Part shown: positions 1 through 64,000 of the stretch, piece by piece | Layout of the letters: every line of letters begins with the position of its first letter | How positions within the stretch are numbered: position 1 is the stretch's first letter | Origin: Bdellovibrionales bacterium | GTDB taxonomy: Bacteria > Bdellovibrionota > Bdellovibrionia > Bdellovibrionales > UBA1609 | Assembly (NCBI GenBank): GCA_050246815.1 | Contig: JBFWVI010000001.1 | Location: forward strand, 22,184-86,183 | Length of the DNA: 64,000 bases | Direction of reading: 5' to 3' | Notes under the pieces: model-generated | The model's input: the letters and a program-made list of their open reading frames with translations, nothing else | Database searches by the model: none | What the model was told of the DNA's origin: nothing | Made by a program: the position numbers and the translations under genes

Positions 1-130
1 CCGCACGCAAGTGCCCTTTGCCGAACATGACCGCGTGTTCGCCCGTGACATTGAGGTTGTCAAAGGTTTGATCTGCAGCGGTCAGTTGTTGGATGTGGTG
101 AAGTCGGCCATCGGGGAGTTGGAAATATGA
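1..130 (+). CDS. hutH: histidine ammonia-lyase, C-terminal fragment (5' end outside window)
   Basis: The frame is open from the window edge and ends at TGA 128-130 (...[33 protein letters not shown]). It makes an ATGA overlap with the hutU start. The call rests on synteny with hutU and a HAL-like tail. Confidence 0.5.
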
Positions 131-1773
131 GTCGCGTGATCAAGGCCCCCACGGGATCGAAGCTCAATTGCAAGGGCTGGTTGCAAGAGGCGGCCTTTCG
201 CATGATTCAAAATAATCTGGATCCCAATGTGGCAGAGGCCCCGGATCAACTGGTGGTGTATGGTGGTCGTGGCAAAGCGGCGCGCGATTGGAAAAGCTTT
301 GATCAAATTTTGGCATCATTGAAAATTTTAAACAGCGATGAAACCTTGCTGGTCCAATCCGGTAAGCCGGTGGGCATTGTGCGCACGCACGAGGACGCGC
401 CACGCGTTTTGTTGGCGAACTCCAATTTGGTCGGCAAATGGGCCAATTGGGAGGTCTTCGATGAACTCGAGAAAAAAGGCCTGATGATGTACGGCCAAAT
501 GACCGCGGGTTCTTGGATCTATATTGGCACCCAAGGTATCGTTCAGGGCACTTACGAAACCTTCGCCGAAGCTGGGCGTCGTCATTTTGGCGGCTCGCTT
601 AAAGGCAAAGTCATTTTGACGGCGGGTTTGGGCGGAATGGGCGGAGCCCAGCCACTGGCTGGTGTTTTCGCTGGCGCCGTGGTGTTGGCGGTGGAAGTAG
701 ATCCATGGCGAATTCAGCGCCGCCTTGAGACTCGCTATGTCGATGAGCAAGCTCAAAACTTGGATGAGGCCATTGCCTTGGTTGAAAAATATAAAAAGTC
801 AGGTCAGGCCAAATCGATAGCGCTTCAAGGCAATATGGCCGAAGTGATTCATCAAATGCTCGGGAAAGGCTTTTTACCTGATCTGTTGACGGATCAAACT
901 TCAGCCCACGATCCTGTGAATGGCTATATCCCTGAAGGCTACGACATCAAAGCCGCCGCCGAGCTGCGCAAAGTGGATCCGAAAAAATATTTAAAATTGG
1001 CCCGCGCAAGCATCGCCAATCACGTGCGCGGTATGCTGGAGATGAAAAAGCGCGGTGCGATCACTTTTGATTATGGCAATAACATTCGCGCAGAAGCGCA
1101 AATCGAAGGCGTGCAAAACGCATTCGATATTCCGGGGTTCGTGCCTGAATATATTCGGCCGTTGTTTTGCAAGGGCTCGGGCCCATTTCGTTGGGTGGCC
1201 CTTTCGGGTGATCCACAGGATATTCGTGTGACCGATCAAGCGGTGCGCGAATTATTTCCAGATAAGCCACACCTGCAGCGTTGGCTCGATATGGCCGAAG
1301 AGCGCATCGCGTTTCAAGGGTTGCCAGCGCGAATTTGTTGGCTTGAGTATGGTGAACGCGCCAAAGCCGGCTTGAAATTCAATGAACTGGTGGCCGGCGG
1401 CAAAGTGAAAGCGCCGATTGTGATCGGACGAGACCATTTGGATTGTGGTTCCGTGGCCTCGCCCAATCGTGAAACCGAGGCGATGAAAGATGGCTCGGAC
1501 GTGATCGCCGATTGGCCCATACTCAACGCACTTTTAAACACCGCCTGTGGCGCCACATGGGTCAGCTTTCATCACGGCGGCGGAGTCGGCATGGGCTATA
1601 GTCTGCATGCGGGTCAGGTGATTGTAGCGGATGGCACCCCCGCCGCGGCCAAGCGTTTAGAGCGGGTTCTAACCGCCGATCCGGCCATGGGAGTTTTTCG
1701 TCACGTCGACGCGGGCTACGAAGAGGCGGCCACGATTGCGCGTGAACGTGGAGTGCAGATCCCTGGCCTTTGA
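127..1773 (+). CDS. hutU: urocanate hydratase
   Basis: 548-aa ORF. The full-length urocanase signature is recognisable ([57 protein letters not shown]). Confidence 0.95.
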
Positions 1774-1917
1774 TTTCTTGGTGTCAATCTGCCGGATTGA
1801 TTTGTAAATTAGAGCCACTTTGTCTTTTTTTGCGTCTCAAGTCTGAGGCGAGTGCATCATCTTCGATACAAAATCAATTGGCCCACCTCTTGAAATGCAA
1901 AGGTCAGGGGGTGCAAC

Positions 1918-2496
1918 ATGAAAACTCGAGCCGCATGGATTCTGACACTGATTTTTTCGCCGCAACTTTTCGCCCAATCACTGGAGTTCGGTCGACCGGG
2001 CCTTGGTGGGTCGGGTTGTAAGTCCGAATCGACCACCATTACGATGCGCGAGGATCGCCAGCAGTTGCATATTTTATTTAATGATTATTTGGCTCACAGC
2101 TCTTTTGGTGAAGGCCCCGCAATTGATCGCAAGGCCTGCAGTTTGGCGATTCCAGTGAGGGTGCCCTACGGATATAGCGTGGCGCTGTTGCCGGTGGAAT
2201 TAAATGGGTTTGCCGCCATCAGCGAGGGGGGCCAGGGCGAGGTGCAGATTGAAACTTTTTTTGCGGGTCAACAGGGGCGTCACGAGGTCCACCCTCTGCG
2301 GTCGGGTGAAATCGACTATTTCACGGTGTACAGCAGCCCGCTTTTGCAGCGAGAAATCTGGTCTGCTTGTGGCCAGGATACAATTTTAAGGATCAACACC
2401 AGCGTTTTAAGTAAGGCCAATGCCGAAGGTGCACGAAGTCTGATTTTGGTGCAGAATGCGGCCACTTTTGAGTTGCAATGGAAGCGCTGTCCGTAG
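1918..2496 (+). CDS. secreted hypothetical protein (possibly DUF4360-like)
   Basis: 192 aa with SD-like AGGGGG upstream and signal peptide MKTRAAWILTLIFSPQLFAQS. The GSGC...C pattern is reminiscent of DUF4360; this is not verified. Confidence 0.6.
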   Translation: MKTRAAWILTLIFSPQLFAQSLEFGRPGLGGSGCKSESTTITMREDRQQLHILFNDYLAHSSFGEGPAIDRKACSLAIPVRVPYGYSVALLPVELNGFAAISEGGQGEVQIETFFAGQQGRHEVHPLRSGEIDYFTVYSSPLLQREIWSACGQDTILRINTSVLSKANAEGARSLILVQNAATFELQWKRCP

Positions 2497-2510
2497 AATC
2501 AAAATGCGAC

Positions 2511-2570
2511 AAAACTGGATGATTTGAGAATCTCCTTTTGAGAATAAACAAAATCACTTCATCCAGTTTT
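2511..2570 (+). terminator. stem-loop after the 192-aa gene (12-bp perfect arms, 36-nt spacer, 3' T-run)
   Basis: aaaactggatga (2511-2522) pairs with tcatccagtttt (2559-2570). The spacer carries ttgagaat twice. The large loop makes it an atypical intrinsic terminator. Confidence 0.3.
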
Positions 2571-2726
2571 CCTGATCTTCGGCTTAAAGCGGCCGTTTCG
2601 ATGTCTCATCATGAATCAATTGGCTTAATGTAAACTAATGAAATTGTTCAATTAAAATAAATTTTAACTCAATGCACAAGTTTCTTTCTGGAGCGACCGA
2701 TAAGACTTTAGTCCAGGAGAGATTAT

Positions 2727-4373
2727 ATGTTGTACGTTGACGGTGCCAAAAGAAGCGTGATTTCTAATAACCGTGGCAGTTCACTCGTGCTGGTGCTGGC
2801 CTTTATGGCCGTGGCCATGTCGGTGGTGACGGTTCTCAATCAGCCCAATATCAATCGAAGCACAATTCAAAATGCGCGTGTTATCAATGGTCGTAACACC
2901 TTGGCCTCGCACATTCGTAAGTATGCTTCGATGGGCGGTACTTTTCGTGCGAGTTTGAATCCTGAGGTCGTGGCGCTGAATCCGGCCTTGAAAAGCTGCA
3001 TATTAGGAGACAATACCAATCCTTGCATTGGAATGGGCCTTGAGCGTCCCTTAACTCTTTATTACCCCGCTTCGACAGGTGCGGCCGGAACTTCTTTAAA
3101 ATTGATTTCGGGCCCCGGCCCTTTTGGTAGCGCCGATGCGCGTGCGGCCTTCTATGATCTTAAGGGTGGGTTGTGCAGCAATGAGGTGGGCACAGAAAAT
3201 GCCGAATGCCCGTTTGAAGTGTACACCACCTTTTCTGCAGCTTGTCCGGCGGGTGATGCCGTTTGCCCCTTGGCATCTTCGATCATGGTTCATTTCTATA
3301 TTCGCTACAACGCCGCCGTCGCCAATACGATGGTGATCAGTATGATGCAACTGGCTCCGGTGGACGAGATGACTGTGTCGATCGACATCAACGACATCTT
3401 GCCCCCAGATTACGGCAAAGCCACTCAGAACGTCGTGGTCACCGTGATCAATACCAACGTTCAAGAGGTCGCGGCCACCGAATCCACTCCATTTGAGCGC
3501 GCCATTGAAACGGCCGGAATTACGGATCCCGTGCTGATCGCCAAATTAAAAGCAGCTTATGAAGGTATTGATAACGTCAAAATTTTAAATGCCTTGATCA
3601 GCGCCAACATCACGGATCAGGAACTGGCGCAAGATATTGCCTCGGCCATTCTTGAGGCCGGGGTGACAAGTGGTCGTGCCATGCGGGTTATTGCGGGTGC
3701 GGGTATCACGGATCCCAATCAGGCTATTTTTGTGGCCAACTCAGGGATCACCAGTTCAGATTTTGTGCGCACTATTTTTGATCTCGGAGTCGATAACCCT
3801 TGGATCGCGGGTGCGATGTTTGAGTCGGGTATCACCAGTGTCGAGACCCTCACTCAAGTTTGGGGCGCGATCGCCAACGTAGATCACAGTTTCGCCTTGC
3901 AGTATTACCTGGCCTATGTTGGCGAAACCAGCGGGGAGCGTGCAGCGGCCTTTGAACGTGCCGTCATTGAAGGTGGTGTGGTGGATTCGTACACGATCTA
4001 CATCATGGTGCAAGAAGGTATCACTGATGGAACTCAGGCCCGGCTTTTAGAAGAGCGTTTGCGGGCTGAATACGCAGCCTATCTGGCAGAGTCTGAAGCG
4101 CGCGCGATCGAAGAGGCCGCTGCCGCAGCCGGCGCGGCCGGAGAAACCGGAGATGTTGCGGCCACAGACCCGGCTGCAACGACAGACCCCAATGCGGATC
4201 CCAATGCGACCGTCTCGACTGGCGGCAGCACGGGTTCAAGCGGCGGCGAGGTGATTATTTCGCAGACCGAAGGTGAAACAACAATCGTGGTGGGTTCAGC
4301 TGAAACGCCCGTGGATGTTCAGCCGATTTCCACTTGCGTGACAGACCAATGTTCATCGATAGTTGGATATTGA
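2727..4373 (+). CDS. PilX_N-type pilin-like protein with a six-Cys domain, a G-I-T-D/S repeat region and a low-complexity tail
   Basis: 548 aa with SD AGGAGA 8 nt upstream of the ATG. The N-terminus NNRGSSLVLVLAFMAVAMSVVTVL resembles PilX N-terminal domains (R-G followed by a hydrophobic helix, no Glu5). Confidence 0.75.
   Translation: MLYVDGAKRSVISNNRGSSLVLVLAFMAVAMSVVTVLNQPNINRSTIQNARVINGRNTLASHIRKYASMGGTFRASLNPEVVALNPALKSCILGDNTNPCIGMGLERPLTLYYPASTGAAGTSLKLISGPGPFGSADARAAFYDLKGGLCSNEVGTENAECPFEVYTTFSAACPAGDAVCPLASSIMVHFYIRYNAAVANTMVISMMQLAPVDEMTVSIDINDILPPDYGKATQNVVVTVINTNVQEVAATESTPFERAIETAGITDPVLIAKLKAAYEGIDNVKILNALISANITDQELAQDIASAILEAGVTSGRAMRVIAGAGITDPNQAIFVANSGITSSDFVRTIFDLGVDNPWIAGAMFESGITSVETLTQVWGAIANVDHSFALQYYLAYVGETSGERAAAFERAVIEGGVVDSYTIYIMVQEGITDGTQARLLEERLRAEYAAYLAESEARAIEEAAAAAGAAGETGDVAATDPAATTDPNADPNATVSTGGSTGSSGGEVIISQTEGETTIVVGSAETPVDVQPISTCVTDQCSSIVGY
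3492..4049 (+). repeat. about 10 tandem 14-18-aa protein repeats, x-G-I/V-T/D-D/S-x(3)-hydrophobic helix
   Basis: Read from the translation: AGITDPVLIAKLK / GIDNVKILNALIS / ANITDQELAQDIAS / AGVTSGRAMRVIAG / AGITDPNQAIFVAN / SGITSSDFVRTIFD / LGVDNPWIAGAMFE / SGITSVETLTQVWG / GGVVDSYTIYIMVQ / EGITDGTQARLLEE. The region is bracketed by FERAIETAG and FERAVIEGG. Confidence 0.7.
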
Positions 4374-4990
4374 ATAAAAAAAGAAAACACTCTCAGCTTG
4401 GGCATACTTTAATTGAGGTCATGATCGCAGGATTGATCTTTGCGGTCTTGATTTTAGCCGTGGCAAAAGTTTACGAAGAAGTTTTTGTTAACACCGAGCG
4501 CAACAAGCTGATGTTGTCGCGGGACCAGATTGTGATTCTAACCCGTCAGCTTGCCGGCGATATTCGTGCCTTAAGGATGACCCTGACCAAACCTGAAAAT
4601 GCCCAATTTCGTAGCTGTGTTTGTGGCGGGGGATGTGTGAGTATGCAAACCAACCCGCTGAGCCTTTACGACTGGGCTGGCGAAGCGCCACAGACCCCCA
4701 ATTTTTATGACGCCTCCGGTTTTCCGTGCGACCCGGCTAGAACCAATTGTTACATCCAGGTGACTACGACTTTTTTGGCCGAATGCCGCCCACCATTGCC
4801 CACGGCCAATCCGGTCCCTCCCGCCAATTGCAACATCCCAGCCGAGTTCGTTCAGGTTATTTATAGCATACGCCAAAATCCCACTACGGTGGATCCGAAC
4901 CAAGTGGATTCCCCGGTGATTTTAAAACCTATTCAAGGTGGAGTTTTCACTCAAGTGGAAGACATTGCGCCAGGGGGCGTCTGCCCATGA
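4370..4990 (+). CDS. type IV prepilin-motif protein (minor pilin / pseudopilin-like)
   Basis: Leader MNKKRKHSQLG|HTLIEVMIAGLIF has a short basic leader, Gly-1, Glu+5 and a hydrophobic helix. The start is uncertain: TTG 4370 is preferred, with alternatives ATG 4349 and TTG 4334. It shares the six-Cys domain with its neighbours. Confidence 0.8.
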   Translation: MNKKRKHSQLGHTLIEVMIAGLIFAVLILAVAKVYEEVFVNTERNKLMLSRDQIVILTRQLAGDIRALRMTLTKPENAQFRSCVCGGGCVSMQTNPLSLYDWAGEAPQTPNFYDASGFPCDPARTNCYIQVTTTFLAECRPPLPTANPVPPANCNIPAEFVQVIYSIRQNPTTVDPNQVDSPVILKPIQGGVFTQVEDIAPGGVCP

Positions 4991-5688
4991 AGAACCGTCG
5001 CGGTTTTACTTTGGTTGAAGTGATGGTGGCCAGTGCCATTGCGGGTGGGTTTATTTTGCTCACCATGACTTACTCCAAAATTATGCAGACCAACACTGGA
5101 GTGACTCGGGCGATCTCAACTCGAGATCGTATCTTGGCCGGGGTCAGAAGCTTGGCTGGCATGCCAGCTTCGCTGCGTAATAGCATGCGGGCGTCGGATG
5201 GAGCGGGCACAGTGGTCAACCCCAGGCTTCTGGCCTGCGCTGGCGGTAACCCTGCCAATGGCTGCCAAAGCGGTATCAGCTACGCTTTTACGCTTTATTC
5301 GCCCTTGGTGGCATTGGACGCCGCCGGCAATCCTGTTGGTATTCAACCCATCGCTTCGCCGATGGGCAGCGCGGTTCCCATGCGATTCGACAACTTTGGA
5401 TTACCATGTACGACGGCAGGCCCCAACTGTGCGCTTTTGGTGCAGACGGCGTTTAAGGCTCAGTGTGGCCCGCCCCCGCTGCCTTTCCCTCGACCCGCAG
5501 TGATCACGCCTGAAATGTTAATTCCGGCTGTGGTCTGCACCATTGCGGATTTGATCGACGTGACTTATCAGGTGCAACTGGATCCCAATGTTGTGGAGGC
5601 CAATGATGTCTTCACTCCTTTTGCCACCCCGGTACGCGGTACTGTGGCGACCCCGGTGCGTTTGATTTCGGGTAATCAGCCTCAATAG
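4987..5688 (+). CDS. type IV prepilin-motif protein (minor pilin / pseudopilin-like)
   Basis: MKNRRG|FTLVEVMVASAIAGGFILL is a classic N-methylation/cleavage motif. The start makes an ATGA overlap with the upstream gene. Confidence 0.85.
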   Translation: MKNRRGFTLVEVMVASAIAGGFILLTMTYSKIMQTNTGVTRAISTRDRILAGVRSLAGMPASLRNSMRASDGAGTVVNPRLLACAGGNPANGCQSGISYAFTLYSPLVALDAAGNPVGIQPIASPMGSAVPMRFDNFGLPCTTAGPNCALLVQTAFKAQCGPPPLPFPRPAVITPEMLIPAVVCTIADLIDVTYQVQLDPNVVEANDVFTPFATPVRGTVATPVRLISGNQPQ

Positions 5689-5818
5689 CAAATTCATAAA
5701 GGCAAATTCTAAGCTGGTGAGTTTATAAATGTGTAGTTTGTGCGCTCGCCTTAGACCTATGTCCTGGGATTGATTTTAACAATTTTGATTTTATCCCGTT
5801 CTTTCCTACAATTGGTTC

Positions 5819-6418
5819 ATGAATAAAATTATACGGTTTTCCCTTTTGGCGTTGATCTTGGGGTTTGTGGGTCAGGTGCAGGCGGCTTTGTCGCCGGTCT
5901 CGGTGGCCATCGTCCCGCCGGTGCAATTTCCGTCGAAGGATTTTTCAATCACGGGCGCACGCCTGAGCTTAATTTATGGCCAACACCGCGATGTCTATGG
6001 GCTTGATTTGGGTCTGATCGGCAACATCACCGAGCAAACCTTTGTTGGCGTCGGGGTGTCGGGCCTTTTCAACATCACCAAGGGGCAAACAAAGGCGATT
6101 GGTCTGCAAGCGGCGGGTTTGACCAACTGGAACGTGAATAAAACCGACGTTTATGGGATTCAGTTGGCGCTGGGTTTAAACCGCAATATCGCGGCTTCTT
6201 CCGTGGTGGGCTTACAGGCGGCTTTGGTCAACATGGGTGAGCACACCACAATCTATGGCGCTCAAGTGGGGGTTTACAATCGGGCCTTGCGCGTAAATGG
6301 GATTCAGTTGGGCCTGGTGAATGTCACCGAATCCTTAAGTGGTATTCAAATCGGCCTGATCAACTTCCATCGTAAGGGCCTCTTCAGCGTCTCGCCCATT
6401 CTGAATATCGGGTTTTAG
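5819..6418 (+). CDS. secreted tandem-repeat protein (G-x-Q-x-G-x-x-N repeats)
   Basis: 199 aa with signal peptide ...VGQVQA. It has about 8 repeats of 14-18 aa, such as VYGIQLALGLN, VVGLQAALVN, VNGIQLGLVN and SGIQIGLIN, and a C-terminal Phe. Confidence 0.7.
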   Translation: MNKIIRFSLLALILGFVGQVQAALSPVSVAIVPPVQFPSKDFSITGARLSLIYGQHRDVYGLDLGLIGNITEQTFVGVGVSGLFNITKGQTKAIGLQAAGLTNWNVNKTDVYGIQLALGLNRNIAASSVVGLQAALVNMGEHTTIYGAQVGVYNRALRVNGIQLGLVNVTESLSGIQIGLINFHRKGLFSVSPILNIGF

Positions 6419-6441
6419 ATGTTTAAAGTGCGTCTAAAAAC

Positions 6442-6469
6442 TTGACCAAGGTCCGGCGCCGTCTATTCT
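6442..6469 (+). promoter_or_regulatory. sigma-70-like promoter candidate for hutI (TTGACC-N16-TATTCT), possibly giving a leaderless mRNA
   Basis: TTGACC at 6442-6447 and TATTCT at 6464-6469. The hutI ATG at 6475 is only 5 nt after the -10 box, and no SD is present. Confidence 0.35.
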
Positions 6470-6474
6470 AGGTC

Positions 6475-7758
6475 ATGGCTAAAAAAACAATCGCCAAGGG
6501 TATTTCAAAAAACCTTCTTTTCACCAATATTGGCGAAGTGCTGACAATGGCCGGGGTTGTCCTTAAAAGTGGCCGCAGACCCACTGAATCGGATTTAAGC
6601 TCGGTTACCGACGCGGCCATGGCGGTGGTCAATGGCAAAGTCATGTGGGTCGGGCCACAAAAATATTTTGATCGTGAAACCAAAAAAGAAATTTTCGGTC
6701 GACACACGGTACGCGAAGTCAATTTAAAGGGCCGCACCGTGCTGCCGGGCTTTGTCGAGTGCCACACGCACCTGCTTTTTGCTGGTGATCGCCGTGAGGA
6801 GTTTGAATGGCGCAATCAAGGGATTACGTATCAAGAGATTTCGTCTCGCGGAGGTGGTATCCGTAACACCATGAAGGCAACACGACTGGCCTCAGCCAAA
6901 ACGCTTCTGGCCCTTGGGCAGACGCGAACGGATCGTTTTGTACGTCAAGGTGTAACCACTTTAGAGGTCAAATCGGGCTATGGTTTGGATCTGGAGTCTG
7001 AACTTAAACTTCTTAAGGTGGCGCGTTCTTTAAGTGGGCCCGAGATCGTTTCAACTTTTCTGGGGCCTCATTCTTTGCCGCCAGAGTTCACCAGCTATGA
7101 TGAATATCTTGATTTTGTGCAACATAAGATTTTACCGACTGTGGCCAAAGGCAAATTGGCCGAGAGAGTCGATATTTTTATCGAAAGAGGCTTTTTCACC
7201 AAGGCCCACGCTGAGAAGTGGTTTCAGGCGGCGCAGAAGCTTGGGCTTCAAGTGGTCGCGCACACGGATCAACTTAGCTCTGGGGGGGGCAGTGTGTTGG
7301 CGGCCCGTCATCACGCGCTTTCTGTGGACCATGCCGTTCATTTGCAGCCTGAAGAGATTGGGCAATTGGCAAAGAGCGACACCACGGCAGTGTTGTTGCC
7401 GACCAGTGATTTTTATTTGCAAGAGGCCTATCCCCAAGCGCGTAAGATGATCGATTCGGGCGTTAGAGTGGCTTTGGCAACGGATTTCAATCCGGGCACA
7501 AGCCCATCACAAAACTTGTCGTTGGTGGGAGTTTTGGCGCGAATCCAAATGAAAATGTCGCTGGCGGAGGTTTTGGTGGCCTACACCTACAACGCCGCAG
7601 CGGCTTTGGGGCGGCAATCGCACTTGGGGCATTTGTCCGCTGGCGCATGCGCGGATTTTGCGGTTCTAAGCGGCTCTTGGCGAGAATTGTTCTACGAAGT
7701 GGGCCATCATCCCATCAATTCGGTTTGGCGGGGGGGCACCCCGGTCGCTTTTTCTTAA
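6475..7758 (+). CDS. hutI: imidazolonepropionase
   Basis: 427 aa with metal-binding GFVECHTHLLFAG, RGGGIRNT and HTDQL motifs typical of HutI amidohydrolases. Confidence 0.9.
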   Translation: MAKKTIAKGISKNLLFTNIGEVLTMAGVVLKSGRRPTESDLSSVTDAAMAVVNGKVMWVGPQKYFDRETKKEIFGRHTVREVNLKGRTVLPGFVECHTHLLFAGDRREEFEWRNQGITYQEISSRGGGIRNTMKATRLASAKTLLALGQTRTDRFVRQGVTTLEVKSGYGLDLESELKLLKVARSLSGPEIVSTFLGPHSLPPEFTSYDEYLDFVQHKILPTVAKGKLAERVDIFIERGFFTKAHAEKWFQAAQKLGLQVVAHTDQLSSGGGSVLAARHHALSVDHAVHLQPEEIGQLAKSDTTAVLLPTSDFYLQEAYPQARKMIDSGVRVALATDFNPGTSPSQNLSLVGVLARIQMKMSLAEVLVAYTYNAAAALGRQSHLGHLSAGACADFAVLSGSWRELFYEVGHHPINSVWRGGTPVAFS

Positions 7759-7857
7759 AATCAATAAAAAAACTTTTGCTTTTATACAAAGAACTTTCCT
7801 AGTCTTGAGGTGTCACGACTGGTGTAGGGGTATCGCTAGCCTAAGGAGAAACAACGG

Positions 7858-8289
7858 ATGAGGCAATCCGCATCGCAGTTGACCCAATCGCGATTTTATT
7901 CGCCGGCTTTTAATGCGGCGATTTTTGATGGACCGGTCCGAATTTATTTTGCGCAATATCAAGAGGCTTTGGCGCTGAAGATTTACTTTCGCCTGCAAGA
8001 TCGTCTGCAGGGCTGGCTGGCTCCAGAGCACCAGCTTTCTCGTTCTAGACTGCCCAACGTGTTTTTGATGCTGTATCCAACCGAAGAAATCTTCGCTAAC
8101 TGTTTTTCAGGTGAGCAGTGTCAAGACAAGGTGGTCGCCGAACGTTTGGGCGAGGATCATGTGATCGGGGTCTGTGGCCCATTGCGCGAAGAAGACTCGG
8201 ATCGTCTATTGGATCGAATCGAGGCCATCGCGGCCAAATGGCAAGGGGCCCCACTGATGACGCAGCCATTGGCTTTGGCGGAATTTTAG
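7858..8289 (+). CDS. hypothetical protein
   Basis: 143 aa with SD AAGGAGA upstream. No motif recognised. Confidence 0.5.
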   Translation: MRQSASQLTQSRFYSPAFNAAIFDGPVRIYFAQYQEALALKIYFRLQDRLQGWLAPEHQLSRSRLPNVFLMLYPTEEIFANCFSGEQCQDKVVAERLGEDHVIGVCGPLREEDSDRLLDRIEAIAAKWQGAPLMTQPLALAEF

Positions 8290-8321
8290 TTTTCAAGCCT
8301 GCGGCGTTAAGGTGACAAGGA

Positions 8322-8969
8322 ATGGGTGCTGGCTCGGTTCAATTTTTGGTTTGTTTAATTGCGGCTGGTCTTTTGGCTGGCTGCGGTTCGCAATTTGGAA
8401 CCCGTCTAGCCCACGCGCCTGAGCCTTCCTGCGGTTTTTTTCAATCTCAAAGCGGGTACCGAGTGTCTTGGGCCTCGCGCACCCCCGTGCAACTAAATGT
8501 CAGTCAAAATTGGCCAAGCGAGTTTCGTGGCGCGGTTCAAGGCGCCGTCGACATTTGGAATTTGGCTCAAGACTACTCTTATATCTCTGTGAACTTTGAT
8601 TCGACAGCGGTGGGAGTAACTTCAGCGCCGGACTCTTTGAATGGTCTTTATTGGATGGAGACCTGGTCCGAAGAACGTTCGCGTGAGCAAGGTGTGACGA
8701 CTTTGCGTTTCAAAAATGACCGCGCCACCGAAGCCGATGTGCGGGTGAACGCCAAAAATTTTAGTTTTTACGATGAAACCCCCACCCATTATGGTCAGGT
8801 TCATATGGGCAGTTTGTTGGTTCACGAGTTTGGCCACCTTTTGGGTATGAATCATCGCAACACATATAGCAGTGTGATGTATCCTTATCTGGAGGCCAAC
8901 ACGATCCGTGTGCAATTGCTGCCGGTGGATTTGGAATCGCTTATCTGCGAATACGGAGCCAGTCGATGA
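8322..8969 (+). CDS. metzincin (matrixin-like) zinc metalloprotease lipoprotein
   Basis: Lipobox LLAGC, zinc site HEFGHLLGMNH (HExxHxxGxxH), and a downstream Met-turn SVMYP. Confidence 0.8.
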   Translation: MGAGSVQFLVCLIAAGLLAGCGSQFGTRLAHAPEPSCGFFQSQSGYRVSWASRTPVQLNVSQNWPSEFRGAVQGAVDIWNLAQDYSYISVNFDSTAVGVTSAPDSLNGLYWMETWSEERSREQGVTTLRFKNDRATEADVRVNAKNFSFYDETPTHYGQVHMGSLLVHEFGHLLGMNHRNTYSSVMYPYLEANTIRVQLLPVDLESLICEYGASR

Positions 8970-9595
8970 CAAATTTGTGGCGCTGGTGGGTCGGATTGGC
9001 GGTCATGATGCTGATTGCTGCGGGTGTTTGGTGGCTGGCACCTTCGATGTTCGCGCAGCGCAAACTGGCTTCAGAAAATGATCAGATTTTTGAAACGATC
9101 ACCTATGAAATTCAAGACACGCAAGATGAGAAACTTGTGCGTGATATTAAATTGCGTCTGCTGCAGCAAATGAATTGGCAACAGGTCGACGGCGATTGGC
9201 AACTGCAATTAGGCGCCTTTATGCTGCTGAAAGATGAACAGGTGCGAACCGATGCCTGCGCCAATTATAGTGCGGTGATCTACAATTTAGTGGCCTCTGG
9301 CGTGATCGTGGGGGGTGAGCGTCCCGGGTTGACCGTGACGGCCCCTTGCCAAGAGGTGAGTGGGTATTTGGTTTTGCCTAAGCTTTCATTGAGCCAGGTG
9401 CAAAGCCATGTGCAGGGGGCGAGCCAATGGCAGAGCGATCGCGCCCATTACATAGCCCATCGTTTAGACGAGGAGTGGTTCACCGAGTGGGACCTGAACA
9501 CCATCGAGCTTGTACCGGTCAGCCAGGCTCCGGCCATTTTGATCGATAGCATCGAAATTCAAGCCGTTCGCCCGGGTTTCGCGCCGATTCAATAA
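8966..9595 (+). CDS. membrane-anchored hypothetical protein
   Basis: 209 aa with an ATGA overlap with the protease gene and one N-terminal TM helix (WWVGLAVMMLIAAGVWWLA). Confidence 0.55.
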   Translation: MTNLWRWWVGLAVMMLIAAGVWWLAPSMFAQRKLASENDQIFETITYEIQDTQDEKLVRDIKLRLLQQMNWQQVDGDWQLQLGAFMLLKDEQVRTDACANYSAVIYNLVASGVIVGGERPGLTVTAPCQEVSGYLVLPKLSLSQVQSHVQGASQWQSDRAHYIAHRLDEEWFTEWDLNTIELVPVSQAPAILIDSIEIQAVRPGFAPIQ

Positions 9596-9622
9596 GGCAC
9601 GATTTCAAGCCGATAAGAGAGC

Positions 9623-9826
9623 ATGCGAAACAGGGCTTTAAGTCTGAACAATGCGGGTCAAGTGGTGGTGGAATACACGCTGCTTTTGGTGGTGGGCGTG
9701 ATGATTGCGTTTACCATCACGACATTGATGGTCAGCCGGGATCAAAATTCGCCGGGTTTTTTGATTGTCAAATGGTCGGCCATCATCATGACCATTGGCG
9801 CGGATACGGCCGACGATCTCAATTAG
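9623..9826 (+). CDS. Flp-type (type IVb / Tad) pilin-like small protein
   Basis: 67 aa. NNAG|QVVVEYTLLLVVGVMIAF fits the Flp G-x4-EY motif followed by a hydrophobic helix. No tad genes are nearby. Confidence 0.5.
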   Translation: MRNRALSLNNAGQVVVEYTLLLVVGVMIAFTITTLMVSRDQNSPGFLIVKWSAIIMTIGADTADDLN

Positions 9827-10871
9827 TTTTTTGATCCATATCTTTTTTCAAAGCGGGCACAAAGGGGTTAAAATCACGCAGCCAACCTGGCCGTATTTGG
9901 TTTGGCGATTCGTCTTCTTTGAGGGGGTAATGGGCGCCGAAAATATCGGGGCGATCGACCAGATAGTGCTGCTGCGGTTTGGCCAGACGGTCACAGTTTT
10001 TTTGCTCAGAGGCCAAAATCATATTGTGCGCCAACTTGGCTCCAAATTCGACGCCCTGACTGTTCATGACATATCGTTTTCGTTGCCCGACGAATGTTTT
10101 TGCGGTCATAGCTTGTGCAAATAGATCAAAAACCATTTCAAGTCCCACAAGGCCGCCCGCTGCGACTCGGCCCATTATTTGGGCATTGGCAGCCCGCATA
10201 TCACAGTCGAGTGGTAGACCTGTGGGTTTGGTTGCTTCGTCGTAAGCCACAGCCGCGGCACCGAAGAAATGATACCAAGAAGAGGCTTTGCCGCCACGAG
10301 GTGAAATCAGTCGGCCCCAGCCACGTTCGACCTTTGGAAATTTTCCGGAAGCGTGTTTATCTTGAACAATTTTTTGTTCACCCGTGATGTCGACAAGCTT
10401 TTGGAAAAGTGGCCGCTTGGCGCGTCGGATGGGAGGGGCTCTGGGTGTCAGTTCATCGGAATACTGCAGTTCTTCGGATGTGAGCAGATCATAGATCAAT
10501 CGAAGAGCCATTAGGACATTGCCATTTTTGAGTTCAGCAGATTTCTGTAAAAGCTTGAGCGGATCGATCGAGTTGTCCGGTTGACTCAGAATCCATGATT
10601 CTAAGCGGGCGCCATCGGCTTGATTGGCATAATGGTCAAAGGCAAAACCATAAAGCCCAAGCAAGGCCGAATAGGCTGGCGTGTGGTGGTCATACTCTTG
10701 GAAGTTGAAGGCTTGAGGATTTTTGCAGAGTTCAGCCGCAGCGTGATCAGCCAAGGCCTTGCCATCTAAAAAAAGAAAGGGACGATAGTCATAATTTTCT
10801 TGGGCATGGCTTTGGGGCAAAGACCCCAGCCAAGCAAAGGACCAAGTCGCTATCAATATGATGTGGCGCAT
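9819..10871 (-). CDS. secreted hypothetical protein
   Basis: 350 aa with signal peptide ...SLPQSHAQE. No motif recognised. Confidence 0.6.
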   Translation of the reverse strand: MRHIILIATWSFAWLGSLPQSHAQENYDYRPFLFLDGKALADHAAAELCKNPQAFNFQEYDHHTPAYSALLGLYGFAFDHYANQADGARLESWILSQPDNSIDPLKLLQKSAELKNGNVLMALRLIYDLLTSEELQYSDELTPRAPPIRRAKRPLFQKLVDITGEQKIVQDKHASGKFPKVERGWGRLISPRGGKASSWYHFFGAAAVAYDEATKPTGLPLDCDMRAANAQIMGRVAAGGLVGLEMVFDLFAQAMTAKTFVGQRKRYVMNSQGVEFGAKLAHNMILASEQKNCDRLAKPQQHYLVDRPDIFGAHYPLKEDESPNQIRPGWLRDFNPFVPALKKDMDQKTN

Positions 10872-10976
10872 GTATTTTTTTCGGTTTTGTGGGGATAAAA
10901 CTTGAAATCAGCGCCTCATGCTTTGGTCTAGGATTTCACCAGAGCAAACTAGGCTTTGGGGACGATGTCCATCCAA

Positions 10977-11744
10977 CTAGAAATAAACGGAATCGCGGTT
11001 TTTGAGTTCTTCATTCAAAACTTTTTGCATTTGTTCGCGTAGGTCTTCAGCGATTTCGCGGGCTAAATTGTTGTCCTGCGCCGAGGCGGCAGGATAAGGC
11101 AATCGCACTGGCGGCAGAAATTTAATCCGCCATTTCGATGGCAACGGCAAGAAATTCAAAGGCAGTGGCAAAACCAAATTACGCCAACGTCGGCCAAAGT
11201 TAAGCTGACGTAAATTTATTTGCGATTCTTCAGCTCCAATGATCAGCACGGGAACAATTGGCGCGCCTGTGGTCAAGGCCATGCGCACGAAGCCGCGCTT
11301 GAACTCTTGCAAGTCGTAGGCCTTCAGGGACACCTTAAAATTTCCGTGCTCGCCTTCTGGAAAAATGATTACCGGTTGATTCTTCCTCAGCACACTGAGG
11401 CCGTTGGCCATATTCGCTTCAACAAAACCCATTTTTTGGGCGGGGGATGCGGTCAACTTGCTTAAAAACCAGGCGAAGTGGGTCAGCACCCGCGGTTGGC
11501 GCCCCGTGGCTTGGCGAATTTCGTGGGACAGCAGCATGGCATCCAGCCCGGCAAAGCCCGAGTGATTGGCGGCTATAATCACAGCGCCACGCCTAGGGAC
11601 ATGCTCAAGGCCCTCGATCTTGAGGCGAAAGTAGCGACTCATCAGCTGCATCAAAAGCTGTGGCAGCAAGCCGAACACCAAGGCTTCAGGTTTACTTCTA
11701 AGCCAGGGTTCAATCCAGGATGGGATCTTGATCTTTTGCCTCAT
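10977..11744 (-). CDS. 1-acyl-sn-glycerol-3-phosphate acyltransferase family protein
   Basis: HX4D motif NHSGFAGLD and FPEGEHG motif. The start was moved to ATG 11744 (MRQKIK...) to avoid a non-coding-looking extension that overlaps glpK. Confidence 0.8.
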   Translation of the reverse strand: MRQKIKIPSWIEPWLRSKPEALVFGLLPQLLMQLMSRYFRLKIEGLEHVPRRGAVIIAANHSGFAGLDAMLLSHEIRQATGRQPRVLTHFAWFLSKLTASPAQKMGFVEANMANGLSVLRKNQPVIIFPEGEHGNFKVSLKAYDLQEFKRGFVRMALTTGAPIVPVLIIGAEESQINLRQLNFGRRWRNLVLPLPLNFLPLPSKWRIKFLPPVRLPYPAASAQDNNLAREIAEDLREQMQKVLNEELKNRDSVYF

Positions 11745-11777
11745 TATGTTTGAATGGACTACCACGAGGTGATGGCG

Positions 11778-13274
11778 ATGTCGAAATACATTCTGGCGAT
11801 TGATCAGGGCACCACGGGCACGACCGTGGCGATTTTGGACCAAACCGGCGCTTTAAAGGCGCGAGTCACCCACGATTATCCGCAGCTTTACCCAAAACCA
11901 GGTTGGGTCGAGCACAATCCAGAGGAAATCTGGCGCAGCGTCACCCACGGCATAGAGGCCGCCTTAGCCCAAGGCAAAATCATGGGTCATGAGGTCGCAG
12001 CCATTGGCATCACCAATCAGCGAGAAACAGTTTTGATTTGGGATCGTCAAAGTGGCCAGCCCATCCACAACGCCATTGTCTGGCAATGTCGACGCACCAC
12101 TGAGTACTGTCAAAAATTAAGAAAACGCGGTTTAGAAAAGACCATTCGTGACAAAACAGGTTTAGTGATTGATCCCTATTTTTCTGCGTCCAAGATCAAT
12201 TGGCTTTTAACCAATGTACAGGGCGCACGGGCGCGTGCCGCGCGTGGCGAACTGGCGGTCGGCACCATCGACACCTTTTTGCTTTGGCGTTTAAGCGGCG
12301 GCCAAGCTCATGCAACCGATGTGTCCAATGCCTCAAGAACCCAATTGATGAATCTCAAAACCGCAGATTGGGATGCACAACTTCTTAAAATTTTTCAAGT
12401 GCCGGCGGCCCTTTTGCCCGCCATTCAGCCTTCAAGCGGTGAATTCGCGCGCACCAAAAACTTGGCCGGTCTTCCTGACGGAATTCCGATCACCGGTGTG
12501 GCAGGTGATCAGCAGGCGGCGCTGTTTGGCCAAGCGTGTTTTCAGCCGGGTTTAGCAAAATGCACCTTTGGCACGGGCAGCTTCATGTTGCTTAATACGG
12601 GTTCGAAGATGGTGCGATCCAGAGCGGGCATGCTTACCACCGTGGCCTGGCAGTTGAAAAAGAACGGTCCCCTGACCTACGCCTTGGAAGGTGGAGCTTT
12701 TATCTGTGGTGCCGCCGTTCAATTTTTGCGCGATCAATTGGGGTTTATCAAAACCAGCGCCGAAATTGAAAGCCTCGCGGCTCAAGTGACCGACAGTGAA
12801 GGTGTGGAGTTTGTACCGGCGCTGACCGGTTTAGGCGCGCCTTACTGGGACCCCAAAGCGCGTGGCCTGATTTGTGGGATGACCCGTGGGACCAAACGAG
12901 CCCATATCGCCCGCGCCACACTTGAGGCGATGGCCTTGCAAAATGTCGACATCTTGACCGCCATGCAAAAAGATCTGGGGCGCAAACTGCGCGAAGTGCG
13001 GGTCGATGGTGGGGCTTCGGCCAATAACCTGTTGATGCAGTTACAAAGTGATTACTTGGGGCTGTTGATCAATCGTCCACGCATGATTGAAACCACGGTG
13101 GCGGGTGCGGCTTTTTTAGCTGGCCTAGGAGTGGGATTATGGCCTGATCTTAAAACGCTTGAGAACGTTTGGGCCAGCGACAAATTGTTTAGGCCCCACA
13201 TGACCAGCAAGGTGCGCACACTGCGCTTGAAAGCTTGGCATCAAGCCGTTGAGCGTGTGCGACTAGAACTCTAG
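11778..13274 (+). CDS. glpK: glycerol kinase
   Basis: MSKYILAIDQGTTGTTVAI and FGGY-family motifs throughout. GAGG lies 8 nt upstream of ATG 11778 (alternative starts 11754 and 11772). Confidence 0.92.
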   Translation: MSKYILAIDQGTTGTTVAILDQTGALKARVTHDYPQLYPKPGWVEHNPEEIWRSVTHGIEAALAQGKIMGHEVAAIGITNQRETVLIWDRQSGQPIHNAIVWQCRRTTEYCQKLRKRGLEKTIRDKTGLVIDPYFSASKINWLLTNVQGARARAARGELAVGTIDTFLLWRLSGGQAHATDVSNASRTQLMNLKTADWDAQLLKIFQVPAALLPAIQPSSGEFARTKNLAGLPDGIPITGVAGDQQAALFGQACFQPGLAKCTFGTGSFMLLNTGSKMVRSRAGMLTTVAWQLKKNGPLTYALEGGAFICGAAVQFLRDQLGFIKTSAEIESLAAQVTDSEGVEFVPALTGLGAPYWDPKARGLICGMTRGTKRAHIARATLEAMALQNVDILTAMQKDLGRKLREVRVDGGASANNLLMQLQSDYLGLLINRPRMIETTVAGAAFLAGLGVGLWPDLKTLENVWASDKLFRPHMTSKVRTLRLKAWHQAVERVRLEL

Positions 13275-13275
13275 A

Positions 13276-14040
13276 TTAACGATAGCGACAGGGTTCGCAC
13301 TCTTGGGTGGCCGGAGTGCGCGAGTTGAGATCGCGGCGATAAGCAAGCAACGAAATATCTTCGGCCATGGTTAGGGCCGCCTGGTTGGGGCCGTCGGGTT
13401 TCATTTGTTGCAACAGAGTCATCAAGCTGCCATTCCATTCGAGGTTCCCACCCTTGATCGATGGATCGGCTTGAACCAAAAGTCGAAGGTGGATGTCTTG
13501 CAAAGAGTCGTGTTTGAATAGCGCCAAGGTTTGGCTCAGGTCGGCCATGGCTTTGCCGCTTTGTAGATCTTGATAAGTCAGCGTCCAATGGTGGCGTAAA
13601 GTGGCGCTGCGCTGCAGGGCCGTCAGCTCAGCTTCCAGCTCCTCAATTTGTGCCCTGGTCGTGCGCATGGTTTCGCGCAAAGCCGGAAGGCGAGGATGCT
13701 GGTCGTTGAACATATTCATACTGCTCGCGGCTTGGCTGGCCTGAACAAAGTGGGCGTTGAGCTGGCTGATCCGGCGGACCAACACACCCATTTCGCGGCG
13801 AGGAGAGTAGTCCTCACCCACCCATTTTTGATTGTAAAACTGCAGATCGACGGTCAGCATCGCATTTTTTTGCTTCAAATCTTGAGTCAGGCGTTCACTA
13901 AAAACCAACCCCAAAGTGTTCAGGGGAGTGGTTGCCAGCCTGCTTTTGGTCTTCCCATGAGCATGTAAAGTGAACAAGGGCGTCCAAAAAGTCACCACGA
14001 TCAGGGCAATCAGAATGTGGCGAGAAGCAATTAGGTGCAT
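13276..14040 (-). CDS. secreted hypothetical protein
   Basis: 254 aa with an N-terminal hydrophobic signal/anchor. No motif recognised. Confidence 0.55.
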   Translation of the reverse strand: MHLIASRHILIALIVVTFWTPLFTLHAHGKTKSRLATTPLNTLGLVFSERLTQDLKQKNAMLTVDLQFYNQKWVGEDYSPRREMGVLVRRISQLNAHFVQASQAASSMNMFNDQHPRLPALRETMRTTRAQIEELEAELTALQRSATLRHHWTLTYQDLQSGKAMADLSQTLALFKHDSLQDIHLRLLVQADPSIKGGNLEWNGSLMTLLQQMKPDGPNQAALTMAEDISLLAYRRDLNSRTPATQECEPCRYR

Positions 14041-14094
14041 TTACGCTCCATAAATAATTATTAGAGCATCCATTGCAAATTTTAATCCAAGCGC

Positions 14095-15117
14095 TCAGTG
14101 CGTGGCTCCTGACGAGGTATGTCGCTCGGCGTCATAAAGACCGTAGGAAGCTCGAATGGACTGCAGCTCGCCCTTTAATGCATTTTCCATCAGGGTGGCT
14201 TGTTGCTCCGTGATGCACTTGATGTTCTGGCCAAACACCAGCGTCACTTTGTCCTCAGGAACAATATAGGCTCGTGTATGACGATCCAAAACGTTTTTTG
14301 AATAGTCCATTAGGCGGCGACGGTATTCGCATAGGCCCTGAAAATGGCCGCTATCAAAAGCTGCATCCGCACCGACCTCGTTTAAGCCGGCGCGGCAAGC
14401 TTGCGCGTTTTTAGTCTTTTGCTCTTGGGTGACGGACGTGGGTTCGCGCAGCAAATTTTCCATCACAAAGTCACCATTTCGACAGCGGACTTTGCCTTCT
14501 TTGGCCCAATGTCGCCAATAGACATTTTCAATAACCCAAGATGCGGCGGCTGGCGAGTGGGTGGCAAGGGGCATTATTAAATCACCAAAGGCGGCGCGTA
14601 CGACAAAGTCCCCCAACAGGGCCAGCGCGCCAGCGGCAGGGGCTTTGGCGTCGGCGGCTTCGGCCGAAGCTAGGAAAAATTGAAAAAGTGAGGCCTGGGA
14701 ACTCTCTTTGAAGCAATCTTGCGCCAACTTAAAAATTTGCGTCGCTTGAGTCTGATTTTTTAGCTTCAGCAGACGCCCTTGTTGGCACTTGTAAAGAGAA
14801 TCCTTCATGGGAGTCCAACTTATGTTGGCCACCATGAACGCTTCTTTTTTCACCCGGAAGCGGGGTATGCGGTCTTGTGCCGAAATGCCCTGCTTTTTCA
14901 GCTCACCTAAAATTTCTTGATTTTCGGCAGGCAGTAAAATGCCCATTCTTTCATACTGCTCAAGCAGTTCCCCGAAATTTGCGAAGCTATTTAGGTAGCG
15001 CATCCATGTTAATAAATATTGTTGAGTTGGTGTTGATTTGGATTTTTTGACTTTGGCCGAAGCTAAAGGCGCGGCCGTGAATAAGGTCGTCACCAGGGTC
15101 AGAATCATAAAGCGCAT
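14095..15117 (-). CDS. secreted hypothetical protein
   Basis: 340 aa with signal peptide MRFMILTLVTTLFTAAPLASA. Confidence 0.6.
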   Translation of the reverse strand: MRFMILTLVTTLFTAAPLASAKVKKSKSTPTQQYLLTWMRYLNSFANFGELLEQYERMGILLPAENQEILGELKKQGISAQDRIPRFRVKKEAFMVANISWTPMKDSLYKCQQGRLLKLKNQTQATQIFKLAQDCFKESSQASLFQFFLASAEAADAKAPAAGALALLGDFVVRAAFGDLIMPLATHSPAAASWVIENVYWRHWAKEGKVRCRNGDFVMENLLREPTSVTQEQKTKNAQACRAGLNEVGADAAFDSGHFQGLCEYRRRLMDYSKNVLDRHTRAYIVPEDKVTLVFGQNIKCITEQQATLMENALKGELQSIRASYGLYDAERHTSSGATH

Positions 15118-15289
15118 GTGGTCCCCCTTTATCCTCGGTTACCCACTGACGCCCAGTCCGATTCATGCTTAAGAACAGGTTAACGTACAAAGTCACGTTT
15201 TGCAGAGAGAAAAATAAAAATAATTTTAATTTAAAAATAAAGCGTGCGCCGATTTTTCAGCTGTCGAAAGTATCAACAGCCAAAGGCGT

Positions 15290-16747
15290 TTAAAGATCCA
15301 ATTTTTCTTCTGAGCGTGGCGACTCGCGGCGCGTGGCCGAGGGCGCATGGCGCTCTGTACCTGTGGCGAGTTTCAGGGAAAGCCCTTTGATGTCACGAAT
15401 CCAGTGGCAATTGAGTTGTTTGAGCAGGGGCGAATTTTTTAGATTGCGCTGGTTTGAGAGTGGCAAAAAGGCGGACTTGAAGCCAAGCTTGACGGCTTCT
15501 TTCAGACGGTCTTCCACAAACACGGCTGCTCGCACTTCACCTGTCAGGCCGATTTCACCCAAAAAAATCGAATTTTGCGGCAGGGGGCGAAATTGTTTAG
15601 TCGACCAAATGGCCGCCGCAATGGCCAAATCGCAGCTGGGTTCGGTCAGGCGCAGGCCTCCCACCACGTTGACGAAGATGTCTTCATGGGCCAACTCCAA
15701 ATCGACAAATTTATCCAGCACAGCTGCGAGCATGTGGACTCGGTTTAAATCCAGCCCCAAAGCCGTGCGGCGCGGATTGGCCATGGGCGAGGAGTTGGTC
15801 AGGGCTTGAACCTCGACCAGCATCGGTCGACTGCCTTCGAGCGCCGGAAAAATCGCGGCCCCCACGCGCGGTTCCGAACGTTCTTCCAAAAAAATTGCTG
15901 AAGGGTTCATCACTTCCTGCAGGCCCGCCCCGGCCATCTCAAAAACCCCAAGTTCGTTGGTCGCGCCAAAGCGGTTTTTCAGTGCCCTGAGCAGGCGGTA
16001 ATGGTGTTGACCATCACCTTCGAAAGACAAAACAGTGTCCACCATGTGTTCCAAAACGCGCGGCCCGGCCAAAGATCCATCCTTGGTGACATGGCCGATG
16101 ATGAAAACCGTGATGCCATGGGCCTTGGCCAAGCTCATCAATTTAGCGGCGCACTCGCGCACTTGGCCCACCGAGCCTGGTGCCGAGGCAATGTCTTCCA
16201 TGTAGACGGTTTGAATCGAATCGACGATCAAGACCGAGGGCTTTTCGCCCAAAGCCAAATTCATGATGCGGTCCAAGGAACTTTCGGAGGTGATTTTTAC
16301 GCCGGCGGTGGCCACCCCTAAGCGACGGGCGCGTAAAGAGATTTGCTGCACGCTTTCTTCAGCCGAAACGTAAAGCACAGGGGCTGAGTTTTTTGCCAAA
16401 CCCGCCGACATCTGCAACAGCAAAGTACTTTTGCCTATCCCCGGGTCGCCGCCGACCAAAACAAAGCTGCCGTTGACCAGCCCACCGCCTAAGACGCGGT
16501 CAAGCTCACCAAGACCCGTGCTTTGTCGGGCGACAGCGGTGATGGCGATTTCTTCATCCAGGCGTACTAGGCTTGAGGTCGCGTCGACACCGACATTCCA
16601 GCTGCGCGCACCTCGTCCGCTGGAGGCAGGTATTTGGCGTTCTTCAACGAAAGAGTTCCAAGAGCCGCAGTCGGTGCAGCGCCCCTCCCAACGGCTTCGT
16701 TGGGTTCCACATTGCTGACAAACGAATACGCTTTTTGCTTTGGCCAT
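15290..16747 (-). CDS. radA: DNA repair protein RadA/Sms
   Basis: Zinc ribbon CQQCG...CTDCGSWNSF, Walker A GGDPGIGKST, KNRFG motif and a Lon-like C-terminus. The start is set at MAKAKSVF (16747). Confidence 0.93.
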   Translation of the reverse strand: MAKAKSVFVCQQCGTQRSRWEGRCTDCGSWNSFVEERQIPASSGRGARSWNVGVDATSSLVRLDEEIAITAVARQSTGLGELDRVLGGGLVNGSFVLVGGDPGIGKSTLLLQMSAGLAKNSAPVLYVSAEESVQQISLRARRLGVATAGVKITSESSLDRIMNLALGEKPSVLIVDSIQTVYMEDIASAPGSVGQVRECAAKLMSLAKAHGITVFIIGHVTKDGSLAGPRVLEHMVDTVLSFEGDGQHHYRLLRALKNRFGATNELGVFEMAGAGLQEVMNPSAIFLEERSEPRVGAAIFPALEGSRPMLVEVQALTNSSPMANPRRTALGLDLNRVHMLAAVLDKFVDLELAHEDIFVNVVGGLRLTEPSCDLAIAAAIWSTKQFRPLPQNSIFLGEIGLTGEVRAAVFVEDRLKEAVKLGFKSAFLPLSNQRNLKNSPLLKQLNCHWIRDIKGLSLKLATGTERHAPSATRRESPRSEEKLDL

Positions 16748-16956
16748 TCTGACTAAAAGCCAGGAAATCAGTTGGCGCGTCAAGAGTCGAAATCCGGACA
16801 GGACCGCGCATTAACCAAAGGCCCGTTTAAGCGTGTCTTATTGAAGCTGGGAGTCCTCATAAGACGCCTGGCATCACGGAAGATAAATTAACATGAAGAC
16901 TCGCCTTTTCAGGTGGCCTTGGGACAAGTAACATTTTTAAAGGCGCAGGGAGCCAA

Positions 16957-19425
16957 ATGTACAGCCAAGGTGCAAGCAAAACGTCGTCCATCAGGGCGCG
17001 AGTTCTGGCTATTTTTTTAGTCGGATTCGCCGGGGCGAACTTTGTGGCCATGGCGGCTTCTAGCCACCTGGAGCAGGCGCGCGCTTTGGTGCAGGCGGGG
17101 CAAGGTGAAAAAGCGCTGGCGGCTTTAGCACCTCTTTTGGAGATCACCGCACCCGAGGATGAGCGAGTGCTAGCCTTGGTTCTAGCCGGGCAGATCCACT
17201 TAAGTTTGGGGCAGCCTGAACAGGCGCGTGAAAATTTAGAAAAAAGCCTGGTGCTGAAGTCCGCTGTTTCAGCCTACGCCTTCACTTGGTTGGGCGAGAG
17301 TTACTATCGATTGAAGCGTTACAAAGATGCACGCACGGCCTTGGAGCGTGTGGGCTACTTCAAACCGCCCGCCGAGTTGCGTAACCGTGTTCGCTTACTG
17401 CTGGCGGACATCGCCTTGGGCGAAAAAAATTATGGCGAGGCCGAGCGTCACTTAAGCTATCTTGAGCGCAAGTGGCGCGGCTCGCTTTTTTACCCGCATG
17501 TGTTATGGCGCCATCTGCAGGCGGCCACCGTCAGGCGAAATCGTGGCACCGCTTGCCGCTTGGCCCGTCGGCTCTATGCGCAGTATCCAACCCATCCCTT
17601 GATTTACGATTGGTCGATGGATCTTCAAAACGTGCGGGTGGAAGGGCAGCGTTTGGGTTGTGTTGCCAGCAGCAAAGATCAATCGTCGCGAGTGCGACGC
17701 TTGCAGTTGGCCGGTGAAACCGATCGCGCGCGTCGTGAGATGGAACAATTGCGTGGTTCGGGTCGGCGCGCGGATGTGGAGCGTGCCGACATGATGCTGG
17801 TGCAATTTTTAACCAGCGACGGTTATCCCGACGAAGCTTTGAAGATCTTGGTCAAATATTACGACAGTCACAAGAACGACGTGAATTTTTTGTTGAGTCT
17901 GGCGCGGGCAGCGGCGCGTGGTGGCGAGTTTCAGACGGCTGTGGGCCTTTATCAACGTGTCCACGTTTTAGTGCCACGGGCTCGAGTGGGGCGTGAAGCT
18001 TTGTTTCAAGCCGCTTTTTTAAGTTATCAATTTCAAGACTATGACGGCGCCACAAGGCGCTTTGATCGATTCATCGATCTTTACGCCAAATCCGGATTGG
18101 CCAAGGACGCGCGTTGGAATTTGGCGTGGTTGCGCTATTTGCGGGGCGATTTCGAAGGCGCCTACGACAGTTTAATGGCCTTGCGTGCGCCGCCAAAGGG
18201 ACGCCGTCGTCGGGCGCCAACGCGCGATGACCGGGCGATCTACTGGTCGGCGATGTGTCTGGCCAAAATGGGTAAAAGCGCCGAGGCCAAGGAGCTGTTT
18301 GACAGTCTTGAAAAGCCGGATCCCAGCAGTTTTTACGCCCTGGCCGCGCGGGCCAGACGTGAAAGCCTGCCGGCGCCCAAACTCAAAGATGAGTTGCCAC
18401 TTCGCGATTTGGCCGCCACCGCGCCTGCAGAAAATCCGACGGTGGTGAATCCGCTTGAAGCCGCTGATGCGCCCTCTGAAAACGAGTCTGAAGACAATCT
18501 GACTTTGAACCAAGAGGACTCCCAAATCGGTGAAGACGGCGGCGAAAATGCGGCTCTCGAGTTAGGTGATGAGATTTTGGATAGCGACACGGACGAAAAG
18601 GTGGAAATCAGCGATTTTCGCGATCCAAGGCTGCGGCGCCACTTTGAAGTGGCGCAAGATTTGTTGTTGATCGGTATGCCGGATTGGGCGCGCCATGAAC
18701 TCTTTGAGGTGGAGCGCCGCACTCGAAACCCCGGATATTTGAAAAGCCTGATTAAGAGCTATGAGGCTATGGGCTCTTACCATCGATCTGTGGCCATTAG
18801 CGACACCTTCTTTGTCGGCGAGCGTTTGCAAGGCGGATACAGTGGTGCCAAGGGTCTTTGGGAGACCTCGTACCCCCGCGCTTTTCGCAATTACGTCGAG
18901 CGCTTCGCGGATCAATTTTCAACGCCCTCTGAGCTGGTGTGGGCGATCATGCGTGCCGAAAGTCATTTTAAGCCAGATGTGATGTCGCCGGTCGGGGCCA
19001 AAGGTTTGTTGCAACTGATGCCCAACACGGGGCTGCAAGTTTCACGCATTTTAGATCAAGAAGAGAACTTTCAAGTCATGAGTTTGCTAAACCCCGAGGT
19101 CAATGTGCGTTTGGGCACGCGCTATTTGCTTAGGCTTTCCACTAAATTCAAAAATTCTTGGCCCTTGGTGGCCGCGGCCTACAACGCTGGTCCGCACCGT
19201 GTCGACAATTGGCTGACCAACTTCGGCCATCTTGAAATGGATGAGTTCATTGAACATATTCCGTTTTTAGAGACCCGCAACTACGTGAAGAAAGTGGTAC
19301 GCAATTACGCCGCCTACCGCGCGCTTTACTCCAATGATCAGCGCATCTTGGCATGGTTGGCCGACCCTGTGCCCGTGAAGGGGGATGGGCGTCCGGCGCT
19401 GCGCGAAATCTGGGACACTCCTTGA
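16957..19425 (+). CDS. soluble lytic murein transglycosylase (Slt70-like, superhelical N-terminal domain plus SLT domain)
   Basis: 822 aa. The SLT catalytic region is MRAESHFKPDVMSPVGAKGLLQLMP ... AAYNAGPHRV, and the N-terminus is TPR-like. Confidence 0.85.
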   Translation: MYSQGASKTSSIRARVLAIFLVGFAGANFVAMAASSHLEQARALVQAGQGEKALAALAPLLEITAPEDERVLALVLAGQIHLSLGQPEQARENLEKSLVLKSAVSAYAFTWLGESYYRLKRYKDARTALERVGYFKPPAELRNRVRLLLADIALGEKNYGEAERHLSYLERKWRGSLFYPHVLWRHLQAATVRRNRGTACRLARRLYAQYPTHPLIYDWSMDLQNVRVEGQRLGCVASSKDQSSRVRRLQLAGETDRARREMEQLRGSGRRADVERADMMLVQFLTSDGYPDEALKILVKYYDSHKNDVNFLLSLARAAARGGEFQTAVGLYQRVHVLVPRARVGREALFQAAFLSYQFQDYDGATRRFDRFIDLYAKSGLAKDARWNLAWLRYLRGDFEGAYDSLMALRAPPKGRRRRAPTRDDRAIYWSAMCLAKMGKSAEAKELFDSLEKPDPSSFYALAARARRESLPAPKLKDELPLRDLAATAPAENPTVVNPLEAADAPSENESEDNLTLNQEDSQIGEDGGENAALELGDEILDSDTDEKVEISDFRDPRLRRHFEVAQDLLLIGMPDWARHELFEVERRTRNPGYLKSLIKSYEAMGSYHRSVAISDTFFVGERLQGGYSGAKGLWETSYPRAFRNYVERFADQFSTPSELVWAIMRAESHFKPDVMSPVGAKGLLQLMPNTGLQVSRILDQEENFQVMSLLNPEVNVRLGTRYLLRLSTKFKNSWPLVAAAYNAGPHRVDNWLTNFGHLEMDEFIEHIPFLETRNYVKKVVRNYAAYRALYSNDQRILAWLADPVPVKGDGRPALREIWDTP

Positions 19426-19477
19426 CATATATATGGCCTGAACTAAAACCACCCCTTTAGTTGAAAGGGGAACGGGT

Positions 19478-21067
19478 ATGCGTCGATGGTTGGGATTGGG
19501 TGCCGCCTTGTTGGTGGTCTTGGTTTTGGGTTGCACAAAACGCGAACAAAAAGCCGAGTACGGTCTGCCGCTGAAAGACACTTTACGAATCAACGTTCTG
19601 CAAGAGCCCCCGTCCTTGGATTGGAGCAAGTCCACCGACACCACATCTTCGCTTATTGAAAACAACATTATGGAAGGTTTGGTCGAATACGACCTGAATG
19701 ATCCGGAGTTGGGATTGGTGCCGGGTCTTGCCACCGAATGGAGGCCCAGCAACAATGCTCAAACGTGGACCTTCGTGATTCGAAAAGGCGTTAAGTGGAC
19801 CGATGGCGTGGACTTCACCGGCCAACATGTGATTGACGGTTGGGAACGGATCTTGAATGCCGCCACCGCCTCTGAATATGCCTACTTTTTGTTTGGTGTG
19901 AAAAACGCCCAAGCTTACAACCAAGGTAAGATCAAAGACTTCTCGCAAGTTGGCGTGAAATTGACGGCGGATGGCAATTTGGTTGTCGAGCTGGAGCAGC
20001 CGAAAAGTTATTTCCCTTACCTGATGGCGCATCATTCGACCTTCCCGCTGCGAAAAGACGTGATCGCCAAACACGGTGATCGCTGGACTGACCCCGCGAA
20101 TATCGTCACCTTGGGCGCTTACAAGCTGAAGATTTGGGAGCATGATAAGGCGTTGGTGCTGGAGCGAAACGATCTGTATCATGGCGAAAAAGCCAAGACA
20201 AAGTATGTACTTGCTTACATGATCAACGAAATGTCGACCGCGATTAACCTTTTTGACTCAAAGAAATTGGATTTTCAATACAGCTTGCCCTCGCGTGAGC
20301 TGCGCCAGCTTCGTCAACGAAAAGAATATCGCGAAAGCGGTATCCTGGGGATTTACTACTACGGCTTCAATGTGCGCAAACCGCCGTTTAATGATCCTCG
20401 CGTCCGCAAAGCTTTTGCCATGGGCGTGGACCGCAAACAAGTCACCGAAATGTTAGCCGGCGGACAAATTCCGCTGTCGGGCTGGATTCCGGCTGGCATG
20501 TTTGGCTATGAAAGCGATCGCGGCCTAAAGTTTAATGTCGAAGAAGCCAATAAGCTTTTAGACCAAGCCGGCTATAAAGATCGAAGCCGCTTTCCGAAAA
20601 TTAAATTGGGTTTCAACACCAACGAAGATCATCAGCGCGTGGCTGAAAACGTTCAGGCCCAAATCAAAAAGAATTTGGGAATCGATATCGAAATGGCCAA
20701 TGAAGAGTGGAAAGTCTATTTGGCCACCTTGCGCTCGAACACTCCGGCAATCTTTCGTTTGGGCTGGTTGGCCGATTATCCTGATCCTGACAATTTCATG
20801 AACTTGATGGCCAGTTACTCAGAAAACAATCACACCGGCTGGAAGAACAAAAAGTACGACGATCAAGTTTCAAAAGCAGTCAGTATCACCGATAAAGAAA
20901 AACGCCGCAAAGTCTATTCAGATGCGCAAAAAATGCTAACCGAAGACGAGGTTCCGGCGTGGCCGATCTATTCGATGGTGTCGCAGGTGTTGATCGATGA
21001 GCGTGTTAAGGGCTTAAAAGAAAACGCCATGAACCGCTATCTGTTTAAGACGGTCTCCTTGCAGTGA
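19478..21067 (+). CDS. ABC transporter substrate-binding lipoprotein, peptide/nickel family (family 5)
   Basis: 529 aa with lipobox LVLGC and OppA/DppA-like sequence throughout. Confidence 0.85.
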   Translation: MRRWLGLGAALLVVLVLGCTKREQKAEYGLPLKDTLRINVLQEPPSLDWSKSTDTTSSLIENNIMEGLVEYDLNDPELGLVPGLATEWRPSNNAQTWTFVIRKGVKWTDGVDFTGQHVIDGWERILNAATASEYAYFLFGVKNAQAYNQGKIKDFSQVGVKLTADGNLVVELEQPKSYFPYLMAHHSTFPLRKDVIAKHGDRWTDPANIVTLGAYKLKIWEHDKALVLERNDLYHGEKAKTKYVLAYMINEMSTAINLFDSKKLDFQYSLPSRELRQLRQRKEYRESGILGIYYYGFNVRKPPFNDPRVRKAFAMGVDRKQVTEMLAGGQIPLSGWIPAGMFGYESDRGLKFNVEEANKLLDQAGYKDRSRFPKIKLGFNTNEDHQRVAENVQAQIKKNLGIDIEMANEEWKVYLATLRSNTPAIFRLGWLADYPDPDNFMNLMASYSENNHTGWKNKKYDDQVSKAVSITDKEKRRKVYSDAQKMLTEDEVPAWPIYSMVSQVLIDERVKGLKENAMNRYLFKTVSLQ

Positions 21068-22143
21068 AAGAAAAGCTGAATTGGATCATGGGGCCGGGAC
21101 TGGCCTTGCTTTGGCTGGTTTTGATCATCGCGAACTTCTTCGCGATTGAATTCCATTCTGAGGTGTGGTGGGGCACGGCCGGGTTGTCTTTGGCCGCCAT
21201 GATCTTTTTTATGATCAAACAGCACATGACTCTTTATGTTTTTAAACGCCTGGTGGAAGCGACGGTGACCATTTGGGTAATCGCCTCGTTCACGTTTTTG
21301 CTTTTACGCGTTTTGCCAGGTGGCCCCTTTGACTCTGAAAAAGCCTTGCCGGCCGAAGTGAAGGCCGCCATAGAACGAAAATACAAATTGGATCAGCCGG
21401 TTTTCAATCAATACATTTCTTATTTGGGTGGTTTGGTGCGGGGAGATCTTGGCGAGTCCTATAAGTATTTAGGACGAAATATCTCTGAAATCATTCTAGA
21501 AAGTCTGCCAGCTTCTGTGCAGCTTGGGGTTTTTTCGTTACTGCTGGCGTATGCGATTGGTGTGCCTTTTGGTGTGATTGCAGCAAGATTTCATAATTCG
21601 TGGTTTGATCATGCCCTAATGATGCTGGCCATCAGCGGGGTTTCGCTGCCCAGTTTTTTGGTGGCACCGATTCTGATTTTGTTTTTTTGTTTTTCATTGG
21701 GTTGGTTTGAGCCGGCCTTGTGGGAAGGCCCGACCTACTACGTTTTGCCCACCTTGGTTTTGGGCACGCGTTCGGCTGCGGTGATCGCGCGTTTGGTGCG
21801 CGCCAGTGTTCTTGAGGTCATCCGATCAGACTACATCCGAACCGGTCGCGCCAAGGGATTGTCCGAAACCGCGCTGCTGTTCAAACACGTCTTAAGAAAT
21901 TCACTGATTCCGGTTTTGACGTTTTCGGGCCCTTTGGTCGCGGGAATTATCACGGGCTCATTCGTTGTGGAGCAAATATTTGCCGTGCCGGGTATTGGCA
22001 AGCATATGGTTTTAAGTGTGTCGAACCGCGATTACCCTCTGATTTTAGGAACCACCTTGGTCTTTTCGGTCATTCTCATCTTGTGCAACCTGATTGTGGA
22101 CCTTCTTTACGCCTATGTGGACCCCAGGATTAAACTATCATGA
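21064..22143 (+). CDS. ABC transporter permease (OppB/DppB-like)
   Basis: The canonical core begins at MTLYVFKRL (21226). The ORF also carries a 54-aa hydrophobic N-terminal extension from GTG 21064, which overlaps the upstream stop. Confidence 0.85.
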   Translation: MKEKLNWIMGPGLALLWLVLIIANFFAIEFHSEVWWGTAGLSLAAMIFFMIKQHMTLYVFKRLVEATVTIWVIASFTFLLLRVLPGGPFDSEKALPAEVKAAIERKYKLDQPVFNQYISYLGGLVRGDLGESYKYLGRNISEIILESLPASVQLGVFSLLLAYAIGVPFGVIAARFHNSWFDHALMMLAISGVSLPSFLVAPILILFFCFSLGWFEPALWEGPTYYVLPTLVLGTRSAAVIARLVRASVLEVIRSDYIRTGRAKGLSETALLFKHVLRNSLIPVLTFSGPLVAGIITGSFVVEQIFAVPGIGKHMVLSVSNRDYPLILGTTLVFSVILILCNLIVDLLYAYVDPRIKLS

Positions 22144-23033
22144 GCAATGCGGTGGTTGGCAAAAGTCTTTGGCAGGAGGGATGGAAGCGCCTGGCTCGCA
22201 ATCGGGTGGCTGTGGTGTCCGGCGTATTTATCGTTATTCTCTGCTTTATGGCGGTCTTTGCGTATCAACTGAGCCCTTACGCCTTTGACGAGCAGTACAT
22301 GGACAAAATTTTGGCGGCGCCGACTTCTGAGCACTGGCTGGGCACGGATTCTTTGGGTCGCGACATGTTGTCGCGTTTGATTCACGGCGCGCGAATGTCG
22401 ATGGCGGTGGGAATTGTCACGGCTTTAATTTCGCTTTTTGTGGGAGCAGCTTACGGTGCGGTCGCAGGCTGGATGGGTGGTCGAGTCGATGCCTTGCTGA
22501 TGCGTTTTGTCGACATTTTGTATTCGGTGCCCACCTTGGTTTTGTTGATTTTGGTGAAGGTGATTTTCGATTCGGTCCCATTGTTCACAAATCCCGAGCT
22601 CAAAGCTTTGACCGGCATGTTGCTGGCGCTGAGCGTGGTGGGTTGGGTGACCCTGGCACGTATGGTGCGGGGCCAAGTGCTTCAGGTGAAGCAAATGGTT
22701 TATATTGAGGCCGCACAGGCGCTGGGGGCGTCGGGGCCACGGATCGTCATGCGGCATATTTTCCCTAATATTTTAGGCCCGATTATCGTTATTTTGACCT
22801 TTCAAATTCCTTCCAACATTTTGTACGAAAGTTTCTTAAGTTTTTTGGGGCTTGGTCTTCAGCCTCCTTATAGCAGTTGGGGCGTGCTGGCCAACGAAGG
22901 ATGGCGCAGCCTGCGCAGTTACCCGCATCTCATTATTTCACCCGGTATCGCTTTGTTTACGGCCATGCTGGCATTTAATCTTTTGGGCGATGGACTTCGG
23001 GACGCTTTTGATCCACAAATGAAAGACCGCTAA
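22140..23033 (+). CDS. ABC transporter permease (OppC/DppC-like)
   Basis: LGTDSLGRDMLSRLIHGARMS and a BPD_transp_1-like core. ATGA overlap with the upstream permease. Confidence 0.88.
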   Translation: MSNAVVGKSLWQEGWKRLARNRVAVVSGVFIVILCFMAVFAYQLSPYAFDEQYMDKILAAPTSEHWLGTDSLGRDMLSRLIHGARMSMAVGIVTALISLFVGAAYGAVAGWMGGRVDALLMRFVDILYSVPTLVLLILVKVIFDSVPLFTNPELKALTGMLLALSVVGWVTLARMVRGQVLQVKQMVYIEAAQALGASGPRIVMRHIFPNILGPIIVILTFQIPSNILYESFLSFLGLGLQPPYSSWGVLANEGWRSLRSYPHLIISPGIALFTAMLAFNLLGDGLRDAFDPQMKDR

Positions 23034-23104
23034 AGGTTGAGGCTTTGACACTTCATCCGACTTTCACCGCTGCAGCGCGGGCCGAGTATTCTCCAGGCTC
23101 GCTT

Positions 23105-24226
23105 CTACAGATAAAAATGAAGCAATAAAAAGACCGAATCGTTTTCAAGGCCAGCTGCCGGTAAACCCGATTGGCGTTGGTACTCGGCTTGGAATTCCAA
23201 ATGCGGCAGGGGCAGAAACTGAAAGCCCACGCCTGGTGATTTGATCTTATCTTCGTTGAACATATTGCTGTGCAGGTATTCGTAGACCACGTAAGGCGTA
23301 AAACCCTTAAATAGGTGATAACCCAGTCGCGTGTGTCCGGCCAGAGTGCGGGTTTTTTCTCTGGACGGAGTTAAATCCGTGCTCTCTTGGTAATCCATCT
23401 CACCCAGCAGTACCATTTTTTCGCCAAATAAAGGGGTCACACCCCAAAGCCCCAAAAGTTCGCGGCGGGTGTCTTCATTTTCTCCAATAAAAGCGCTAAC
23501 ACCCAGCTTGGCATTTTCAGCCACATAGTGGCCATAGCTTGCCGCAAGCGCGCGCTCGTTGCCCATACGAGACTGGTCCAGTGCGCCGATGCTGGAGGTG
23601 ACAAAAAGCTCGGATTTTTCGCTGTGCACGCCCACTTCTAAATTGTAGGTTTCGCTCAAGGCGCCAAAGCTGAGCCCCGCTTTGGTCACACGAGTGTGAT
23701 TGGGGTCGTTTATGCCATGATTCAGACGAAATTTACCAATTCGCACGGTCAAGTTTTCAGCGGCGTCGTAAAGCAGGTAGTGGCGTTCGGATAAAAACTC
23801 GCCACGTTCGGGCACGCTTTTTGGACCTTCTTGGGTGCCGAATGTGCCGATGAACCAGGTCTTACCGGCACGAAGCGCCAATTCGACGTTTTGCTGCATA
23901 CGAAAATAGCGGCTTTCCTCTTTTTGGTCGTTGTTGATGTAGGTCTGCACGGAGCGAACATCGCCGCCGATGCGAAAATTTTCCCCTTCAGGGATAAGGC
24001 CAAAGCCCGCACCTTCGATGCCCTCTGGCCCCCAGGTGCTCATCAGTTCACGCGAAAGCGAGCGCCCATACTCAGTTAAGACGCCGCCCCCCGACGGCGA
24101 AAGGTGGCAGGCCCGGCAGCTTTGGTAGCCATGGGTGACATTCTCGACAAAAGCGAAGGCGTTCAAAGAAGATAAACCCATCGCGGCCAAAGCCAGATAA
24201 AAAAGCCCTCGATTTTTGATTTTCAT
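23105..24226 (-). CDS. outer-membrane beta-barrel-like protein with a single N-terminal CXXCH heme motif (Cyc2-like fused cytochrome-porin architecture)
   Basis: 373 aa with signal peptide ...LNAFA. CRACH is encoded at 24104-24118. The remaining ~330 aa have alternating beta-strand-like patterning. Confidence 0.65.
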   Translation of the reverse strand: MKIKNRGLFYLALAAMGLSSLNAFAFVENVTHGYQSCRACHLSPSGGGVLTEYGRSLSRELMSTWGPEGIEGAGFGLIPEGENFRIGGDVRSVQTYINNDQKEESRYFRMQQNVELALRAGKTWFIGTFGTQEGPKSVPERGEFLSERHYLLYDAAENLTVRIGKFRLNHGINDPNHTRVTKAGLSFGALSETYNLEVGVHSEKSELFVTSSIGALDQSRMGNERALAASYGHYVAENAKLGVSAFIGENEDTRRELLGLWGVTPLFGEKMVLLGEMDYQESTDLTPSREKTRTLAGHTRLGYHLFKGFTPYVVYEYLHSNMFNEDKIKSPGVGFQFLPLPHLEFQAEYQRQSGLPAAGLENDSVFLLLHFYL

Positions 24227-24228
24227 GA

Positions 24229-24780
24229 TTATTCTTTTTTCGCTTCAGCCAAAACTTTGACTTTGATGTCTTCAGCCACTGTGACGCCTTTCCAGTTCGG
24301 CACGCCGATGCCCGGGTAGTCTGACAGCTTCACCACAAATTCGGCTTCCACCTTGGTCGTGCCACCATCTTCTTTTAAGGTGGCGGTGCCTTTGACCGGT
24401 TTGGTCTCTTCTTTAATTTTGAGAGTGCCGGTAAAGGGAAAGCTTTTGCTGGTGTCGGCCGGTTTTTTGAAATCTGTCAGTTTAAGTTCCGCGGTGGGGT
24501 ACTTGGCGGTCTCAAGATATTTGTCGCGCATGTGTCCATCGCGCAGGCTGATCCCAGTGCCCAAGGTCGCCAATTGAAACTGCAGTTGGCCACTGATGGT
24601 ATTGTCTTTTTCGGTCAATTCACCGCCGACGCCTTTGCCTTCGCCTTTGATGGACATCAATGCAGGTTTTCCTTTGGCGGCAAAACTCACCTGTCCTTTT
24701 TCAGGATTGAATTTGTAAGCCGCGGCCAGGGTTGTGGTGGGCAATGCGATTAAAAGTAGAATCGCGATTTTTTTTGTCAT
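24229..24780 (-). CDS. YceI-family periplasmic protein
   Basis: YceI-like sequence (YKFNPEKGQVSFAAKG...LRDGHMRDKYLE...) with signal peptide MTKKIAILLLIALPTTTLAAA. The start ATG 24780 makes an ATGA overlap with the upstream gene. Confidence 0.8.
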   Translation of the reverse strand: MTKKIAILLLIALPTTTLAAAYKFNPEKGQVSFAAKGKPALMSIKGEGKGVGGELTEKDNTISGQLQFQLATLGTGISLRDGHMRDKYLETAKYPTAELKLTDFKKPADTSKSFPFTGTLKIKEETKPVKGTATLKEDGGTTKVEAEFVVKLSDYPGIGVPNWKGVTVAEDIKVKVLAEAKKE

Positions 24781-25436
24781 GGGTGGTCTCCTTTTTTGCT
24801 CATGGTTTCGGGGGCTCCGTCTAAGATCCACTGCAGCAGAAGTTTTTTTTCTTCGTCAGGCAACGGATCCGCTTCTTTTTCAAGGGGTGGCATTTTGCCG
24901 CTTTCAACCATCTGGGTGATTTTGGGCAACTGGCTGACAATATCGGCATAGGTGTTCAAGGTGGTGAAATCATTTTCGACTTCGGCGAACTCATGGCATC
25001 CCAAGCAGTAGGGCTCAAACACGCGCTGGCGCAGTAGTTCGTAATTGAGTTCGGCAGGCGCGGTGGGGGGCGGCACAATCACGGGTGGAGGCTCGGTCGG
25101 GTCGACCTTACGCCCCGGGGGCTTTACGGGGGCCCCTATTTCGAGCCAGCGCACCAGCAGGGCCCTTTGCTCTAGCGGCATAGAGCGGTTTTTGGGCATC
25201 CGCCCGGTCAACACAGACCTTCGTATCGCGCCAGCGCGCGCGGTGACGGCCTTGTGGTTACGAACCCAGCCATGGCAACGCACGCAATTTGGAATTAACA
25301 CCTGGGCACGAATTTCCTCAAAGCCAGTTTCAGCCAATTTTTCTTGGGGTACAGAGGGCAGTTTTATGAATTTCAGGCGGGAGCCATCACAAGAAACCAG
25401 TAAGAATAAGGCGATCAGAAAACCAATCTTGCCCAT
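24777..25436 (-). CDS. diheme c-type cytochrome lipoprotein (two PSCyt1-like repeats)
   Basis: Lipobox LLVSC. There are two CXXCH motifs (CVRCH, CLGCH), each followed by G-(R/K)-MP...L...W(L/I)..GAP, as in Planctomycete-type cytochrome c domains. Confidence 0.75.
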   Translation of the reverse strand: MGKIGFLIALFLLVSCDGSRLKFIKLPSVPQEKLAETGFEEIRAQVLIPNCVRCHGWVRNHKAVTARAGAIRRSVLTGRMPKNRSMPLEQRALLVRWLEIGAPVKPPGRKVDPTEPPPVIVPPPTAPAELNYELLRQRVFEPYCLGCHEFAEVENDFTTLNTYADIVSQLPKITQMVESGKMPPLEKEADPLPDEEKKLLLQWILDGAPETMSKKGDHP

Positions 25437-25525
25437 AGGGGCAAGATAACGATCTGGCCGGATTTACACAATCCAGCCAAAGTGCATAGCAACTATTCCA
25501 AAATGGAAAGGGAGGGGTCGGGAGA

Positions 25526-25648
25526 TTATTTCACGGCCACAAGGCGGGCCTGGCGGCGCAGTCTTAAGCGGGCTCGTTTTTGCCGTAAATTGACGTATTG
25601 AACAGACATTTGGCTTCGATTCGCGACGGCAACAATGATTGAGCCCAT
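25526..25648 (-). CDS. small 40-aa Arg-rich protein (unannotated by the >=60-aa ORF track)
   Basis: Strong SD in TAAGAGGTAAAAAGC immediately before the ATG. Product: MGSIIVAVANRSQMSVQYVNLRQKRARLRLRRQARLVAVK*. Confidence 0.4.
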   Translation of the reverse strand: MGSIIVAVANRSQMSVQYVNLRQKRARLRLRRQARLVAVK

Positions 25649-25822
25649 GCTTTTTACCTCTTAAGCTTATGGCCTGAATGGCTCTATCCTACGCTGATGA
25701 ATGCGCAGCGTCAATAGTGAGACTCCCGGCACGATAGAATTTCGGTTGCGGCTCGTCCCAGCTTAAGTCGGAAAAAATCAATTTGGGGGGGGCCTATTAG
25801 CAAGGTCCCAAAATGATTCGCC

Positions 25823-26233
25823 TTAAGTGGGAAGGCCGACTGCGTGGCGAAACTGCGGGGTGGGGCTGATCAACTTGCGCGCTTTTAAGTCAAACATGGC
25901 AAAGGTGAATTTGGCCCAGCAGGCCACCTCACCCTTCGCGTTGATCATTTGCTGCTCGATCACTGCCACGCTGCCCGTGAAGGGAGTGGACCAGCTTTTA
26001 ATTACAATCTGTTCGCGGTTTTTAAGCTCTTTTTGAAATTTCATTTCAATGCCCAGAATCACCGGCCCGGTTTGGGTCTCTTTGACATGTTTCAGTCCAA
26101 AGCCTCGGTTGGTGATGATGTCCCAGCGGGCCTCTTCAAAGATCTGTAAATAGGCCGCATTGTTGACGTGGCCGAAGGTGTCCAGGTGGACTTCGCGAAT
26201 CAAAAAGGGATATTCAAAAATCTCAGGGTTCAT
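25823..26233 (-). CDS. acyl-CoA thioesterase (4HBT/YbgC hotdog fold)
   Basis: 136 aa; the VHLDTFGHVNNAAYLQIFEEARWD motif is typical of the family. Confidence 0.8.
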   Translation of the reverse strand: MNPEIFEYPFLIREVHLDTFGHVNNAAYLQIFEEARWDIITNRGFGLKHVKETQTGPVILGIEMKFQKELKNREQIVIKSWSTPFTGSVAVIEQQMINAKGEVACWAKFTFAMFDLKARKLISPTPQFRHAVGLPT

Positions 26234-27265
26234 TTACACCACCAAACTGCGCTGCTCGGGGCGTCCCATGGCCAGCACGAAAGGGTTTTGGTTTTGACGT
26301 TCGGTAAAATCGGCTTTGGATTTCATTTCAAACCAGTCGTTTTGGATCAAAATCTGACCCACGGCTCCGCCCAAAGAGCTGCCCGGGCCCAATAGCACCA
26401 CATGATCAGGACAAAATTCTTTTAGGCCCACCGTGATGGCGGCTGTGAAGTCATAAGGTGCCACCACTTGATGGCCCAGGGTGTATTCGTAAAGCTTCGA
26501 AATTGAGGTTGAGTAGGGTTGCCATATATTGCCCTGGCCATCGATCAGCGGGATTTTAGGCCGTTGAAAAAGACTTTCCGGTAGCCTTTCAAAAGCGCGC
26601 TGACTTGTTTCTTGCAAAAGTGGGGTATGAAACGCGGCATGGTTGATCAGCTGAAACGGGTAATTTTCCACTTGAGGTAATTCTTTAAGTAAGGCCGCAA
26701 CACCTGCGCGGTTAGCGCCCAAGACGATAAATCCGCCCAAATAAATCGAGATGTAAACTTCATGGCCGTCGCGGGCCTTGATGTCGGCGACCACGCGTTC
26801 CACCAAAGCCATCTTTTCGGGGCTGGGCTGCCAGTTGTCCAAAGTCACAGGATAGATCACTTGGCCGCCGATGATCTCTTGTTTCATCATCGAACCCATG
26901 GTGTTGACCACTTCAAAACCCGAAGCCCAATCCAAAGCACCGCCAAAGGCCAGGGTCAGATACCAGCCCATGGAGTTGCCGGTCACCGCGACGATTTCAT
27001 ACTTATTACGGTTGATCGCCATAAAGTCGGCGTAGGCGCAGGCATAAATCAAGCTTGAGGCATGCTCGCCCTTAGTGTGCACCTGGGGTTTAAAAACTTC
27101 AGCACCATCTAAGGTCGAGATGGTGGGCTCATCAAGATCGCGGCGGCGTTGGTCGATATCGGCCAAAAAATCCTGAACGTGAGCGCCGTGCTGGCGCAAA
27201 TAGCCCAAAGTCTCTTTGGTGTACGTTCCGCGTCCTGGGCAAACCACTACAATTCGTTTTTTCAC
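26234..27265 (-). CDS. acyltransferase (FabD/AT-domain-like) protein
   Basis: VCPGRGTY (cf. FPGQGSQ), nucleophile elbow VTGNSMGWY (cf. GHSLGE), and AAFHTPL (cf. FHSPLM). Confidence 0.7.
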   Translation of the reverse strand: MKKRIVVVCPGRGTYTKETLGYLRQHGAHVQDFLADIDQRRRDLDEPTISTLDGAEVFKPQVHTKGEHASSLIYACAYADFMAINRNKYEIVAVTGNSMGWYLTLAFGGALDWASGFEVVNTMGSMMKQEIIGGQVIYPVTLDNWQPSPEKMALVERVVADIKARDGHEVYISIYLGGFIVLGANRAGVAALLKELPQVENYPFQLINHAAFHTPLLQETSQRAFERLPESLFQRPKIPLIDGQGNIWQPYSTSISKLYEYTLGHQVVAPYDFTAAITVGLKEFCPDHVVLLGPGSSLGGAVGQILIQNDWFEMKSKADFTERQNQNPFVLAMGRPEQRSLVV

Positions 27266-27273
27266 CGTCGCCT

Positions 27274-29517
27274 CTAAAGTCGATTCATCAGTTGCAAAGC
27301 GCCCCGCACGATGTCGTCACGGCTGGGCAAACCCGCGGCAGCCGCTTTACCCAAGGGGATAAAACAGTCGTCGGCTGCGATAATTTTAATTCGCGGCACG
27401 GGGTCCATGTTTTCGGCCATCAGGCCGGCTAAAAATTCACTTAAACTGCCGGTTTTCCGACACTCATCCACGATCAATACTTTTTTGCTTTCACCGATTT
27501 CGGCTAGCAGCTTTTCTTTGTCGATCGGGGCGATCCAACGCAGGTCGATGATTTTGGCTTTAAGATTATGTTTTTCTTCCAGGATCTTGGCGGCCTGGCG
27601 CGAATAATAATAGCCATTGCCATAAGTGACGATGGTGAAATCGCCCTCGTCGCCTTGAACGCCAAATTGCCCCGCTTCGATGGTTTCGTTTTCTTTCGGA
27701 TAATGAAAGGTCCAAAGCTTGTCATTGGCTTCGTGCAGGTCGCGGGTCATGTAAAGCGCGATGGGTTCAACAAACACCACCACGCGGCCCTGTTCCCAGG
27801 CCAGCTTGGTGCAGGTACGCCACATTTTGACGGCGTCCTCTCCGTTTGATGGGGTCGCCACGATCAAGCCCGGGATATCGCGGAAAATCGCCAATGAGTT
27901 GTCATTATGAAAATGCCCGCCAAAGCCTTTTTGATAGGGAAGGCCGGCGATTCGCACCACCATGCCATTGGTGAATTGCCCTTGCGAGAAAAACGCCAGG
28001 GTCGCGGCCTCACCGCGCAATTGATCTTCAGCATTGTGCACGTAGGCCAAGAACTGAATTTCAGGGATCGGCAAAAAGCCATTGTGGGCAAAGCCGATCG
28101 CTGTACCTAAAATGGTCTGCTCATCCAGGGGTGAGTTAAACACACGGCGCGGGCCAAAGCGTTTCCAAAGGCCATCGCTGACATTGTACACACCGCCTTT
28201 TTGCGCCACATCCTCGCCAAACACCACCGCTCCCGGATAGCGGGCCAGGGTTTCGTGCAAAGCCATATTGATCAATTTGGCCAAATGAAGTGGCTGCTGA
28301 AGTTTGGGCCACTCTTTACCAAAGACTTCATTCATCACCGGCTCGCCCACGGGGGGTGGAGAGGCTTTGGGGAGGCGGCACTCCAAAAGACTGGCGCGCA
28401 CTTCCTCGGGTTTTAAAAGTTTCGGCCTGGTTTTGGCGTATTCGCCAATGGCCGCCACGCGCGATTCCACGCTCTTGTAAATGCCAATGAGATCTTCTGG
28501 GGTGGCCACGCCATGCTCAATTAAAATCCGCGCCGAGTGAAGCAAGGGGTCGTTGAACTCTTTGGCTTCGATGTCGCTTAAAGTGCTGTACGAAGTTTCC
28601 ATGTCGCTGCCGGCGTGGCCTAGCAAACGCACGGTTTTCATGTGTAAGAACACCGGCTTTTTACGACTGCGGGCAAAACGCTCAGCTTCGCGCGACTTTA
28701 AAACTAAGTCGCACAAATTTAAGCCATCGCAAGAAATGTAGTGAAGGCCCGGGCGCTCACTGTACTGAGACTCAAGCCAATTCTCGGGCGTGCGCACCGA
28801 AATGCCGATGCCGTTGTCTTCGCAAATGAAGACCAGCGGTAAAGCCACGTTTTGGTGGCTCACCCAGAGGGCTGAGTTGATGGCCCCCACCGCGGTGGAG
28901 TGGTTGGTTGAAGCGTCGCCAAAAGTACAAAGCGCCACAGCGTCGGCGGGCATGACTGCGGTTTCTAATTTTAAGTCCCGGGCGCGGCCAATCGAAAGGG
29001 CGGCCCCAATGGCTTTGGGCAAGTGCGAGGCAATCGTGCTGGTCTGCGGTGGAACCATCAAAGGGTAACTGCCAAAGACTTTGTGCCGACCGCCGGCGAT
29101 GGGGTCATCCGCCGAGGCCACAAAAGACAACATCGTTTCATAAAGGGGGGTGGCCCCAGGCAGCTGTTTGGCCCGCTGAATCATAAAAGCACAGCTGCGA
29201 TAGTGCACAAAAGCCATGTCGGTTAGGCGAAAGGTTTTGCCCCAAACCGCATTACCTTCGTGGCCGCTGCTGCCAATGGTGTAAAAGCACTCGCCTTTTT
29301 CTTTTAAAATGCGAGCACGCAGGTCCATTTGTCGACTCATGACCTGGGTTTCAAACAGGTCCATCAGCTCACTGGCACTTAAAGCGGCGTCGGCGGCCGT
29401 GGTTTGGCTTCGAGCGTCGGGAAAGCGCCCCTCGCGGACGAATTTCACAAAGTTCTGATCAATGACTTCAGCACGGTTGTACATGGCAGTGGCGAGATTA
29501 CTGCTGATCGGGCTCAA
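27274..29517 (-). CDS. fused E1 alpha+beta 2-oxoacid dehydrogenase (TPP-dependent)
   Basis: 747 aa. TPP motif FGDASTNHS...ICEDNGIGIS lies in the N-half. Transketolase-like Pyr and C-terminal domains (VFGEDVAQKGGVY...PLDEQTILG) lie in the C-half. Confidence 0.85.
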   Translation of the reverse strand: MSPISSNLATAMYNRAEVIDQNFVKFVREGRFPDARSQTTAADAALSASELMDLFETQVMSRQMDLRARILKEKGECFYTIGSSGHEGNAVWGKTFRLTDMAFVHYRSCAFMIQRAKQLPGATPLYETMLSFVASADDPIAGGRHKVFGSYPLMVPPQTSTIASHLPKAIGAALSIGRARDLKLETAVMPADAVALCTFGDASTNHSTAVGAINSALWVSHQNVALPLVFICEDNGIGISVRTPENWLESQYSERPGLHYISCDGLNLCDLVLKSREAERFARSRKKPVFLHMKTVRLLGHAGSDMETSYSTLSDIEAKEFNDPLLHSARILIEHGVATPEDLIGIYKSVESRVAAIGEYAKTRPKLLKPEEVRASLLECRLPKASPPPVGEPVMNEVFGKEWPKLQQPLHLAKLINMALHETLARYPGAVVFGEDVAQKGGVYNVSDGLWKRFGPRRVFNSPLDEQTILGTAIGFAHNGFLPIPEIQFLAYVHNAEDQLRGEAATLAFFSQGQFTNGMVVRIAGLPYQKGFGGHFHNDNSLAIFRDIPGLIVATPSNGEDAVKMWRTCTKLAWEQGRVVVFVEPIALYMTRDLHEANDKLWTFHYPKENETIEAGQFGVQGDEGDFTIVTYGNGYYYSRQAAKILEEKHNLKAKIIDLRWIAPIDKEKLLAEIGESKKVLIVDECRKTGSLSEFLAGLMAENMDPVPRIKIIAADDCFIPLGKAAAAGLPSRDDIVRGALQLMNRL

Positions 29518-29578
29518 GTTGCAAGAGGCCAGAAAGCTATGTTACCAATTACATCTCTCAACTTTTAAGAGGTGCATC

Positions 29579-30745
29579 ATGGCCTACCAATCCTTGAACT
29601 ACATGGGTGAAGACTCGCTATTGACCAGCGAAGAATTGATGGTCCGCGACAGCGTGCGGGAATTTGTCGAAAGCGACGTGATCCCGGTTCTTCAACAGGC
29701 CAATCGCGAAGAAAAATTTCCGATGCAGTTAATCCCCCGTTTTGGCGAGATGGGTCTTTTGGGCTCGACCATTCAAGGCTACGGCTGTGCGGGATTGGGG
29801 CATGTGGCTTATGGCTTGGCAACTATGGAGCTTGAGCGTGGTGATTCAGGTATTCGCTCGTTTTGCTCTGTGCAAAGCTCGCTGGTGATGTTTCCCATTC
29901 ATGCTTATGGATCCGAAGCGCAAAAAGACAAATATTTGCCCAAGCTGGCTCGCGCGGAACTAATTGGCTGTTTTGGTTTGACCGAACCCGACGCAGGTTC
30001 AAACCCCGGCGGGATGCTGACCAAGGCCGAAAAGGTCAAAGGCGGCTACAAACTGAACGGCAATAAAATGTGGATCACCAACGGTTGTATCTCAGATATC
30101 GCCGTGGTGTGGGCGCGCTGCGAAGGTAAAATCCGGGGCTTTATTTTAGAAAAGGGCATGGAAGGTTTCACGACCTCGACCATGAAGGGCAAATTTTCTT
30201 TGCGGGTGAGTGTGACTTCCGAGTTGCACATGAAGGACGTATTTGTGCCCGAAGAAAATATGCTCCCTAAAGCCGAAGGTCTTAAGGCTCCGTTGAGCTG
30301 CTTGTCGCAAGCCCGCTACGGCATTGCTTGGGGCGTGCTGGGCGCGGCCAACGCCTGCTACGACACCGCATTAAACTACGCCAAGGACCGTGTGATTTTT
30401 GATGGCAAACCCTTGGCGGCTTATCAATTGGCACAGGCCAAGCTGGTCAAGATGGTGCAAGAAATCACCAAAGGTAAACTTTTGGTGATCCAAATGGGTC
30501 GCTTAAAAGAGGCCGGCAAAATTCAGCCCTACCATGTCTCTTTGGCCAAAATGAACAATTGTAAAATTGCTTTAGAGGTCGCCCGCGAAGCGCGCGACAT
30601 GCTGGGCGGCAACGGGATCATCGACGAGTATCCGGTGATTCGCCACATGATGAATTTGGAAACGGTGAACACCTATGAGGGCACCGAAGACATTCATCGC
30701 TTGGTGGTCGGTCAAGAGATTACCGGGATCGCGGCGTTCCGTTAG
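29579..30745 (+). CDS. glutaryl-CoA dehydrogenase-like acyl-CoA dehydrogenase
   Basis: ACAD motifs (GCFGLTEPDAGSNPGGM, YEGTEDIHRLVVGQEITG). The start is set at ATG 29579 (MAYQSLNYMG). Confidence 0.88.
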   Translation: MAYQSLNYMGEDSLLTSEELMVRDSVREFVESDVIPVLQQANREEKFPMQLIPRFGEMGLLGSTIQGYGCAGLGHVAYGLATMELERGDSGIRSFCSVQSSLVMFPIHAYGSEAQKDKYLPKLARAELIGCFGLTEPDAGSNPGGMLTKAEKVKGGYKLNGNKMWITNGCISDIAVVWARCEGKIRGFILEKGMEGFTTSTMKGKFSLRVSVTSELHMKDVFVPEENMLPKAEGLKAPLSCLSQARYGIAWGVLGAANACYDTALNYAKDRVIFDGKPLAAYQLAQAKLVKMVQEITKGKLLVIQMGRLKEAGKIQPYHVSLAKMNNCKIALEVAREARDMLGGNGIIDEYPVIRHMMNLETVNTYEGTEDIHRLVVGQEITGIAAFR

Positions 30746-31037
30746 AGCAAGATAGACTCCAGGCGGATCGCCGATCACTTCGAAATCAGAAGAACAGTTT
30801 TTAAGATTTTTTCAGTCGTCGCCGGATTCGAGCTTTTGTTCTTTCGGCTGCCAATTTTACGCGCAAGTTCCAGGACTCGCAATCGCCCCGGCCGGTCAAT
30901 CGCTTGTGACGGCACTTTTCTTTTATTTCTTCGCGCGGAGAAAAGGTTGCTGCATAAAGAGAGCCGAGTTCTGCGGCGGAGGTCATGAGAACTGTATTCG
31001 AGACGGTTGGCTGATGCAAGACCGCGCTAGATCTTGC

Positions 31038-31898
31038 TTAGAATGGGAAAAATAATTTTCCGAAGATTGAAAGCATATGGCCAATTTCACGAATCAATTC
31101 TGGTCCCACGGTTATTGCCACGTATCCGATCCAGAGGACTCCGCCGGTCCACACTACATTCTGGCCGATTCGAATTGTCTTTTCGACGCCATTTTCCGTT
31201 GCGGTGACCTTCAAAACTTTTATCATAAAATCACTTTTTGTGACGTCACCAACAATTAATATTTGATCTGTTTGGGCGTTCGAGTTTTCCACCAAACTTC
31301 TAATAATGTCTTTGGATTGATCAAAAAAATCGTGATCAGTTCGAATGGGGCAATCAAGGCCTGTCTGCGCGCAATTTAAGATGTGGCTGATGCGAGCGTT
31401 ATTGTAGCTGCCAAAGCTTTTAAATTCGAAATTTGTCCATCGCCCAGGATTAAAGCTTGCAGCCAAAGATGCGGCGATCTCAGGGGTCTTCTGAAATTTA
31501 AATGCCAAACCGCTGGGCAATCGTGTGGCCTCCGTGACCTGCAAATAGGCGAGGGGGGGTGCCGAGCTCTGGATCAGGAGTGCAATATTTCGCCAGTCAT
31601 CCTTTGCGGAAACCGCTGGCGCTTCAAAGTCCTCGCCGTGAGCCGCCAAAATTTTTCCATCCGCGATGATATACATTTTGCCATCGGTATTGAAGCCAAC
31701 AACAACGTCACCAGGTTCAAGTAGCTCACTTACTTTCGGATTTTCGGCCTTAATTAACGCAAGATCGCATACTTTAGGATTAGTTCCTGCGGCTGGCTGG
31801 GGGGCCGCAAAGGATTGGCTCACAAGGGTATTCGCGGCCATTAGACAAATACCAAAGCGGAAAGTATTTCTTTTTAGTGAGCTTGTGATGCTTCTCAT
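31038..31898 (-). CDS. secreted/membrane hypothetical protein
   Basis: SD AGAGGGAAA upstream of ATG 31898. It has a signal peptide, a C-terminal TM helix, and GC lower than the flanks. Confidence 0.55.
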   Translation of the reverse strand: MRSITSSLKRNTFRFGICLMAANTLVSQSFAAPQPAAGTNPKVCDLALIKAENPKVSELLEPGDVVVGFNTDGKMYIIADGKILAAHGEDFEAPAVSAKDDWRNIALLIQSSAPPLAYLQVTEATRLPSGLAFKFQKTPEIAASLAASFNPGRWTNFEFKSFGSYNNARISHILNCAQTGLDCPIRTDHDFFDQSKDIIRSLVENSNAQTDQILIVGDVTKSDFMIKVLKVTATENGVEKTIRIGQNVVWTGGVLWIGYVAITVGPELIREIGHMLSIFGKLFFPF

Positions 31899-31962
31899 TG
31901 AGTTTCCCTCTTGGTCTATCAAATAAAATTAATTAACGTCCATTTCGCGCAGAGCCACTTTA

Positions 31963-32304
31963 TCAAGGCTTGTGTTCCAGAACGATTTTTTCTGTCTCAG
32001 CGCCGCCGCGCGCGCATTCGATTTTCAGATTGATTTTGTCTGCCGTGATCAATTCGGCCAGCTGCTCGGGAGATAAACCAACTGATTGGATTGCTTGACT
32101 TGAAATAAATAAAGTCGGCTTTCCTTCGGCTGCCGTTTCAACGACCAGCATTTGTTCTTTCGAAAGACCTAGAACCTTTGTGATGGTCGTGCCGTCGCCG
32201 TAATAAACACATTTGTTCAGAGGTATTAAGGCAACATCCGCTGCTGAATTTGTGGCTGCAAGGCTGAGGACAAAAGCGACGAATGTAGAGATTGGATTTA
32301 TCAT
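31963..32304 (-). CDS. small secreted hypothetical protein
   Basis: 113 aa with signal peptide ...LAATNSAADV. Confidence 0.5.
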   Translation of the reverse strand: MINPISTFVAFVLSLAATNSAADVALIPLNKCVYYGDGTTITKVLGLSKEQMLVVETAAEGKPTLFISSQAIQSVGLSPEQLAELITADKINLKIECARGGAETEKIVLEHKP

Positions 32305-32452
32305 TTTTTCACCTCTGTGCGAGTTTTAGTCACTGCACCCGCAAGTCATTCAACGTGAGAGGGCAATGAGTCATGAGAAGCTGCAGACTTGCAAAGCGCA
32401 AGCCAGTGAAGTCGCGCGTGATGGCGCTTAGGATGAAGGCGTCGGGTTTTGT

Positions 32453-33301
32453 TTACGGCTTCATGCAGTTCTCGCCTAGTGTTGCAGTCATGCCGGGTTT
32501 GATTTTGACTGAACACGTGCGAGTCTGATCAGATACCCGAATAAAATGCACATCCACTTGATCCGCGGCTTGGGGGATGTCCAAACTGACCCAGTGCTGT
32601 GTCATGGGGGCCAAATAGCGCGTTTTGATTTGAAAGCCGTCTTCTTCATAGTTCACCGGCGTTGACCGATTCACTTCGCGGCCCGATCCCGCCACAATCG
32701 CGTTGACCCCGCCAAAATCCACCAAGGTGCTGATGTGATCATGCCCCAAAAGAACGGCGGTTAAACGCTCGATGTTTTTCTTAAAGAAAGCACGCAGGCA
32801 GCGTTGAAACTTTTCTTTGCCACGCCAATCATGGCCGGCATTCAAATTAAAAGTGGGGTGGTGGTAAACCAAAAATACCAATTTTTCGGTGACTTTCTCA
32901 ATCTCTTCATCAAGCCAAGCACATTGTAGCTCAGCATTTTCGACATTGTCAGAGTTCAGAACAAGAAAGCGCGCGCCATTTTTTTCAGTGGAAAAGAATT
33001 CGCCGGGCATACCAAAATAATGAATTTCATTTTGATAACCTTTGTGATGGTTGCCTAAGGCCACCACGTCAAAGCGAAAACCCTCTCTTTTCCAGCGATC
33101 CCAGGTCCAGTTGTAGCGGCCGAAGTACAGATTGTCGCCGGGCAAGATCAAGGATTGGACTCTTTCAAGCCCTATAGAATCGCGCAGGTTGTCCAGATCT
33201 GTGCCTGTTAAGCCAGCATCACCAATAACCGCCATTCTGGCATCGGCAAAAACCGACGGACTGCAAAGAATAAGTGATAGCCAAACAAGCAAACGCGCCA
33301 T
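32453..33301 (-). CDS. secreted metallophosphoesterase (calcineurin-like)
   Basis: Motifs VIGDAG, LPGDNLY, GNHH and GHDH. Signal peptide MARLLVWLSLILCSPSVFA, with SD GGGAGGGG upstream of ATG 33301. Confidence 0.8.
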   Translation of the reverse strand: MARLLVWLSLILCSPSVFADARMAVIGDAGLTGTDLDNLRDSIGLERVQSLILPGDNLYFGRYNWTWDRWKREGFRFDVVALGNHHKGYQNEIHYFGMPGEFFSTEKNGARFLVLNSDNVENAELQCAWLDEEIEKVTEKLVFLVYHHPTFNLNAGHDWRGKEKFQRCLRAFFKKNIERLTAVLLGHDHISTLVDFGGVNAIVAGSGREVNRSTPVNYEEDGFQIKTRYLAPMTQHWVSLDIPQAADQVDVHFIRVSDQTRTCSVKIKPGMTATLGENCMKP

Positions 33302-33398
33302 AACCCCTCCCCAGGAAGTCACCTCCAACTTCAGCGCGAGAGGACTTAGTTGTAAAGAGGAACTTAGACAGGATTTGGTTTGTTTAAAAAATGAAGAA

Positions 33399-33854
33399 CT
33401 ATTTTCGCCCCTCAGTTTTGGGGCGTTTCACTTTCTTCTGGATTAAATGAGCACCCAGCACAAGCGGTAATGCCAGCCCAATCGCCCAATGTGCCAAGCT
33501 TGTCAGCTCCCGAAGTCGTTCATGAGAGACATAATAAAGCGCAACACCCGACAGCGACAAAAAAGCGTAAATCGCGTAAAGCGAAGCTCCGCTGCGGCGC
33601 TTATGCCGGCTGCGCCATTGCGGAATCACATGCAAGCCCGTCAAAGTGCCAAGTAAAAAAATCGAAAAGGCGGCCAGCCAACCATGCAGCTGTAAAACCT
33701 TGGCTTGTCCAGTCCAGCGCGAAGCGCCGAATTCATTTTCAAGGCGAACCCAGTTTTCCAAAACCAGCCAAACCAGTCCGCTCAGCAAAAGGGCGATTAA
33801 AACGCCGACGGCGCTCCAGAGCCAAACTTTAAGGGATTTCGAGGTCTTTACCAC
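33399..33854 (-). CDS. 4-TM His-rich membrane protein (DUF4405 / cytochrome-b-like candidate)
   Basis: 151 aa with four predicted helices. Conserved-looking His residues occur in LHGWLAAF, GLHVI, AHWAIGLA and GAHLI. It overlaps the ApbE stop by 7 nt. Confidence 0.6.
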   Translation of the reverse strand: MVKTSKSLKVWLWSAVGVLIALLLSGLVWLVLENWVRLENEFGASRWTGQAKVLQLHGWLAAFSIFLLGTLTGLHVIPQWRSRHKRRSGASLYAIYAFLSLSGVALYYVSHERLRELTSLAHWAIGLALPLVLGAHLIQKKVKRPKTEGRK

Positions 33855-34588
33855 CCGATGACTTCTGCTGGATTTTGGGAGGCCATGTCAAAAACAATCG
33901 CCCGGGCTGAATATTTGTTTAGGACTTCACCTTTTTGCGACCCCAAGCCAGCCACCACTTTGGTTAAGCCATCAGCCAATGCACAGGTTGGGGCCACAAC
34001 ACTAATCAAGGTTTCATTTGCAGAGGTTGAAATCCCGCGACTGGCGAAACGCTCACGCGAGGCATTTTGCAGGGATTGGGGTTTGGTCAAAGATGTGGCC
34101 AATGCCCCTTCTATGAGTTCAATTTCAGCTAAGGGTTGTGGACTTAAGGGGGATGCAATGGGGATCTTTTGCAAGCGTGGTCCGAAGGCCCTTAGATCGC
34201 CACCGGCATTCACCAAACCTTGTTTCACCCCAGCGGCCTTTAAAAAGTCGACGGCCTGATCCACGGCGTAGCCTTTGGCAATGCCGCCTAAATCCAATTT
34301 ATTGTTGGTGAAGGGGCAAAAAGAGCCATGGGAATTTTTAAAAAGATCGCGGGTGATGGCCAAAAGATTTTCACTCCAGGTGAAAGCGTCGGGGTTCATT
34401 TTTTCATTCAAGGAATGCAGCCAATTGCCTGGACGAAAAAAACTGGCCTCGCGGTCGATTTCCTCAATTAGCGAAAAAGCCTGGGTGATCAAGGGGTGTG
34501 CAGATTCTTCATCAAGCCCCTCAACCGTGATCGTGATGTAGGTGCCCAAAATTGGGCGTCGTCTATGGATTTTGTTTTGCGGGATCAT
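33848..34588 (-). CDS. apbE: FAD:protein FMN transferase (ApbE family), short form
   Basis: ILGTYITITV (cf. MGT..I.V), LGGIAKGYAVDQ and VNAGGDLRAFG motifs. At 246 aa it is shorter than typical ApbE proteins, and no obvious signal peptide is present. Confidence 0.8.
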   Translation of the reverse strand: MIPQNKIHRRRPILGTYITITVEGLDEESAHPLITQAFSLIEEIDREASFFRPGNWLHSLNEKMNPDAFTWSENLLAITRDLFKNSHGSFCPFTNNKLDLGGIAKGYAVDQAVDFLKAAGVKQGLVNAGGDLRAFGPRLQKIPIASPLSPQPLAEIELIEGALATSLTKPQSLQNASRERFASRGISTSANETLISVVAPTCALADGLTKVVAGLGSQKGEVLNKYSARAIVFDMASQNPAEVIGW

Positions 34589-35123
34589 AGTTTTTCAACA
34601 TATGCTGATAAAGCGACAACAGACGCTTTGCGCCTTCAGCCAGGTGACGGCAAGAAAGCGTCGCGCCCGAAATATTTTTGATGCTTTGATTAAATTGAAT
34701 GCTTTCCACCGAATTTTTACCAACAAACTGCTCGCGCCATTTGGCATCACGCACTTCATCGCCATAGCTTTCGCGGTACTCTAGGATTTCAATTCCCAGG
34801 ACTTTGCCACTTTTGTCGATCGCCATTGCGTAGAGGATATCTTCGTGCTTACCTAAAACGCGGTCCAATATAAACCAATCGTCTTCGTTCGAGCGCCAAA
34901 GGCGGGGTTGAATTTTAGGCCAACGGACTCCGCTTTCTTGCGCCACCAAAGCCCGAGTGACTTCGGGCAAGGCCAGAACCACTTCGCTTAATGTTTTTTG
35001 CGGCAAAAGAACATTTTGCGCCTGCTCTAGACTTAAGTAAGTTTCGGCGCCTGAGGCCGGTTGGGTGAAACCCGCGGCAATTGGAATTAAGAAAGTGGCT
35101 TGCGCGTAAGGCTTAAAATTCAT
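34563..35123 (-). CDS. FMN-binding domain protein (flavinylation substrate)
   Basis: FMN_bind motif NISGATLSCR. Signal-like N-terminus from ATG 35123 (MNFKPYAQATFLIPIAAGF). Confidence 0.7.
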   Translation of the reverse strand: MNFKPYAQATFLIPIAAGFTQPASGAETYLSLEQAQNVLLPQKTLSEVVLALPEVTRALVAQESGVRWPKIQPRLWRSNEDDWFILDRVLGKHEDILYAMAIDKSGKVLGIEILEYRESYGDEVRDAKWREQFVGKNSVESIQFNQSIKNISGATLSCRHLAEGAKRLLSLYQHMLKNYDPAKQNP

Positions 35124-35127
35124 GGCG

Positions 35128-35997
35128 TCACAGGGTCCAAGCCATAACCAAGCGGGTTTCATGCACTTCGTGTTCACTTAGGTGCAAGTTGTGTCGGCGG
35201 GAATGGTCATCCATCCAACCGTAAACTTGCGGCAAAAATGTCAAAGTCGCCCAAAAGTGCTTTTTTGCGTAGTGAATGTTTGGGCCTAAAAAAAGCGCAT
35301 AGTGTTCAATGGGAAATTCGGTGTCAGGATACTCCGAGTGGTAGCGGGCTTCAAGCCCGGCCATCCAATTTGAGCGCAAGCGGTAAGAAAGTCCTGTGGT
35401 GGCTTCCACCGCCAATTCGCTGGCGAAATCGTCCTCGCCCTCGAAGCGGCGCCATTCCCACTCGGGCGAGAAGTTGAAGGCAAAAATTAAAGTGTCATCC
35501 ATAAAGTTTTTTTGGAATAAAACCTTAAATTCGAAAGAGTACTCTTGCTGACGTTGGCCGGTGATTTTGAACACCGTTGAGTAGCCAGGCTCAAAGTAAA
35601 GTGAAAGTCCATACGGGTTTTGGTACGGGCTTTTTAAGTTGTGAACAGCGGCAAACTGCACGCCTTGAAAGTTGAAGGATTCACGATTGGCGTACTCGGG
35701 GTCACCATTTTCATCGGTGGGTGCGGCATTTTCAATCTTGTGGTAGCTTTGATTTAGATACATGGCCACAGCGGTTTTGTCGGTCCAGCCGTACTCAATT
35801 TCTTGGCGGATATCCAAGGCGCGATATTTGCCCGCGCCTTTGTTGGCGCGGTAAGTGGTCCAACTGTAAACTTCAAGGGCCCCTTTAGGGAAAGGCTCGG
35901 CCGTGTAGCTGTAGCCGAAGATTTTTTCGCCAGCAAAAGTGGGACAAGTCAGGGTCGTCGCGGCAATCAAAAACAAGACTGAAAGTAAGCGAAGCAT
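35128..35997 (-). CDS. putative outer-membrane beta-barrel protein
   Basis: 289 aa with signal peptide MLRLLSVLFLIAATTLTCPTFA and aromatic-rich alternating strands. Confidence 0.55.
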   Translation of the reverse strand: MLRLLSVLFLIAATTLTCPTFAGEKIFGYSYTAEPFPKGALEVYSWTTYRANKGAGKYRALDIRQEIEYGWTDKTAVAMYLNQSYHKIENAAPTDENGDPEYANRESFNFQGVQFAAVHNLKSPYQNPYGLSLYFEPGYSTVFKITGQRQQEYSFEFKVLFQKNFMDDTLIFAFNFSPEWEWRRFEGEDDFASELAVEATTGLSYRLRSNWMAGLEARYHSEYPDTEFPIEHYALFLGPNIHYAKKHFWATLTFLPQVYGWMDDHSRRHNLHLSEHEVHETRLVMAWTL

Positions 35998-36142
35998 CGG
36001 GGTCCTTTCAATTGGGTAACTTGGCTAACAGAAGTACGAATTGTGATTGGCAAAGTCAAAGAACCGGCCTAAACGACGAAGGTCGAAAATCTATTAAAAA
36101 GGTAAGGAAAACCAAATGAGAATGCGAGACGAAATGTCCCGC

Positions 36143-37243
36143 CTAAACGTTGAACCTAAACAGCATGATGTCACCGTCTTGGACAATGTAATCTTTGCCT
36201 TCCGAGCGATAACGGCCGGCCTCTTTGACCGCCGCTTCGGTTTTGTATTTGAAGAGGTCATCGCAGTGATAAGTTTCAGCGCGAATAAAACCGCGTTCAA
36301 AATCCGAGTGGATCACGCCAGCCGCACCAGGGGCCTTGGTGCCGCGTTCAATGGTCCAAGCCCGCACTTCTTTTTCGCCGGCGGTGAAGTAGGTGATTAA
36401 GTTTAAAAGTTTGTAAGATTCGCGAATCAGGCGGCTTAAGCCCGACTCCTCAACGCCCATGGATTTTAGAAATTCCACGCGTTCTTCCGGGGCCAGTTGG
36501 GCAATCTCGGCCTCCATCGCGCTGCAAATCATGAGGCTCTGATTACCTTCAGACTGCGCACGAGCTTTGACCTTGTCGACCAAATCCGATTTGCCACTTT
36601 GAAACTCAGCTTCGCCCACATTGCAAACGTAAAGCACCGGCTTGCTGGTCAGCAGATGCAGTTCTTTTAAAATTGGCATTTCGGCTTCTTCAACCGGCAC
36701 GGTGCGGGCCGGTTTTCCGGCCTGAAGTGCATCGTAAAGCTTTTTGCAGATGCTGAATTCGACTTTGATTTTAGCGTCTTTGGTCGATTGGGCAATTTTC
36801 TCGATCTTTTTGTAGCGCTTTTCGACGGAGTCCAGGTCAGCCAGCATCAGTTCGGTGTTGATCACGTCGATGTCGCGAATGGGGTCCACATGGCCTGAAA
36901 CGTGAATGACGTTGGGGTCCTCAAAACAGCGCACCACATGCACGATGGCATTGGTTTCACGGATGTTAGCCAAAAATTTATTTCCCAAGCCTTCGCCTTG
37001 GCTGGCGCCGGCCACAAGTCCCGCGATGTCCACAAACTCCATGACCGTCGGTACGGTTTGCTGAGGTTTGACGAAAGCGGTGATTTGGTCCAAACGTGAA
37101 TCGGGCACGGTCACCACCCCGACGTTGGGATCAATGGTGCAAAACGGATAATTGGCGGCTTCTGCTTTTGCGGAGGTCAAAGCATTAAAGAGAGTGCTTT
37201 TGCCGACGTTGGGAAGTCCGACGATGCCACATTGTAAAGCCAT
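36143..37243 (-). CDS. ychF: redox-regulated ATPase YchF
   Basis: [23 protein letters not shown] and a TGS-like C-terminus. Confidence 0.95.
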
Positions 37244-37249
37244 TTTCAG

Positions 37250-37831
37250 TTATCCTTTCGCGGCCGCGTTGAATTGATTGGCGGCGCGTTCGGTGCCGTT
37301 TTTAATCCAGTATTCGATCGCATCCAAACCGTCACCTAAGAACTGCGCAAGCTTGTCCGCGGGCTCAGTGAAGTTTGCCAAAACGTAATCCGCAATGCTG
37401 TGCCGGGGATCGGCCGGACGACCCACACCCATTTTAAGGCGGGCATAATCATCCGAGCCCAAAATTTGATGGATGTTTTTGATGCCATTTTGCCCGCCAG
37501 GGCCACGTCGGATGTGAAAACGAAATTCACCAAATGGCAAATCCACGTCGTCATGCACCACCAGCAGATCAGGTCGTTCGATACGGTAAAAGCTCATGAT
37601 GGGATGGACTGCCTCGCCAGATCGGTTCATGTAAGTCTGCGGTTTTACCAAAAGCAGATCTTGGCCCTGCCACTTCAATTTGCAGATTTGTGCTTTAAAT
37701 TGAGTTTCAGTTTTAAAGCTTGAGCCGGGACTGAGCTGCTCAAGCAGCCCATCCATCATCAAAAAGCCCACATTGTGGCGATTGAGAATATATTTTTGAC
37801 CGGGATTGCCCAAGCCGACGATGAGTTTCAC
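37250..37831 (-). CDS. pth: peptidyl-tRNA hydrolase
   Basis: MKLIVGLGNPGQKYILNRHNVGF. Confidence 0.93.
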   Translation of the reverse strand: MKLIVGLGNPGQKYILNRHNVGFLMMDGLLEQLSPGSSFKTETQFKAQICKLKWQGQDLLLVKPQTYMNRSGEAVHPIMSFYRIERPDLLVVHDDVDLPFGEFRFHIRRGPGGQNGIKNIHQILGSDDYARLKMGVGRPADPRHSIADYVLANFTEPADKLAQFLGDGLDAIEYWIKNGTERAANQFNAAAKG

Positions 37832-37860
37832 CGGGTGCTCTCCCTAAGCGGCAAAAAGGA

Positions 37861-38574
37861 TTACTTCTTTTCGGCTTTCTTGTCGCCACCAGCAGCCGGG
37901 GCCGCCGCAGCCGGGGCTGCGCCAGGAGCCGCCGCAGGAGCGCCAGCAGCCGGGGCTGCGCCAGGAGCCGCTGCCGCATCCGCCGCTGCCACAGGAGCCG
38001 CTGCCACGATTTCTTCGACGATTGCACAGTTGGCTATGGTCTCTTGCGGCGAGGTGATCAGCTTGACGCCCTCTGGGAAGGTCACATCCGAAACGTGCAT
38101 GCTTTCATTTAAGCCCATGCCGCTGACATTAACTTCAAAGAACTCCGGGATTGCCGTCGGCAAACATTCCACTTCGACGTCGCGGCGGATGGCGTTGAAC
38201 ACGCCGCCTTCACCAACGCCTAAAGCTTTGCCGGTGAAGCGAAGTTCCACGTTCACGCGCACGTTCTTGGCCATGTCCAGTGCGTAAAAGTCCAAGTGGA
38301 CGGGCTTACGGCTTAAGGGGTGGATGGTCAAAGCCTTACGCAGCACCTTGATGCCGTTTAAAGCTTTGTCTTCGGATTTAAAAGTGAAGATGGTGTTTTC
38401 AAAACCACGTTTGCTGTAGCGAACGGCGTCCAGTTCGAACAACGACAAGTTGAGCGGTTTGGTTTTGGGTCCATAGACCACGGCCGGGATTTGTTGTTCT
38501 TTGCGCGCGCTGCGCGAAAAGTGCTTACCGCTGGTGCGGGGTTTTACTTCGATTGTTAAATTCTGCTGTGCCAT
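37861..38574 (-). CDS. rplY: 50S ribosomal protein L25/Ctc with an Ala/Pro-rich C-terminal tail
   Basis: The Ctc-type L25 core is recognisable, followed by a ~60-aa A/P tail ending GGDKKAEKK. Confidence 0.9.
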   Translation of the reverse strand: MAQQNLTIEVKPRTSGKHFSRSARKEQQIPAVVYGPKTKPLNLSLFELDAVRYSKRGFENTIFTFKSEDKALNGIKVLRKALTIHPLSRKPVHLDFYALDMAKNVRVNVELRFTGKALGVGEGGVFNAIRRDVEVECLPTAIPEFFEVNVSGMGLNESMHVSDVTFPEGVKLITSPQETIANCAIVEEIVAAAPVAAADAAAAPGAAPAAGAPAAAPGAAPAAAAPAAGGDKKAEKK

Positions 38575-38592
38575 CTTTTGTCTCCCAAAAAA

Positions 38593-39543
38593 CTATTGAT
38601 CATCAAATAAAGCGCTTACTGAGTCGTAGGTGTAAATCCGGCGAATCGCTTCTGCCACCACCGGGGCCATCGAAACCACAGTAAATTTGTCGCTGTTTTT
38701 GGCCGCTTCCTTCAAAGGAATCGTGTCCGTCACCCACACCCTTTCGACGCCGCTTTCTTGTAAGCGGGTGATCGCCGGGCCCGAAAGCACGGGGTGGGTG
38801 GCAACAGCAAACACACGTTTTGCCCCATTTTTAAGCAGACTGTCAACAGCCTGAGTCAAAGTGCCGGCAGTGTCGATCATGTCGTCCAAAATAATGGCAT
38901 CTTTACCTTTTACGTCACCGATCAGGTGATAGGCCTTGGCCTCGTTGGGGCCAGTTCGGCGCTTATCGATAATGGCAATGGGGCATTCAATGCGTTTGGC
39001 AAAGGCTCGGACCCGCTCCACCCCCCCGGCATCGGGGCTCACACAGACGAATTGATCGCCATGCCCCATGGATTCGCGCCAGGCGCGGGCCAGGGTGGGA
39101 ATGGCAAATAAGTGGTCCACAGGGCCGTTAAAGAAGCCCTGGATCTGAGAGGAGTGCAAATCAACCACCACCAGGCGGTTGGCGCCTGCCGTGTGGCAGA
39201 GCTCGGCCACACATTTGGCGCTAATCGGGGCGCGTGGGGCAACCTTTCGATCTTGGCGGGCATAGCCGTAATAGGGCATGACCAGAGTGATTTCTGCCGC
39301 CGATGCACGCTTAAAAGCATCCAAGATCAGAAAAAGCTCCATGTAGTTTTCATTGACCGGCGGGGAGGTGCTCTGAATCAGAAAAATGCTGCAACCGCGA
39401 ACACTTTCATGAATCTCCACGCGGACTTCGCCGTCGGCAAAACGACCGATGTCGCAGTGGCCAAGCTCAACTCCGGCCGCCTGAGCGACTTTTCGAGCAA
39501 AATCTACATTCGAATTACCGGAGAAAATTTTCATGCGCTTCAT
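38593..39543 (-). CDS. prs: ribose-phosphate pyrophosphokinase
   Basis: MKIFSGNSN..., PYYGYARQDRK, and the PRPP-binding loop DDMIDTAGT. Confidence 0.95.
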   Translation of the reverse strand: MKRMKIFSGNSNVDFARKVAQAAGVELGHCDIGRFADGEVRVEIHESVRGCSIFLIQSTSPPVNENYMELFLILDAFKRASAAEITLVMPYYGYARQDRKVAPRAPISAKCVAELCHTAGANRLVVVDLHSSQIQGFFNGPVDHLFAIPTLARAWRESMGHGDQFVCVSPDAGGVERVRAFAKRIECPIAIIDKRRTGPNEAKAYHLIGDVKGKDAIILDDMIDTAGTLTQAVDSLLKNGAKRVFAVATHPVLSGPAITRLQESGVERVWVTDTIPLKEAAKNSDKFTVVSMAPVVAEAIRRIYTYDSVSALFDDQ

Positions 39544-39674
39544 GGGTGCGAAAGTCTTAATCGATTGGGTGGGTAAAGTCCACTTTTGTCGAAGGATGAC
39601 TTGAATTTGAAATCTACAGTATCTGGGGTCGCTAAGGTTGACTTTTTACGGGGTCCGTTAAGTATACTTTCGGC

Positions 39675-40079
39675 ATGGAAATGCCAGCAACCCAATGGGA
39701 CGTCAAACAAGAGAAAAATTGGGCCGTCATGGTCGTTGAGGGCCGTTTGGACTCATTTAATTTTGACCCTTTTTGCCGCCAGCTGAATGAATTGGTGCAG
39801 TCGGGGCGCAATCGGATTGCCCTGGATCTGTCGGGTGCCCGTTTTTTAAGCTTACCCAGCATCAAATACCTCACCACCTTTGCCGAAGAACTTGAAAAAG
39901 CCGGCGGCAATTTCGCTCTTTTAGCGGCCTCTGAAAAGTTAAAGCGTCAAATCGATGTGTATGCCACCTTGAACCCAATGAAGGTGGTTCGTAATCTTGA
40001 ACAGCTGCACAATTGGGATCCTCAGGTTTCGCCGCTTCGCTCACCGGCGGTTCCATCTAAAGCTCACGCTGAAGTTTAG
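39675..40079 (+). CDS. STAS-domain protein (anti-sigma-factor-antagonist-like)
   Basis: 134 aa with a STAS-like pattern: VVEGRLDSFNFDPFCRQL...IALDLSGARFLSLPSIKYL. Confidence 0.6.
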   Translation: MEMPATQWDVKQEKNWAVMVVEGRLDSFNFDPFCRQLNELVQSGRNRIALDLSGARFLSLPSIKYLTTFAEELEKAGGNFALLAASEKLKRQIDVYATLNPMKVVRNLEQLHNWDPQVSPLRSPAVPSKAHAEV

Positions 40080-40086
40080 AGCGGTT

Positions 40087-40764
40087 ATGCCGCTGCTTTT
40101 TTTTGTGCTTTTGGCGGTGATGTTCTTTGGTACAAACGCCAAGGCCGCAGACTTTTCAGGTCATGCTGGCGCCACTTTGACTGGGGCGGCCGCCAGTATT
40201 TTGATGCACGAAAGCGGTCATGCCTTGGCCGCCAAAGCCGTCGGGTGGCAAATTGTGGCCTTCAAACCTTATCCGACGAAGCTCAAAATTCCTTTAAAAG
40301 AGGGTGGCGCCAAAGAAGTTTGGGCCGGGGGCTTGGTGCATTTTCTTCCCTCAGAGCCAGCCGCAAGCCCTGAACGGCGGGGCCACCAGGCCTGGGTTTC
40401 GGCGATGGGCAGTGTGGGGAATAGTTTGGCGGTTTTAGCCTTAGCTCCGTTGCTACCCGAGTTGGGTGGTTTTGGGGCCATGGCTTTGAATGACGCCATG
40501 ATCATGTCCACTTTTGATTGGCCGGCCTATGCGCTGATCGACAGTTTGGTTTATTGGAAACTTTTGAAGGGCACGCCTTACAATGATTGGCATCAGGTGT
40601 CCTTGAACACGGGAATCGCCACGCCTTGGTATTTCTTGGCGGGGATGGGAGTCAGTTTTCTGCTGAACCAATACCATCGATATTGGCAAAATGAAGCGGC
40701 AGAGCGAGGGGCTTTGCCGACGGAGTTTCGCACCAACATAGTCGGCGCGAAGTTTTTGTTTTAG
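40087..40764 (+). CDS. membrane HExxH protein (M50-like peptidase candidate)
   Basis: Signal/TM MPLLFFVLLAVMFFGTNAKA, the motif MHESGHALAAK, and several hydrophobic segments. The start is set at ATG 40087. Confidence 0.55.
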   Translation: MPLLFFVLLAVMFFGTNAKAADFSGHAGATLTGAAASILMHESGHALAAKAVGWQIVAFKPYPTKLKIPLKEGGAKEVWAGGLVHFLPSEPAASPERRGHQAWVSAMGSVGNSLAVLALAPLLPELGGFGAMALNDAMIMSTFDWPAYALIDSLVYWKLLKGTPYNDWHQVSLNTGIATPWYFLAGMGVSFLLNQYHRYWQNEAAERGALPTEFRTNIVGAKFLF

Positions 40765-40861
40765 TAACGGCACAAGGGTTGAAATAACCCTTTGCATCTG
40801 TAAAAACAATCCCAGGAGCAGAAAGTCGCTCTTCTGCACTCAGTTTAAAAAGTAGTTGGCT

Positions 40862-41449
40862 CTATTTGCTTTGCAACAACTCGTAAAGCTTACGAATTGC
40901 CTGGCCGCGATGGGAGATTTTGTTTTTAAACGCTAAACCCAGCTCGCCAAAAGTTTTGCTTTCGCCTTCGGGAATGAAAATCGCGTCGTAGCCAAAGCCG
41001 GCTTGGCCGACCGCTTTTTCGGCGATGGAACCTTCAACCACTCCGTCAATCACATGCTCTTGGCCAGTGGGATCAAACACCACGAAGGCACAGACAAAGC
41101 GGGCTTTGCGGTTTAAGGGAGAGCGAATTTGCAGCATCTTCAAAACTTTGGCATTGTTTTCGGCGTCGGAGGCTTTGGGGCCGGCGTAGCGGGCTGAATG
41201 AACCCCCGGCATTTTGCCAAGGCCATCCACTTCAAGGCCACTGTCGTCGGCGACCACCCAAACTCCGGGCTTCATCGCCTTCATGCTGCGTGCCTTGATG
41301 CGGGCGTTGTCGACAAAAGTGGCGCCGGTTTCGGGCGGCGCAGAGTAAACTTTCATCTCGCTGGCCCCGTGCAAATCAACACCGCTTAAAAGACTTTTGA
41401 ATTCACTCAGCTTACCTTGATTGGTGGTGGCCACCCAAAGTTCAGTCAT
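40862..41449 (-). CDS. rdgB: dITP/XTP pyrophosphatase (Ham1/RdgB)
   Basis: WVATTNQGKLSEF ... FGYDAIFIPEG ... ISHRGQA. Confidence 0.92.
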   Translation of the reverse strand: MTELWVATTNQGKLSEFKSLLSGVDLHGASEMKVYSAPPETGATFVDNARIKARSMKAMKPGVWVVADDSGLEVDGLGKMPGVHSARYAGPKASDAENNAKVLKMLQIRSPLNRKARFVCAFVVFDPTGQEHVIDGVVEGSIAEKAVGQAGFGYDAIFIPEGESKTFGELGLAFKNKISHRGQAIRKLYELLQSK

Positions 41450-41459
41450 AAAGGACTTC

Positions 41460-42191
41460 CTAAAGAGGGAAGATGTTCTTGATCAATTCACTTTGGTGTC
41501 GAAAAAGTTCACGGCAGCCGACATCCGCAAGCTCGGTCATGGCGTTCATTTGCTCGCGCGAGAAGGCTTCGCCTTCGGCGGTGCCTTGGATCTCGACAAA
41601 ATCGCCCCGACTGGTCATGACAAAGTTCATGTCTGTGCTGCAGGCAAAATCTTCATCATAGCAAAGATCCAAAATAGGTTTTGGGCCTTGCATGCCGACA
41701 CTGATTGCCGCGACATAGTGTTTCAAGGGAAGAGTTTTGATGTCGCCACGGTCTTTCATGAATTTGAGTGCAAAGGCCAATGCCACAAAACCGCCGGTGA
41801 CTGCCGCCGTGCGGGTGCCGCCGTCGGCTTGCAAGACATCACAATCGATCATCACTTGGCGTTCACCTAGGGCCTTTAAATCCACAGCAGCGCGAAGACT
41901 GCGACCGATCAAACGAGAGATCTCTTGGGTGCGGCCCGAGTTGGCGGCCTTTTCACGCTGCATGCGGGTGTGGGTCGAGCGTGGCAACATGCCGTATTCG
42001 GCCGTCACCCAGCCTTGCCCTGTGCCCTGCAGCCATTTGGGAGCTGTATTTTCAACTGTGGCCGTACAAAAGACTCGAGTGTGGCCAAAACGAACTTCCA
42101 CGCTGCCTTCGGCATAGCGGGCCACTTCGGGGATCAATTCCACAGTTCTTAACTGATTGTCTTTTCTTCCGTCTGCGCGCATGGCGGTCAC
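41460..42191 (-). CDS. rph: ribonuclease PH
   Basis: [11 protein letters not shown]...[14 protein letters not shown]...[14 protein letters not shown]. Confidence 0.95.
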
Positions 42192-42952
42192 TGTAGGCGG
42201 GGTGCCTGGGGTTTGTCCAATGATTCGTGATAACGGATCAGGCCTTCATGAAGACTTTGCGCCACCAGTTGTTGATATTCGGCGGTGACCAATCTCAGAC
42301 GCTCTTCAGGGTGTGATAAATAGCCAATTTCGATCAAAGCCGAAGGGATGGTCAAATTACTGATCACAAAAAAAGGAGCTTGGCGAATCGATTTGGATTT
42401 GGCCTTATGGCCACCGCGCCAAGCCAGCTCCAAGGATTTGGCAAGTCTGCTGCTGGCATAAACCCTTTGGTTGCGGGCTAAGTCACGAATGATCAATTGC
42501 ACTTCCGATGGCACGGCTGTTTCCGCTTCAAGCAGACCCCTTGCGTGGCCCTCATTTTCACGGGCGGCCAAATACATGGACTCTTCATCTGGGGGCAATT
42601 GGTTTTGAAAATAGATTTCAACGCCACGGGCTTTGGGGTCCGTGGACCAATTGGCGTGAATACTCAGCAGCAAATCACCCTTGGCCTGTTCGGCCCGACG
42701 GACCCGCTCGCCAAGGTCTAAAAATTCATCGTTTCGGCGGGTCATATAGGCAACGAAGCGGCCGTCTTCTTTCAACCGCTCATACAGCATTTCGGTGACC
42801 GACAAAGTGATATGGGATTCTTTGCTGTCCGCCGCATGAGCACCTTCGTCTTTGCCGCCATGGCCCGGATCCAAAATGACTTTCAAAGGGGCGGCGCCGC
42901 TTTCGATTGCGAAAAGCATGAAAATGGTAATCGGTAAAACCTTTGCATTCAT
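42188..42952 (-). CDS. N-acetylmuramoyl-L-alanine amidase (Amidase_3)
   Basis: [13 protein letters not shown] and SIHANW motifs. Signal peptide from ATG 42952 ([21 protein letters not shown]). The longer ORF reaching 43150 was rejected. Confidence 0.88.
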
Positions 42953-43045
42953 TCTGTCTAGAATACCGTGAGGCGCGGTGTTCACGGCAGACCAGGGACT
43001 TTGAATCTCGGCAAACGGCTTGGGCTTTTCGGTGGTCAAAAGGCG

Positions 43046-43085
43046 AAAAAAAAGCGACCTGGGGGTAAGGAGGGGACCAGGTCGC
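43046..43085 (-). terminator. canonical intrinsic terminator on the minus strand, 93 nt upstream of the amidase start
   Basis: Minus-strand RNA: GCGACCUGG-(14-nt loop)-CCAGGUCGC-UUUUUUUU. Arms are 43054-43062 and 43077-43085; the A8 run on the plus strand is 43046-43053. Confidence 0.6.
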
Positions 43086-43433
43086 CAAGGGGGGGATACC
43101 CTTAGTACTAAGCAAGTGAGGTGCCAGCGATCGGTCACCCCAGAGCTCATATATTAATTTTAGGGCATTCAGAAGTGCGTCTTATGGTAAGGATTACGCA
43201 ATTCTGGGAGCGTACCAATCAACTCTGGTCAATTTAAGACGCATTGCAATATTACAAGTTATCGGAATTACTAGCTTTTTAAATGTTCATCATTTGCAGT
43301 GCCATTTTCGGGCAGGGTGACGAAATTTTTCAAAGCAAAAGATCTACTTAACGCGATGCATGGTTAAGCTGGGCCCAAGGTCGGGCCGATAAGCAAAGGT
43401 GGGTGGCCAACCAGGTTGGTCCAGGGAGAATTT

Positions 43434-44651
43434 ATGAACAAACTAAATTGGGTGATTGTCTTACTGTTGATAAGCCCCCTGGCTTTTGGCCAGAGCCGCT
43501 ACCATGACCTACTTGTTGCAGATCTTGAAGACGTCGAAACCGACATGGAAGATGCGATGTCGGATTCTGAGGCTGCACGCGAAGGTGCAAAGGCAGCAAA
43601 AAAACGGGCAGAACAAGAACGCCGCAATCGTGAAAAAGCCAAGGCCGAGGCCAAGGACGCCTCGAGCAAAGCCCGCGTCAAAGAACGTGAAGCCAAACTG
43701 GAAATTAGCAGTGCCGAACGTGAAATCGAACGCGATCGCGCCGAAACCAACCGCTTGGTGGGCGAAAAAACCGCCTTTGAAAATCAAATCCTCAAATTGG
43801 ACAAACAGATCGCGGATTACAAAGCCAAGGTTGAAAAACAAAAAATGGATCGCGAAGCCGCGCAAAAAGTGCGTGATGAAAAACGCGACCACGCTGCTGA
43901 GCTGATCAAACAAGCGCAACTGCTTGAGGAAGAAGTGCGTAAAAATAAAGATGAAGAACGCGCCGCTATTCAAGAGTTGGAAGCCGCCAAGAAAGAACAA
44001 AAACAGGCCGCCGAACGTTTGAAGCAGGCTCAAGACGACAACCAAAAAACCGTGCGCAAGATGCAAGAGAAAGTGGATCACCTGAAAAATGAGGCCAACA
44101 AAGCCAAAGAGGCTGCGGCCCAATCTGAAACTCAGATGCGCGGTTTACGTCAAAATATGAGTAAACTTGAAAGCGAAACCCAATTGGCCGAGGTGGACGC
44201 GGAGCAGGCCAAGCGTCGCTCGGAAGAAGCCGGAGTGCGTTTGACTGAGCTCAAAAACAAAAACAAAACCAAAGCGGCCCAATTGCAATCGCGCAAAGCA
44301 AACGCTCAAGCGGTCATGGTGACTGCCGAAGATCGAGAAGCGTCGAAAAAGGTCGATTTGGCGGAGAGTCAGCAGGAAAACGACAATCTTGAAGCCGCCA
44401 GTGACAGCGGCAAAGTGAAAGTGCAACTGCAGCGTAAAGAGCCCAATGTCACACGCAAGCTTTCTGTGAACTGCTCGTTGTTAGATAAGCCAAGTCTGAG
44501 CGCCAAAGTCATCGGTACACGCCGTAAGGGGATGCAGCTTAGCACCGAGTCGGTGAATAAAAGCTGGGCTCGGGTCCAATCCGATAACAGCCAGCGTCCT
44601 GGCTATATGCCCATGTCTTGTTTCGAGGGCCGGACGCCCTCGATGCAGTGA
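43434..44651 (+). CDS. secreted K/E/A-rich coiled-coil protein with an SH3b-like C-terminus
   Basis: Signal peptide MNKLNWVIVLLLISPLAFGQS, about 300 aa of charged heptad-like sequence, and a C-terminal ~70 aa (KLSVNCSLLDKPS...WARVQSD...GYMPMSCF) that resembles bacterial SH3. Confidence 0.65.
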   Translation: MNKLNWVIVLLLISPLAFGQSRYHDLLVADLEDVETDMEDAMSDSEAAREGAKAAKKRAEQERRNREKAKAEAKDASSKARVKEREAKLEISSAEREIERDRAETNRLVGEKTAFENQILKLDKQIADYKAKVEKQKMDREAAQKVRDEKRDHAAELIKQAQLLEEEVRKNKDEERAAIQELEAAKKEQKQAAERLKQAQDDNQKTVRKMQEKVDHLKNEANKAKEAAAQSETQMRGLRQNMSKLESETQLAEVDAEQAKRRSEEAGVRLTELKNKNKTKAAQLQSRKANAQAVMVTAEDREASKKVDLAESQQENDNLEAASDSGKVKVQLQRKEPNVTRKLSVNCSLLDKPSLSAKVIGTRRKGMQLSTESVNKSWARVQSDNSQRPGYMPMSCFEGRTPSMQ

Positions 44652-45328
44652 GTTTGATTCGGCGTTAAGTGCCATAGCCACTGCGCGCGCGGACAAGAGT
44701 CCCGGAATAAATCTCGAGTCATATGATCGCGAACGGTTCCTTTAAAATCTGCGGGTACGAAGTGTCGCGCGGAAGCGGCCAAATCGGGGGACGCGTTTGC
44801 CCATAGCGATGCGGGTGGTAACCCTTGGTCAGTGGACCACAAATCGTGAAATGAAGCCCATTCGCTATTTTGCTGAAAGATTTGCCAGTGTTTAAGCCAG
44901 GATTCACGCTGACTGTCAAAATGCCGACTGAGCAGGGGCAACTGGCCTAAAAAGTTGCAAAATAAAAAGGCCGCGTCGGGATGTTCTTCACGTAAGTGAA
45001 AAAGCCCCTCAGGCCAAAGAAGCCCTTGTTTTTGCGAGAAATAATTTTGCCGTGCCCAATTTACCGTTAAACCCTTAAAGCGAACTTGAAAAAGACGAGA
45101 TGAAAGGATGTCAGGGTCTGTGGCTGTGAGACGGTCAAACTGCTCCAAGAAAGCACGTGGCAAAGAGTAACCTGCCGAAGGCCCGATCAGCACCAAATGT
45201 CGACTGTGGGGCTGCCAAGATTTAAGCCAAGCGGATGTGCCTTGTCGATGCGAGTCCCAAAGTTGTTGGCGGTAGCGCCAGGCTTTGTAATGATACGCGA
45301 GTCCACCGGTTGTGCCGAACAGGTTCAT
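44603..45328 (-). CDS. hypothetical protein (weak Rossmann/methyltransferase-like LVLIGPSAGY...ATDPD)
   Basis: ATG 45328 lies 2 nt after the upstream gene's stop. No confident motif recognised. Confidence 0.5.
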   Translation of the reverse strand: MNLFGTTGGLAYHYKAWRYRQQLWDSHRQGTSAWLKSWQPHSRHLVLIGPSAGYSLPRAFLEQFDRLTATDPDILSSRLFQVRFKGLTVNWARQNYFSQKQGLLWPEGLFHLREEHPDAAFLFCNFLGQLPLLSRHFDSQRESWLKHWQIFQQNSEWASFHDLWSTDQGLPPASLWANASPDLAASARHFVPADFKGTVRDHMTRDLFRDSCPRAQWLWHLTPNQTHCIEGVRPSKQDMGI

Positions 45329-45330
45329 TT

Positions 45331-45942
45331 TTAGTGGGTGTAATTGCGTGAGCCGGGCGGCGGAAAACGGCAACCTTCGGGGTGGTAAACATATCCTTGC
45401 CGCAGGTCCATCAACACCAATTCTAAAGCACCATTTTCGCCTTCGGGACTCAGGCTGGCGTGCAGTTGATCACCTACATAACTGGATTCAGCGCCTTCTT
45501 GTTGAACCAACTTAAAGATGCGACCGTCTTCGATCGATAGACAGGCCAGGTCATTGCCTGAGGCCACGGCCATTTGTAAAAGAAAGACCAAGGCCAAATG
45601 GCTATTCTGTTTCAGACCTTCAATGGTGCTGGCCATGCGGGCTTTTTGGCGAAATTCGTGTCGTGATTTACACAGCTCGCGAGCGGTGTCGCGGGACATG
45701 GTTTGATTCTCAGCGCGGAAGATCCAAAATTTTGCGGGTTCGCGCAGGCGTTCAATGCGGATTTCATCGGTACCGACTTGTGTCACGCGCAAACGCTGGT
45801 CTCTTTTGTTTGCCGCGGGCATCGCTGAAGCCTGGGGCCTGCTCATGCACAATGTGAGTGGCTGGGTGGTGAGGGCTTCTTGGGCCCACGATATAGGGAT
45901 GGTCGCCACCAGGAACGTTAAACCCGCGATGAACGCTTTCAT
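45331..45942 (-). CDS. secreted hypothetical protein
   Basis: SD GGAGG upstream of ATG 45942, with signal peptide MKAFIAGLTFLVATIPISWAQE. Confidence 0.55.
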   Translation of the reverse strand: MKAFIAGLTFLVATIPISWAQEALTTQPLTLCMSRPQASAMPAANKRDQRLRVTQVGTDEIRIERLREPAKFWIFRAENQTMSRDTARELCKSRHEFRQKARMASTIEGLKQNSHLALVFLLQMAVASGNDLACLSIEDGRIFKLVQQEGAESSYVGDQLHASLSPEGENGALELVLMDLRQGYVYHPEGCRFPPPGSRNYTH

Positions 45943-46105
45943 TCCGCCTCCGCCTCGACTCGCAAATAGAGTGAGCAACCCTTGTGCCAACAAAACGGGC
46001 ACGAGCAGCGTGTCATCGAGGGGGCGGGCCGCATAGGTTTGAAGCAATTGCCTAGCGGGATAAGAAAAATTGCAGAAAGCGCAAAAGGTTTGGATCCAGG
46101 CGGAT

Positions 46106-47053
46106 CTAAAAACCGCGCTCTTTCATCCATTTGTCGTCGACAAATTTGGTCATGTAATTGCGAATGCCGTCGGCCAAGATGACCACGCAATTTTGGTCCT
46201 TTTTAAGGCGACCTGCTTCACGCATCACGCCGACCATGGCGGCCCCGCTAGAGCCGCCGCACAAGAAACCTTCTTCGCGGATCAAACGGCGCGCCATACG
46301 AAAAGATTCCTTGTCTTCAGTTTTGACCCATACATCGACCAGACTGCGGTCAAGAACCTCAGGAACAAAGTCGTAGCCAATGCCTTCGACCAGGTAGGTC
46401 TTTATTTCAGTGCCACCACCTAAGATTGAGCCAACCGGGTCCACACCGACGATCAAGGCGTTTGGGCATTTCTCGCGAACTTTGCGGCCGATGCCGGTCA
46501 AGGTGCCGCCGGTGCCTGCCGAAATCACCACCATATCGACTTGGTTGTCGAGGTCCTTTAGGATTTCGGCGCCGGTGCCATCAAAGTGGGCCTTCCAGTT
46601 GCTGGGGTTGGCGTACTGATCCAAGATGTGAGCGTTTGGCAGTTCTTTTTGCAATTTTTTGGCGACGCCGATGTGGCTTTCGGGAGCATCCCAAGCGGCC
46701 TCGGTGGGGGTGCGAATGATCTCGGCGCCCAAGGCGGCCAAAGTCACTTGCTTTTCCTGGCTCATTTTTTCGGGCAGAGTGATAATCACACGATAGCCTT
46801 TGATGGCCCCCGCCAAGGCGATCCCGATGCCCGTATTGCCCGAGGTGGGTTCGATTAAAGTGTCGCCCGGTTTGATGCGTCCACTTTTCTCTGCGTCTTC
46901 GACCATGCGGTAACCGATGCGGTCTTTGACAGAACCGCCGGGATTTAAAAATTCACACTTTGCGTACACATTGCAGGGCAGCTCTTTGGTGACACGATTA
47001 AGCCGCACCAGGGGGGTATTGCCAATGGCTTGCAGCATATTGTTAAGTCGCAT
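46106..47053 (-). CDS. PLP-dependent cysteine synthase / cystathionine beta-synthase-like enzyme
   Basis: [13 protein letters not shown]-lysine region [14 protein letters not shown], and [10 protein letters not shown]. Confidence 0.88.
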
Positions 47054-47196
47054 CGTGTGCTCTCCTGTATTTGAAAGGGCCGATTTTGCGGGTTAATCAT
47101 GGCGGCGCCAACTGATCGCGCCGCGCGTCATTCTCAATTGGGTTGCAGATGTTGAAAATGCTGCCCGGCGCCGAATCCCCAGATTAAGTTTCGCCA

Positions 47197-47433
47197 ATGA
47201 ATTTAAGCGAATGTCCCTTGCGTCAGCTGGCCGAAGTGACCGAGGTCAGCGGCGACGCCCACTTGAGACATCGGTTGATGGACTTAGGCATTTACGCCGG
47301 AGTGTTGGTGGAAGTGGTGGGTGCGATGCCTTTTTCGGGACCATTGATTATTCGCGCCCAGGGCGCCACCTTGGCGTTACGCCGTGGAGAAGCTGCGTGC
47401 ATTCAAGTGCAGGCCCGCAAAACGTTATCCTAG
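47197..47433 (+). CDS. feoA: ferrous iron transport protein A
   Basis: 78 aa, FeoA/SH3-like: LRQLAEVTEVSGDAHLRHRLMDLGIYAGVLVEVV. Confidence 0.8.
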   Translation: MNLSECPLRQLAEVTEVSGDAHLRHRLMDLGIYAGVLVEVVGAMPFSGPLIIRAQGATLALRRGEAACIQVQARKTLS

Positions 47434-49289
47434 TCGGTCCACCCAACTCGGGTAAGACGACCTTGTTTAATTGGCTGACGCATTCGCGTTTTCGCGCGGT
47501 CAATTATCCCGGCTCCACCGTGGATTGTTTACGTGGCCACAGCCATGCTAGCTTTGGCCGTGCATTGAGTTTGATAGATTCACCCGGAATTTATGGCTTG
47601 CGTGCCGAAGCTCAAGACGAGCAGATCACTTTAAAACTACTTCATTTCGACAACTCTATGGGGCACTTGGACGCGGCCATCGTGTGTGTGGACAGCACCC
47701 AACTGGATCGTCATCTGCCTTTGGTTTTAAAATTGAAAAACATGGGGTGGCCCCTGGCTGTGGCGTTGACCATGCGCGATTTGGGGCAAAGCTCAGGGCA
47801 GCGGATCGATCGTGTTGAGCTTGAAAAATTGTTGCATACACCGGTTGTGGAAATTGATGGCCGTACCGGCAGTGGAGTCAGTGAGCTGATGGACCAGGTG
47901 CGGGGTCTGTCATCTTTAAAATCGGATACTGTGAAAGTTGCGAAACCACCGTTGGACGAAGCCAGTGTGGCGAAACAGGTGCAGGAGTGGTTGACACGTA
48001 TTCGTCAATCGCAGGCCCAGATGAAAGGGCCGGCCCAAACCACGGCGAATTTGGATCGCTGGTTACTTCATCCATTTTGGGGCTTGCTTGGCTTTGTGGC
48101 TGTGATGGTGGCGTTATTCACGGCCGTATTTTGGTTGGCGGATCCGTTGATGGGTTGGGTGGATCAGGGCTTTAGCGCCTTGGGCGGAGCTTTGCATCAA
48201 GTTGTAGGCGCGGGACTTTGGGCCGATTTCTTGGCCGATGGAGTGGTGGCAAGTTTTGCCGCAGTTTTGGTTTTTGTGCCGCAAATTCTAATTTTGTTTT
48301 TTGGCTTGGGATTGCTTGAAGACTCGGGCTATTTAGCACGGGCGGCGACGTTGATTGATCGGCCTTTGTCTTTTGTGGGTTTGAGTGGACGAGCTTTTGT
48401 ACCACTCCTTTCGGGATACGCCTGCGCCGTACCGGCGATCATGGCGGTCCGCACGATTCGATCGTCGCGCGAGCGCTGGCTGGCTATTGCTATAATTCCT
48501 TTGCTTTCATGTTCGGCACGGTTACCAGTTTATGCTTTGCTTTTGGCTTTTTTATTTCAAGGGCGACCGGCCTGGCATTCAGGCCTTGCTTTGGCCGCGA
48601 TATATTTGGGCTCGGCCGTGGTCAGCGCCATGGCCGCAGCACTTTTGAATCGTTTGGTGCAAGGCGGGGGGGCTTCGACATTCTTGATGGAATTGCCCTT
48701 TTATCGTCGGCCACAAATGGCGATCGTGATTCGCCATGCGCTGACCCGTACCCGGGGGTATGTGCGGCGCGCGGGGCCGGTGATTTTTTGTTTGGCTTTA
48801 GTGCTTTGGGCCGCCACGACGTTTCCGCGGCCAGAAGCGGATGTCGCAAGTTCTGAGGCCGTTCGGCAAAGTTATGCGGGTCAAGTGGGGCAGTGGATCG
48901 AGCCGGTGTTCAAACCCTTGGGTGTGGATTGGCGTGTGGGGGTCGGGCTGCTTTCGGCCTTTGCCGCCCGCGAAGTTTTTGTCTCGGCTTTGTCGCTGGT
49001 TTTTGACGTCACAACCGAAGGCGATGAAGCTGGAATACGTCAGACTCTTTTGCACAGTATGCAGCAGGCACGGTTCACGGACGGCCATTTGATTTTCACG
49101 ACGGCCTCTGTTTTGGGGCTTATCGTATTCTTTATGATTGCGTTGCAGTGCAGCTCAACTGTGGCTATCGCCGCGCGAGAAATGGGCAGTGTGCGCTTTG
49201 CGGTGGGTCAACTGGTGGTCTTAAATGTGGTGGCGTATTTGGCCGCTGCGTGCGTGGTTCAAGTCGCCACATTTTTTGGTTGGGGTTAA
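47397..49289 (+). CDS. feoB: ferrous iron transporter B
   Basis: G-domain VGPPNSGKTTLFN followed by a polytopic membrane domain. GTG 47397 is the likely start; the ORF-track start 47211 would overlap all of feoA. Confidence 0.88.
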   Translation: MHSSAGPQNVILVGPPNSGKTTLFNWLTHSRFRAVNYPGSTVDCLRGHSHASFGRALSLIDSPGIYGLRAEAQDEQITLKLLHFDNSMGHLDAAIVCVDSTQLDRHLPLVLKLKNMGWPLAVALTMRDLGQSSGQRIDRVELEKLLHTPVVEIDGRTGSGVSELMDQVRGLSSLKSDTVKVAKPPLDEASVAKQVQEWLTRIRQSQAQMKGPAQTTANLDRWLLHPFWGLLGFVAVMVALFTAVFWLADPLMGWVDQGFSALGGALHQVVGAGLWADFLADGVVASFAAVLVFVPQILILFFGLGLLEDSGYLARAATLIDRPLSFVGLSGRAFVPLLSGYACAVPAIMAVRTIRSSRERWLAIAIIPLLSCSARLPVYALLLAFLFQGRPAWHSGLALAAIYLGSAVVSAMAAALLNRLVQGGGASTFLMELPFYRRPQMAIVIRHALTRTRGYVRRAGPVIFCLALVLWAATTFPRPEADVASSEAVRQSYAGQVGQWIEPVFKPLGVDWRVGVGLLSAFAAREVFVSALSLVFDVTTEGDEAGIRQTLLHSMQQARFTDGHLIFTTASVLGLIVFFMIALQCSSTVAIAAREMGSVRFAVGQLVVLNVVAYLAAACVVQVATFFGWG

Positions 49290-49336
49290 CCGCTATTTAT
49301 GAGATGGGCTCTCTAACTCATGAGGGAATTCAAAAC

Positions 49337-50653
49337 ATGATATTGGCGCGCAGATGGGTCGGGCTTTTGATTGCTTGCGTTTTTTTTGATTCCACAGCCT
49401 ATGCGGCGGTGTTGGAGCTCAGTCAAGTGGTGCAGCAAGGCTTGGCTTTCAGCCCCGAAGTGAAAAAAGCCGAAGCGCAATTGAGCGAAGCGCAATCCAC
49501 AACCACCCAGCGAAAAGGTCTGCTGGCTCCTAAAATTGATTTGTACGGTTCGGCACGGCTCAAAGAAGATCCTTCTCGTTCAAGCACCAGCACCTCAACC
49601 TTTGTGGGCAATGATGAAGAGTATGATGCCTCGGTTCGTTTGGTGCAGCCGCTTTATCGAGGCGGTTTGCTTTTTAACGGAATTGAAAGCTACAAACTCA
49701 GTGAAGAGATTGAGCGGCAACGGCTGTTTGACGCGAAACAGGCTGCTGTAACTCAACTTGTATTTGCCTACTACGATTTGGCCCAATCTGAAAAAGAATT
49801 GGTGGCTGCCGAAGAGCAGCTGGAAGTTTTAAAAATTTACGCTGATATCGTGCGCCGGTATGAACAAAATGGTCGCTCTAGACGTATGGATCGCCTGCAG
49901 TCCGAAGTGAATTTAAGTTTGACCACTGCCGATCAAGTGCGACTGCTTCGCCAGCGCAACGTATCTTCGGATATGTTAAAAAAGCTTTTGGGTCTTGGCA
50001 CAGGGGGAGAGCCCTTGTCTGGAAAAATGCCGACTTTGCCGACGGCCGTCCCGCCGCCCGCTTTTGGCCTGGCGTATGAAACCATGTTGAAAAATAATCC
50101 TGAAATGAAAGTGGCCGAACTAACCAGGCAAAAGACTGATTTTGACAATGCCATCGAGCGGGCTGAGGACCGGCCGACCCTCAACATCGAGGGAAGTTAC
50201 GGCTATCGAGCGGCTGAGCGCCCGGATTGGTTTGCCGACAATTCGAACTATTACACCATCGGGCTTTTTTTAACCGTCCCGTTGTTTTCGGGCTTCACCA
50301 GCTTGGCCAAACGACGGGTGCATGCCGAACGCCTGACACAAGATGAGCGCACGATTGAAGTGGTTCGTTTGGACCTCAGGCAGAGACTGCAGCAGTCGCT
50401 TTTGGCGCAAAAAAGTGAATATGAACGCTTAACCACGGCTCAAACGGCCGCCAAACTGGGGCGTGAAGCCCTGTTGTTGGCCAACAACTCTTTTCGCCAG
50501 GGAGTGGCATCCAATCAAGACGTTTTAAATGCGCAACGAACCCGTTACGACTCTGAACGGCTGTTGATTGAGAGCCAATTCTCGTATTTACGCGCCCGCT
50601 TGGATGTGCAGCGGCTTTTGGGCACAAGTCTACAGCAAGTTTACGCCAACTAA
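49337..50653 (+). CDS. TolC-family outer-membrane efflux protein
   Basis: Signal peptide MILARRWVGLLIACVFFDSTAYA with two OEP repeats. SD GAGGGA upstream of ATG 49337. Confidence 0.8.
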   Translation: MILARRWVGLLIACVFFDSTAYAAVLELSQVVQQGLAFSPEVKKAEAQLSEAQSTTTQRKGLLAPKIDLYGSARLKEDPSRSSTSTSTFVGNDEEYDASVRLVQPLYRGGLLFNGIESYKLSEEIERQRLFDAKQAAVTQLVFAYYDLAQSEKELVAAEEQLEVLKIYADIVRRYEQNGRSRRMDRLQSEVNLSLTTADQVRLLRQRNVSSDMLKKLLGLGTGGEPLSGKMPTLPTAVPPPAFGLAYETMLKNNPEMKVAELTRQKTDFDNAIERAEDRPTLNIEGSYGYRAAERPDWFADNSNYYTIGLFLTVPLFSGFTSLAKRRVHAERLTQDERTIEVVRLDLRQRLQQSLLAQKSEYERLTTAQTAAKLGREALLLANNSFRQGVASNQDVLNAQRTRYDSERLLIESQFSYLRARLDVQRLLGTSLQQVYAN

Positions 50654-50691
50654 GGGTTGCCGCTAGCAGAAATCGCCGGTGATAATTGGTT

Positions 50692-52311
50692 ATGGATCCT
50701 TTACGAGACTGGTCCGGCGCCAAATCCAATTCATCTGTTGCGATGTTTGCCAGCTATGGGGCGAAACTCACTGAAAATTTTGAAAAGTTCGCTCAAGCAG
50801 AGGCCATCGTCGAAGTGCCCGCGCATGGTCCCGTGCTTCGGCGAACTTACCAGCAATTCGCAGAAGATGTTGAAAATGTACGCAAATTATTGCGTGCCCA
50901 TGGGCAAGCACCAGTGGTGGCCACAATTGCCGGAAATACTTATCCACACCTGCTGTGGATAAGTGCGACGTGGCTTGAGGGGCGCACTCTTTGCCCGCTC
51001 AATCCCGATGAGGGCATTGAGCGCTTGAAGCTGCGACTTGGGCAGTTGCAGCAGCCCGTTTCACTTTGGTTTGATCGTGGTGCACCGGTGGACGTGGAAA
51101 CCTTGGGCGCGCTACCTATGCGTTGGCAAAGCAACACCACGTCGCCCCTGCAACCAGCTTGTGTCCGTGATTCCAATCGCCCCATGACGCTGATTTTCAC
51201 CAGCGGGTCCACCGGCTACGCCAAAATTGTCGAGCAGATGGAAGAGCAGGTTTTGGCCAATGCTCAAGCTTTGGTGCAACACCATGGGCTTGATGACCGC
51301 ACAGTGATTGCAACGCCACTACCTATTTTTCATGTCAATGCCTTGAATTTTTCATTTGTTTGCTCGCAGTTGACGGGTGGTAAATTGGTTCTGTTCGAAA
51401 AATTTCACCCCCATCAACTGAGTGAAATGTTGGCGCAGGAAAGGGTCCACATCTGCAGTGTGGTGCCGCACATTTTACAGACGCTGCTTGAGCGTTTGCA
51501 GACCTTAAAAAGCGAGAGCTGGGACGAACTGCGCTATTTTGTCACGGCGGCATCAGCTCTGAGTCCGCAGTTGGCGAAGGATTTGGTGGCGCGTTTTCCA
51601 AAGCGGGTGGTGCAGGGGTACGGTCTTTCTGAGGCGGTGAATTTTTCGTGCTTAAACCCGATTGATTTGAACGCTCAGGATTACGCCAAATGGATGACTC
51701 AGTACGAGCGCCCCTCGATCGGAGTCCCTGTGTGGGGCAACGACGTTTTGATTTTTGATGAAAGTGGGAAGAGCTTGGGTGTCGGTGAAAAGGGCGAAGT
51801 GGTCATTCGCGGTCAAAATGTGATGCGTGGCTATCAAGGAGATACAGGACGCCAAGTTTTTGAAGGCTCGGTGCTGCACACCGGGGATGTGGGCTTTTAT
51901 CAAGAGGACGAGACTGGTCGTCGCTTTGTGTTTATCTGCGGTCGGTTAAAGGACACGGCGAAGCGGTTGGGGCAAACCGTTTCGTTGGTTGAGATCGACG
52001 ATCTTCTGAGTGGCTGGTCAGAATGGGGAACCAAGGCCGTGGCAGTGGCCTTTGACCATCAGGTGGCGGGCGAAGAGTTGGCCGTGCTGGTGCAGGCCGA
52101 ACCCCATCAGACGGTGCCTTTGCACGAACTGAAGCAGCTTCTGGAGAAAAAGTGTCCAGACTATATGCGCCCGCGTTTGATCGGCGTGACGACACAGGCG
52201 GTGCGGACCGCTTCAGGTAAGCCCATTCGTTGGAAATTAAAACCTTTGCTTGCAAAATTTCATGACCAAATGTTTGGCCCAAAAATCATTGATATGGGTC
52301 GATTGGACTAG
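50692..52311 (+). CDS. ANL-superfamily adenylating enzyme (acyl/aminoacyl-carrier-protein ligase, DltA-like role proposed)
   Basis: Core motifs LIFTSGSTGYAKIV (A3), QGYGLSEA (A5), LHTGDVG (A7), GRLKDTAKRLGQTVSLVEID (A8) and TASGKPIRWK (A10). Confidence 0.85.
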   Translation: MDPLRDWSGAKSNSSVAMFASYGAKLTENFEKFAQAEAIVEVPAHGPVLRRTYQQFAEDVENVRKLLRAHGQAPVVATIAGNTYPHLLWISATWLEGRTLCPLNPDEGIERLKLRLGQLQQPVSLWFDRGAPVDVETLGALPMRWQSNTTSPLQPACVRDSNRPMTLIFTSGSTGYAKIVEQMEEQVLANAQALVQHHGLDDRTVIATPLPIFHVNALNFSFVCSQLTGGKLVLFEKFHPHQLSEMLAQERVHICSVVPHILQTLLERLQTLKSESWDELRYFVTAASALSPQLAKDLVARFPKRVVQGYGLSEAVNFSCLNPIDLNAQDYAKWMTQYERPSIGVPVWGNDVLIFDESGKSLGVGEKGEVVIRGQNVMRGYQGDTGRQVFEGSVLHTGDVGFYQEDETGRRFVFICGRLKDTAKRLGQTVSLVEIDDLLSGWSEWGTKAVAVAFDHQVAGEELAVLVQAEPHQTVPLHELKQLLEKKCPDYMRPRLIGVTTQAVRTASGKPIRWKLKPLLAKFHDQMFGPKIIDMGRLD

Positions 52312-52390
52312 AGCCCATCTTGCTCTGTTGAAATCCTAGCCTAGCGCCTGCGGCGTGGCTAGGATTTCAACAGAGCAAGATGGGCTCTAG
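52308..52390. terminator. 34-bp perfect inverted repeat (15-nt loop) acting as a bidirectional terminator; both convergent TAG stop codons lie inside the arms
   Basis: ctagagcccatcttgctctgttgaaatcctagcc (52308-52341) and ggctaggatttcaacagagcaagatgggctctag (52357-52390). Confidence 0.6.
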
Positions 52391-52623
52391 CTGAGATTGG
52401 TTGAGACTCTTTTTTTGTCGATCAACCGGGCCCAGCTATCCACCGTGCTCAGATTTTCGGTGGTGAGTTCGAGCGAGAAAAAACTGACTTTGAAAAACTT
52501 TTCGACTTCGCCGACGATAGAAAACAGCTCCAGGCTATTGAGCTGTTGGCTGAGCGGCTGAGTGGCGTCAAAACCCGCCACTTTTGAGCCTAGAAGTCGA
52601 GAGAGTTCATCCTTCGTTGTCAT
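52387..52623 (-). CDS. acyl/peptidyl carrier protein (DltC-like size)
   Basis: 78 aa. QQLNSLELFSIVGEVEKFF aligns to the ACP phosphopantetheine site (L-D/N-S-L followed by helix II). Confidence 0.7.
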   Translation of the reverse strand: MTTKDELSRLLGSKVAGFDATQPLSQQLNSLELFSIVGEVEKFFKVSFFSLELTTENLSTVDSWARLIDKKRVSTNLS

Positions 52624-52679
52624 CGTGGTTCAAAGGATATTATAATTTGGCAAAGCGAGCAACAACCACAGGATGCAAT
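52624..52679. promoter_or_regulatory. 56-bp divergent control region with a palindromic AT core (atattataat) giving back-to-back TATAAT boxes
   Basis: Plus-strand TATAAT at 52641-52646; minus-strand TATAAT is the complement of 52639-52644. AGGA at 52670-52673 lies 6 nt before GTG 52680. Confidence 0.35.
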
Positions 52680-53831
52680 GTGTTTCATGGTCTTGCACCG
52701 ATAGCTCTGGGATTGATCCTGGCCATCACAGCTGACGCCAAAAGCTTGCGTATCGAACGCACTCGTCAACTGCCATGTTTTACCCAGGATGAGCGATTGG
52801 GTTATAGGCCCAAACCGGGGTGTGCAGCCGATGCCGATACCGCTTGGTCCAGCACGGTTCATTACACTTTCAATAAAATCGGTTTGCGCGAACGTGATGT
52901 GGAGGAAGAGCCTGCATCGGACAAAATTCGGGTACTTTTGTTGGGCCCGGCCCTTGAAGGTGTGGGCTTAAGCGATGAGCAACTGCCCGCCCGCCAAGTG
53001 GAAAAAAAATTTAAAGACCTAGGTGTTCAAAACGTCGAAGTGCTCAGTGGTGCCATAGCGGGATATGGGGCGGGCCGTTACGCGATGATAAGTGCTGAAT
53101 TGGCCAGGCGACTAAAGCCCGATGTGGTGATCTACTTTCAAACGGGCGACAACTTCGCCTTCGACCTAATCGAAGACAGTCAAATTCTTCGTGATGAATA
53201 TAACGAGAGGCTCAGGTTCACGGGGCTATCCGTTGACGCGGCGGAATCCAGTTGGCCAGATCGGTGGAGAGAGGCGGTGGTGCGCGCCAAAATATTTTGG
53301 CAGCTTTATCGCGAAGCGAACTCCGAAGCCGAGGAAAGAAAAAAAATTCTTAAGCCTACCTGGAAGGCCTTCGAAGAGATCGCCTCGCGCTTCGGTCCTA
53401 GCACGCGTTTTTTGGTGGCTTGGGCACCCAAGACCGCGCATAATTCACGTGTCATTGAGGGTTTGGGTTTTGGTCTTGATTTTATCGCGCAGTTGATGAT
53501 TCCAAAAATTCGCGTTCCAGGCGGGGCTTTGAATCGTGAACTGCGCCGCACCAGCTACACGCCGCTGTTAGTCGGACGTGAGTTCAATGCTCCGGTGAAA
53601 AATGGTTTGGCACCAAAGCAGAATCCCCGGGTTCTCACCGCAAAGGGGGCGGAGTTTTGGGCTGAAAGCATCGTGCTTGGTTTAAACGAAGAAATAAGTT
53701 TGTTGGGAATGGGCGAGGCCACATCCAAGCATAGGGCTCAAATCTTACGCCGTCGGCAAAATGAAAAAAAAACCAAAGGGCCTCTAGAAAAAGCCAAGGC
53801 CAAAGCCCGAAATATGAAAAGAAAAAATTAA
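52680..53831 (+). CDS. secreted SGNH/GDSL-fold-like protein with degenerate catalytic blocks (DltD/AlgJ-like role proposed)
   Basis: Signal peptide from GTG 52680 (FHGLAPIALGLILAITADA). Block I-like RVLLLGPALEG has no Ser; block III-like VVIYFQTGDN is present. The C-terminus is basic and Lys-rich. Confidence 0.6.
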   Translation: MFHGLAPIALGLILAITADAKSLRIERTRQLPCFTQDERLGYRPKPGCAADADTAWSSTVHYTFNKIGLRERDVEEEPASDKIRVLLLGPALEGVGLSDEQLPARQVEKKFKDLGVQNVEVLSGAIAGYGAGRYAMISAELARRLKPDVVIYFQTGDNFAFDLIEDSQILRDEYNERLRFTGLSVDAAESSWPDRWREAVVRAKIFWQLYREANSEAEERKKILKPTWKAFEEIASRFGPSTRFLVAWAPKTAHNSRVIEGLGFGLDFIAQLMIPKIRVPGGALNRELRRTSYTPLLVGREFNAPVKNGLAPKQNPRVLTAKGAEFWAESIVLGLNEEISLLGMGEATSKHRAQILRRRQNEKKTKGPLEKAKAKARNMKRKN

Positions 53832-55072
53832 TAGCCGCGCACGAAAGTGTGAACCCACACCATCCAGATCCAAGTGATCAATACCCCAAGCCATCCCATC
53901 AATCGGGTGTTCGACGGCCAATATTTGGTCAGGATCAGCGCCAGGTAAACGCCGACGCCGTGCCAGCTGAAGAATAAAATTTTGTTTCGCACCCAAAAAT
54001 CGACATCTTCGGCGGAGCCTTCATGCCACAAATGGATCGCGCTGTAACCATCGTGCAACCAAAACGAGACCCCGAACACCGCGAACACCGCTAGAAAAGT
54101 GCTGCGGGTCTTGCGCCAAATAGGGCCAAAAATCAGACTGCGGAACCATTGATAAAAGGGAATATTCCAGCGCCGCCAACATTCAGCCGGCGAAACGGCC
54201 AGTAGGGCAAAATAAAAAGGCGCCTTTAGAGGGTGCCCCAGCCATCTTCCTAAACCCACGATGAGATTCAATACGGCCCAACTATTGAAGTAAAAATAAA
54301 GATAGGTGTTGAGATTGCGTGCCAAGCCGCCCAAGGCAAAAGCAAACAAAGCTAAAGTCACCAGTAATAAACCGGATCTATTTGTTTCTGAGAAAGGTTT
54401 TGTTGGCAATTCAAGTGTGGTGACCGGCAAACAATAGACCAGGTGCAAAGGGTTTTGCAAAAAGCTGCCGAAAGTGGCCCCCAAGGAGCTGGCCCGCCAC
54501 ATCAGAGCCAGCAAGGTTACCATCACATAGCGTTCGGGGCGAAAGCCCCACCAACCGCGATCAAGGCCGGCTGGAAAACTCCAGCCCGAGGCTTGGTTGA
54601 TCATGACCATTGCTCCGATGGCCGCCAAAATTTGCCCCGCCACTTGAATTTTGAGGTCGCGCTGGCGAAGTGCAAAAAGCACGAGGATTGGCAGAGCATA
54701 GCTTAAACCCATGCCGATCACGAGGCTCTGTATGGTGGACGTCAAAGGCAAAATCACGAAATAGGCCAAACCCACAATCGCAATTTGAAAAAATGAATTC
54801 AAACGCTGTGCGGCCGTACCTACAACCAGCAGTGCGATAAGTCCTGGCCAATGAAATGACAAAAAGGCAAAGCCGTAGGGGTTGTGTTCGAGCCACCATT
54901 GTCTTAGAGGCTCGTGATGGGTTGAAAAGATCAGGGCCGCGATAACCGCAGCGGCCAAAGCCCGCCATAAGAATTGAGGGCCGCGACAGATTTTTTTATA
55001 CGCCCAATCCAGGCAATTTTGCAGCCAGCCTTCCACCCAAGCGGGGCTACCCAGCTGCATGGAATTTTTCAC
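53828..55072 (-). CDS. membrane-bound O-acyltransferase (MBOAT; DltB/AlgI-like)
   Basis: 414 aa and polytopic. ECWRRWNIPFYQWFRSLIF matches the MBOAT FWRRWHISLS.W.RDY region. SFWLHDGYS lies where the catalytic His motif (GLWHG) is expected. Confidence 0.75.
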   Translation of the reverse strand: MKNSMQLGSPAWVEGWLQNCLDWAYKKICRGPQFLWRALAAAVIAALIFSTHHEPLRQWWLEHNPYGFAFLSFHWPGLIALLVVGTAAQRLNSFFQIAIVGLAYFVILPLTSTIQSLVIGMGLSYALPILVLFALRQRDLKIQVAGQILAAIGAMVMINQASGWSFPAGLDRGWWGFRPERYVMVTLLALMWRASSLGATFGSFLQNPLHLVYCLPVTTLELPTKPFSETNRSGLLLVTLALFAFALGGLARNLNTYLYFYFNSWAVLNLIVGLGRWLGHPLKAPFYFALLAVSPAECWRRWNIPFYQWFRSLIFGPIWRKTRSTFLAVFAVFGVSFWLHDGYSAIHLWHEGSAEDVDFWVRNKILFFSWHGVGVYLALILTKYWPSNTRLMGWLGVLITWIWMVWVHTFVRGY

Positions 55073-56556
55073 GGACCGCCCTTTTTTCGCCGTCCGGGCT
55101 GGCGCCCGGTGAACACCGGGTAGTCATTGGGCATTAAAGAATTATAATGCATCCACTCGTGGAATCCGCCTTTGAGCACATAAACTTTACGGTAACCCAG
55201 CTGAACCAACAGGACCGCAGCCTTGTGCGCACGGATGTCGTATTCGTTGCGCCCGTAAAGCACCAAAGCATTTTGTTTGTTGTAGGGGCGTGGTTTGATT
55301 AAACTTTCTTTGTTCGTGGCCAATCCGGCGGAGGTGTATGTGGGTGGCAAATACTTTTGAAAGCCGCGCTCATCCAGTTGTGTGCGCATTTGCAAATTTT
55401 CAGAACCACGCACGCTGGATTGTGAAAAGCGTAGGGGCGGCCGCACATCCAAAAAAATGGCATTTTGTCGCATCAGGGTCAGCGCCTGAGGGGCGTCAAT
55501 GGCCGTGGCCGTCGACGGAATTTCAGTGCTGAAAATAATTTTATTCCATTCGTCGTATCCGCCACGCAACCAAAATATCTTGGAATAATCCAGAGTGGCG
55601 ATCAGGCTAATGGCGTTGTAGCTGGCCAAGTCTCCGGGGCCGTTTGAGAAGACCACGAGCTGGGTGGATTTGTCTTTGGGCAGACGTTCGAGGTCAAACG
55701 ACGCGCCTTTTTTTAGCAGGGCTTCGGGGGACTGGATGTCCTCATTAAGGACTTCATAGTTACCTGGTTCAAGGGGGATCGCCTGTGGCAGGGAGCCGAG
55801 ACGATAATGGGTATTGGGGCGCACATCTACGATGCGATAGCGACTCAAGTTGGCGCGCAGTTCATCACTGGTGATATTTTTAGCGGCTGGGTGCTCGAGC
55901 GGGGCGCCATAGGTGGGCCGAGCCAAATTGCGGTCTTCCATGCGCAGTTTTACGACTAAAACTTGGCTCTGAAAAAGTTTATCTCGCATTTGAGCGCGTG
56001 AAAGTGCCGCCTGCTCATCTTGATTGCGCCGCAAAGTCTGTTTAAAGCGATTCACGACCCGCGCGATCTGAGGCGGCGGCATGTCTTTGAGGGTGTCACC
56101 TAAAATGCGATAGGGGACCAGCTTGATTTCAACAACACGCAGGCCCGCGATTTTTTCTCGATAAAAAACGGTCTTGTTGTTTTTGGTTCGACGAAAAACT
56201 TCGGCAGGATAAATTTTATTGCGCACCAAGCAGTCATTGTCTTCGATGCTCAGTTGGTAGGCGACCAGTCCTCGTGCCAGGCGTTGATACGAGTTCCAGG
56301 GAACACCCAACACGGAAGGGCTTTTTTTGTTGCGGTCGCAAGCTTCACTTTGTTGCAGTTCTTTGACTTTTAAAACCTCGGTGGCGTCTTTAGGGGTACG
56401 AGGGTTGACCGGATCGGGGCGTGCATTGGGGCGGGTGACCAGTGTCGCGGGATCGGCTCGTTTGGGCGCGTTTTTTTGTGTGGCTGTCATCACCATTTTG
56501 CCGACCACAAGCAACAACAGAATTCCGCCCAAAATACTCACAGTGCGCATATTCAT
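55069..56556 (-). CDS. membrane-anchored protein with two Cys-less rhodanese-like domains
   Basis: N-terminal TM helix. Rhodanese-like blocks IVDVRPNTHYRLGSLPQAI...VVFSNGPGDLASY and FLDVRPPLRFSQSSVRGSENL...LVLYGRNEYDIRAH...GGFHEW. Both active-site loop positions lack Cys. Confidence 0.65.
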   Translation of the reverse strand: MNMRTVSILGGILLLLVVGKMVMTATQKNAPKRADPATLVTRPNARPDPVNPRTPKDATEVLKVKELQQSEACDRNKKSPSVLGVPWNSYQRLARGLVAYQLSIEDNDCLVRNKIYPAEVFRRTKNNKTVFYREKIAGLRVVEIKLVPYRILGDTLKDMPPPQIARVVNRFKQTLRRNQDEQAALSRAQMRDKLFQSQVLVVKLRMEDRNLARPTYGAPLEHPAAKNITSDELRANLSRYRIVDVRPNTHYRLGSLPQAIPLEPGNYEVLNEDIQSPEALLKKGASFDLERLPKDKSTQLVVFSNGPGDLASYNAISLIATLDYSKIFWLRGGYDEWNKIIFSTEIPSTATAIDAPQALTLMRQNAIFLDVRPPLRFSQSSVRGSENLQMRTQLDERGFQKYLPPTYTSAGLATNKESLIKPRPYNKQNALVLYGRNEYDIRAHKAAVLLVQLGYRKVYVLKGGFHEWMHYNSLMPNDYPVFTGRQPGRRKKGGP

Positions 56557-56684
56557 GGTTCGGCGAAAGTCCTCTTTAGGTGATGCAAAAATAGACGCAC
56601 GATGCGATCAACCTTGCGAATATTCATAGCTTAATGTGATTTTGGGCAAAGCGCCATAGCACTTCGCCTAGACTTTAGGCTGAT

Positions 56685-57614
56685 TTAAAAATAGCTGCCA
56701 CAATTGGTGTCGTAAGACGGAAAGGCGGCATGAATTTCAAGCTGTCGAAGGTCCGAGCTGTAATAGATTTTAACCATAACGCCAATGGGGCCATCTTGAG
56801 CGGTGTATCGCGGATCATAGGGCGCGGGGTTACCCCAGCCGGGCGCATCAAAGTCAGGTTGGCGCCAGCGTGGGTCGATCGCGGGCAACCCGCTGGGCGG
56901 AACCACGGCGGCCATAGCGAAACCAGCTGTCAATAGGCTTAAGGGGCGACTAAAAAAGCGCGCCACTTGATAACCAATTTTTTCTTTCGCCGGGGCGGGC
57001 TCCAACTCCCAGTTTTGTCTTTCTTCGAGTCTTCGTTGCGCTTGAATGGTGCACCAGCTTGGCGGAGGGGCGGGTGGTAGAGGGCAGTTCGCGCCGCCCA
57101 CTTGGTCATAGTTGAACCGGATGAAGTTGATCGCCAACGTGCGATCAGCTTGCGCGTAGTTACCCAAGGCATCCACCGTCGTGATCGCAGGGTTGGCCAT
57201 CGAGCGAATCAACACCAAGTTGCGGGCGGCGTAGGCCGAAGCGATCGTGCCGGCAGTGTAAAGACGTGGTGGCGCAGTCAGATCCACGATCATAGTGTCG
57301 AGCGGGCCGCCGCCGGTGAGAGGTTTTGTGACCCAAGCAGGAAACGAAACGCTGTAGTTGGTTCCCGCGATGCCCAACTGAAAGCCGATGGTGCCGGTGC
57401 CCGAGATGGGGTTGAACACAGGTTTGTTGCGCGCGCGAAAGCAACTGGGTATTAATTTGACGGTGAAACGGTTCTGCATGCTTTGCGCACCGCCACTATA
57501 CGAGATATCATTGAAATTCGATGCCCCAGGCGCGAAGACTTTCACCTCAAGCGCATGGGCGGCAGGAGCCAGCACTGTCATCAGCAAGATAAGTATAAAT
57601 AATTTTTGTTTCAT
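56685..57614 (-). CDS. secreted hypothetical protein (last gene of pilin-like module B)
   Basis: 309 aa with signal peptide ...LAPAAHALE and a Pro-rich middle (CPLPPAPPPSWC). It ends ...CGSYF. Confidence 0.6.
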   Translation of the reverse strand: MKQKLFILILLMTVLAPAAHALEVKVFAPGASNFNDISYSGGAQSMQNRFTVKLIPSCFRARNKPVFNPISGTGTIGFQLGIAGTNYSVSFPAWVTKPLTGGGPLDTMIVDLTAPPRLYTAGTIASAYAARNLVLIRSMANPAITTVDALGNYAQADRTLAINFIRFNYDQVGGANCPLPPAPPPSWCTIQAQRRLEERQNWELEPAPAKEKIGYQVARFFSRPLSLLTAGFAMAAVVPPSGLPAIDPRWRQPDFDAPGWGNPAPYDPRYTAQDGPIGVMVKIYYSSDLRQLEIHAAFPSYDTNCGSYF

Positions 57615-57638
57615 GTCGTCCTCTTGCGTTCAAAATAC

Positions 57639-58619
57639 CTAATAATTAAATCTTAAATCGGCGGTTATTGTGGGAATCGAAAGTGTTTCTCGTCTAAAGA
57701 TAACTTGAGTTACGCCCACCGCGATAGGGGTGTCCAGGGTCCATGCGCCGGCCCGCCAGACCTGGCGCTGAAGTGTCATCCCGCCAGCCTGGGCTTGTCG
57801 TTGCAACAGGGCGCTGGCCGCCACCGCCTGCAGGCGATAGCGAATCAGCTGCACGCCGGCGACGAAGATAATTTGATTCGGGCTGCCTTGTGGCGGAGCG
57901 GTTCTAAAAAATGTGTCCAAGTTATTTAGCACGGCGCCGTTGACGGGGTGGGTGTTGCGGATCACACCACCGCCGGTGTCGGCGGGCAATCCGGCCCCAA
58001 CCACACGGCCGGTGTATATAGCGAAGCGGGGGGGCACGACCATGGCTGCGCCAGGTGCCCGAAGTGCCACCGGTGAATAGACCATCAGCATATTATTGGG
58101 GCGAAATAGGGCGTTATTGAGATTGTCCAAATAATTATTGCGGTTCAGGCTGCCGAAGGTCATGGTGCCAGGTAAGCTGACATTGCCGCTGGTGGTGTAG
58201 GTGTACGCATGTGTCGCATCGTAATAAACCGGCGGATCCGTGCGTTTGTCGAACAGTAAAAAGTTGATGCTTTCGCCGATGGCATTCAATGTCACGGTGC
58301 GGGTGCGGTTGGAGTCCGGGCCGGGAATCAGCTTGGAGGGGTAGTCGGGCAGTAAGTCGAAAAACTGCAAGCCATTGTCATCCAATTGGTTGACGTTGTT
58401 GAATGAGGCGCCTGCGTTAAGAAGATTTAGCCACACCGCGCGCTCGCCCAATGATTTTTCAGAAATGTCACTCAAGTCTTGGGCGGTTCGGAAGTAAGTT
58501 TCTTGCATCAAAATCAAGACGGTGAAAGCGGTGCTTAAGACAACTGTCAAAATGGCGATGACAATCGTCGTTTCGAGCAGCGAAAATCCAGATTGTGTCG
58601 AGCGTTTAAAGCATGCCAC
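57639..58619 (-). CDS. type IV prepilin-motif protein (PilW-sized minor pilin)
   Basis: KRSTQSG|FSLLETTIVIAILTVVL; 326 aa. Confidence 0.8.
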   Translation of the reverse strand: MACFKRSTQSGFSLLETTIVIAILTVVLSTAFTVLILMQETYFRTAQDLSDISEKSLGERAVWLNLLNAGASFNNVNQLDDNGLQFFDLLPDYPSKLIPGPDSNRTRTVTLNAIGESINFLLFDKRTDPPVYYDATHAYTYTTSGNVSLPGTMTFGSLNRNNYLDNLNNALFRPNNMLMVYSPVALRAPGAAMVVPPRFAIYTGRVVGAGLPADTGGGVIRNTHPVNGAVLNNLDTFFRTAPPQGSPNQIIFVAGVQLIRYRLQAVAASALLQRQAQAGGMTLQRQVWRAGAWTLDTPIAVGVTQVIFRRETLSIPTITADLRFNY

Positions 58620-58633
58620 GGTTATCTTTCCTC

Positions 58634-59116
58634 TTATTTGGGAACCACAATAAATTCATACCAAGCCTCCCCGCCAGTCAGGCTGGGGTTGGACATACGC
58701 ACTGTCGCCATATACATTCCGGCCCATCCAAAGATGGGGCGGATGGTGTAACCCATTCGTCCCGGGCAACCTGGGCAGCAAGGAGTCGGCGGTGGTGGGA
58801 CGACGGTGGCGTCGCAGGCCATCTCAACGCTGTCATTCCAGCGATAGGGCAAGTTGGCGTCGGCTAGCACGGTGTTGTTGTCAATCAGGGGCGAAGCGAA
58901 ATTTTTTTGGAAGACACTGTTGTCGGCTTGAATGTCGGCGGCCACGCTTTGTAAAATCTTTTCTTGCACGGTGCGGTTGACCACCCGGCGGCGCTCGTCC
59001 ATGGCAAAGGACACCATGAACATCATGGCGCTAAAAACCACGCTCAAGATACCGGTGGCCAGCATCAGCTCAATTAATGTGACGCCTGATTGTGAAGTCC
59101 AAGACCTATTTCTCAT
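58634..59116 (-). CDS. type IV prepilin-motif protein (PilV/FimT-sized minor pilin)
   Basis: WTSQSG|VTLIELMLATGILSVVF; 160 aa, with a Cys cluster PPPTPCCPGCPG. Confidence 0.8.
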   Translation of the reverse strand: MRNRSWTSQSGVTLIELMLATGILSVVFSAMMFMVSFAMDERRRVVNRTVQEKILQSVAADIQADNSVFQKNFASPLIDNNTVLADANLPYRWNDSVEMACDATVVPPPPTPCCPGCPGRMGYTIRPIFGWAGMYMATVRMSNPSLTGGEAWYEFIVVPK

Positions 59117-59136
59117 CCTTCATCCTTCATCCTTCA

Positions 59137-61713
59137 TTAATCACTCACGCGGGTAATTTCGCGCACCATGTAGCGCAGGGGCCTTCGTTTACAGCTCACA
59201 AAACTATCACCGCTGTTGATGCCGCAATCCGGATCAACGGTGGACCAGTTAAAAGCGTCCACCGACTGTGCGTAATAAAGCGGATTGCATTTTTGCTGGG
59301 TGGACATGTCGGCAATCGAGGCCGCCGGAGAAAATTCGGGCATCAGCAGTGCCACACCGCAAGCCGTGTAATTTTGGGTTGAAAGCAAGGGCAGGATGGT
59401 GCGCATGTCGTGGACGGCCTGACTGTGGCGCAACGAGCGCCAGCGAATGCCCGAGAACAGAGCCGTCTCGTCGATATTCGTGCGGCCGGCCATGATGGTG
59501 CCGTTGATTTCAAGTGGTGTGGCGCGCGGATCGATGATCAGTTCGTCACAGGCCAAAAGAGCGCTGACCCGATTGGCATTGCTGTCAATTCGGCAGCGGC
59601 CCACAATTCCGCGGGTGATAAAAGTGGTGTCGGTCGCGCCATTAAACAGCAGTTCGGGCACAGCCGGTCGAGGAAAGGGCGGCGGGTTGGTTTCAGCCGG
59701 ATCAAGCGGATTGAAGTTCCAGGAGTTGCGCGTGTTCGCTAAAAAATTGGAGGTTGTCCAGTTGGCCATGCCCAAGGCCGTGCCACGCGTGCTGTTAAAA
59801 GTTTCGCAGCGGGATTGAACGCTGGCGTAATCCACGGCGGGAGAAGCAGGCCCATTGGTGAATGGGCTTGCCGCCGGTGGCAACGCAGCACCGGGACCGG
59901 AGCATGCCGAGCCTTTGACATAAGTGGTGCCAAGCGCCGGTGGCAGCGGTACGGGCAACACGCCTGCGCACGGTTCTGCGTGCAGCACTTGGTGCGAGTC
60001 ATTGCCGGTTAAAGGGCTATTGTAGGGCACGGGCTGCAAACCCACCCCGACGACCGGGATGAATTGAAAGTTACTTTCGCGTAAAAAGTTACTGTCGAAT
60101 GAATCGATTGCGACATCTGATTTGCGGCGATCGGCCGCGTTGTGTGTGCCGTAGTCATAAGCCTTAAAATAAATGCGAATCGGACTTGGTATGGCGGAAT
60201 AGTCTCCGCCGGCGTCGACACTCACCACCAATTGCGCCTGATTGGGTTGCGGCAAGCCGAAGGCCACCACCGGACGAAGCGCGATTCGAATCGTGGGATG
60301 GTTGCGAGGTGGCACGGGATCGATGAAGGTGGCACTGATTTCGCCATCCATCGAAATTCGAGCTTGAATGAAATTCAAGCTCAAGGCGCCAAAAGAAGCG
60401 TAAACGTACCCCACCGCCGCATTGTTGTCGGAAGTGTCAGGTGCCACCCGCCATCCGCCATTTTCGGGGGGCGCGGGCGCGCCCGGGGCAAATGAGCGTG
60501 TGATAATGTTCGCGCGCTGTCGCTGGGGGTTGAAAGCATTGTTGCCACCCAAAGTGAGTTTGTAAGTCACGCTGGCGGCGGCTCCAAAAGGAGCAGTGCC
60601 TTGCTGCACGTAAAGGGGAGAAGCTTTTGTGATGGTCAGATCGCTCTTTGAAGCCAAATAATCGCGACACTCCGATAAATTGGTGTCAACCGGGGGCGGT
60701 GGGGCGATCTGACCCGTGAAAACTTCAAGGCCGCGATCCGAGCCCTCGTCAATTTCAATGCCACGTAAAAATCCGCCGATGCCGCTGATTTGATCATAGG
60801 TGCGACTGGCCTGCCCCCCCGGGGTGGTGGGACTCATCAGCGCACCGCCGTCAAACAGACGGCCATCACCGATCACCACGCGTTGCGCGAAAGTGACAGG
60901 GGAGTAGGGCGGATCCGCCGATGCCGAAGTGATGGGCACATGGACGTTTCGATTGACGAACACCGGACTTTCAAAAACCAAACCTGTGCCCGAGGCCGAG
61001 CGGGCCCCGAAGCGAAAGAAATTGGCATCACCATTGGCTGAAGCGGTGGATGCCAAATCCATGCGCAAATCACGAGGCACAATCAACGCGAACTGATTCA
61101 ACTGTCTGGGGAATACGATCACGGTGCTAGTGGCGGTCAAGGCGGTCAAACCACGGAACAAGGAAGTGGTTGAATTCAAAGTCACACGGATACCGACAAC
61201 TGCTTCTTCACCATGTTGGGGCACGAAGACATTGGTGACGCGCCACATTTGAAAGTCGATTGAAGTGAACACGGCCGATTGGGCGGGCTGAATAGCGCGA
61301 AATAAGGGGTGCACGTTGGTGATGTTGGCGATCGGCAAATTGATGTTGATGTTCGGGATGCGAAAAGGAGGAGTGGCGGGAAATGCCGGGTTGTCCGCCA
61401 CGATCTCACCAAGAGAACGGGATACGTTGTCGCTCATGATCAATCGCTCTGCGCTTGCCAGATGATTCCAAGTGCACGGCTCAGAAAGCATGAGGGCAGA
61501 AAAGCACCAACGCTGTTTGATGCCATAAATTGAATAGTCCAACAAGCTGTCCAAAACGGTGCGGTAGCGAACCATGTCACGGGAAATCGCGGTCTGCCGG
61601 TTGGCGACTTCGATCAACTGAATCAGGGCGGAAAGTAAAATCGTAGAGACGGCAAGAATGCCGAGGACAAGAACAAGAACGCTACCTTGCTTTTGTTTCA
61701 ATCTCACGGTCAC
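59137..61713 (-). CDS. large (858 aa) PilX_N-type pilin-like protein, putative pilus-tip/adhesin component
   Basis: KQKQGSVLVLVLGILAVSTILLSALIQL is a PilX_N-like N-terminus. No motif is recognised in the remainder. GTG 61707 after AAGAGG is an alternative start. Confidence 0.75.
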   Translation of the reverse strand: MTVRLKQKQGSVLVLVLGILAVSTILLSALIQLIEVANRQTAISRDMVRYRTVLDSLLDYSIYGIKQRWCFSALMLSEPCTWNHLASAERLIMSDNVSRSLGEIVADNPAFPATPPFRIPNININLPIANITNVHPLFRAIQPAQSAVFTSIDFQMWRVTNVFVPQHGEEAVVGIRVTLNSTTSLFRGLTALTATSTVIVFPRQLNQFALIVPRDLRMDLASTASANGDANFFRFGARSASGTGLVFESPVFVNRNVHVPITSASADPPYSPVTFAQRVVIGDGRLFDGGALMSPTTPGGQASRTYDQISGIGGFLRGIEIDEGSDRGLEVFTGQIAPPPPVDTNLSECRDYLASKSDLTITKASPLYVQQGTAPFGAAASVTYKLTLGGNNAFNPQRQRANIITRSFAPGAPAPPENGGWRVAPDTSDNNAAVGYVYASFGALSLNFIQARISMDGEISATFIDPVPPRNHPTIRIALRPVVAFGLPQPNQAQLVVSVDAGGDYSAIPSPIRIYFKAYDYGTHNAADRRKSDVAIDSFDSNFLRESNFQFIPVVGVGLQPVPYNSPLTGNDSHQVLHAEPCAGVLPVPLPPALGTTYVKGSACSGPGAALPPAASPFTNGPASPAVDYASVQSRCETFNSTRGTALGMANWTTSNFLANTRNSWNFNPLDPAETNPPPFPRPAVPELLFNGATDTTFITRGIVGRCRIDSNANRVSALLACDELIIDPRATPLEINGTIMAGRTNIDETALFSGIRWRSLRHSQAVHDMRTILPLLSTQNYTACGVALLMPEFSPAASIADMSTQQKCNPLYYAQSVDAFNWSTVDPDCGINSGDSFVSCKRRPLRYMVREITRVSD

Positions 61714-61950
61714 CTCTTACGCACAGATAGATCAGACTGAGATTTCGAAGATATATATTGATGATAAAGTGAGCTTTGGGTTAATTCAAATTCCCAAAGT
61801 GAAAAGGCTCGATTTCGTATCAAATTGAGTCAGTGAGGCTGAAGTTCGACTCAAGTCCGGCTCAGGCCCGACTTAAGTTCAGCTTGATCGGTCTTTGTTT
61901 GAGACAGCAAGGTGCATTGTGCGCGTTTTTAAGGTGTGTGAGGTTGATTT

Positions 61951-62724
61951 TTGAGCGATTCAATTTTGCATGTTTACAAAAAATATCTGCCCGAGGGGGC
62001 TCGACTTCAAAATCAAGTCAGAGGCTTTGCCACGCTGACGGTCTTAAGCGACCCGCACCAACCGCTTGGTTTTGGTTGGCATCAGGATTCGCGTTTGGCC
62101 AGCCTGATGGCGATTGGGCACCACTTGCGCCGCCGCCTACCCGAGCTTTTGGCCTTACCCATGATGCCAAATGGATCCTGGGCTTACGCCGTTCAACGTG
62201 CGGACGCGCGAACCGCTAGCATTTTGCGGGCGGTGAAGGCTTGGGCCCTGAACCACGTGCGCGGGCATCAGCCAATTTTAAAAACGCAAAACATCACGGA
62301 TGTTTTACCGCTTGAAACGTTACGGGAGTGGTTGCCAGATGCAAAACAAGCCTGGGGCTGGGGCGCACCCATTTCATTTTTTGAGGCCGAGGCTGGTATT
62401 ATGCATCTGCAGTTTGGCCTGCTGATGGTCGAGGATGGCCAAGGTTTGGCGCATTTGGCCAGTGGCGTCAGTATGAATAATGACTCGCCGTGGATTCAGG
62501 CTTTGATGGAGCTGTGGTGGCAGCGCCAGGGGTTGCAAAAAAATCGAAATAACGATTTGATCGTTCGCCTTATGACCAGTTCGGGCACTTTGCCTTGGCC
62601 GGGGCTCAGGATCAACATGATCCAAGGCTATGATCTGGCGCAAATTCCCGGAGATTTGCCAGGGCATTTGTGGTGTGCATCCGCCGAAGGTGGGGAGAAT
62701 GAACAGGCACCCACCTTCAACTAG
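61951..62724 (+). CDS. hypothetical cytoplasmic protein
   Basis: 257 aa with a TTG start. No motif recognised. Confidence 0.45.
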   Translation: MSDSILHVYKKYLPEGARLQNQVRGFATLTVLSDPHQPLGFGWHQDSRLASLMAIGHHLRRRLPELLALPMMPNGSWAYAVQRADARTASILRAVKAWALNHVRGHQPILKTQNITDVLPLETLREWLPDAKQAWGWGAPISFFEAEAGIMHLQFGLLMVEDGQGLAHLASGVSMNNDSPWIQALMELWWQRQGLQKNRNNDLIVRLMTSSGTLPWPGLRINMIQGYDLAQIPGDLPGHLWCASAEGGENEQAPTFN

Positions 62725-62761
62725 GTAAGACGGGCTCGAAACGATTTGAACGTGAGGGGTT

Positions 62762-64000
62762 ATGCAAGAAATTTTTTTTCCCGCACTCAGTGGTGCATTG
62801 GCAGGTGCGTTGGCTGTCACCGTTTGGCGACTGCGGCAATTGTCGCGTGAGAATGTCGAGCTGTCCACAGCGCGTGGGCAAAGCGAGCAGCGCGCCGTCA
62901 GTGCCGAAGCGCAAAACCTGAATTTGCATAAGCAGCTGCAAGATCAATTCCAAAACCTTGAACAAACCAAACGGCAACTGCACACCGAATTCGAAAATCA
63001 ACACCGTCGTTTTTTGGAGGAAAGCCAAGAGCGAATGCAGCGTTGGTCGAAGGACTCCTTTCAGACTTTGGTTCAGCCGGTGGATCAGGAGCTGAAGCTG
63101 CTGCAAAAGCGCATCCACGAAGTTTATGACATCGAATCGCGCGAACGCTTGTCATTGAAAAATGAAATCGAATTTATGGTCAAAGCCCAAGGGCAGTTGA
63201 GTCTTGAAGCCCAATCGCTGACACAGGCTTTGCGTGGTGACTCGCGCGCCCAAGGCCATTGGGGTGAGATTGTTTTAGAGCGTATTTTGGAATCTTCGGG
63301 ACTGCGCGAAGGCGAAGAATTTGTGGTGCAGGGGCGTGGCATGGGCCTGAAGTCCGAAGAAGGTCAAACTCGCAAGCCCGACGTTTTGGTGCGTCTGCCC
63401 GGTGATCGCCACTTGATTATTGATTCGAAGGTCTCCCTGACCAATTATGAACAGCATTTGCGGGCGCAGAACGAAACTGAGCGCCAAGAGCAACTTGATG
63501 AATTCTTACGCTCAATTCGCCGTCATTTAGACGATCTGTCGGCAAAAAACTATAGCCAGCTTTATGGCGTTAATTCGCCCGATTTTGTATTGCTGTTCAT
63601 GCCGACGGACGGTGCCTTCAGTCTGGCTCATCAAGCGGACCCGAATCTATTTATCTTGGCCATGGAAAAGCGGGTGGCGATTGTGTCGCCATCCTTGCTG
63701 TTTCCAAACTTGCGTACGGTGGAGGCCATCTGGCGTCAAGAGCGACAAAATCGCAATGCTGAAGAGATCGCCCGTCAAGCCGGCGGCCTTTATGACAAAT
63801 TTGCTGGTTTGCTAGAGGATTTGGAATTGTTGAGCACCCACTTGCGCCGCGCCGACGAAACACGCGAAGCGCTGATGGGCAAACTCAAAGAGGGGCGAGG
63901 CAATTTATTGGATCGCGTGGAAAAATTAAGAACCTTGGGTGCGCGCACAAAAAAACGTCTGCTGGCCGAGGCAGACGCCCCGGCCGAGACAGATAGTTCA
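62762..64000 (+). CDS. rmuC: DNA recombination protein RmuC (3' end outside window)
   Basis: The frame is open from ATG 62762 to the window edge, so it is absent from the ORF track. It has an N-terminal TM helix, a coiled coil, and the RmuC signature ALRGDSRAQGHWGEIVLERILESSGLREG...KPDVLVRLPGDRHLIIDSK. Confidence 0.85.
   Translation, partial: MQEIFFPALSGALAGALAVTVWRLRQLSRENVELSTARGQSEQRAVSAEAQNLNLHKQLQDQFQNLEQTKRQLHTEFENQHRRFLEESQERMQRWSKDSFQTLVQPVDQELKLLQKRIHEVYDIESRERLSLKNEIEFMVKAQGQLSLEAQSLTQALRGDSRAQGHWGEIVLERILESSGLREGEEFVVQGRGMGLKSEEGQTRKPDVLVRLPGDRHLIIDSKVSLTNYEQHLRAQNETERQEQLDEFLRSIRRHLDDLSAKNYSQLYGVNSPDFVLLFMPTDGAFSLAHQADPNLFILAMEKRVAIVSPSLLFPNLRTVEAIWRQERQNRNAEEIARQAGGLYDKFAGLLEDLELLSTHLRRADETREALMGKLKEGRGNLLDRVEKLRTLGARTKKRLLAEADAPAETDSS

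Follow-up and report, generated by a model that had tools for sequence, protein, structure and literature searches.

A widely conserved four-gene cassette combining an outer-membrane barrel, an FMN_bind protein, an ApbE and a predicted di-haem b cytochrome, with a proposed link to iron

Results

Gene content and organization of the locus

The minus strand of the window (the 64-kb stretch of Bdellovibrionales DNA analysed here) carries, between positions 32453 and 35997, five co-directional ORFs encoding a DUF6662 protein, an FMN_bind protein, an ApbE, a four-helix membrane protein with conserved histidines (4-TM protein) and a metallophosphoesterase-like protein ( Table 1 ). All five are present with the overlaps and tiny gaps described in an earlier, sequence-only reading of this DNA. 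The longest FMN_bind ORF spans 34563-35177 (204 aa), and its start is likely the ATG at 35123, leaving a 4-nt gap to the barrel gene. The ApbE gene overlaps the FMN_bind gene by 26 nt and the 4-TM gene overlaps the ApbE gene by 7 nt. For the phosphoesterase-like protein the longest ORF is 32453-33328, and the ATG at 33301 yields a 97-bp gap to the 4-TM gene. Pfam searches assigned DUF6662 (91.5 bits, 9e-26), FMN_bind (37.6 bits, 3.6e-9) and ApbE (94.7 bits, 9e-27), all above the gathering scores. The hairpin and T-run that follow the 4-TM gene, a weak stem recovered by a consensus scan, probably mark the end of the operon.

Table 1. Positions of genes and candidate signals in the window.
Feature	Position	Strand	Description
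DUF6662 barrel gene	35128-35997	-	289 aa, Pfam PF20367
FMN_bind gene	34563-35123	-	186 aa from ATG 35123; exported, Pfam PF04205
ApbE gene	33848-34588	-	246 aa, Pfam PF02424
4-TM protein gene	33399-33854	-	151 aa, predicted di-haem b cytochrome
Phosphoesterase-like gene	32453-33301	-	secreted; motif blocks; neighbour outside the conserved cassette
Predicted flavinylated Thr codon	34659-34661	-	T173 (204-aa ORF), T155 from ATG 35123, within KNISGATLSCRH
Candidate operator CATTCTCATTTGG	36112-36124	-	115-127 nt upstream of the barrel ATG; contains Fur half-site ATTCTCA
Terminator-like hairpin and T-run	33392-33414	-	directly 3' of the 4-TM stop codon; consensus scan only, weak stem
feoB	47211-49289	+	FeoB ferrous-iron transporter, 692 aa; 11 kb from the cassette

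Distribution of the cassette

The order barrel-FMN_bind-ApbE-4TM occurs in 45 of 68 independent loci from at least five phyla, its carriers belonging to the Verrucomicrobiota, Alpha-, Beta- and Gammaproteobacteria, Acidobacteriota and Bdellovibrionota; eight further loci hold the cassette minus ApbE only. Because the four-gene order recurs in so many independent loci, the arrangement is far from chance, and the synteny on which the sequence-only reading depended is kept across phyla. No other conserved neighbour genes were found among the sampled loci. The four genes are a widely conserved and previously undescribed cassette. Some of the carriers are Acidiferrobacteraceae or Nitrosomonadales.

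Of the five genes first grouped as one cluster, four form this conserved unit and the fifth falls outside it. The phosphoesterase-like protein displays the motif blocks GDAG, GDNLY, GNHH, HHP and GHDH, as read from its sequence, but matched no Pfam family, its sole database support being a weak similarity to purple acid phosphatases (E 0.01). No homologue lies beside the cassette in the other loci fetched, including the Bdellovibrionales locus L007, and its membership was rejected on this lack of synteny and on the terminator-like hairpin after the 4-TM gene.

Properties of the encoded proteins

The DUF6662 protein has a signal peptide (residues 1-22, cleavage after TFA) followed by an invariant N-terminal segment, (A)-x-E-x-x-F-G-Y. 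Its AlphaFold2 model (pLDDT 92.4) comprises 12 strands, and the best Foldseek matches are FapF (E 3e-8), the COG4313 channel 4RL8 and NanC; some family members also match Pfam OMP_b-brl and Phenol_MetA_deg. Invariant Glu, Arg, His and Tyr residues occupy alternate strand positions, facing away from the hydrophobic face. The model is consistent with a 12-stranded outer-membrane beta-barrel having a conserved, strongly charged lumen, and the invariant Glu, Arg and His that would line it suggest a polar or cationic cargo. The protein had been taken for a barrel acting as the terminal partner of the module; the outer-membrane barrel stands, but it is probably a channel and not a redox partner, flavinylation and cofactor motifs being absent from it.

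The FMN_bind protein, 36% identical to an Undibacterium homologue, contains the S-G-A-T site (residues 170-173 in the numbering of the 204-aa ORF). Every one of 61 homologues keeps the acceptor Thr, and the motif D-[IV]-x-N-I-S-G-A-T-L-S-[SC]-[RK]-H hardly varies among them, in agreement with the flavinylation site first noted. A cleavable A-x-A signal peptide directly precedes YL(S/T)xEQAQ in all 61, and none has a twin-arginine motif. These features point to a Sec-exported protein predicted to be a substrate for covalent FMN attachment.

The ApbE had been singled out as unusually short and devoid of an export signal. Both traits are real, and the second is conserved throughout the cassette clade. 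A stop codon precedes M1, so the ORF cannot be extended to an upstream alternative start, and the conserved core (RRRP-ILGT) begins at residue 9, which leaves no room for a signal peptide. In the alignment of 48 cassette ApbEs (at least 220 aa each; one is a frame-disrupted ORF fragment), the proteins start at most 20 residues before RRARP-LLGT and none has a hydrophobic leader or signal peptide. The proteins keep the motifs for FAD and metal binding (DLGGIAKG, NAGGD, ATS and the ADALTK Asp). They have no catalytic (general-base) His, and the invariant Lys of ADALTK takes the place of the Mg-ligand Thr, residue roles being taken from PMC4436053 and PMC12052999. Compared with the other cassette ApbEs, the window protein has an extra deletion of about 40 aa, and this copy could be decaying.

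The 4-TM protein carries H57 (LHGW), H75 (GLHV), H122 (AHW) and H136 (GAHL), the paired histidines first recognized, and all four are invariant in 156 representatives of a family of 2135 clusters. The AlphaFold2 model (pLDDT 91.8) has four helices and a beta-hairpin in loop 1. Under a topology assigned by the positive-inside rule, H57 and H122 would lie near the periplasmic face and H75 and H136 near the cytoplasmic face of what we predict to be an inner-membrane di-haem b cytochrome. The window protein itself matched no Pfam family, and its top Foldseek matches, HyaC and cytochrome b6, have non-significant E-values. Among 76 relatives, weak matches were obtained to Ni_hydr_CYTB (PF01292; cytochrome b561) in 20 and to DUF4405 (PF14358) in 12, and some family members are named DUF4405 by NCBI. 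The original DUF4405/cytochrome b assignment fits these matches: the 4-TM protein is remotely related to the di-haem proteins of the DUF4405/cytochrome b561 type and is a miniature version of them. Binding of haem b has been demonstrated for DUF4405 proteins (PMC11334425).

Iron-related regulation and gene context

Matches to the Fur consensus of at least 13/19 occur in 15 of 50 cassette upstream regions, as against 2.4% of random or shuffled 150-nt windows, and Fur-box-like sites are clear in Methylophilaceae, Dyella/Luteibacter and Steroidobacteraceae. At locus L079 the genes fur-feoA-feoB-79aa-DUF6662-FMN_bind-ApbE-4TM are all co-directional. FeoB adjoins the cassette at L048 and L054, ferritin-like genes lie downstream of it at L014 and L015, and at the Bacteriovoracia locus L078 a ferritin-like gene is located 16 bp upstream of DUF6662, behind the palindrome TGAGAATGATTCTCA. 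A sister cassette with the same FMN_bind-ApbE-4TM core occurs beside hemP, P19 Iron_transport and ferritin genes. Adjacency to Feo, ferritin or hemP genes concerns a minority of loci, most neighbours being unrelated housekeeping genes. What surrounds the cassette in relatives suggests that its substrate is iron, an element absent from the sequence-only proposal. Iron reduction has been linked to Fur-repressed flavinylation clusters (PMC8238504) and to Caulobacter CC_3059-3063.

The cassette of the window itself lacks a canonical Fur box upstream, 11/19 being the top score of any 19-mer. The 13-mer CATTCTCAWTTGG, a shared element recognized post hoc, has only two exact copies in the window, one in the promoter region of the cassette and one in that of feoAB (47129-47141, about 70 nt upstream), and at the Bdellovibrionales locus L007 TCATTTGG is found at a position similar to that of the candidate operator. 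The window FeoB (Pfam FeoB_N, Gate and FeoB_C; phmmer E 5e-107) has about 70 residues before the FeoB_N domain that may represent a fused FeoA-like segment. It is a possible downstream partner of the cassette, a functional link drawn from the Feo adjacency at L079, L048 and L054.

Discussion

Proposed function and alternatives

The cassette is best read as belonging to flavinylation-associated extracytosolic electron transfer. The sequence-only reading had proposed an ApbE/FMN_bind module of this type that also included a small membrane protein of the b-haem type and a barrel in the outer membrane, and the conserved histidines, the conserved threonine and the synteny bear it out. We further propose, with a probability of roughly 0.55 for the two statements jointly, that the genes from 35997 to 33399 form a single operon and that they encode a self-contained, iron-linked periplasmic electron-transfer module for reductive iron uptake. 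The 4-TM protein would hold two b haems (His57/His122 outer, His75/His136 inner) and move electrons across the inner membrane, from the quinol pool or a cytoplasmic donor, to the soluble Sec-exported FMN_bind protein, to whose invariant Thr in NISGATLS the co-encoded ApbE would attach FMN covalently. We infer that this periplasmic flavoprotein would reduce Fe(III) entering via the DUF6662 channel, the resulting Fe(II) being imported by FeoAB, encoded 11 kb away in the window. The narrowness of a 12-stranded barrel was counted against the iron reading.

Porin-cytochrome systems pair a barrel in the outer membrane with a redox protein in the periplasm and a cytochrome in the inner membrane, and the similar combination in the cassette could suggest an extracellular electron-transfer conduit, MtrAB-like, in which the FMN protein is threaded into the barrel. 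This is very improbable, as a 12-stranded barrel of the FapF/COG4313/NanC kind is too narrow for a folded 17-kDa domain and one FMN is unable to span the periplasm and the outer membrane. It is rather unlikely that the module feeds electrons to periplasmic oxidant or peroxide defence, or to the reduction of another small oxidant, iron regulation then reflecting protection against Fenton chemistry and not iron reduction. Genes for a di-haem cytochrome c peroxidase (CCP_MauG) and a porin-like protein invariably precede the FMN_bind-ApbE-4TM core of the sister cassette, and MsrPQ offers a precedent for a b cytochrome supplying a periplasmic repair enzyme (PMC11334425); however, genes for a peroxidase or another catalytic reductase are missing from the DUF6662-type cassette, and the direct fur-feoAB linkage at L079 and the FeoB adjacency favour iron uptake. 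Action on another metal, for example reduction of Cu(II) or Mn, or in reverse, with Fe(II) being oxidized and electrons taken up via the barrel, appears quite improbable. An acidic lumen would suit any cation, Acidiferrobacteraceae or Nitrosomonadales are among the carriers, and related PepSY_TM proteins that contain haem have been linked to copper supply for oxidases (PMC13038864); yet Fur boxes, feoAB, ferritin and hemP are markers of iron acquisition and storage, and the cassette neighbours sampled included no genes for copper or manganese.

With neither signal peptide nor general-base His nor Mg-ligand Thr, the ApbE may not be a flavin transferase at all. It could instead be a cytoplasmic FAD-binding subunit, for electron input or flavin handling, docked on the cytochrome whose gene its own overlaps, with a separate periplasmic ApbE flavinylating the FMN_bind protein; eight loci do have barrel-FMN_bind-4TM without a cassette ApbE and with the SGAT site intact, which implies that flavinylation can occur in trans. 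This alternative is nevertheless unlikely: were ApbE a core electron-input subunit, cassettes devoid of it should not exist, DLGGIAKG, NAGGD, ATS and the ADALTK Asp, motifs for binding FAD and metal, are conserved, and Klebsiella is known to have cytoplasmic ApbEs that act as true transferases (PMC12052999). With the ApbE as the transferase of the iron-linked module, our favoured guess is that the still unfolded C-terminal motif is flavinylated in the cytoplasm, before translocation.

Comparison with known systems

The DUF6662 barrel shares the fold of the 12-stranded channels FapF and COG4313 (Pput2725), with Foldseek E-values of 3e-8 to 1e-6 and a TM-score of about 0.6, at a sequence identity of only 7-11%; invariant Glu, Arg and His line the DUF6662 lumen and suggest a cargo that is polar or cationic and not peptides or hydrophobic molecules. 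With NqrC and RnfG the FMN_bind protein has the fold family and the S-G-A-T acceptor motif in common, but similarity is very weak (NCBIfam scores far below the cut-offs), it is soluble with a cleaved signal peptide where they are membrane-anchored, and Nqr and Rnf subunits are absent. The ApbE domain, the GGIAKG Lys, the ATS Ser and the metal-binding Asp are shared with the canonical periplasmic ApbE/Ftp lipoproteins (V. cholerae 6NXI, T. pallidum 4IFU), unlike the lipoprotein signal and the general-base His (Vc H257, Tp H256), both missing from the cassette protein, in which a Lys replaces Tp T288. The Klebsiella pneumoniae ApbE that flavinylates the soluble fumarate reductase is leaderless too (PMC12052999), but its substrate is cytoplasmic, while the cassette's only candidate substrate has a Sec signal peptide at every locus.

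The DUF4405-type flavinylation-associated b cytochromes (Huang, Meheust, Barquera, Light 2024, PMC11334425) are likewise small, encoded beside apbE and a flavinylation substrate, and, as in the 4-TM protein, four His of their transmembrane helices are conserved and electron transfer across the membrane is their proposed role. Six helices are reported for them, as opposed to four and no Pfam match here, and their partners are Flavodoxin_4 and a flavin transporter in place of FMN_bind and an outer-membrane barrel. The Fur-regulated PepSY-like ferric reductase clusters (FoxB, FsrB and Caulobacter CC_3059-3063, the latter with DUF2271 and ApbE) have an unrelated membrane family (COG3182/PepSY_TM), a different flavinylated domain, TonB-dependent receptors where the cassette has a small barrel, and an ApbE treated as extracytosolic where that of the cassette is leaderless. 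Like these clusters, the cassette would be iron-repressed, would combine an inner-membrane haem protein with a flavinylated periplasmic protein and an ApbE, and would carry out periplasmic Fe(III) reduction feeding FeoAB.

Gene organization and the conserved unit

The five co-directional genes proposed by the sequence-only reading were all found in place as minus-strand ORFs (see table). The most plausible start of the FMN_bind gene is the ATG at 35123, which provides a Sec-type signal peptide and leaves a 4-nt gap to the barrel gene. FMN_bind overlaps ApbE by 26 nt, and ApbE overlaps by 7 nt the gene of the four-helix membrane protein (4-TM protein), whose stop codon is directly followed by a terminator-like hairpin and, given the start at ATG 33301, by a gap of 97 nt to the phosphoesterase-like gene. 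An Rfam scan of the window region gave no matches. Downstream of the phosphoesterase-like gene lie two more minus-strand ORFs with hydrophobic N-termini, for which neither a Pfam or NCBIfam family nor a homologue in the related loci was found.

In order to delimit the conserved unit, a DUF6662 alignment was scanned against 185,579 species genomes, and ORFs were called in the 68 loci recovered and searched with the five window proteins using jackhmmer. Barrel, FMN_bind, ApbE and 4-TM genes occur together in 45 loci, tightly packed and nearly always in that order; the sequence-only reading had named a lack of synteny in relatives as a refuting observation. Eight further loci, mainly from Methylophilaceae, have FMN_bind and the 4-TM gene without ApbE, four hold partial sets (two being cut contigs) and 11 contain the barrel alone; two of these last are cut contigs and seven, from Myxococcota and Fibrobacterota, encode remote homologues of the barrel (23-29% identity). 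Carriers belong to Verrucomicrobiota, Alpha-, Beta- and Gammaproteobacteria, Acidobacteriota and Bdellovibrionota. Tandem DUF6662 pairs are present in some loci from other genomes (L006, L017, L041), and in one (L021) the order is rearranged to FMN_bind-barrel-ApbE-4TM.

The fifth gene did not survive this comparison. Its product has no Pfam match, metallophosphoesterase motif blocks visible in the sequence and weak matches to purple acid phosphatases (E 0.01), and it was rejected as a cassette member because a homologue lies near none of the other cassettes and is absent from all related loci searched. Clustering of all flanking ORFs revealed no other family in more than six loci, and among the neighbours in the same orientation, those sampled are unrelated housekeeping genes. 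The conserved unit therefore consists of four genes and not five. It unites ApbE with an exported substrate for flavinylation and a membrane-spanning electron-transfer protein, and fits the cluster definition of Meheust et al. 2021 for extracytosolic electron transfer.

Coordinates of the features described in the window and in loci from other genomes
Feature	Locus	Position	Strand	Length
DUF6662 barrel	window	35128-35997	minus	289 aa
FMN_bind (longest ORF)	window	34563-35177	minus	204 aa
ApbE	window	33848-34588	minus	246 aa
4-TM protein	window	33399-33854	minus	151 aa
Codon of Glu33, 4-TM protein	window	33756-33758		
Phosphoesterase-like	window	32453-33328	minus	291 aa
Two further ORFs	window	31038-32304	minus	113 aa, 294 aa
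13-mer upstream of cassette	window	36112-36124	minus	
13-mer upstream of FeoB gene	window	47129-47141		
FeoB gene region	window	47129-49289		
Spurious 4-TM HMM match	window	8966-9595		
Glycine riboswitch	L049	8930-9042		
Sister cassette (example)	L075	625-5504		
Candidate leader	L048	6187-6273		
Candidate leader	L049	6977-7065		
Candidate leader	L050	7855-7938		
Candidate leader	L054	7774-7860		
Candidate leader	L060	7882-7968		
Candidate leader	L064	7767-7851		
Candidate leader	L027	5356-5425		
Candidate leader	L076	529-645		

The outer-membrane barrel

The first gene encodes a protein with a signal peptide and a clear match to DUF6662 (PF20367; 91.5 bits vs a cut-off of 27; E 9e-26), a family that no paper was found to mention in a full-text search. 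Its predicted structure (pLDDT 92.4) shows 12 beta-strands after an unstructured, strongly conserved N-terminal segment, and the best structural matches are 12-stranded outer-membrane channels, namely FapF (E 3e-8, TM-score about 0.6), the COG4313 channel and NanC. Glu, Arg, His and Tyr predominate among the invariant residues (e.g. E42-Y44-W46-T48-R50 and D62-R64-E66-E68), which occupy alternate strand positions facing away from the hydrophobic face. These residues probably line the barrel lumen, which, with the orientation inferred in this way, would be strongly charged. Flavinylation of the barrel itself, as for DUF3570, was discarded, as no SGAT-type motif was seen on reading its sequence.

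The four-helix membrane protein

The sequence-only reading described the 4-TM protein as a four-helix membrane protein whose paired His suggest b-haem ligation (DUF4405/MsrQ-like). A first search recovered only six relatives, one of them named DUF4405 by NCBI and one with a precomputed cytochrome b561 match; an identical protein is on record from a Bdellovibrionales metagenome-assembled genome. A profile search against 1.84 billion representatives, clustered at 50% identity, yielded 2135 clusters at E<=1e-3, of which 1354 also reach E<=1e-10; the proteins are all of about 140-200 aa, and a family of this size marks the cassette as common in soil and freshwater bacteria. A weak match of the 4-TM HMM elsewhere in the window proved spurious, the encoded protein not being of the multi-helix His type.

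The paired histidines are kept, as had been expected: His57, His75 and His122 are invariant in 156 aligned relatives and His136 is found in 155 of them. The AlphaFold2 model (pLDDT 91.8) consists of four long helices with a beta-hairpin in loop 1, and places the His pairs on helices 2 and 4. The positive-inside rule would put His57 and His122 close to the periplasmic side of the membrane and His75 and His136 close to the cytoplasmic side, the layout expected of two stacked b haems. Pfam returned nothing for the window protein at E<=1; relatives scanned singly at E<=0.01 gave weak matches to Ni_hydr_CYTB (20/76) and DUF4405 (12/76). Foldseek ranked HyaC, a hydrogenase cytochrome b, and cytochrome b6 at the top with non-significant E-values, and the sequence profile had no match in the PDB. 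The invariant histidines, weak family matches, model and fold ranking together identify the 4-TM protein as a remote four-helix relative of di-haem b cytochromes. DUF4405 proteins bind haem b and go with flavinylation but are described with six helices (Huang et al., PMC11334425). Of the assignment to DUF4405, the four histidines and the weak likeness of relatives hold; the window protein itself neither matches a Pfam family nor has six helices in its model.

Two further observations concern this family. Helix 1 has a fifth such position at its periplasmic end, where 111 of the 156 relatives have His and the window protein has Glu33. The cytoplasmic loop of the protein (R-S-G-A-S in the window) was considered as a flavinylation site and rejected, [ST]GA[ST] being found there in only 9/156 family members and 1/60 cassette copies.

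The FMN_bind protein and the leaderless ApbE

The FMN_bind domain was matched at 37.6 bits (PF04205; cut-off 22; E 3.6e-9), with SGAT at residues 170-173. The acceptor Thr, whose conservation the sequence-only reading had made decisive, is invariant in 61 homologues, where it is embedded in D-[IV]-x-N-I-S-G-A-T-L-S-[SC]-[RK]-H. In all 61, a short A-x-A signal peptide, cleavable and judged by eye to be of Sec type, abuts the conserved mature N-terminus YL(S/T)xEQAQ, and none has a twin-arginine motif.

The ApbE domain was matched as well (PF02424; 94.7 bits vs a cut-off of 25.6; E 9e-27), and phmmer matched the solved ApbE structures 6NXI, 1VRM and 5MGY; NCBIfam gave only far sub-threshold matches to RnfG/NqrC and ApbE. 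The shortness and missing export signal that had seemed odd at the outset are real, and leaderlessness is conserved across the cassette clade. In the window the ApbE core starts at residue 9 of an ORF closed upstream by a stop codon, and a hydrophobic leader is absent from all 48 aligned cassette ApbEs (one a frame-disrupted fragment), which begin no more than about 20 residues ahead of the conserved RRARP-LLGT strand. The length of 246 aa is due to the lack of about 40 residues that other cassette ApbEs have.

The active site is altered as well. Cassette ApbEs keep DLGGIAKG, NAGGD, ATS and the metal-binding Asp, and the Ser (ATS) and Asp (ADGLTK) of the catalytic set are present in the window protein, from which the catalytic His is absent; nor does the cassette clade conserve the canonical H-x-x-D-P motif. 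In Vibrio cholerae ApbE the catalytic residues are S241, H257 and D285, with H257 as the general base (PMC12052999), and in Treponema pallidum Ftp_Tp H256 is the general base and D284 and T288 are Mg ligands (PMC4436053). Cassette ApbEs lack this general-base His, and in place of the Mg-ligand Thr they have an invariant Lys (ADALTK) four residues after the Asp.

An upstream start that would give ApbE a signal peptide was ruled out by the stop codon that closes the window ORF and by read-through sequences in other loci that are not hydrophobic. A frameshift or readthrough fusion of FMN_bind and ApbE, by which ApbE would be exported, was also rejected, as frame relation and spacing vary by locus: junctions include same-frame abutting genes, 4-nt overlaps, overlaps of 17-26 nt and gaps of 13-52 nt, and in the rearranged locus the barrel gene lies between the two. 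Ordinary translational coupling is preferred.

Two readings are left. The leaderless enzyme may flavinylate the FMN_bind protein in the cytoplasm before export, in which case FMN would be attached to the C-terminal NISGATLS of the unfolded pre-protein, Sec would export the flavin-bearing protein and no supply of FAD to the periplasm would be needed; ApbE is known to act on short tags. Alternatively, the cassette ApbE may have another role, with a periplasmic ApbE flavinylating in trans; the eight ApbE-less cassettes imply that flavinylation in trans must be possible. Leaderless ApbEs on record serve cytoplasmic substrates (PMC12052999). The consistently leaderless ApbE with its altered active site is unusual, and its pairing with a Sec-exported substrate raises a concrete question as to the site and manner of covalent flavinylation.

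Association with iron genes

Evidence on function comes mainly from relatives rather than from the window itself. A 19-bp Fur consensus, matched at 13 positions or more, was found upstream of the barrel gene in 15 of 50 loci, as against 2.4% of random windows taken from these loci and 2.5% of shuffled sequences. Methylophilaceae, Steroidobacteraceae, Sinimarinibacterium and Dyella/Luteibacter have textbook Fur boxes, 25-80 nt away from the start codon. Also, a Thermoanaerobaculia genome carries, on one strand, the order fur-feoA-feoB-79aa gene-DUF6662-FMN_bind-ApbE-4TM, FeoB adjoins the cassette in two Bradyrhizobium-like loci, of metagenome-assembled genomes, and ferritin-like genes follow it in two Methylotenera loci. 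In a Bacteriovoracia genome, which shares its phylum with the window, DUF6662 has a ferritin-like gene 16 bp upstream, itself preceded by TGAGAATGATTCTCA.

In the window cassette promoter no canonical Fur box was found, the best score being 11/19 with a half-site only. The 13-mer CATTCTCAWTTGG, which contains a Fur half-site, has exactly two copies in the 64-kb window, one upstream of the cassette and the other upstream of a FeoB gene; it was found post hoc, with an estimated chance probability of about 0.01.

Some regulatory and neighbouring features were noted in addition. The FeoB gene is 11 kb from the cassette, and its product has about 70 residues ahead of the FeoB_N domain. CATTCTCAATTGG lies upstream of this gene; the 13-mer pattern has one other exact copy in the window, upstream of the cassette. 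At about 40-45 nt before the barrel ATG, loci of Verrucomicrobiae and Chthoniobacterales (L026, L029, L030, L032, L034-L036, L059) have GCTAATAATTGGCAAnCGACCGGCAGC in place of a Fur box; a different regulator may bind this block. Just 3' of a barrel-FMN_bind pair in Hyphomicrobiaceae (L049) is a glycine riboswitch (Rfam RF00504, 60.8 bits), which probably belongs to the neighbouring gene.

A sister cassette and a candidate 5' leader

Sampling of the wider 4-TM family brought up a sister cassette, CCP_MauG (di-haem peroxidase)-Porin_O_P-like (about 440-480 aa)-FMN_bind-leaderless ApbE-4TM, in all seven places examined (L001, L074-L077, L080, L081). It is neighboured by hemP in three places, by P19 Iron_transport in one and by ferritin in one. 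In three alphaproteobacterial loci (L048, L050, L054), FMN_bind-ApbE-4TM is preceded by homologues of the porin-like protein, about 490-570 aa long.

Eight loci, but not the window, have a candidate structured 5' leader upstream of the barrel (or CCP) gene. Two direct copies of AGCCAGCC flank a hairpin and are followed by a second hairpin with compensatory changes (RNAalifold). A GGCTGGC that comes next and overlaps the ribosome-binding site and ATG is complementary to either GCCAGCC copy. The leader looks like a switch. It matched no Rfam family.

Proposed function and comparison with known systems

The cassette most likely serves in reductive iron acquisition. From the membrane or the cytoplasm, electrons would travel via the predicted di-haem 4-TM protein to the periplasmic flavoprotein, which would reduce Fe(III) arriving via DUF6662 and hand Fe(II) to Feo. 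Use of inorganic Fe(III) by Bradyrhizobium japonicum requires FeoAB and a reductase that the O'Brian laboratory describes as unknown (PMC10760861); the cassette is a candidate for a reductase feeding FeoAB in this role. The combined proposal, that cassette ApbEs are a distinct clade of cytoplasmic-side transferases acting on the unfolded pre-protein and that the cassette is the FeoAB-feeding ferric reductase in Bradyrhizobium and others, is a tentative one, to which we assign roughly one chance in five.

Other functions have to be weighed against reductive iron uptake. The peroxidase of the sister cassette suggests that these systems may serve in peroxide or oxidant defence, and the same sister cassette has hemP, P19 and ferritin among its neighbours. 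The cassette may also act on another metal, or run with electrons flowing in the reverse direction, or form a porin-embedded conduit; the Fur boxes and the adjoining feo and ferritin-like genes are the observations that point to iron.

Electron transfer based on extracytosolic flavinylation is recently recognised and widespread, and its gene clusters mostly lack an assigned role; as an iron reductase, the cassette would offer a compact candidate route of siderophore-independent reductive iron uptake. Published surveys of flavinylation assign systems by Pfam matches, which the 4-TM protein does not yield (PMC11334425), and literature searches on hemP/cytochrome c peroxidase/ApbE/porin or on ApbE/FMN-binding/Fur found neither cassette described. 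The general logic, which joins ApbE to an exported flavoprotein and a membrane cytochrome and often has a link to iron, is already known; the dedicated small outer-membrane barrel is unusual. The cassette parallels the Fur-repressed PepSY-like/DUF2271/ApbE clusters and FsrB-FeoAB of Bradyrhizobium, but differs from them in its membrane, flavoprotein and outer-membrane parts.
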